DNA from: Atractiella rhizophila
Taxonomy: Eukaryota
Reading direction: 5' to 3'
Assembly (NCBI GenBank): GCA_021432655.1
Contig: MU271504.1
Span: 11,639-52,170, forward strand
DNA length: 40,532 nucleotides
Shown: in pieces, positions 1 to 40,532 of the stretch
How the letters are laid out: each line of letters starts with the position of its first letter
Position numbering within the stretch: position 1 is the stretch's first letter
Position numbers and translations under genes: made by a program
Notes under the pieces: model-generated
Databases searched by the model: none
Told to the model about the DNA's origin: nothing
The model's input: only the letters and a program-made list of their open reading frames with translations

Positions 1-2283
1 GTGGCAACAGAGAATGACGCATCGTGTGTAAGTTGGATTATATGAATGTTGTCTGGGCGGCACATAAGGTTGGCGCGACTGTGAACACCCTTAATGCTGC
101 GTTTAGTGCGCTCCAAATCTATCTTCCTTTCATGCTGGAACTGATCAAAAATTATAGAGGAGGAAGAACTTGCGCATTCTTTAAAGCTCTGTGCGGATAA
201 CTACTTCCATGGGTTTCAAAACACTAACGGTGAAAACAAGTAACAAAGCACTATCGATTGAAGGTCATATTTACCACACCTGCGCTACTGCCAACGCTTC
301 AAACAGCCCTCCTTGCAATGGGACGGAATGACATTCAAATCGCCCTCTTCTCCTCTCCCACCTCCTCTTCCACAGCAATATCTACTCCCACGATCGCCCA
401 AGCCCTCAGCCTGCCGTCCTCTCACGAAAATTTCCCCGTTTCTGAAGTCTCCAAGGAGGACCTCGCATTTCTTTGTCTCTCCAGGTGCCCAAACTCCTTT
501 CTACAAGCAATTTTAGTTTTTGAGCGATGTGAGCAGTGGAACGACAGGTCATCCAAAGCTCATCAAGATCTCCCATGACGCCGTCGTTGCGAATGTTCTT
601 CAGATGTCACGATGGAGGGAGAAGGTATTTAATCCGCTCCGGGATAGGGCTTTAGGGGTCTTGGTCTGTTACTCTTTTCTCTTCTGTCAGGACTTTCGGT
701 TGGACTGACAAATGTTGAAGCCGTTTAGTCACATCTATGGGTCCGTTTCCCTTTTGGGAGATGAGTGACAAATTGAGAATATTTGCTAGATTGGTCAAGG
801 TGGCACATTTTCATATATACAATTCAATACCGGTTTGTCACCACTGAATTATTGCATAAACTAACAAACACCTGAACAGATCGTAGTGATGCCCAAATTC
901 GACCTCGCTCACATGTTAGAAGCGATCCAGGAGCAAAAGATTACCATGTTGTATATCGTGTAAGTTCATCTCTTCCGCTGCGTCTTCAAATTTGGCTGAG
1001 AAGGGTAGCAGTCCCCCCATGGCGCTTCTTCTGTCTAAATCTCCAAAGACTAAGGAATATGACCTCTCCCATGTCCACTTCGCTATGTCTGGCGCAGCTC
1101 CTTTATCAACTGCATTAGCAAAGGAATTCGAGAAAAAGTTCCCGCAGATCCAGTTGTCCCAAGGCTCGTCTTTTCCATTGTAGTTTGAGGATCTCTGCTG
1201 ATGAAAACTACAGGGTACGGAATGACCGAAGTACCAACTGGCACCGCTATCTCACCTGTAGGCCATGGAGTTTCATTCCCTGCATCTTCAGGCGGACAGT
1301 TGTTGCCCAATACTAGGGCAAGAATTGTGGATACCCTCACGGGTGAAGATGTAGGAGTGGAAGAGAGGGGAGAACTGAGGGTACATAGCCCTGCTATGGC
1401 TAGTGGATACGTATGCGCAGAAGGAGAAAAGGATGACATGCTGGATGATGATGGGTGGGTAAAGAGTGCGTGTTCTTCCTCTTTGTATACGCTAGGCTCT
1501 GAACAGTCATGAAGCGGGAGATCTGTGCTATTTTGATAAAAATGGCTTTCTCTTCGTTGAGGATCGAATCAGGGTAAGCTTTTCTCGCTTGCAGCATGGC
1601 GAACTCAAAGTTGGTTAGGAACTGTGAGTCTTTGATGGATGTGCAAGCTCTTTGCTAACGACATGAAAAGAATCAAGATTAAAGGGCACTCTGTGGCTCC
1701 AGCAGAAGTGCGTAAAACTGTCATTATTGATACATTTGACTAACATGCTTTCCGAAGCTTGAGGTCTAACCTCCTTACCTTCCCTTCAAAAACTCAAATG
1801 CATGTTAGGGATTGATAAGACATCCAGACGTCAGTGACGTCGGGGTAATTGGAGTTCCTCATGAATACACAGGACAGGTACGATCTGCATTTTCGGATCA
1901 ACAGGGGACTAAATCTGTATAGGCTCCTAGAGGTGCAGACACTCTTCAAGATAGGTGTTGATCCTCAATTCTATTGTCGCAGCCTACGTCGTTCTGTCGC
2001 CTTCAGCATCATCCAAACCTCAAGACGAAGTGCGAAAGAGCATCATGCAACTTGTCCGGACGACGAAAGCTTCTTACAAAAGCCTTGAAGATGTTCGTTT
2101 CGTCAAGGCAATCCCCAAAAATGCTGTATGCCTTCCACCCACTACTGCGAATACATTCTGATCAACTTCCTTCAGTCCGGCAAGATCTTGCGTATAACCA
2201 GTACGTCCTCATCTGCCCAAGGATACATGATTTAATTCCCAACAGTGCGACAATGGGCAACAGAAGATCAGATGGACTCCTGA
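1..2283 (+). CDS. 4-coumarate-CoA ligase-like / AMP-dependent acyl-CoA synthetase; multi-exon, 5' end outside the window
   Basis: ANL-superfamily motifs across short exons: SSGTTGHPK, QGYGMTE, DGWVKS(G)D, DRIR|EL|IKIKGHSVAPAE|LE, HPDVSDVGVIG, APRAYVV, IPKNA|SGKILR. The last exon reads ...MRQWATEDQMDS* with TGA at 2281-2283. Confidence 0.9.
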
Positions 2284-2443
2284 TATCACCATGTATTTTA
2301 TTTGGCACAGTAGTTAAGTATTCAGTGCTCCGTCGTCGTTCCCACTTAGCAAAAAGATCTCCACGTGGTTTTCGAACCTAGATGTCCGTTGCAAATGCAA
2401 ATCCTTGAGTACACATAATCAAGATTATGCCGTGATTCAAAAA

Positions 2444-5400
2444 TTACAAAATTCTAGGCACCGATTCCCTCAACCGTCTGACGGGTTTGGTGTTCTCCAA
2501 GTCCAGCGCATATTGCAATGCTTGGACCTCCCGCCGTGACTGACTGGCATGCACCGATTCGATGTAGCCATCAGAGTTAACTCTCTGATTGCCTCGCCGG
2601 ATAACGCGTCCAAGCAGCCACCACATTTCTGGGTAATCCCAAGCATTCGTTTCTGTCGCAAGCTCCAGCATTGTTTCGGCATAGTCCCGAGCGTGACGCA
2701 GGTTGAGATTGTTGGTTGGAAATACGTATGGGTCCTCAATGACATCATCTTTGTGCTTTGTCGGTTCGAGGGGAGGAACTGATTCAAGGTAAAGTTTGGC
2801 AAGGAAGAATATAGAGTCGGGGTGGTCGACTTCTAGAACACTCGATTCCCTCAAACATTTGTAAGTCGCCTCATAGTCCCCATTCGCATAGTGCAGAAGG
2901 GATTGCTGTTGACTGGTTAACACAGAGTTGAGATATTGGTGACAAACTGACTTGAACGATTACATCCACATCCTCAGAGCTGATAGCTTCAGCTTCTTTG
3001 ATGGCACCCCTACAGTCCTCAGTTTTCCCGGCTCTTCGAAAAGTTGCCGCGCTCAACAGCCACAAATTGATCAAGAGTTTCTTCATCCCTGAATCAACAG
3101 GACGCAATGGAGCCACCACAAAGCTTCTGTTGTCTTCTGATGTTGGTCCCGAAGGATGCAATGATGCAGATATTGAGGCTTCAGGTTGTAAGGATGCAGA
3201 ATCCGTCTGGCCGCGTTGATCTTGCGACATTGGTGGCACTTTAAAACGACACATTGAGAAGGTAACTTGAATTACTCACCTCCTGTCGAAGTTGCGGGAG
3301 CAATGCTGGTTCGCGATTGTCTCGAGGTCGTAGTATTTGAGTGCTGCAGTTGTACATTGCTGGTGGTAGATTGTTCCGCTGACATGGGCTGCGAAGAATA
3401 TGGGTAGGACTTCGGTTCTTTTGACGCTTTTAAGGAGATCGTCAGCGAGAAAGCCGAAAAACGTACCCTGAAGAGGTGAATTTATGCGGGAAAAATAAGA
3501 GAACATTGTCTTCTGATCCTGAATAGCCGCTTCCGGACCGCCGATTAATTCAACCAGAATGTTCCTTGTCATCCGAAGCTGCATCTCGCTCGCCAATAGC
3601 CCGTCTGCATCCATCAGATGATCCCATCCAGTGTTCACTTCTTCCTCTTCAGGAGCAGATTCTTCAACTGGTGTAGCACCCCTTGCACCTGCTCCATTGG
3701 CTCCGGTTCCGTTTGGAGTGGGACTGCGATCATCGTCGTCATCACTAGACTCATCATCATCCTCCGTCGTTGCATCGATAATCTTCAGAGCGCCTTCATA
3801 GTCGTGTTTAGCACTCATAAGCAGAGCCAGAAGATGCCAGGCATCTTTGTTCTTTGTTGAAAGCTGAAGAGCACGCTTGATGGAGAGTATGGCAGAGTCA
3901 ATATCACGAAACTCCGTCTGGGCGAACGCGAGATGGTAAAGGTTGACAAATGACATGTGTAACGTCGCAGCATTTGAAAGATGTTTGAGGCAGCTTTGTT
4001 GCAAACCTGCACGATTGCTCTTGTCACCTGTCAATGTATCAATCGTCTAATTCTGTTGCAGTGATGGACGTGCGCACCTATTTCGGCCAACGCTCCGTCC
4101 ACAATGCCTCTAGTTCGCGTGACTCTGCTCATAAGCTTCTTGTCCTGTTTCACATCTGAACATTCAAAGTCGTCCAATGCCTTTTCTAGCTTCTTCATTA
4201 ACTCATCTGCCTCTTGAAACTTGCGCAGATATTTGAGATACACTCGAAGGCCAATCAAGACTGTCTCAACGAAATCGCGGTTCGAATCCACGTCACTTTC
4301 GTCCCCTCGCAAGTTCTCATCCTCCTCGTCGAATTCTTCTCCTTTTTCGGCAGCTTCTCGGCGAGAATATGCTTCATGTAGCCTGGATATTGTTTTTGCG
4401 ACTTCTTCCAATTTGGTCTCCTTCGCTTTCGTCCACAGTTGGACATATAGATTGACGCTACGGATGCATGCGTCGTATTTCTTCGATACAAGTTGTGCTT
4501 TGACGAGGTGGCGCAGTAAACGGTTGGAGTGGAACGTGTACTGCAAGGCTCCTAGCATAATCTTCTCATAATCGCGCTCAGTTTCCAGCTCAGTTCGGCA
4601 TGGGTAAGACGCACCTCAGAAACTACCACAGCAACGTCCTCCGCTCTTCCTCCCAACTCCCAACTCTCGACGCACAGATCAAGGAACTCCAAATATGGAC
4701 GGTTGATGTCACCCGCCTTCGGAAACTTGGTCCAGGTCTTCAGATTCTGCTCCAAAGCGGTGACCAGCTTCTCCACCTCCAGTCTCCAAGTCGATTCTTG
4801 AAGCATCATGGTAGTCGACCTGGGAGATGCCGCCGTCCTCTGAACCTCTGGTGAGTCTGCGATGTTTCCTTTAGAAGAAATAAGCTTTTCGACAACCGGA
4901 GAAGTTGTGTTCGCCATCGATGGAATGTAGGATCCATGGCTATAGGCGTCGATGAGGAGGCGATAATACGAGCGAAAGACGACGCTGCGTTTTTGGAGAC
5001 GATAATCAGAGCCCAATGAAGAACATTGCTGAAAGTAGCAGCGATGGGCAGTCAAAGCAGTGAAATCGTCTCTGTGACCAACTTGAGCAGATGGAATATT
5101 TTGGAGAAAAACGGACTTTTCTTTACTCAGAAGAGCATAGCGATACAACCCTTCCTCCGCCCAACGCTTAAACTCTTCCCAAGTTGAGAGATCCTCCTTT
5201 TGCAATGCAGTTGTTAAACCGATATAGATCTGAGCCATTCTCTCATATGCTTTCAAGGCCTCCTCTGTTTTTCCATCGCGGTCCAAACAAAACGCTATCC
5301 CCACCTTGCATTAATCAGATTAAGAAATCATCGACAGAACAAACCAACCTTTGAGGGCTGCAGCAGCAACTCTGAGAGTATATCCATAGATATTTTCCCA

Positions 5401-5801
5401 GCCGGCATTCACCTCCTTCCTCTTTCCTTTAGCTGAAGGAGCATCGTCTGCTTTGAACTCATCCACCCAGTTCTCGAATCCGGACTCGTTCAAAACCTCC
5501 GAACAGGCGACCAAGTCTCCAGTCGCGTACTCTGCTAGAGCCAAAACAGCTCTCGTTTGGAATGACGGTTCTCCTCCTGGACTGCTAGAGAGGGCTTTCT
5601 TCAGTCTTCCTGTCGCCTCTTTTGCAGCACTTTGATCCTTGGAGAGGATGTGGGGAGGCCAGACGGGTTCGGATGGGGGAGAAGAGGCGGAAAATTCAGA
5701 AAGATGAGAACGCGCCGGAGAGTACCGAGGTTTCGACTCGTTTGCGGCTTGTAAGAGCAAGGATTGGATTACTTGTTCCGCTAGGGCAGTTTCCACCATC
5801 G
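2444..5801 (-). CDS. YPP1: TPR-repeat scaffold of the YPP1/TTC7 family (PI4K complex); multi-exon, N-terminal exon(s) not located
   Basis: Chained minus-strand ORFs (5320-5826, 4552-5304, 4031-4558, 3276-4034, 2871-3254, 2444-2923) carry family-like motifs: LYHLAFAQTEFRDIDSAI...AWHLLALLMSA, LWLLSAATFRRAGK, WDYPEMWWLLG, LQYALDLENTKPVR. A splice acceptor at about 5802 implies an upstream exon. Confidence 0.8.
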
Positions 5802-8242
5802 CTGCAAGAGGCTTAGTCAGTGTCAAATGCCTGAAGGCTGCTCAATGACTGTTTGAAAACAGGGAAAGAATACGAAAATTCTAGTGTTCGGCGCGACCTC
5901 CTTCTCAGATATCTCCTCGATGGGACGCAGCTTCCTTTTCTCAAATAGTAAAGATTGTTGCTTTTCCCTCATCAAGGGCACGTTCTTTTCTTGCTATTCT
6001 GTGTAATATTAATAAATTTCGTGCAACATGACTTCCATGTCAACTATGAAGGAGTTAAAACAAAATCCGTCCCCTGACCCCCTTCTTTGAAAAGGTTCCT
6101 CAACTTGTGAGTACCACGACAAACGCAGTAACGATAGCCTCAGCCCACGCCTTCAAAGAGGGTTCATCTGTGCCTCAGAATCTAGCGAAGCGCATATACG
6201 GAAAAGCAGGCAGATCTTGAGCGGCTGACAGGCTAAGCTTCTTGATCAAAGAAAGCAGGACTTTGTGTGAGGCTGTAAGACCCTCTCTCTAAATATGCTA
6301 AAGAAAAGCATTCAAATAAACGCAAGAGAGTTCTGCGTTGACCGAAGAAATGGTACGCGGATTCAGTATCGATCTCAAACAATACATGCAGGATATGATA
6401 CAAATTAGCAAGCTTCTCTCCCCTCTTAACTCTATCACTTTAGAATGGAGGCGTACCTTCACTTCCATTCACCCACTTCCTAACCTTTCGCCCACATTCC
6501 TCCCAAGTCCATCCCGCCTGTGCGCTCTCCTCCTTTTCCCTTCCACCAGGACCCACCGAGCTCAGACTCCTAAGACTATCCTCTCTCTGCAATTCGGCGC
6601 CCAATCCGCCCTTCTCACTAGTCTTCTCAGACTGCCGAAAGACGCCTAGTATGTAATCCCTCTTTCGATGCCTGGGAGGAAGAGTTACAAGCCTCCCCTT
6701 GGAATCTGCCGGGTGAGAAAGAGCCCATAACCCCTGTTGCCGAGCGAGGGTAAGGTTCATAGCGTACGCTGGACCTTTGGAGGACGAATGATGGAGAGCA
6801 GACATTTTGTGGATTTGTTCTGATCCCTGGAACTGATTGTTTGAGATACCGAAATAGATCGCAAGGGCACTAGTTGGCTGTAAGGTTGAGACTGGGGGAA
6901 AAGCGACTGGCTCAAGCAGAAAAGAGCTAGAGAACGCGACTTTGTCGCCGTTCCTGACGGCTTTTATTGGACGGCTTTGTCGACTGGCCGCATGTCATAA
7001 ATTGGGATTGCATGTCATAGATTGGGTACCCAGGTCATACAGAACATTTACTTTATCTATTTCGTGGTATTCATGCCATGTCCGCTGCTTACATCAGACT
7101 GCTCTAATACACCAGACTAACCAAGCACCAAATACACTAACACCTCCCTGCCCCAGCACTAACTCCGCCCTGCAAGCTTCCAGGGCTTGACTCTTGAAGT
7201 GTCTCGGATATCTAACCTCAGGACTTGTGAGGCGCCGGCGTCTGGGAATCAAATCCAAGGTGTATTGGGCTCTTTCTTCACCCACCAAGCTCCACAAGCA
7301 AGTCTCGTAACCTGCTTCCGGCTTGAAATATCTTATTTCCAGTTAAAACATGAAGAAATAACTGTCTACCCAACAAGCAGGACGACAGTATGTGAATGCT
7401 TGACGGTATGAGCACGCCAATCAGACTTCAAAAAGTCGTGGGTTGGATATAATTTGCAGTACTTCGTTGGTCCTTTTATCGAGGGTGAGCAATGACGAGA
7501 GGTCGACAAGCCAAGGCAACTTACAGAGTGCAATCAGAACCCAGCTGTGAAGCCAGCGCCATAAGATGTTGAAGATTAGACAGCCAATGCAGATTTGGTA
7601 TATATTCAGAAATGGGCGGGCGATCTTGGCGAGGTGTCAGAGGTTCCGTCGTTAACGTTTGGCTCGTCAACCCATCTTCATGATGTACCGGAAAAGTGAA
7701 TGGAAAAGCATATCTTGATGACGCCGGTTGGGGATGAGCTTTCAGGTTTCTGGTTTGATTGAGCATTCGAACGAGACTTTCACTCTCTTCAACGCTCTTG
7801 CTCTTGGAGAACTAGAGAAGCCTCAACCAGGAGCTGTGCCAGCAAAATCCAAGAAATGGTTCCCCTCACTCCCGAGTGATCCAGAAAATCCATGCCAAAT
7901 GAAAATGGTTGTCATGTTGGAAGTGGTCGAGGCAAATTTGTCGTTGGAGGATCAGAGGTGCTATGTTAGCAGCAAACGAACGAGGTATCGCCCTTAACGA
8001 GCAAAGATAATCCGTTGAAATTTCTTCGTCCGTGCAAGTTAGAGAAGAACCAGTCAAGACATTCAGCAAGTAGATTTTCGAAAGTAAAACTGCGATCTTG
8101 GGCCATGTTGGAGAGAGAACTGGCTAAGCCAGGTGGCCCTGTAGGCTACTGTCCTGATGCGATGGGCCGCAAGGTCAGCGTTGAAGCAGGAAAGCAAAAG
8201 CGACGGGTTGCAGTGCGCTGTCGTCAAATACGTTGACAGAAG

Positions 8243-8346
8243 ACAGCGGAGTCTCCGTAAAGATTGAGGGTTGCGTGTCTAACATCTGACGATCACAGCG
8301 GAGTCTCCGTAAAGATTGAGGGTTGCGTGTCTAACATCTGACGATC
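8243..8346. repeat. Perfect 52-bp tandem duplication (2 copies)
   Basis: acagcggagtctccgtaaagattgagggttgcgtgtctaacatctgacgatc occurs at 8243-8294 and again at 8295-8346. Confidence 0.95.
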
Positions 8347-8728
8347 AGCTTGCAAGCTTGATGTTGTAAAGGGTCATACGTCAAACGTTACAAAAGCCCA
8401 CAGCAACACCTCCTGCCATGTCGTTCCCTTGACTCAACGCTGTGGGTGAGACCCTCTCTCTAACTTCTAATGGCCATTACGCTTGAGTTGGGTTGAGAGT
8501 TTGCATTTTGCATGTGCCACCCGCGGGAAGGCGATCGGAAAAGGACAGAGAGTGGCCGACCTCCGTAAGACATTGATTGGGATGATCAACCATCGCACCC
8601 TTTCTTACTCCTCCATAATCTCTATAAGAGCAACCTCCACAGCGCTCCACAGATCCCACGTCAGCGTCAGCTTCAGAACCCCCAAGTTCAGCTTTCAAAC
8701 AAGGCTCCTTCGAACAACAACAATCAAG

Positions 8729-10603
8729 ATGAGCGAAAAGAAAGACATCACATCTTGGGCATCCAACGATGGGCAGTTTAGACGCGCTCCTTCATCTTTT
8801 AGGAACGCGATCGAAAAGGATGGAGAGTTCTCGCCAGAGAAGGGAAGGTACTGGCTGTATGTCAGCTATGCTGTGAGTGCTCTGGTCTTTGTTTCCGCAT
8901 CGCACTTTCCTCGTATGCTCTGTGTTGTTCTTCGATCGTAGTCGTTTCGGATCGTTGATTTTTTGCACCCCGAGGACTCACTTAGGGTGATCTGGCTAAG
9001 AGGAGCCTAAGCTCGAACACAGTCCACCTTGAATATGACTTTGCCCATTCTCAGAGAACTCACTAGAACCCACTATTAATGGATGCTCAAAGAAGTAACA
9101 TGTTGGAGAGTCGCTTTATTCGTTTCTCTCGACTCAAATCTGTATGCTTTCTTGATGGAAAGGGTTGAGCCAATCAGCGTCTGATGTTTAGCTTTGTGCC
9201 TCCGCAAAAGGCTGCTTTCTTCCTCTTTTCCTCTTTTCCTTGTGACGATGTCAATATTTGCAATCCTTGAACGACTACCGCAGCTGATTAGAGAAGGTAA
9301 CGTGAGTGGAGGTTGGATTCTCCTTTAAACGGTTTGAGGCCTAACTCAAAGAATTCACACTAAACAACAGAACAATGATTTGTTAAACTTGGAGACGGCT
9401 ATTTTTTACCCCTGCTCTCGCTTATCCTTCTCCTTTTCTCTGTAAACGACTAGAAACGCTCTAACTTGCGTTTAAAAGTGCCCATGGGCACATCGCACCC
9501 TCATCGTTCGCGCACTCAAAGGTCTCACTTCCTTTATTGGTGTTACGGTCGTACATCCACATATGGGATCTCTCGGCTGGTCGTTTGGACCTGACGCTGC
9601 GACGAATCCGTCTTTTAAGGCTGATGATGTCGACGGTGAGCCAAAGTACGGGTTCAAACACCTACGGTAAGCAATTCCTACCAGGTTCATCGAATGTGGA
9701 CAGACCTGATGTGGTTGTTTGGATGCTGTAATGCAGGGAGCTCTACTTCAAGTCCGAACCGAACTATGAAGGAAGATTCACTGTGCCTGTGCTTTGGGAC
9801 TTGAAGAGCCAGAAGATTGTGAATAACGAGTCATCTGAAATTATTCGCATGTTCAACACTGCCGTGAGTTCTTCCTTCTTTCCCACGGGAAAAGCCTTTG
9901 ACGTCAGGAGGTAGTTTGATGATTTGATTGAGGAGAAGTACAAGGGAGTTACGTTCTACCCAGAGGATCTAAGGGGTGAAATTGATGGACTCAATGAGTG
10001 GTGGGTGTCCTCCACCTTCACTCCGATCCCTTCAAGACATATTTCATTAACACATCTGTGATGCTACAGGGTCTATGACACGATCAACAATGGAGTGTAC
10101 AAATGCGGTTTTGCTTCAACCCAAGCAGCGTACGAGTCGAATGTGATTCCGCTGTTCGAATCGCTCAATAAGGTGGAGAAAATCCTGGAGGGCAAGGACT
10201 ACTTGGTTGGAAACAAGTTGACAGAGGCAGATATAAGGCTGTTTACGACGATTGTCAGGTGAGTTTACTGATATCACCCTCATGGGAGATGAAGCGAACT
10301 CATCATTTTTATAAACAGGTTTGATCCCGTTTATGTTGGACACTTCAAGTGCAACATTGGCACTATTCGAGGGTGCGTTTCTTCACGTTCTTTTCAGCCA
10401 AGCAGTTGCTGATAAATAGCGACAACGTCAGCAACTTCCCCAATATTCACCGCTGGCTACGACAGCTTTACTGGAAGGACGAGGCTTTCAAATCGACCAC
10501 GAACTTTCAGCATATCAAGCAGCATTACTATTGGTCCCACACTCAAATCAACCCCACCAGGATCGTTCCCCACGGCCCTGAACCTGAAATTTTGCCTCTC
10601 TAA
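8729..10603 (+). CDS. Glutathionyl-hydroquinone reductase / omega-like glutathione S-transferase (ECM4/YqjG family); multi-exon
   Basis: Exon 1 is [19 protein letters not shown]...[10 protein letters not shown]. It is spliced over intron 8873-9478 to [16 protein letters not shown] (catalytic CPWA). Later exons give [60 protein letters not shown]. There is an in-frame upstream ATG at 8582. Confidence 0.93.
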
Positions 10604-12400
10604 TAAAGGAAGATGATTCAATTTTGGGCTGGTAATATGTAACAGAACTGAACCAATCTATATGTGTCTGAATAGTAACATCTTGCTACTTTGCAGTTAT
10701 AACGGAGGCGAACCTTTCTTTTGGTGTCACATGTGTTGAGAGATTCAGACGAAATGAGCAAATTGATGCTGCTTCTGCCTTCTTCTTCGACACATCGCCT
10801 TATAAGGCCACAGAGGCGGGAGGAGACTCAACCTCTGGTCAAAATTGCCATTGCGTTCAGTCCAGTGCATTGATCAAACTAAAATCCCATACTATAACGG
10901 CAACAGATACCTCTAAAGGTACCTGGCCCCCACTGGTTTATAATATACTTGATAGGCTTGATATTTCTGCAACATGGCCGAAGTTCTTCGGAACTGTTTG
11001 TTTTCTACAACTTAGCATGGACGAAGAAAGTTCTATGGCTTGTATCCTTACGGATGATTTCTCGCTCATTTGCTGCTAATTGGTACCCTAGTCTTGCGGT
11101 GATAAATCTGCTTTAATTGGTGTTTGATGTGAACGTAACGTCCCATTATGATTGTTCAAAATGGAGCCTCACAGACCAATTTGACGTGAAAGCGGGTCAC
11201 CATCCAGAAAAACTCGTTTGGTTGAGATTTATCAAGTTCTCTACTTCTAGGAACGTCGAAGAGAGTGAAAACTTTGCTCGACTACTCGACTAAGCTATAA
11301 ATCTGGAGGCTCTTTATCTTACTGGAGGCAACGAGTGATACTGGCACAAACAATGTTACGGATTTAACACGCTCCTCGCGTCGCATTACTATATCAATGT
11401 TGAGTACTAAGTAGTAATAGACAAATCAACCATAGCCGAAAGATTCAAATCGACCACGAACTTTCAGCATATCAAGCAGCATTACTATTGGTCCCACACT
11501 CAAATCAACCCCACCAGGATCGTTCCCCACGGCCCTGAACCTGAAATTTTGCCTCTCTAATAAAGGAAGATGATTCAATTTTGGGCTGGTAATATGTAAC
11601 AGAACTGAACCAATCTATATGTGTCTGAATAGTAACATCTTGCTACTTTGCAGTTATAACGGAGGCGAACCTTTCTTTTGGTGTCACATGTGTTGAGAGA
11701 TTCAGACGAAATGAGCAAATTGATGCTGCTTCTGCCTTCTTCTTCGACACATCGCCTTATAAGGCCACAGAGGCGGGAGGAGACTCAACCTCTGGTCAAA
11801 ATTGCCATTGCGTTCAGTCCAGTGCATTGATCAAACTAAAATCCCATACTATAACGGCAACAGATACCTCTAAAGGTACCTGGCCCCCACTGGTTTATAA
11901 TATACTTGATAGGCTTGATATTTCTGCAACATGGCCGAAGTTCTTCGGAACTGTTTGTTTTCTACAACTTAGCATGGACGAAGAAAGTTCTATGGCTTGT
12001 ATCCTTACGGATGATTTCTCGCTCATTTGCTGCTAATTGGTACCCTAGTCTTGCGGTGATAAATCTGCTTTAATTGGTGTTTGATGTGAACGTAACGTCC
12101 CATTATGATTGTTCAAAATGGAGCCTCACAGACCAATTTGACGTGAAAGCGGGTCACCATCCAGAAAAACTCGTTTGGTTGAGATTTATCAAGTTCTCTA
12201 CTTCTAGGAACGTCGAAGAGAGTGAAAACTTTGCTCGACTACTCGACTAAGCTATAAATCTGGAGGCTCTTTATCTTACTGGAGGCAACGAGTGATACTG
12301 GCACAAACAATGTTACGGATTTAACACGCTCCTCGCGTCGCATTACTATATCAATGTTGAGTACTAAGTAGTAATAGACAAATCAACCATAGCCGAAAGA
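10487..12400. repeat. Exact 957-bp direct tandem duplication (10487-11443 and 11444-12400)
   Basis: The same 69-aa ORF appears at 10870 and 11827 (offset 957). Both copies start ttcaaatcgaccacg and end catagccgaaaga. No mismatch was found by eye. Confidence 0.95.
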
Positions 12401-12527
12401 AAGATGGAGTAACAAAATGGAGGGAAGGAAGGAAGTCAAGGAATAAAGCGTACAAACACACGAGGGTCCCTCACCATGCCAACTCAAAGGTCAAGTCCAT
12501 CAAAGGAAAGCGTCGAAGAGAGCAAAA

Positions 12528-15500
12528 TCACTCCGCACTAGGACTCTCACTCCTCTCAAAAGCACCAGGCATCAACCTCCCACTTCCGCTGGTACTCTGA
12601 TTCCTGGTCCCCTCCGACTCATCCTGCTCGATCAGTTCATACACCGCTCTACCAGTCTCGTCCCTCCCAATGAGTCTATACTCTCTCCCATTCCTGGCGA
12701 CCAACTGATCGGCGAGCCACTGAGGTTGAGGATGAGGGCTACCCATCGGCATCCGGCTTGTGCTTGCTCCGGCATTTGAAGCGGCAGCTGGGGGAAGCGA
12801 GAGGGATCTCTGTCCGTGGCTATGTCCATGCCCATGTCCATGTCCAGAGGGACCAGCATTCGCATTCGAGGAGGGAACAGTGGGCCAGTCTGGCGGATCC
12901 ACGTCCATAGGAATGGTTCCAGCGGCGATGTGACTTTCCATCTGCTGTCTGATCGCCGCGACGTTGATATGCCTAGGTCCACCTCTCCGACCTCCCATCC
13001 CTGCTCCAGGAACGAGGGGACCGCCCGGTCCTGCGCCGGTGAAAGGAGTTTGGTATTGTAAACGCTCGGTGGCGTCCGAAGGTGCTTCCAGTTGAGCATC
13101 TGTTGCGCGACCGTAGTAGATGGGATTGTACCCTCTGTTTTGTGCGAGAGAGGTGAGATAGCGCCTGAGATCGGCGACGCCTTTTCCAGAATAGACGCAG
13201 AAAGCGGTCCGTTGATGTGCGTTAAAATCCTGTGCATCAATCAGTTCACGTTCTACTCCTCGAGATCCCTCCATCATTTATTGGAGGGAATGGAAGAAAC
13301 ATACTTTAGGAGCGGGTCTACAATAGCTCTGCAAATCGTTCCTCCTGAAAGCAGGAACGCCAGTAAGAGAGAGATGGGTGAGTTTCGTCAACCTAGTTAG
13401 TAGGAAATGGATGGCTGAAACGGTGATGCGCTCGCAGTAGGAGAGATGGATGCGTTCCAAAGAGGATCTTTCGACGAGAGCGTATATGGCGCTATCCGTG
13501 AGGTTTTGGACCTGTTGAGGGTGTTAGGTTCATGAATGGACCAGCAGAATATGAGTGAAGGGGACAAACCCTGACGAGTCCGATCCGCTTCATCTTTATC
13601 AAGTTCTGCGCAGTTCGATCACGCTCAGATCAGTAAGATTAGGGCAGCCTAGTCCATAAACATCAACGTGAATCAACTGATAAGAAAGGTGACATACAAG
13701 CCAAGTCAATGTACCTCAACCTCGTACAGTTCCTCGCCAGTCTAATCACCGCCTTATCGGTGATATTATTGACATGTCCAAGATGCAAATAATGAAGATG
13801 TTTCCCCAACCTCCCCACCGAATTCAACGCTTCATCTGTCAACGCATTACATTTGGCCAACAACAGGTTCCGGATCCTCGGACACTGTGTCACGATTCCG
13901 TCCACAGCTGCGTCCGTAAGCCTCGACAGCTGCGAAAGATCGAGGAACCGGAGATGGTCAAACACGGGCGGGAACGGTTTCTCGTCTAAAGTTCCGAGGG
14001 TGGATGCCAATGCATCGAAGGATGAGGGGAGGGTGAGTCGGATTTCTTCTCTATATGAGTCAATCGGTATCCTGGATATGCAAGTGGAGATCGGGAAGGC
14101 TGTCTCGTCGATTTCGGGTAGTTGGGTCATCACGAGTTCTCGGAGGTGAGTAGAGAGACGGAATAAGGTCCAGAAAGCTTTCGGGGTCACCTTTGTGCAG
14201 AGCGCAATGTCGATCTCGAGCAATAGTGGGCAAGAGGCGCATAGAGCGATAAGCGCGGAGTCTGTCAGCGATGCAAGGCCCTTCATCTTGATCTGTTCAT
14301 CATCCCACAACCATAAATCGACATCAATGGCTTGCTCGTCCCCAAATGAGTGCAGCAGTATAAGGAGGATGAACGCACCCTCCGCATCCCAGGACACCCT
14401 GCAGCCACAGCCATGACTCCTTCATCTCCCACATTCTTACACCCAGTCAAATTCAGTCCTTGAAGCCTCCGACAATTTCTCCCCACTTCCACCACACCTG
14501 CATCCGCTATTCCCACACACTCGCTCAGATCCAGCGCTACGAGTCCCTTGAGCCTCCGGACAAGGGGTATGAGACCAGCATCAGAGATACCAGTACATCC
14601 GTTGAGGGTGAGACGCTCGAGACGGGTGCAGGGGAGGAGGTGGCGTAGAATGGGATCGTCTATTTGTTGTGCTAAGAGGGAGAAATTGAGACGTCTGATG
14701 TACCTCGGATAAGCGAAAGTGGGAGCTCGTTCCTCTTCCTTCTCTCCACCCTCTCCATCCACTTCTGCGGAAACGGACGCGGTGGGAGAGGGCGGGCCGT
14801 CCTCCAACATCTCCACATCCTCTCCACCGATCCCCATTTCGTCCGCGAATAGTTCCTGGTACGCTTGACTCCTCGCTGTTCGAGTGACGATGATCAACAT
14901 CCGGAGGAAGTTGGAAATCTGAGTCCCGAGCGAGGGTTTGAACCATATGAATTCGACCGCGCAATGACACCATGACTTGCAGACTAGGAGAGCAGATTTG
15001 AGGTCGGATGGGAGGGGTAGGAAGCGAAAGATGTGTATGATGATTTCGTGTGGCAAAAAGGCAGGTGACGGAGGCAACTCGCCATTCGTCTGCAAATAGG
15101 AAGGGAAACGCCATGCCAACCCTCCTCCAGGGCCTATTCCTCCCAAAGAATCACTCACATCCATCACACTTGAACTTAGAGAAGCGCGAATGGTATCTCT
15201 CCTCGACCTCACAACCCCTCCGCCACTCCCACTCGGGTTCACGATCGCCATCCCTTTCTTCATCGACGGACTAAGCATCTCCGCCGGTCCAGTAATCCTC
15301 CTACCGATCGAAATTTCCTCGTCAGCCTCAGCCTCGGCGTCTCCATCCAACGCATCCACATCCTCTGCGTCTGCATCCCCATCCCCATCTCCATCCGTCT
15401 CCTCCTCGTCGCTCACGGAGGGTGCGGGGGAGCCAGACACCCCAGAGCGCGAGGAACGCCCGGATGGCCCCGTGTGGTCCTCTGGGTGTCGTTGGATTTG

Positions 15501-15572
15501 GGCTGCGCGTGAGGCGGGTGCGGACGTGGGTCGTGGACTGTGAGATGGAATGTGGAGGACCGGGTGCTGCAT
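12528..15572 (-). CDS. GRR1: SCF ubiquitin ligase F-box/LRR subunit, GRR1 family; multi-exon
   Basis: F-box LPHEIIIHIFRFL...LLVCKSWCHCAVEFIW, then FAYPRYIRRLNF and cysteine-containing LRRs (LERLTLNGC, LHYLHLGHV, RLRYIDLAC, LERIHLSYC, LTHLSLTGV). It also has FNAHQRTAFCVYSGKGV, typical of fungal Grr1. Confidence 0.92.
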
Positions 15573-16608
15573 GCTGCCTTCCGGATGCGACTTGCGATGG
15601 CTGGACAGTAGACGCTCAGTTAACAGACTGGGACACTAATCGAGAATGGGTAGTAGTGCAGGCGAAAAGGGCAGAGCAAATATCAATGTCGTCGTTGGGT
15701 TGGGAAAGTGACAGCGTTTGTCGATGTTTGGGTCACCAGCGTTATCAAACTCTGAGAACGAGGACAGCAACGGCATTTATTCATTTATTCGTTTTATTAC
15801 GTTTTGCATCACTTTGCATCATTACAGTATATAGGTAGCCATTCATACTCTTCACAGATATTTCTTTGGGTTGTCTTGCAAGAATGTCGCAAAGAACTCA
15901 ATCAGAATCCCTGTGCTCACGCTGTTCGCTGTTGGGGGATCCGTGAGGTAGAATGTCATTGATATTCACTCTCAAACCAATGAACATCCATTTACGCCAA
16001 CCCAAACGACGTCCTGAACAAACTATATCCCTTCACTTATGGTCTTCTCGAGAAGTTATTAGAACTACTACAGTTAACTTGAAAGTCGCTTGTTCAAACT
16101 AAGCAGTCCTGACAAGGTGACAATGCTTCACACAATTGTGGCAAGATTTCAAAAAGAATATTCCGTTTATCGATCGAAGCTGGAGAGGTGGTCGCTGTAC
16201 CTTTGGACCTTCAAATTCCCAAACTAATCAAATAATCTCTCATTCAATACACATATCGTCAGAATGCCAACCTAAGCCAGAGATCGGTAGAATACTTCTA
16301 CAATGAAAGTATTTTATCGATACTTAATGGTACAGTTGATGAAGTTGTGTTCCTTATGTGACCTTACAATTTGCCACTGAATCTGCCGCTTCAAATAGTT
16401 CACGAGGATAATCGAAGTGCAGAGTCAATAAAACAACTCGATGGATGATGCCCACACCTGCTTTATCCACAATCGTTCCTTTGACGTTCATTTCATTTCA
16501 TTTCAACTTATTCCAGTCCGCACCGTAATTGTAAAAGCGATGCTCACATCTAACTCTTCTGTAATGGATACTGTATTCATAACACAGCGCTTCGTTCAAA
16601 CTCGTAAC

Positions 16609-18965
16609 CTAAAAAAGCAGACCTTTCATCTGCTCCATCTTATCCAGACGAATATTCTTGATCAACAATACCCAGAGGAGACTCAACCCCATAACTGAGG
16701 CTCCAGCAATGAGCATCCTCTTCCATACCCGTACGCTATCACGGATGTCAGCGGAGTTGCGATTTGCATTCCCAAACGCACATTCAATAATAGCTTCCCG
16801 CGTTGGATCTCCCATCGGATAGGAGAGTTGGACCGTCAGATCCCCATAGATTGACTCGAAATCCGGCAGGCTCTCCTCGGGCAGGAGACGGAGAAGGGCA
16901 TCAGGGAAGGTGTTGGTCCATATTGCTCCACTGATGGCGCTTCCAATGCTGCCTCGTGCATCGCCGTCAGCAATTTCAATCCTGAATGTTAAGATCAACT
17001 TATCTAGCCAACCGAAGAGTCCGAGGAGGGCGAGAGAGGCAGAAATGTGTTGATGGTCCACAGACGCATTGACAGCTACCTGCTCGCAGAGAATGATCGT
17101 GGAGCCGCTGAATGCAAGCAGGATTTGACAAAATATAATCCAACCCTGTTTTAGAGGTGAGAAGCTGAGTCCCTGAAGGCAGGTTACTTAAAATGTTCGT
17201 GTGTGGTCGCCGGAAGTGGATCATGAGTCCCAGAGCGAGAATAAACATCGGAACAGCGATGAATAAATAAATACGGAATCGTCCAGTCTTCTTTATCACG
17301 AATCCTAAAACCAGAAGATAGCAGCCTTCGCCCACTGATGAGAAGCGCAAATAGAGGCAAAAGCAATCGCACCTGCAATGATATCGAAGATGCCCCCGAC
17401 ATAGCCAGCTTCAGAAATGCTCAAACCGTTGACGACCTGCAGGAACGAGGAGAAGTAGCTGTTCCAAGCGTAGTATGCCACTTGATACGTTCCGCAGAGA
17501 AGGCAAGTACCAGCGATGGTACGTGAGAGAAGGACGTGGTATGGCATGAATGGCTTCGGTGCGACATACCGCTCAAAGACAGCAAATGTTACCATGAGCG
17601 AAAATCCGAGAACAAGCATCTATGGCCACCATCAATCATCTTACGATTAAAGGAAACGAGACAAACAGCAATGATATATCCAGATTGCCAGCCATGAGGA
17701 GCACTATCCGCCAGAGAAAATGGAAGAAGGAAGAGCGAGACTCCCGCAGCCAGCAAAAGGACGCCAAAAGCTACACCAGCCAGATTATTAAAACGCTCGT
17801 AATGTTGTGAAGCTTACCATCAAACTCGATCAGATAATGCCAGACACTTTGCGTCCACGTCCTTTCGCTCCTTTCCTGTACGATTAATCCCGCCTTGGTC
17901 GCTTTCCTCTCTTGGAAACGCATGACAACAACAAGGGGTAGGGCCACAACTGGTAGGATGATCGCGAAGGTACCGAAAGCCCAGCGCCAGGATATCTTCT
18001 CATAGAATCCTTCAGCCGCTTTGGGTCCCGCAAGAGCCGTGATGATGTATGGAGACGAAGCTACCTTTTCTTGAGTTGACTTCGCAATGCCAATAAAGGG
18101 GCTCACTGAAAGCAAAGGCAAGCGCTCGATCCTTCAAGCGAGAGGTATCTGCCGTGATTACATCCACTGATAAGACAAGATCAGGTGTCAAGTGGTAATC
18201 GTGAACGTCAAAAACCTTTACCAGAGTATATCATGCCTGCGAATCCAACAGAATAGAAAACCTGCGCACTTTGGTCAGTCAAATGGAAGGACGGTGGAAT
18301 TGATACCTCACTTGGGCAGCACAGAAGGTCTGGACATTATTTGTAAACGCCAGCAGGATCAGTCCGAGGTCTGCCAAACAGACCATGGAACAGAATGCCT
18401 CAGTTCTCCCGACTATATCCAGCAGTTTCGAAACAGGTAAGTAGGTCACTGCGCTGAAAGTAGAGGAAACGACTGAAGTTGTGTGAGTTGTGTCCATAAA
18501 AAAACTCGCAGGTAGTAGAACTCACTATAGATGACGGGGATCAAAGAATGCTCAGAAAAGTCAGATAGGACATATGCCGTCAGGTTGTTTGTAATGCTGG
18601 ACTGAAATGCGTTCACGAAGTACAGCAGAAACATCCTATAAATCATGATTCAACGGCTCGCCTTTGCTCCAGAGCATCACCTACGAAATGTAGACGACCG
18701 TCAGACTCTCTTTTGACCATGTCAACGTTACTGCCTCCACTCTTTGCACGCCAGCTTGAGCTGTCGTAGTAGGTCTTTCACCGGTTTCCAATGCCCTCTC
18801 ATTCGAACCACCTGGTACTTCCCTCTCTAACGACTCCTTCTCCTTGATGTCTTCTACATCGTCCGCCTTCTGATCATCCACAGAGAGTTCTGGGATGACG
18901 GCCTCTTCTTTGGCGACCAGAGGTCGACGGCGAAGAAAAGATATCTTCGATGTAAAAGTAGACAT
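16609..18965 (-). CDS. MFS siderophore-iron transporter (MirB/Str1/Sit1-like); multi-exon
   Basis: Motifs QAGVQRVEAVTLTWSK, FSEHSL, KLLDIVGRTEAF, SSPYIITALAGP, WRWAFGTFAII, IEFD, GGSIGSAISGAIWTNTFP, IYGDLTVQLSYPMGDPTR, plus many TM segments. Likely start MSTFTSK at 18965; an in-frame upstream ATG lies at 19040. Confidence 0.9.
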
Positions 18966-19434
18966 CTTGCGCGAGGCGACTCCTCTTGGCAGCGAGTAGG
19001 ACCTCTTGAGGAGCTCGGTAAAAGAGCCGTGTCGGGACATGTAGCGATTTCCATCCTTCCAGCGGCGTGAACGGAGATCCAGCAACCATTCTGGAGCTCT
19101 TCCATGAAATGTAATTGGCTGCTAACCCGTGGCAACAACTGTCAATGCTTTTGATTGGCTTCAAGCGAGATTCCACGGAGGTTGATAGCTTTGGTTGATA
19201 TCATATCCTCCTGCATTCATTGACAATGTGATCCGTAGTTTATTTGATACGAAGCACCTTTGCCGCTGCGGAAACTCATCGGGAGGAACCAACTATCCTA
19301 TGAACGTCGGTTGAGCAGAGAGGTGTTATAAAGATCATTCGATAGCTTGAATGAGACGGCGGCGAGAACACAAAGAACACAAACTGACTACTATTTCTGT
19401 CTGGTTGAATGGACAGGCAATAACCTAGTTTCCT

Positions 19435-19443
19435 GTATCAGAT
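19435..19443 (-). promoter_or_regulatory. Candidate iron-responsive GATA-repressor site (ATCTGATAC)
   Basis: One mismatch to the SreA-type ATCWGATAA consensus, about 470 bp upstream of the siderophore transporter start. Further GATA cores lie at about 19184-19205. Confidence 0.35.
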
Positions 19444-20291
19444 GTGACCTGGTCAAATATCATTTTGAAACGCACGATTTACTGGCGAAACTGAGTCGAT
19501 GCATTCGTTAGCAACGACAACCCTGCAAGTCATCAGCACTTTGAAATCAGACATCGCACAGATATTGCACATCAAACCTTGATCCCTCTCCATAAATGAA
19601 TAAGTGGGGAGCATCTGGCTATTACTTTAAAATCTAAAACTCAAACAGCACTTTGAAACTTTGAATTGTAAGCAAAGGGAAGGCACGCCTCAGAATTGAT
19701 GCATCCTCTACCTGGTATGAGTACAAAGGAAGAGGATCCCCTTGCTTATTTTGTTCGAGAAAGGGTGGATCTTTCAAAAAGGATACAATATTGTCCATGT
19801 AGCATCCTGAGGGTTCTTCATGTTGCTCTCACCACTCTGTTGCAAGCATCGAGGACAGAGCATTTTCTCGAGCTCACCACGCAACTATATTTCAAATTAT
19901 TCTTCTCTGCTCTCCGCTGAGAAAGGGCAATATCCCCCTATGGTGTCAACATGAAGAACGAACTGAGGAAGGAGAAAGGCAGGAGGGGTACACTTGGCTA
20001 CCAACCGGTCACCATCTCCACACATTTCCCCAAACAGAATCATCTGGAGTGGAAGGTCATTACCACATCTTTATCACTAGTACTTAGACCAACCAGCCAT
20101 TTTACTTCCAGGAACACTGAGGTTGTGTCGGTGACTGTTCCATCGTTCTGTACCTCTTTGCCAGCCCATTACCGAATGTATCAAGATGGTCAAAAGTGAA
20201 AGGTTAACGAGACGGTTAGCGAAGTCCTCCGCGACCGGGATAGTATAAGAGCAGAGAAACTGCTCGTTGAGCTGTTCCCAAGTATCCAGCC

Positions 20292-20971
20292 ATGATGAAA
20301 CTTGCAGCCTTTCTCGCTTTCACTCTGTCCGGCGTCCTCAGTTCGCCAGTTGACTTGCAGGAAAGAGCGAAGATTGATGTAAGTTCTTGCGATTGTAACC
20401 AACAGTCACCCAGCCTGAATCAGCGATTATAGATTACAGGCAACAACTGTAGAACAGCCTGTGGAGCCATAGGCGGGTACGTCTTCTCTTCGCTGTTAAG
20501 TGCTATCTGAAGAATGAAATAGCGGCCCGAATGGAGTATGGATTTGCACAATTTCAAACTTGAAAGATTGACAGAATTGTGAAGGCCGATTGTTCAGCTT
20601 TGGCCAATGAAATCGCTGCTGTATGTCCTTTTGTTCTTCTTAGAATTATTCTCATTTTTCGCGATGCAGATGCCAGGACGTATTGGCGTGGGCGCGTCTA
20701 GCAGTCGCATCTTTACGCATGGTTCATGCACGATCGCATTGTGCCCTCCTTCCCTTTCCCTTTCGCTGCGGCATTTGCTGATACATGGACTGCCAGTTTC
20801 AACTTCAACCCGGACAACACGTATTTGTACAACGCTGATTATCTAGCCCAAGTGGGAAGGATTGTGGACGATACATGCGTGAATAACGGAGGATTTCAAT
20901 CCGGAAAGTGCATTTTTGGAGATGACACAGCGCCAAATGGGCAGGTGTTCATTCAAGTGTCCCATTCCTAG
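20292..20971 (+). CDS. Small secreted cysteine-rich protein (141 aa, 6 Cys), possibly Ecp2/Hce2-like; 6 exons
   Basis: Exons 20292-20378, 20433-20476, 20523-20535, 20585-20620, 20670-20740 and 20797-20971, all with GT-AG introns, join into one open frame. It begins with the signal-peptide-like MMKLAAFLAFTLSGVLS. TATAA lies at 20244. Confidence 0.82.
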
Positions 20972-21853
20972 GTGCAATTGTGTTGATTGGCGCAAATACC
21001 AATGTTTCTGCAATCTGAACCCACTTTCTTCTTCTTCATGCTGACATTCTCTCCTCAGTCTAATAATGCAAGTATCGCCGCAACGTAGGAGATTTCATTC
21101 TCCGATGCTCACTCTAGGCACAACTTCCCGGTTCAGCCCTGGTCAGCCACTAGCCACTACACAGCTCTTCATTCCCCCTCAGGGGTATGAGCAGCTACAA
21201 CAACTTCCTCCTACTTCGACCATATCGCTTTCGAGACACAAACTAAAGGATTTTGAGAAAGGTGGATGACGGAATGGCTCGTTGACGTGTTTGATGCAAT
21301 AGGCTGTCGCTACGCTAGGAAGGTGCGCTGCAATTTATTCAACATCAGGCCACTGCGACTGGGTCTGTTGTGGGACATCTCGAATAAAGTAGCGTCCCCG
21401 ATCCTTTGCTTCCAGTAGGGTTGGATACTCCAAACTGTTTCAATAGACCAGTTTGGCGTTGCAGCCATGAGAGCTCGAGGGAGTCCCCAGGCTGGGAGGG
21501 AGATGAACATGAACTGTCCGGTGCCAGCATCCTGAAATCATGCCTTTTCCTGAAAGCGGTTTCCACTCGGATGGACTAGTCCGCACACGTCAGCCCTCGC
21601 AAGCCTTCTTCATGGCATCAATGTCCTGTTGTTCGAACTCCACAATTACATCTCTAGCTGCGGTCCTGCTATTCTATGCTTCAATAAGCTCATCAGATGA
21701 AGGGGTGTACACTGAACGGGCGAATCATGCTGTGCACCCTCAGGGTATTTCATCTTGGGTATAAATGGCCTGCTTCCTTCCTTTGGTGTCCCCAAGCAAT
21801 CAAACACCAAGTCTCAATTGTACTTAACTTGGACTAAAGCCGCATATCCACAA

Positions 21854-23960
21854 ATGTCCGAATCCGAGATGCACAGGATCACACTTTCCGCTCAGGACTT
21901 TCCTATCGACGAAGTGACTTTATATTCTAAGAGAGCGGAAGTCTCTCGAACGGTCAACTGTGCCTTGAAGAAAGGGGACAATGAAGTCGTTGTTGGGAAC
22001 TTACCCACTTGTCTGATCCGCGAGACACTCAAGTATGTCACACTGCTGCTGCCCTCTGTTGACTTGAGATTACTTACTCTGCCAAACAAAGGGTTGACGG
22101 TTCTGCTGAGATTAACACGATCCTGAAATACGTGACATATCAGGTTGTGGATGTGGAGCGAGTGTCCTTGAACTCGTCTCCGGAATACAAAGCCCTTGTG
22201 GCTCAAGTGAACACTCTTCGAGCATCCTTGGAAAGAGTACACTCTAGAAAAGAGGTGTTGAAAAACTTTGTCGCTGCTCTTTCTCCGGAGAAGGCTGGGG
22301 TGGAGCAACTGAAGGAAGCCCTGAAGTATCAAGAGGAGGAAGGGGCGAGCATGTACGAGCGCGAGGTGGAGTTGGGAAAGGAGTTGCAGAGAGTGCAGGA
22401 GGCCAAGAACGATCTGGAGAGGGGCGTAAACGGTGGGAAGGCGGATGGAACCGAAAGGTTAAGAGGGAAAGCGACAGTGGGAGTCTGGGCTGAGGAAGAG
22501 GGGGAGGTTGAACTCTCTTTCAGCTATGGTTTGTCCTCCGTAGCTTTGTGGAGGGATATAGGGTTAACAGTGGCCATTTTAGCCACGGATAAGGCCCTTT
22601 GGACACCTAGATACGACGCGAGGCTAACATCTATTGAGGCGAAGAGCGGAGAGAAGCCGTTGAAGCTGTCTTACAAAGCGGTTATTCTTCAGGCAACCGG
22701 AGGTAAGTCGCTCCATGTTCTTCTGTTCTCCTGACTTTACTGAGAAACGTCATAGAGGACTGGAACAACATTCAACTCTCGTTGTCCACCGCCATCCCAA
22801 CTCTCTCTACCAAGCCTCCCACACTCAATCCTTGGACACTGTCAGCACTTCAACCCGAACCCAAAGCAGAATTTACACTTGCAGCGACAGGTGGAGGGAG
22901 AACACGCCAAACAGCCCGCAAGAGTACGGGAGGAAAGGCTGCCCGCAAGCAGCTAGCTGATGGAAGCGGATTGGGGGAAGTTGCGAGATATCGGAAGATG
23001 ACGGTTCAGACGTTGGAAGTGAAAACCTCGAATCATCTTTCAACGCAATTCGAGCTTCCTGGTGTGACTACTCTGAAGAGCTTGGAGGATCACGAATTTG
23101 ACGACCTTACGGGATGGTTCGACGAAGAGTATGAGGACCAGGAAGAAATGGACGGGCGCCTTTTGGAGGTTCTGCAGAGGAGGACCGTGGCCATAAACGA
23201 GTTGAATTTGCCCGCTTCGTTCGAGTGGTTCGTTGTACCGAGGATGTCTGAGAGCGTCTTCTTAAACGTTTGTTCCTTCTTACCAAGTAAATGAGCGAGA
23301 TCTAATAACGCATAATAGGCAAGCTGCAAGAATACCTCCGAATATCCTCTGCTTAAGGGACCTGCTACCGTTTACTTAGATGGAAGCTTCGTCGCTAAGT
23401 CTGTAATTGTGGATGTGAATGTAAACGAAAAGTTTATACTCAACCTTGGGTCTGTCCCTTCATTCTTTTTAGTCCTTAGCGCTTATTCACATTTCCCTTG
23501 TTGCAGTCCCGATCGTTCCATCCGTGTCAGCTACCCACCCAGAACGAAGAACTCCACGACATCTGGCTTTATTTCCAAGGCACGCTCACATACTTATACC
23601 CAACGCGCGATAATCCACAATACGAAGCAACAGTCAGTTAACCAACTTACACTTCTTGATCGCGTCCCCCTCTCTAGTGACGGCAGCATTCATGTCAAAA
23701 TCATAAAACCTCAATTACCAGATGCAAATACCGTCCTGCTCTCGAGTGCGACGAATAAGTTCGTGAGCGTGTCTAATGGCGTGTGGGCGAGGTGGAAGCC
23801 GCTGGAGGGCGATGAAGCGATGATCCAGGATGGAAAACCGGATGGGAGAATAGAATGGTTGGTGGAACTGGATGCGGGAAAGAAGACCACTTTGGTTACT
23901 GAATGGGAGGTGTCGGCCGCCGTGGGAGTGACTGTGCTGGGATTGGAGAATGAGGAATAA
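21854..23960 (+). CDS. DUF4140/DUF4139 (mucoidy inhibitor MuiA-like) protein carrying an internal histone H3-tail motif; multi-exon
   Basis: N-terminal IDEVTLYSKRAEVSR (DUF4140), a coiled coil, then ALWTPRYDARL, QATG|EDWNNIQLSLSTAIP, CKNTSEYPLLKGPATVYLDGSFV, LG.D.SIRVSY and LLDRVPLSSDGSIHVKI (DUF4139). Confidence 0.88.
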
Positions 23961-24436
23961 AATAAAACATGTTGTGAGCTGATTCTTGCAATAGGCTGCT
24001 TGTGCGTTTGTTGACAATATCGCAGGTTGATGCGTCCAAAGTGTACTTTACACCATCTATTCCCCAATGTGTGAATCTATGAATGCGCACACTATTTCCA
24101 ATCAAGTTGTTGTCTAGACTTCTACAGCGCCTTCCTTGCTAGCTCTTCCACAACCTTGAGGCGGAAACCTTCAGCACACCCAAACCCGATCCCGATGGCT
24201 CATAGTGCTCATACTCAGTGATGACATCGATTCCTGCAGTGAATTTGACACCGGTTACAACATCGACCTCACTTGACATCACACTGTCGATCCCACGGCT
24301 ATTTGACTAATGGGTTCATCCCTCTCAACTTGTCCCTGACTTGCTGCATCTTGAACCCAGCTTCCCAGAGTTCCCAGTGCGAATTCTACCAAACCCAAAC
24401 CAGACCAGCCCAACCAAATTCACCAAAGTCAACGCC

Positions 24437-25875
24437 ATGACCAGCGCCATAAAGAACGCTATAGAGAAGGTGCAAGGGAAACAAAGCTATGGACAAGATT
24501 GGCTTCCGCCGCTCAAAGGCAGGGTCAGCGTTTTCCTCTCAGAGCAAAATGATGGAGGAATAACATACTAAGAGTCGAGCAGGTAGCCGTTGTTACTGGC
24601 GCTTCGGGAGGAATTGGTTTTGAAACAGTGAAATCGTTGATTCAGTACGGCGAAATTGACAAAGTTTATGCCCTTGGGGCACCAGATTCCGTGGATGTTG
24701 CTCGAGATGCAATGCTCAAGAGTGAGAAGAGTTGGGTAAATGAGGCCGAAGTGACAGGATTGGACGATCCCGCAAAGGCTTCGAACAGCCTCGAATGGAT
24801 TAAGTGCGACTTTCAAGATATGAAGGAGACTTTGCAATGCGCGAAGGAATTGACCACTAGAGTCGAGGAGGGTGGGCGCCTGGATTTCGTGCGTTGTTCA
24901 GTCTCGCAATGTCATTGTGATTTGATGCCAAAGCAGCTATTGCTCAACGCAGGGATGGGTATCAATACGTTCATCCTAACGAAAGATGGAGTTGAGCGAC
25001 ATCTTCAAGTGAGTGCCTTCCCTCTTCCCTACTTCCCACTGACTTCCAATAGGTCAACAGTCTCTCCCATGTTCTACTGGCCAACCATCTACTGCCCATC
25101 ATGCGCAAAACGGCCAAGCGAACAGACCTCGCAGACTCTTCAGTTCGAATAATAACCATGGCTTCTGAGCTGCACCGACCGGCCCAATTTGGCTCAGATT
25201 GGGCGTTCGAGAAGGAGGAGTTCAAAAAGGATGTTGGTAGGTCCCTTGTAGTTCTACTTCTATCAAATTTGAAGGGTGGTTTCCTCGATTGCGCAGGTCC
25301 TTTTCAACTATACAACAGGACCAAACTTGCTCAGATTCTGCTGGCAAAAGGCCTGCTTTCCCATGCTCTCACAGGCACTTCAAAGATTCGAGTTTTCTCT
25401 GTGCATCCTGGTGGCGTGGCTACTGGTCAAATAGGTTGGTTCCTACTTCATGCATTCTAGCCACTCTAATCACATCAACAGAGCAATGGAAAGAGGCATA
25501 TGGCACTCCCGGCGAAATTGGAGAGAAGATTATGCGGCCAATAATGAGGGATCCTCCAAAAGGTAGCTTGTCCTTGCTGTGGGCCGCCTGCGCTCCTGAC
25601 GCAGCTAAATATGAAAACGGGGTTTGTTTTGCTTTTCATCCACTTTGTGTAGTTGGTTTCCTCATTGATACGACAGACATACTTCACAGACCCCAATCAA
25701 AAAGGAGAGGAGACGAAACAAGCCTCCAACACCAAGGTATGTCACACTTATTACAGCGACTCGCGCTTACCCCATTGGTCATTAGCTTATCGATAATTTC
25801 TGGAATAATTCGCAGGCTATCATCCGGGAGGCTGTAGGAGACGAAGCCTTCATTGATTGGCAGAAGGAGGATTGA
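24437..25875 (+). CDS. Short-chain dehydrogenase/reductase (retinol dehydrogenase/WWOX-like); multi-exon
   Basis: VAVVTGASGGIG Rossmann motif, LLLNAG, RIITMASELH, catalytic YNRTK, SVHPGGVAT. The last exon ends DWQKED* at 25875. Confidence 0.9.
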
Positions 25876-26146
25876 AGCAGGATACCTGTTCTCGATTTGA
25901 CACATTGAAATGTACAAAGAAATATGTATAAACTGAAAACGGTTGTTGGTTGCAGTATCGCATTTCCTCAGACGATTGAGGAGTATTTTGTCTCGATACT
26001 GGAAAGATGCATTCCTGTGATTGAAGCGAACTAAAAGACCAAAAAACCAAGCTGGGTCCTTCAATGGGTCTACCTTGTTAAGATACAGTTGCAGACACGT
26101 TTCGATTGTTTGAGTACAGTGTACAATTTAGTTTCCATTCTCGATG

Positions 26147-29100
26147 TCAATCTTGTCCATCTCCCAAATCTAGGCACATGTTAGTGGTACTTTCGCCGTA
26201 AAACAAAACAAAAAGCGACCCACATCTCCAAGTCAAATTGGTGTGATCGTTGAAGCCAAATAACTGCACCACCTGCGAATCTCCAGGCATCACGTCCAAA
26301 CCATTATCTGACAAGCGGGTATCATCGTTAAAGGAGAGTATTAAACCCTTCACAGGCCTATCGGCGGAAACCTTAACCGCCTTTGCATTTCTGTCGAAAT
26401 CGACGACGACGTTTGTGTCTTTGCGCGTAGGAAAAGCGAGGAACTTGAAACTGCACAGGAGTCGGTAAACTTTTGTTGCCGAAATGAATGTCATACGCAC
26501 GGCTCAGGCCAGGTAGCGAACCTGGAGACCACAGCCCTGCTCGTTTTATTGATCAATCTTGCAGCAACAACCACAGTTTTCTTGTCGTGGACAATTGGTG
26601 GTTCAAACTTCTCTAATTCGATGCTGCCGAGTGCAGGGATGGCGACATCTTTCTTTTCCTCCCACAACAGCTTGCCTGACAAAAATTCTACTGCCTCAAT
26701 ATGGAGCTGAAAGGACTTCGTCGTAGGACTAGAATTTACCCCCCAAATCTCGACGTATTCGGTATCGACGTAGAAAGCTGCGGAACGCTTGGAGGGGTAA
26801 GTTCGCTGGACATAGCGCTTCATTCCGATTGCTACCGGTGCGAGAGCTCGTTTCACCGCAAAGTACTGACGACAGATTAGCCAGGATTAGCTAAGGAAGG
26901 TAGCGTATGGATGACCAACGGCAGGTTTGGGTCGGAGGAAGTAGTCCACAATCGCCCATGAGATTGTAGGCCAGCAATCGCTATGCCAAAATCAGCGGCT
27001 TTGCAACAGAAAAGCATGGACGGACTCGATCTGCCAAACCAGAGCGCCACCGTTATAATACTTCTTCTCCCCTTTGAAATCTCTTCTCCATAACCGATAA
27101 GCAGTTTCGATTGCTTCGGATTGCATTAACTGTGTATAGTAGACGTAACTTTCGATCTCGAACGAGTGACGGAAGTTCTCGACGAGATCTGTAGGAACGA
27201 CTTAGCGATAATGAGAAAGACAACGGGCAAACTGACAGAGCTCCAGTCGGCTAGGGACTAGAATATCAGTGCAAGCTACCGTATTGGAGAAGAGGCGTAC
27301 CGCTCAAACCCAGCGGCCTTGTTATGATCGCACATGGTTTGTGATTGCGGGAATCGTTCCGAAACTTCACCGTCCAGTAAGCTGTAATGAAAGCCATCAG
27401 CTTGGTTTGATTATTCTGTGTACTGTGGCGCACTAATCGATTGTCTTGATGTCTGGGTATCCCTCCATCCCAAACTCGGAAACGAAGCGTCCACCCAACT
27501 TGTCCCAATCTTGGTATCGTTGCTGCAAATATTTGTCAAATGATTAAAAAAGACTCAAAACGAAACGTACTTGCGAACCATGCCAGACTAGGGGAATGAT
27601 CAGCGTAGAAGGAAGGAACAAACATCAACTCCACGCACCATTCCATTGATGGATGTCTCCTACTGTCGGATCCTTAGTGTTGACACCTCCCCATGGCGAA
27701 CCAGGGTGATAGTAAACTTCTGGAGCTGTCAAGGCTTTCACAACCTCAGGCAAAGTTCTCTCGTAAATCTCTCGAGCGGGAAAGTTGGTTTTCGTATAAT
27801 CCCCTGTTGTGTCTGAAGGGTCGTATTCGAGTTTACATGCCTCAGCAATCTACAAATTTGACCAAGGTAAACTCGAGAGCGGAGCGAGCAAAGCAGTACC
27901 TGATAATCTTCATTGTTTCCCGCAAAGATCGCAAGACAGGCATGGTGCCGCAATCTTTTAACGTTCAGTTCTGCTTCCTGTTTCACACTCGACAGGAATT
28001 CAGGATGCGCCGGATATTGACTATGCAGGAGAGATAGAGTCAGGTGGGAACTCTTGGGCGTTGATAAGAACTTACCCACAGCCGAACATGAACTGTGGAT
28101 AGTCATGGACCTCTTGGCCTGATATGGAAGAAAAAGCGTACATCTTGCCAGACTAATAGTCCCTTCTCATCACATAAATCGTCTACATCGCCAGTCAGTC
28201 AGCCTTTCTACACAATGACGACCAACTACACACAGAAGCAATCTTCCTCATAAACACCTCCACCCCAGACCCTAACCATATTTTGATTTCCTTGGGCAAC
28301 CAGTTCCAACCAATCATCGTAGCGTTTCTTGTTAACATTGCTCAAGAAGTTATCGCAGGGAATCCAATTGCTGCCTCCAGCGAAAAGAGGGAGATTGTTG
28401 ACTTCAAAATAGAAGCTTGTACCGGGCTGACCGTCTAACGGTTCCTGAACAAGTCGAAGGCGACGGAAACCGACCTTTTGCTCTTCGGTAGTTGTAACCT
28501 TGCCCAAAAAGTCAGACTGTTGCCGATGTATGAAAACAACACAAAAACCGACGTTTTCGAAGCTAACCGTGACCCTGACAGAGTAGAGACATCCCACTTC
28601 CTCTCTGGTTTCCTTCTGTCCTAAAGCCCACCACAGTTCAATGTCTCCCTTTTCAAACTTCCCGAGATCGACTATTGTATCTTCATTAACCTTCGCTTCC
28701 ACTGTTTGAGAACTCAAAACGCGAGACGATTTGGGATCGATGAGTTCTACGGTAGCGGATACGCTGTTGGCGGAAGACTTAGGCGCTGAGATGGCGCTAA
28801 AGGAAACTGAAAGAGAGGATGTTAAATCGTGAGCGACGACGGGCCGCGAATACCTGGAAGAATGCGTGAGTCGCACAACAGACCGAGGCAACAGCTCACA
28901 AGTCTTCAATCCTCAATGCAAACGTCTCCAATACAATAGGCCGCCAAGGTCCAATCGTCATCAGAACTGGCCTAACGTCCATGCAGTTTGGGATTCGAGC
29001 AAACAAATACATAAAACAACACATACCCCCAATCCCATCCCCAATTCGTTCCACTCTTTCTCACCCACAATCTCGCGGCGTCACCGTTCCATAAGTTTAC

Positions 29101-30362
29101 TTTCCATCGTCTCGTCTCGTTAATGTTCTCGTTTTAATTGTGTGAGGAGAGACAGCGCACAGTGCTTGCCCTCACCCAAATAATGTTCCTCGATTTCCCT
29201 CCCTTTCACAAACGCGCTTCGAAAGACAAGATACAGGTCATTGATCTCTCCTTCTTTCTTCAATGCATCCGTAACGTCTACTCGATGGGAAATGAACTGA
29301 TTGTCCGTCCCCAAAATGATCTTTCCGTTCTATCACGCTGATAAGCACTTGTTGGATGGTTCGGAGGAGGAAAGGCAGCGAACGAGGTAAACGTCGCAGA
29401 AGGTGTCGAGACCATCAAAGCGGAAGGAGTGTGCAGAGTTGGCAGGGAGCGCTGGAGAAGGGAAGTTGCAGCGGTAGATCCAATCTGTTTCTCCGACCCC
29501 TGATTGAAGTATGTATCAGCTTTGCTATGGTGACGACTCCTTCCGAAGAGAGCAAAGCCGAAAACTCGCTGGTTCTTGAATTCAATACAGCAGATCATGG
29601 GACTGAGAACCCGCTATTCACCTTTGACTTCACTACTGTGTGATATCTACTTTCTCGCTGACTTTCCCCTGTTTAAGACAATGTACATCTTTTTATTTAA
29701 TTTGTAAGGTAAGGCACGTGAAAGCTGAGACCGACAAATTCTTTCATAATTGGGGCTGAAGAGTTCCCAGTTTTACAACTGAATATCCTCTCTCTTCACT
29801 CGAGTTTCCACCAGCTGAAAACACCGTCTCTGTGCTTCGAAATGGGACAAGGCTGGAGAAATCCGTGCCATTGAGGGTATCTCTTCATTACGCTCCTCGA
29901 AACGTAACAGAAACAGCAACCAAAGAAAGGAAGATACAAAGGACAAGGGAGATGGAGTCTTTCCAAGCTCACCAAACTTCCGTCCTATGAGAGGCACAAC
30001 AATGTGCTTTCTCAAGCATTCTAAGATCTCTTCTCTCCTCCGTTGCATTGAACTAGCCGATTACCGCACGACTGCATATCTCGCCTAACACATAGTGTAA
30101 ATGACTACTTACATTGCACCAATCGCTCATTCCTTTTCAAGAAAGGGTCCACAATTCTCCCTTTAGCCAAGAGCTCTACATGAACAGTCCCAGGAACACC
30201 CTGCGTGCATTCATCCCACTCTGTCCATGCTCCTCCCAACCCGTCTTCTCCCTTCAACGCTGGAGGAGGTTTGATGTGTTGGTTGTAGTCAAGCGGAGAG
30301 AGTGATGGAAGAGGAGATGGCTTGTAATACCATTTGAGCGAGCCGAGATCGAGAGAAGACAT
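26147..30362 (-). CDS. Glycoside hydrolase family 2 beta-mannosidase; many exons
   Basis: PGTVHVELL...DPF, W|VGETDWIY, FDGLDT, GWDWG, FYFEVNNLPLFAGGSNWIP, NMVRVWGGGVYE, RLRHHACLAIFAGNNED (putative acid/base NE), RFVSEFG (putative nucleophile), LSDNGLDVMPGD. Confidence 0.93.
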
Positions 30363-31041
30363 GCTGATCTATGGCTGCAGACCGCGGCGTAACCTTTGCA
30401 GACTAGTGTAGGTGCTACTGGTAAGGAGAAGAGGTGAGAAGCAAGGAGGTAAGACTCTTGAGGTGGATCTGCTTTTGCAATGATCGATGAAAATGCGTGG
30501 GGGGTCGCGTCTCGTCCCGTCTTCACAACGACCATCACCTACTTTGCTTCGAATAAGCAATAGGTTCGTGACTGGATTGCTGGGCTGGTCAGATTAGTTC
30601 GCTCTCATCAGGAATGCCTCGGTCAAGGTGAGTTATCACAAGGGGGAACTGTTGCTTTCCTCAAATTGTTGCTGGTGGTTGATGTCGCTTCCTCTTCATG
30701 GGAGCTCCCTAGTTTCCTGGGTGATACTGTATGGGAGAGCGTGAGAGCAAGAGCGAACTCTCTCGCTATCAGCCAGACGTTTCTCCAATTTGAGGAGTTA
30801 CCTCTTTCCGTCCTCTCTAATCAACGACATTATGACCATTTCACATATTCCGTCACCAGTTTCCATCTTTTTCACACTTCTTCAACATGATAGATTCCTC
30901 AGAATACTATAAGTAGCTCGGCGTGATGGCCTTTTACTGCTTCTGTGGCTTGTCTTGGCAGGAGTGTTTTGAGGCTGCATAGCTGATATATTGTTAGCGT
31001 CGACCAACACGCCCAACAATACTACCTGCTTTGAATCCAGA

Positions 31042-32243
31042 ATGGTACATACATGCCTCCCTCCCGATGTAGTCGATACAATTCTATCCCATTTCACACA
31101 CAGCGAAACTTGGGGTTCAAGACCGGCAAGAACGAGGAAGGACGAATGGATATCAACCAAAGATTTGTTGGACTGGAGTTGCATGTATGTTTCGCATCCT
31201 CACCCTTCAAAGCTACCCCTAACTTAAACTAAGGGTGTAGTTGTCGAACATGGACGGTGTCAGTTCGTCAACGAGTGTTCCGAACCGTGACCATCGCTCT
31301 TTCTTCGAGATCACCACGAGATGCTCCATTGATTTTGAACTTTGCCCACTCCCTAAGAGCATACTCTTGGCTCTCTGAGCACATCAGGTCTATAGTCATC
31401 AAGTATGATGCTCGCGCAAGCCCACTTGTTCACACGCTGGACGAATGCCTACATTTGCTTCCTTATCTGGCTTCTGTCCAGCTCAAAGGGTACTCTTCAA
31501 TGGAACCTGCCGAGTTCAACAAAATACTCCACATTCTGCCCGCTCAAATTTCTATCATCCGCATTACAGATCAGCGCTCTGTCGATTTGGAGAATCTGCC
31601 GATATTCTTAGCTGATCACCCCCACGTCAGCTCCCTTACCTTCAATGTATCGTATTTAGAGGGACAACTGAATCGAACTCAAACGTTTCCGCAGTCGAGG
31701 GTTATAGAACTATCAATTTCTTGCAAGGCAATCGCTCTATCCGTCATTCTCAGACTTTTATCGTACTTTCCGTCACTTCGCGAGCTTTCCCTTGATGTAT
31801 CCATCAACACTGATGCCGACATGTCAATCCTGGACGAGTTTTTCCCCTTGCCTTTGCTCCGGAAAGCCACGATAAAGATCCCGTCCCCATCAAGCTTTAC
31901 CACTGCCGACAGACTACGAATCGAATCGATATTCGCCAGTGCCCCTAGCCTTGAGTACCTTACTTTAGGCGGAGAGTGTCTCGATAGATCCATTTTTCAG
32001 AAAATTCCCCGCAGCGTTAGACACTTGGGTGTTTGGCTTCATCCTAATCTTCCTTTCTCTCTTCTCGGCCCTACCTCTTGGAAGGAGCTTTTGGACGACG
32101 AAACATTTCTTCCTGACCTTCGAAGCTTTGTCGTCCTCGCTGAAGTCAGCTTGCGTTTCGGTACAGACTTGTCCATCAAGTACAGCCAAGTCTTCGACGA
32201 GTGCAAGAGAGATTGTGTTGTGGATTTTCAGATTGTGAGGTAA
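31042..32243 (+). CDS. Lineage-specific F-box protein with degenerate LRR-like C-terminus; 2 exons
   Basis: LPPDVVDTILSHF...LLDWSC|.CRTWTVSVRQRVFRTVTI is F-box-like. It is followed by a 328-aa exon with LxxLxL repeats (FPSLRELSL, APSLEYLTL, LPDLRSF). Confidence 0.7.
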
Positions 32244-32394
32244 GATATCCCAGGTTATCACGGCCACCACCAGTCCTCCGTCACTCTTACATGTAGAGTA
32301 TTGGAGAATGTTACATCGCCTCTCACTCCTAAACTGGCACTCAGTACATTGTTTAGCGGAGAACATCCAATCTGTTGTTGCAACCTGTAAACCT

Positions 32395-33444
32395 TCAAAT
32401 ATAATCGTCAAGTTCGAGTTCCTGAAAGCACTCAGCAGCTAATCTAGCAGCCTGACAAATGCACTGTCGTCTGATGTGGCCTTCTTCTGAATCCCAGTCG
32501 CGAATTCCAGGGCAATATTCGGAAACATCGTCGAAACGAAGGAGATGGGCGGAAATTGTCTTGATAGCACCTTCAACCAAAGTGTCTGATAGGATAATGT
32601 CTTCACTTATTTTAGCTAGAGTACTATACTCATTGCAGGTGTCGCTGATATATGCTTGAGTGAGCTTGCAGACCTGTTCGTAGACTAACCGCCGATTCGT
32701 TTCCAGGACCATCGCCTGCACATTGAGTATGAGGGCAAGGTTTATGTCAAGTGGGGTTGCGCACCAAGCGGTACATGGCGTTCAGGTCAAACGATTTCTC
32801 CGTACTGAATCTTTTGATCATTTGGTGCGATGACATATTGCCATCAGCAGTGCTGCTGAGATGCTGAGAGGAGCACGCTGTCTTTATGGCGCTTCTGATG
32901 AGTTTCGCGTCCCCAGTTCGGCAGGTGATGAGATAGATTTTAACAGCGTCAAAGAACTTGTTTGTGTGTTCTTCCTCCTGTTGTGAGATATGGAGTGCTC
33001 GGCTCCTATTTCATCCTTACAATATCAGCATTTCCTGCCCACTGGGAGGGAATATATAGCTTGCTGGATAACGAAGCGGCAGACTTGGCGTAGATACGGT
33101 AAGTCATACTTGTCTGCGGCTTCGACCGTGTCCAACAGCAAGTCCAAGTCCACTGTGTCGCTCAAGAAGTTCGAATCCTCAATTCCGTGTACAGATTTAA
33201 GAACGACCTCCAGAACAGCAGCTGGTTCCTGCAGGAAGACGCGGGGAGTAACTTTCTCTTCAACATTGGCCGGTTGAGGCATGACGCTCATCGAGGCAAA
33301 GACTTTAGAATAGTGTTCCAGCAGGATCTTTCGTACGCCGTGTGCAATTCCGTCGCCAGATATGATGATCAGGTCACAATCTGCCGTGATGGGGAAGGTG
33401 GAGGAAATCACGGTTTCCGACTTTGCTGTTCGATTGTCGCTCAT
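32395..33444 (-). CDS. BTB/POZ-domain protein; multi-exon
   Basis: ADCDLIIISGDGIAHGVRKILLEHYSKVFASM...VFLQEPAAVLEVVL...VEAADKYDL matches the fungal BTB pattern. The last exon ends at 32395. Confidence 0.8.
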
Positions 33445-33792
33445 CTCGGGACTGCAAGACATTCTGATCAATTATGATGACCGTACGGCAACCACTGGTA
33501 CTTATTAGATGGAACCTTGAGCGCAGGTGGACAACTTATTCGTTGATTTCGCAACACCAACCTCTACATCATCTTCTCATCCAGAGGTTCATGCGGGGCG
33601 TATAGGGCATTTACTCCATTCAGCAGAACAACTATGATTATAATTTGGAGTAACGAAGACGCCCACGACGAGAAAATTTGGGAAGGCGAGTGAAGCTTCA
33701 GGATCAAGCATACATAACCTGCAACCCAACTCACCAATATCAATAACAGCGAAAAGCGAAAGGGTCTGGATACGGTATTCATCATATGAAGA

Positions 33793-36700
33793 ATGCACCT
33801 GAGCGCATTGGATCAAGTGACTCTTCCCGTTTCCGACCAGGACGCGTCGGTTCCGCCGAAACGACGACCGCGGAATGCCTCAATGACTTTAGAGAAGGTG
33901 GAACATGACGAGGTCAGAGAGCCAGTGGCGTTGGAGGATGGGACAGATGGTTTAAATGGCACTGATGCTAAGTCAGAAGGGACGCCGCTGAATGGCAATG
34001 GTTTACACCCCAACGTCGATCCGCCAATGTCCAATGGAGAGGTCTCCGAGTCTGAGCAGGAAGAGGAAGACGAAAATGAAGAGGATGAGGATGACGAGGA
34101 GGAGGAGCCGGCGCTGAAATATTCGCTGTTCCCAACTCTCGCTTCTTCTCTCGAATCACAACATCTCACCATGTCGTCCGTCTACCTCTCGAAGCATTAC
34201 ATAGTCCTTGGAACTCATCAAGGCACGGTTATGGTGTGGGATCATGACCAAGTTTTAGTGAAAAAGTGGAGAGCTCATGGTGCGACGGTGAATGCGGTTA
34301 CGATGGATGAGAAGGAGGAAATGGTGGGCACGGCAGGTCATGATGGTGAGTCTATTCTTCAAGGCGCGTGGGAGTGGGAGCGGAGAGCGTTCCCGTGCTT
34401 GGTATGCATGTTTCCTGTAAAACGTCGCTGGAGCATGGTTGAGCACATTCGTAAGGGTCATATTGTTGGTTGTAGCTCTTGGGAAGTAACCGCTGAGTTT
34501 TGAAAGCTGCAACATATCATAATACCTATCATGGGGATTGTGCATATCGTATTTGATGCGCTCCGCCTTCTCAGACTCCTTTATATAGCCTACATGCTGA
34601 AATGGAGTCAACAGGCAGAGTCTGTCTCCTCCCTCTATCGGCAAAGGAAGAGGCGCACGGGCACGATTTGAAGCGTCCTATTCTAGCACTCGCCCTCGAG
34701 CCACGGTATGCGGACTTAGGGACGAAACGGTTTGTGTGTGGTGGGATGGGAGGCAACTTGGTAATGATGGAAAAAGGATGGTTGGGAAATAAGGAGACGA
34801 AGATCTTTGGAGGAGAGGGCCCGATCAGGGCAGTAGAGTGGTGGGAGAGATTAGTAGCATGGGTGTCAGATGCTGTGAGCTTTTCCTTCTTACGGAAGAA
34901 TACTTAGACGATAGAAGGCTGATGCCACGTTTGGATCGGAAGGGCGTTAGGGTCTATGATGTTCAGACAAGTCAACGGATCGCCTTCGTACGCTACCCCC
35001 AATCTTCGCCTTCTCCAGCTCTCATCCGTCCCTCCCTCTTCTTCTCTCCTTCGCTCAACGGTCGTCCCACCCTCTTGATCGGTTGGGGATCCCTCCTTTC
35101 ACTCCTTTCCGTCAAACCTCATTCGGAAGCTGCACACGGCGCTTTTAACCTCGCAAATCTTCCCGGGGTCAGCTTGATGAAGGAAGAGAAGCTTGTATTC
35201 GACGTACCGGCTGTGAGCCTCGAGTTCGATTGGGAGATCTTAGGTGTGAGACCATATGGTACGGAAGGCTTTTTAATCCTTGGTTATCCGACAGAAGAAG
35301 AGGAGGGAGAAAAGCGACCCAGTCTCCTCGTCGTCAGTAATGAAGGAGAGGAGTTGTCAGCTGATGAACTTGAATTGGCACATGCGGACAAATTCAAGAC
35401 GTGGGATTATCGGTTCTGTTCCATTGATCGCCCTCCGGTATCGACAACAACAACAGGTAATGCAACTCACGATGATGATGGTTGGTACGTCATGTCGCCG
35501 GAGGATCTAGTATTAGTCAAACGGCGCGATCCCTCCGACCGCGTCGAATGGCTCACTTCCGTTGGGCGATACGAGGAGGCTCTGGAACTATTAGATGGGC
35601 CAAAAGGGTTTGTTGACTTGGGAGTCAACGGATCAATGGGAACTGTGAAAGGGGATCGCAAGGCCATAGGGAAAAAATGGATGGCGTCGTTATTAGAGAA
35701 GGGGGAATATGAGAAGGCAGCACAGGAAGGACGGGAGTTCGTTGATGGAAAGGATGAGTGGGAGGCCTGGGTTTGGGCTTTTGTCGAACGCGGTCAGCTC
35801 AAGGTCATCATCCCTTTCGTCCCGACTACTGAGCCGAAACTGGAGGCGACCGTATATGAAATGATCCTGGCCTCCTTTCTCAAATCCTCTCCTGCCGTGC
35901 GCGCTTTCCTCTGATCACGTCACATCTGTGAAACCATGACTGTGATTTAGAAACTGCTCGAAACGATCAAGGAATGGCCAGGCGACATCTACTCTACTTC
36001 CTCCGTCCTCCTGGCTGTCCAGGATCGGATTGATCGCACCGACCGCACCGTCCCAGAATACGATATCCTCCTCTCTTGCGCGCTCGAACTTCTTCTTCAC
36101 TCCGAACAATACGCGAAAGCGATCCCTTACTTTCTGAAACTCCGGAAACTCGAAGTTTTTGAGTTCATTAAACAGCATCAGCTTTGGGACCAAATGAAGG
36201 AAAATGATGGGATTAAGGAGCTCGTGTTGTTCGAGAGGAGCGTCAAGGGTGAGAGTGGGGAGGAGGAGGCAATGCGCCTCTTCGTAGAGCACACTAATGA
36301 GATACCTATCGACCGCGTCGTTCAGCAACTGGCATCAGAACGGAAGGACCTTTTTAAATACCTCGATGGAGTTTTTGAGAAAGATCCTCATCTGGCTTTT
36401 GCTTACGCTGATCTACAAGTGCGTTATCTGTGTTCTTGTCGAGGTATATGCTGATGACACCCAGGTTGAACTCTACACTGAATTTGGTTCCAACAAGCTT
36501 ATGCACTTCCTTAGATCCAACAGCTACTACAGCTTAGAGGTGCGAAACCTAAATCCACCTTCCTTGGTGTAGAAGCTGAATCACTAATAGAAAGCATACA
36601 ATGTGTGTCAAAAGTACGATCTGATACCAGAAGTCATATTCCTGCTTGGAAGGATGGGAAACAACAAGAAAGCTCTCATGATTATCATCGAGCGTCTAGC

Positions 36701-37551
36701 GGATGTTGACCGGGTGGACAAAACCTTTCTTATGTCCTTTCAAGCAGTATGTTGACCCTGCGTGATAGGCTATTGAATTTGCAAAGGAGCAAAACGACGC
36801 TGAACTTTGGCAGGATCTTCTCAAGTATTCAGAGACTCGGCCAAGTATATTTTCCTCTACGTCACATGTCCATCGCTAACTAACGTTTCAGCTTTTATCA
36901 AGAAGTTACTGGAGACAGTTGGAGGGGAGATTGACCCGATCCTCCTCATACGGCGGATCCAAAACGGGTTAGAGATACCTGGCCTCAAAGCCTCATTGAT
37001 AAAAATTTTACAAGATTTCACCCTCCAGGTGCGTCATGTCTTCTATAGTACTCTACGGTGCTCAAGGTAGGGCAGATGTCATTACTGGAAGGTTGTAAAT
37101 CAGTTCTGTCGAACGATTCACGGCAACTCCAACTCAAGCTTCACTCAGGTCAAACAAATGGCTTCCACTGTCATTGTACGCCTTCTCTCCCCTCTTTACA
37201 TCTGTGCTCAATGAATGGACCATAGCCGAGACACTCTGCAAAAACTGTTCCAAGTCCCTCTTCGCGCCACCTGAAGATGCCTGTCTCCCAGGTCTCGGAA
37301 TCGTCTTTCTCTGCCGCCATGCCTTCCACGCTCGCTGTGTATTCCCGCACGATCATGCTTCAACGGATGCGAAAGAAACTACGGTTCCTAATCTCGCAGA
37401 ACGACAGATTGATCGGATGAAGGGGGGAGGTACGGGTAGCACGAATCTCAGTCTGAAGCTGGCGGCGACGTTGAAGAGCCAATATGTCGATATCGCTTGT
37501 CCCTATTGTTTGAAAGGGGGAGCGACGGGCGCTGGAGTTGGAGTTGGATGA
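33793..37551 (+). CDS. VPS41: HOPS subunit Vps41 (WD40, clathrin repeat, C-terminal RING-like domain); multi-exon
   Basis: Acidic N-terminus then EEPALKY, LGTHQG, FVCGGMGGNLVMMEKGWLG, GEGPI, clathrin-repeat region (FLRSNSYYSLE, LLGRMGNNKKAL), DPILLIRRIQNGLEIPGLK, and C-terminal CKNC..CRHAFHARC..CPYC. Confidence 0.95.
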
Positions 37552-37811
37552 GATGATAATATAGCAACGATGGCTCGTTTTGCGTTCGTGTTTCTCGTAT
37601 AAATTTGCTGCATCTGTACCAATTCTCCCAACTCCCCAACTTTGTTGCATCTTTTGTTTCTCTCCTTGTTTCCTCAGATCCACGTACTCATAGGTTGCAA
37701 TCGCATACCCATCTTCCTCCACCAGACGCGATGATAGCGTCTTCGCTTCCAATTTCCAACTAACTCAGTGTTCGTCCAAAAATGAAAGATGAATAAATAT
37801 GTACATGATGC

Positions 37812-39794
37812 TCAGCTCCGCATGGGAGCTGGGCTCTGTCTCCCCGATGGACTACTCATTCCACCTCCCCATCTACTTGTCGGTGTCTTTGCGCTATCTC
37901 GTCTTACGGGTGAGGGTTTCGACGACCCCTTGCTGGTTTTCATCTTGGCAGCGGAGGAGATGAGGTCCTACATTATATAAGCATTTGCTCTGAATTGGGA
38001 ACGATGAACACGTACGGAGATCATGCTGTTGTATGCCTCTCCGTCTTGCTGTTCTTTCTCCCTCAATTGCAAGGTCCAAGTAAGAAGGCTGCTGGTATTT
38101 CCCGACAGTGTGCTGATCTCTGCGTGAAGTTTCTTGAGGGATGGTAATGGCAACAGCAACAGTTCATCTGTCAACACAAACGCAGCAAAAGGGTCAGTTT
38201 CTTATCATCTCCACTTCCCAAATGAAGGAAGCTAAGAAGGAGCGAAACAAGTAGATAACGCACCCTCGTTAAGTTTGAGGATCTCTGCTATCCGACTCCT
38301 ATCGATCTCCGGCTTCTTACCCGCCGCACTCTCCTCCCTCTTCCGTGCAGGCACAGACGACGAAGCACCTCTCACCGGTGCACTCTTCTGACCACTCGCA
38401 CCTACACCACCAGCGCCAGCGACAGACGCCTCCGTCCGCCCGGTATCGATCTCCAACTTGCCCATTCTTCCACCTACATCCTCCAAAAAGTCCTCCAGGT
38501 TAACGGGTATGCCGAGCGCCTGGAGGTAGCTTCTGCGGGTCAAGCTGCGCTGGAAGGTGGTCACGCTGAGTGTGGAGTCGGGGGGAGAGGTGAGGTGTGT
38601 GAGGAGGGCTTTGGTGGATGGGGAGAGGGGTATGCGGGAGGGTGCACGGTCGGTCGTGAGGGAGGAAGAGAGGGTGGGGTAGAGAGTGGTGATTAGGGAA
38701 GACGTGAGGGGGAGCAGTGAGGTGTGTGTTAGTTCTGAGGGGAGCTTTAGGGGTGGTGAAGAGGGCGGTGGACGTGAGGCTGAAGGTGTCGGCTGTGGAT
38801 GGGACCGTGGCAGTCAGTCAAAGACCTGATTAGAAGAGAGAAAAGGGACAGCCTGAGGTAATGAAATATGGCGATCATAAATAGCTCTGAATACGCTTTC
38901 TTCAACGCTCGCAACACAAGCTTGCTCAGCGGATTGACAGATTGTTTGATTGGTATTCGTGTTATAATCATCTCAACCACTTCTCTCTAGCGGGAAACAC
39001 AAACAGCTTCCTCTACTCTAAACCCAACAAAATAGATCAGAAGCGGAACAACTCACTTGCGATGATCCTGCTCCTAAATCTCCCTCAACACGTCCCATGT
39101 CCATGCTCTCAAATCCATCTCCATTCCCAAAGTCTCCAAAGTCTCCAAAATCTCCAAAGTCGTCATCTCCACCAGCTACCTCTCCAAAACCATCATCCCC
39201 AAAATCGTCATCCGGAAACTCATCCATCGGCGGGTCCTGTCGACTTGTACTCGACAGATCCGAGGAAGGAGGAGGTAAAGAAAACAGTGCCGGTTTCGAC
39301 ACGTTTGTCGACGCAAGAGGCGTTTCTAGCGGTGCATCTACTTCTTCTTTCGATTCTTTGGATTCTGGCAACTGTGCAGGCGGCGTCGATGCTGATGAAT
39401 CGTCCGCCAATTTTGATGTGGTGGGTGGAGGCGAAGAAGGAGCGGTGGCCGCCTCTTCGAGAGGCAACGAATCGAGGGCCTCCTCAAACTCGTTATCTTC
39501 GTCCGTTGGACTACTTTCGCCACTCTCCAACTCCTCCACCTTCCTCTGCCCATGGCTCCTTGTCGAAAGCGTCAACTGTGCCGCTGGCGGTGCGACTGGA
39601 GAGGAAGAAGTGGACCAATCTGGACCATCGTCATCGTCCTCAAACGTCGTCCTTGCCTTGTCGGAATTCAGAGCATCGGACTTGGAGTTTAGAGAAGCTG
39701 GGATGGGTGATGAGAAAGTGGAGCTGAGATCGGGTTGTGGTGTGCTGAATGTTTCGGATGGCGAGGCCCAGGCGGCGGAGGGATCTTCGTACAT
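37812..39794 (-). CDS. Acidic, disordered DFGDF-motif protein, probable AP-1 accessory factor (Laa2/DUF5102-like); multi-exon
   Basis: Exon 1 contains DDDFGDDGFG and DDDFGDFGDFGDFG. Later exons give SYLQALGIPVNLEDF and LLTWTLQLREKEQQDGEAYNSMIS|DLISSAAK, ending PMRS* at 37812. Confidence 0.65.
38870..38978 (-). ncRNA. Probable intronic box C/D snoRNA guiding 18S rRNA 2'-O-methylation
   Basis: It lies in the 231-nt intron 39056-38826. Features: C-like box ATGATTA (38971-38965); guide CAATCTGTCAATCC (38944-38931), exactly antisense to the conserved 18S segment GGATTGACAGATTG; CTGA (38929-38926) one nt after the guide; terminal ATGA (38878-38875); flanking AGAGAGAA/TTCTCTCT stem. Confidence 0.72.
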
Positions 39795-40320
39795 ATTTGT
39801 CGATATCCTGAGCGAGGGACAACTGTGCCTAGATGTTTAGCTGTCGTTGCAGCTCTCTTGCGTGATTTTGTAGTCTTGTGCCTCCCTCGGCTCCCCCAAT
39901 CGGCTCCTCAGCGGTCGGAAAAGATCAGGCCACAACGATTTGGCGTGATCATTTTAGGATATGGATTGCGGAAAGGGATAGGCTGAGCAGGACTTATGGC
40001 TATTGGCGAAGTCTGATGCAGTTGCTTCACGTTCCGCTCACACTAGTCAGAAGTTCCAGCTGGTTTTCATGGTACCATTGCACAACTCCTCCTCATTTCA
40101 TCATAGCACCTTGTCTGTTAGGTGCCTGACAGGCTAATGGAGGTTCTATGTTGCACCGAGCGAAGACAGCATTTTGGAGTAGAAAGGTAGCCAATCTATC
40201 CATTTTAATCTCCCAAATCCGTCGCGGCCTGGTTGGATGCAAGAAGGCACTACTGTAGTCAAATTATGAAGCGAAGGTAAGTACATTTCTACAGCGCGAA
40301 TGTCCACATCGTGATTCCAA

Positions 40321-40527
40321 TCACGTTGAATACGGCGAGTACTTCCAATATCCCGAATACCTCATCGCGAACAGAGGCAACTAACAAAATCCCGCCAATC
40401 GCGTCGTCAGCAACTCTTAGAGCGATTGGAGGAGGGGAGATACATACGAGTATTTTGTTCAAGAACCAAGGAAGGGATGGCCACCATTTGTATTCCGGAG
40501 GCGTGTGGGATTTCGCAAAAGGCAGTC
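40321..40527 (-). CDS. Last two exons of a gene entering from the right edge; C-terminus resembles fungal hemerythrin (HHE)-domain proteins
   Basis: Exon 40527-40448 (LPFAKSHTPPEYKWWPSLPWFLNKIL), a 67-nt GT-AG intron with GCTGAC branch point, then exon 40380-40321 (LPLFAMRYSGYWKYSPYST*). The family call is tentative. Confidence 0.6.
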
Positions 40528-40532
40528 CTACG

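Follow-up and report, generated by a model that had tools for sequence, protein, structure and literature searches.

Histone mimics include influenza NS1, the automethylation motifs of G9a and SETDB1, LIG1 and other viral motifs. The known mimics are mostly viral or reside in chromatin enzymes, and share about 4-6 residues with the histone tails. The tails also act as nuclear localisation signals (NLS): a study of Kap123 and importin-4 (PMC5677370) describes H3 (1-28) and H4 (1-34) as N-terminal NLS to which these receptors bind, with crystal structures of Kap123 that show contacts at H3 G13-K14-A15 and H4 13-20 and a second pocket that binds H3 K23, and gives the Kap123-type consensus as small-K-small, at least six residues, and then K. 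For the DUF4140/DUF4139 proteins, a TIGR02231-type family that includes 'mucoidy inhibitor A' of Pseudomonas and Caenorhabditis elegans F37C4.5, no established function was found in literature listings, in which mentions of the family are incidental.

Here we analyse a 40,532-nucleotide stretch of the genome of the root-associated fungus Atractiella rhizophila (the window; contig MU271504.1, positions 11,639 to 52,170), in which a gene of this family carries a look-alike of the histone H3 tail. Like the known short mimics, this tail-like linear motif has an ARKS-type core and is accessibly placed in a protein that is not a histone; unlike them, it matches 18 of 20 consecutive residues, and its host is the organism's own uncharacterised protein. 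The host shares its Pfam domains, conserved motifs and predicted architecture with the TIGR02231-type family, whereas bacterial DUF4139 members have signal-peptide-like N-termini and short, plain loops.

The host gene and its transcripts

The features of the locus are as follows.

21854..23960, + strand: six-exon gene for a 610-residue DUF4140/DUF4139 protein, P0002 (the translation of the spliced coding sequence is exactly P0002)
21914..22278, + strand: DUF4140 N-terminal domain, residues 21-122, across intron 1 (Pfam PF13600, E 1e-16)
22513..23918, + strand: DUF4139 domain, residues 201-597, across introns 2-5 (Pfam PF13598, E 8.8e-41)
22756..23267, + strand: exon 4, which contains the loop and encodes residues 247-416 together with two bases of codon 246 (spliced contigs, gene model)
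22866..22997, + strand: surface loop predicted to be disordered, residues 283-326, which is the family's hypervariable linker (AlphaFold2 pLDDT, alignments)
22899..22958, + strand: H3 tail look-alike, residues 294-313 of 610 (18/20 identical to H3 2-21)
23073..23180, + strand: acidic insert, about residues 352-387, with two short predicted helices (alignment gaps, structure model)

The exons (21854-22032, 22092-22528, 22583-22702, 22756-23267, 23319-23449 and 23507-23960) join to give P0002, which is the NCBI hypothetical protein BT69DRAFT_1267680 of A. rhizophila, with 100% identity over the exon-4 translation. Both family domains score well above their Pfam cut-offs (61.6 bits against 27 for PF13600, and 140.3 bits against a gathering score of 31.8 for PF13598), and the DUF4139 domain is broken up by the variable loop. 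The conserved family residues that flank this loop, GEDW..., LSTA.P and YLDG.FV, are all present in P0002; in alignments A1 and A2 Trp248 is invariant, and Glu246, Leu255 and Thr257 are nearly so. A search with the histone-fold profile PF00125 gave no match at E ≤ 1, and the Pfam scan assigned neither a signalling nor an effector domain to the body of the protein. By these sequence comparisons P0002 is not a histone, since it has no histone fold and the H3-like stretch is internal; its likeness to H3 is confined to tail residues 2-21. The acidic insert is private to P0002, being a gap in all nine homologues of alignment A1 and in paralogue P0023. AlphaFold2 predicts its helices at residues 357-368 and 379-387, and a comparison of the insert with PDB sequences returned three chance matches and no look-alike.

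Transcript evidence was drawn from sequencing runs X1-X4, with runs X5-X17, which contribute small shares, left out. A contig of 1257 letters from X3 maps to 22582-22700, 22754-23267, 23319-23448 and 23506-23975, with clean GT..AG joints at 22700/22754, 23267/23319 and 23448/23506, a weaker joint preceding 22582, and a single differing letter in exon 4, at 23051. The X4 contig, labelled with a different organism and 95-99% alike, joins 22892-23267 to 23319-23419 and has six differences from the window in 22892-23267, the span that includes the H3 look-alike. Contigs from X1 and X2 are unspliced and read through the introns. The H3 look-alike itself shows zero differences in the X1, X2 and X3 contigs. 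Because the stretch lies inside exon 4 of the spliced contigs of X3 and X4, it is part of the mature mRNA, which answers the question raised in the sequence-only reading of whether 22899-22958 is exonic. An assembly chimera, which that reading had named as a way in which it could fail, was not found, and an origin in chimeric assembly, a mis-spliced gene model or contamination is very improbable: contigs of four runs carry the stretch, two of them spliced, the gene model agrees exactly with the database protein, and conserved DUF4139 motifs flank the stretch within the same exon.

The H3 tail look-alike

A phmmer search of the segment 22875-22994 against PDB chains returned 135 distinct sequences at E ≤ 10, with a best E of 2.7e-6; the best 60 of the 135 were all H3, its variants or peptides derived from it, Cse4 being the label of one. 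The printed alignments bear out the 18/20 identity to H3 2-21 that had been claimed from the sequence, with Lys4 to Arg (Arg296) and Pro16 to Ala (Ala308) as the sole differences. As had also been claimed, the equivalents of Lys9 (Lys301), Ser10 (Ser302), Thr11 (Thr303), Lys14 (Lys306) and Lys18 (Lys310) are intact, as is that of Arg17 (Arg309). At the level of sequence this likeness is far above chance. Lys4 and the free N-terminus are gone, the stretch being internal in P0002 where the tail of H3 is N-terminal, and many H3 readers are thereby excluded.

The stretch is in frame with the DUF4139 domain, EDWNNIQLSLSTAIP lying upstream and FELPG and LLKGPATVYLDGSFV downstream within one long exon. 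LAATGGG directly precedes it and DGSGLG directly follows. Its two ARK triplets share one nine-base coding sequence, GCCCGCAAG, at 22914 and 22941. In codon use the stretch is similar to the host gene (GC3 0.50 against 0.57), a comparison made with the host gene and not with an H3 gene, and uninformative by itself.

The AlphaFold2 model of P0002 (mean pLDDT 86.1, pTM 0.75) consists of beta-sandwiches and a coiled-coil hairpin, with pLDDT below 50 for residues 283-326. The motif thus falls in a predicted disordered surface loop, the outcome sought when structure prediction was proposed as a check for exposure, and the loop columns cannot be aligned among homologues. Pfam, alignments and model together place the look-alike in a DUF4139/DUF4140 protein, at a variable linker with Gly-rich flanks, as had been supposed, and it has two features of a histone mimic: a linear histone-tail-like motif (E 2.7e-6) and a location in a region predicted to be disordered and accessible. 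Nothing informative came from fold searches with the whole model. Foldseek against the PDB gave a TM of about 0.1 in every row, and a VIA wide search matched only the coiled-coil hairpin (residues 82-177, Z up to 10.2), with Z values in the range expected of helical hairpins.

Distribution in the family

At least five species-specific DUF4140/DUF4139 paralogues are present in A. rhizophila. Five of them form one clade with SH-like support of 97, their loops all differ, and P0002 alone has the H3 look-alike, the other four being without it. Several paralogues per genome also occur in Crassisporium, Paramarasmius, Crucibulum and Ephemerocybe. No H3 look-alike was found in 154 other family linkers, and a word search with residues 281-325 among proteins of 335-1068 residues gave 49 candidates, of which only P0002 and one histone-domain protein outside DUF4139 had it. 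The assignment of the fusion to DUF4139/DUF4140 was therefore upheld by Pfam, but the search for its wider distribution found no H3 tail in other DUF4139 proteins. A metagenome scan for relatives of exon 4 produced 155 pattern matches, none of which was confirmed, and a 33-base portion of the look-alike had no exact counterpart in metagenomes. Literature listings and abstracts likewise gave no account of an H3 tail in a DUF4139 protein, in agreement with the earlier statement that no description of the fusion was known. The loops of P0098 and P0064 had seemed H3-like by eye and were dropped, the former having six weak PDB matches and the latter six PDB matches, with no histone among either set.

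Look-alikes of other cellular tails occur at the same site. An H4-tail look-alike occupies the loop in five proteins: P0031, from a Logan assembly, and P0042, P0053, P0065 and P0152, from four Agaricales species. Agaricales genera with H4-like orthologues include Crassisporium, Crepidotus, Agrocybe and Mucidula. For P0031, 17 of 21 aligned residues are those of H4 (E 1.6e-5, PDB phmmer). Those of P0053 (E 0.0023), P0065 (E 0.11) and P0152 (E 0.65-1.4) gave weaker PDB matches, and the H4-likeness of P0042 was judged from the alignment of the H4-like blocks. Arg17 and Arg19 are kept in all five blocks, and Lys16 is Met in two of the five. Overall pairwise identity among these proteins is 38-50%, and a block that is retained amid diverging flanks speaks for selection acting on cassettes of this kind. 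In the loop of P0028, from Volvariella, about five heptads resemble the RNA polymerase II C-terminal domain (CTD), with an RPB1 match at E 3.5e-29.

Regular expressions run over 155 linkers, in a family for which one search gave roughly 9,230 hits, found H3-like sequence in 1, H4-like in 4, CTD-like in 3, RS repeats in 13 and FG repeats in 11; outside the linker the same expressions gave 0, 0, 0, 0 and 1, respectively. RS and FG repeats are of low complexity and can be generated by slippage. The Pfam Nucleoporin_FG profile, scanned over 12 of the 16 FG-type proteins, stayed below threshold, with 22-26 bits against 32.2 in 4 of the 12. Of the 155 loops, 14 contain a motif RF[LI] or R[KR][IVQ][LF], in most cases with an acidic run after it; over 300 shuffles of the loops the count averaged 2.8 and reached 9 at most, although the motif was defined post hoc, after inspection of the data.

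By eye, the loops of P0062, P0082, P0078 and P0027 end in ...DEDMGF..LFD-like runs. The Pfam Ribosomal_60s profile matched two of four stalk-like loops at its last positions only (E 0.09-0.14), and phmmer of the P0062 loop against the PDB gave no ribosomal stalk-tail match. These four loops are possibly look-alikes of the ribosomal stalk tail, a lead only. All tail look-alikes are confined to fungal paralogues of the DUF4139 family. The occurrence of H4, CTD, RS and FG look-alikes at the same loop in basidiomycete relatives of P0002, as read from their sequences, is a new observation; it raises the plausibility of a selected 'mimic cassette', and favours a docking or address role over one specific to H3K9.

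Discussion

We consider it most probable, at roughly 45%, that the H3 look-alike is a selected tail-mimic docking motif, likeliest for histone-tail binders such as import receptors. The loop would serve as the specificity module of the DUF4139 family, the conserved body of beta-sandwiches and coiled-coil hairpin bearing a short, exchangeable linear motif modelled on the tail of one of the cell's abundant machines, so that the protein docks onto that tail's usual binders. The partners of P0002 would then be H3-tail binders, in the first place histone import receptors of the importin-beta type, leading to nuclear targeting, and in the second place writers or readers of the K9/S10/K14/K18 region. 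Selection on the look-alike, its binding and the identity of its partners are all inferred here. The H3 and H4 NLS described in PMC5677370 resemble these loops in the residues that Kap123 contacts, G-K14-A being kept in P0002 and GGAKRHRK-type cores in its H4-like relatives, and the run Gly305-Lys306-Ala307 ... Lys326 fits the Kap123 consensus, in a formal sense only. Unlike those signals, the P0002 motif is internal and lacks the H3 K23 equivalent, DGSGLG following Ala313 with no second lysine at the native spacing, and two of the five H4-like blocks have Met in place of K16. The presence of the H3 look-alike in a single species also counts against a selected docking motif, as does the loss of Lys4 and the free N-terminus.

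A broader proposal, which we hold to be rather less likely, is that the disordered loops of fungal DUF4139 paralogues serve generally to display look-alikes of core-machine tails, forming a so far unrecognised mimicry-based addressing or bait system. The set displayed would comprise H3 in Atractiella, H4 in several Agaricales, the Pol II CTD, RS repeats, repeats of GLFG type and perhaps the ribosomal stalk tail, and each paralogue would be sent to a different machine, or would intercept its binders.

Somewhat less probable again is that a fragment of H3 coding sequence, as DNA or cDNA, entered a tolerant disordered loop, perhaps in the course of break repair, and is functionless and H3-like only through its youth. 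Restriction to one of five paralogues in one species across all searches is what such a capture would leave, two substitutions have accumulated already, and the loop accepts almost any sequence across 155 relatives; given this hypervariability, a neutral insert could be tolerated. Yet there is no histone gene inside the window, neither a flanking duplication nor microhomology was found around the stretch, the insert is exactly in frame between Gly-rich spacers, and its codons do not look like those of a strongly biased gene, though this last is weak evidence. The retention of an H4 block at the same site in proteins of 38-50% identity indicates, moreover, that such inserts can persist. We regard as unlikely the main idea of the sequence-only reading, that the stretch serves chromatin enzymes and readers as substrate or competitive decoy, its K9, K14 and S10 equivalents being methylated, acetylated or phosphorylated and read by chromo- or bromodomains so as to regulate the DUF4139 protein or titrate writers and readers. 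That reading named Clr4, Aurora, Gcn5 and HP1 as candidate partners, with a role as an NLS as the alternative. The stretch preserves the TARKS core and the surroundings of K14 and K18, the loop is predicted to be accessible, and by analogy the short H3K9-like motifs of G9a- and SETDB1-type enzymes and of viral proteins act in this way. One study reports that the family member F37C4.5 was pulled down with the nuclear demethylase NMAD-1 (PMC6638966); against this, another describes tagged F37C4.5 as giving no visible germ-cell signal in C. elegans (PMC7255803). The proposal would also leave the RS, FG or CTD-like loops of the relatives unexplained.

Integrated decoys of plants provide the analogy for a further explanation, in which fast-changing paralogues would show copies of host tails as bait or guard in a genetic conflict, intercepting or sensing foreign proteins that target those tails. 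The lineage-specific expansions, to five paralogues or more in Atractiella and to several copies in each genome of four other genera, and the hypervariable loop on a conserved body are what it would predict, but the body carries no signalling or effector domain and the fold matches offer no guidance; we give this explanation little credence.

Taken with the H4 and CTD look-alikes in its relatives, the H3 look-alike suggests a family whose way of working is to mimic familiar tails of the cell. Should the loops prove functional, DUF4139, which ranges from bacteria to nematodes and fungi, would gain its first functional handle, and its paralogues would provide, one by one, natural experiments on a histone tail outside chromatin, as import signal, bait or decoy. 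Several cellular tails would then have been mimicked repeatedly on one scaffold.

An H3 tail look-alike inside a DUF4139 protein

The H3-like stretch lies within the fourth of the six exons encoding P0002, a 610-residue DUF4140/DUF4139 protein. Translation of exon 4 is 100% identical to P0002, deposited at NCBI as 'hypothetical protein BT69DRAFT_1267680 [Atractiella rhizophila]'. The flanks of the stretch (LAATGGG upstream, DGSGLG downstream) are both in the exon frame.

Features of the P0002 gene and its surroundings
21854-22032, 22092-22528, 22583-22702, 22756-23267, 23319-23449, 23507-23960 (+): exons of the P0002 gene; joined, they give exactly P0002
22899-22958 (+): H3 tail look-alike, residues 294-313, in the same frame as the long exon with DUF4139 motifs
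23073-23180: acidic insert, approximately residues 352-387, EDHEFDDLTGWFDEEYEDQEEMDG..., in P0002 only among the aligned homologues
P0002 residues 21-122: DUF4140 (Pfam, 61.6 bits, above threshold)
P0002 residues 201-597: DUF4139 (Pfam, 140.3 bits, above threshold)
13666-15635 (-): F-box/LRR match, neighbouring reading frame
26150-26886 (-): beta-mannosidase Ig-like domain match, neighbouring reading frame
33790-36451 (+): Vps41 match, neighbouring reading frame
38235-38813 (-): LAA2 match, neighbouring reading frame

A phmmer search of PDB sequences (query window 22875-22994) matched 135 distinct chain sequences at E<=10, with a best E of 2.7e-6, and the best 60 of these 135 were all H3, H3 variants or H3-derived peptides. 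In the alignments 18 of 20 residues are identical to H3 residues 2-21, the sole differences being K4 to R and P16 to A, and the equivalents of K9, S10, T11, K14, R17 and K18 are retained. As a sequence match this is far beyond chance. The sequence-only reading had described the in-frame position among DUF4139 motifs, the two substitutions and the intact K9, S10, T11, K14 and K18 equivalents, and its observation is confirmed; its interpretation is partly supported. The same nine bases, GCCCGCAAG, encode both ARK triplets of the stretch (22914-22922 and 22941-22949), the second of which is created by the P16 to A change alone.

P0002 showed every feature tested for membership of the DUF4139/DUF4140 family. 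It does not belong with the histones, having no histone fold and no Pfam histone domain match at E<=1; the stretch is internal, at residues 294-313 of 610, and the free N-terminus is lost, as had been pointed out. The neighbourhood is ordinary housekeeping (F-box/LRR, MFS, short-chain dehydrogenase, mannosidase, Vps41 and LAA2 fragments), and no histone gene or further H3- or H4-like word was found in the 40.5-kb window.

Transcription

Contigs from four public sequencing runs (X1-X4) were placed on 21800-24000; the source of X1-X3 may be the assembly's own strain. A 1257-letter contig from X3 covers 22582-22700, 22754-23267, 23319-23448 and 23506-23975, with clean GT..AG joints at 22700/22754, 23267/23319 and 23448/23506, a weaker joint 5' of 22582 (side 24, 'between: not known'), and a single letter differing from the window in exon 4, at 23051. 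An X4 contig (other organism label, 95-99% alike) is spliced from 22892-23267 to 23319-23419, with six differences, mostly unplaced. Contigs from X1 and X2 run unspliced through the introns and show zero differences within the H3-like stretch. Because the X3 and X4 contigs are spliced and those of X1 and X2 agree, we conclude that the stretch, carried in exon 4, is present in mature mRNA and is no assembly chimera; neither removal by splicing nor misassembly, two of the outcomes that would have undone the original proposal, was observed.

X1 and X2 each gave two contig versions over 21800-22338, one identical to the window and the other with 17-19 differences per 244 bases, which suggests two haplotypes (dikaryon or heterozygote) or two strains. 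Further 3', beyond 22309, the long contigs of these runs (one per run) were unlike the window at six places. Contigs from X1 and X4 that match only 23412-23451 (a conserved 40 bases with 6 differences) before continuing into unlike sequence probably represent paralogous DUF4139 genes.

Predicted structure

An AlphaFold2 model from a 110-sequence alignment (mean pLDDT 86.1, pTM 0.75) predicts beta-sandwich domains and a coiled-coil hairpin formed by helices 90-122 and 130-174. As pLDDT falls below 50 at residues 283-326, the H3-like stretch is predicted to sit within a disordered loop. The acidic insert, approximately 40 residues downstream of the basic stretch, is predicted to form two short helices; no look-alike of it was found among PDB sequences. 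Fold searches for an informative relative of the P0002 body found none.

Distribution of the stretch and of other tail look-alikes

The closest non-self relatives of P0002 have 40-41% identity, and four of them are other A. rhizophila proteins (P0023, P0024, P0046 and P0054), which form a single clade with P0002 (SH-like support 97) in a FastTree tree of 155 family members calculated with the loop columns left out. The loop differs in each of these five paralogues, with the H3-like stretch in P0002 only. Linkers were cut at the alignment columns of P0002 residues 270-340 for P0002, 149 representatives and 5 homologues; the stretch is absent from the other 154. A word search with residues 281-325 (335-1068-aa proteins, 49 candidates) returned only P0002 and a 739-aa protein that has a histone domain but lacks DUF4139, and metagenome scans found no relatives. 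Across the 155 linkers the loop is, in fungi, the hypervariable part of the family, bearing out the proposal of a variable, Gly-flanked linker.

This loop repeatedly shows a likeness to other well-known tails. Five DUF4139 proteins carry, at the same loop position, an H4 tail look-alike of type GLGKGGAKRHRKVL with an acidic run after it: P0031 (Logan assembly) and, from four Agaricales species, P0042 (Crassisporium funariophilum), P0053 (Crepidotus variabilis), P0065 (Agrocybe pediades) and P0152 (Mucidula mucida), the loop spanning approximately residues 236-312 of each. For P0042 the likeness is judged from the alignment. Overall pairwise identity of the five is just 38-50%, and on the tree their blocks may share a single origin.

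Matches of H4-like loops to PDB chains
P0031 linker: 64 matches, 59 of the best 60 labelled H4; best E 1.6e-5; 17/21 identical
P0053: H4 chains, best E 0.0023
P0065: H4 chains, best E 0.11
P0152: H4 peptides in 3 of 4 matches, E 0.65-1.4; top match unrelated

The loop of P0028 (Volvariella volvacea) holds approximately five Pol II CTD heptad-like repeats and matched RPB1 CTDs at E 3.5e-29; a regex also picked out CTD-like loops in P0072 (Crassisporium) and in P0111 (Moniliophthora roreri), and visual inspection one in P0036 (an Auriculariales species). By regex, RS repeats occur in 13/155 loops and FG/GLFG-type repeats in 11/155, seven FG loops falling in one clade of 12; being of low complexity, these weigh less than the H3, H4 and CTD matches. 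Among the 12 FG-type proteins in a scan of 16, four gave sub-threshold matches to Pfam Nucleoporin_FG, and a protein atlas holds a basidiomycete DUF4139 cluster with Nucleoporin_FG in 10% of members. Outside the loop the same regexes (H3, H4, CTD, RS, FG) gave 0, 0, 0, 0 and 1 matches. Paralogues of single genomes carry different cassettes, as in Crassisporium (H4-like P0042, CTD/RS-like P0072). Acidic runs ending ...DEDMGF..LFD-like occur in the loops of P0062, P0082, P0078 and P0027, two of which matched the last positions of the Pfam 60S acidic ribosomal (stalk) profile (E 0.09-0.14); a stalk-tail look-alike here is a lead only.

Core motif and origin

The motif RF[LI] or R[KR][IVQ][LF], in most cases preceding an acidic run and defined post hoc from the same data, occurs in 14/155 loops; 300 shuffles of the loops gave 2.8 on average and never more than 9. 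Carriers include P0002 (RKQL-AD, residues 309-314), four H4-like blocks (RKVL, RRIL, RRIF) and the paralogue P0023, with GGGGRFLDSLGS at a place matching, by eye, the H3-like region of P0002. A basic-R-x-L-acidic motif may therefore be older in the loop, the histone-tail likeness having come later, so that the stretch could have arisen by capture of histone coding sequence or by stepwise convergence. No flanking duplication marking an insertion was found, the only repeat being the nine-base one. GC3 is 0.50 in the stretch and 0.57 in the host gene, values that are alike but by themselves have no bearing on origin.

Proposed function

Our best reading, to which we give a probability of roughly 0.45, is that the stretch is a selected mimic motif docking P0002 on H3-tail binders. 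A lineage-expanded scaffold would display the look-alike on an exposed, exchangeable loop, and the motif would dock the protein onto such binders. Import receptors would be the first-choice partner, since histones are imported by way of signals in their H3 and H4 tails, and since transport receptors also bind RS and FG repeats as well as basic clusters; against this, CTD heptads are not known to act in import. The parts retained in the look-alikes are also those contacted in Kap123 crystal structures, given in the consulted sections of PMC5677370 as H3 G13-K14-A15 (plus K23) and H4 13-20 with K16, R17 and R19. Counting against import, the K23 equivalent is missing from P0002 and K16 is M in 2/5 H4-like blocks.

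The stretch might instead be a neutral capture of histone sequence, an unlikely explanation that nonetheless deserves weight, since in the databases searched a single paralogue of a single species carries it. Speaking against neutral capture is the H4-like block, which persists although the sequence around it has diverged, the strongest sign at hand that selection maintains such cassettes. That chromatin writers and readers treat the stretch as a substrate or a decoy, the main idea of the sequence-only reading, seems to us a little less likely again. P0002 is like known histone mimics in sequence and predicted accessibility, but those span approximately 4-6 residues, against 20 here in a different kind of host. 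Bait in a genetic conflict is improbable, and an artefact barely credible given the spliced contigs.

The literature holds no established function for the DUF4139/DUF4140 family; DUF4139 is mentioned incidentally, and 'mucoidy inhibitor A' appears in a review. In the portions consulted, the Caenorhabditis elegans member F37C4.5 was recovered in a pull-down with the demethylase NMAD-1 (PMC6638966) and is among MUT-16-associated proteins, its germ-cell signal not visible (PMC7255803). Searches of titles and abstracts on fungal histone mimicry, and on such mimicry by proteins other than histones, returned nothing on P0002 or its family, in agreement with the earlier remark that no description of this fusion was known. 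Judged from sequence, the P0002 stretch would be a new form of histone mimicry, and P0002 may exemplify a broader, undescribed pattern in which a single scaffold displays look-alikes of various tails.
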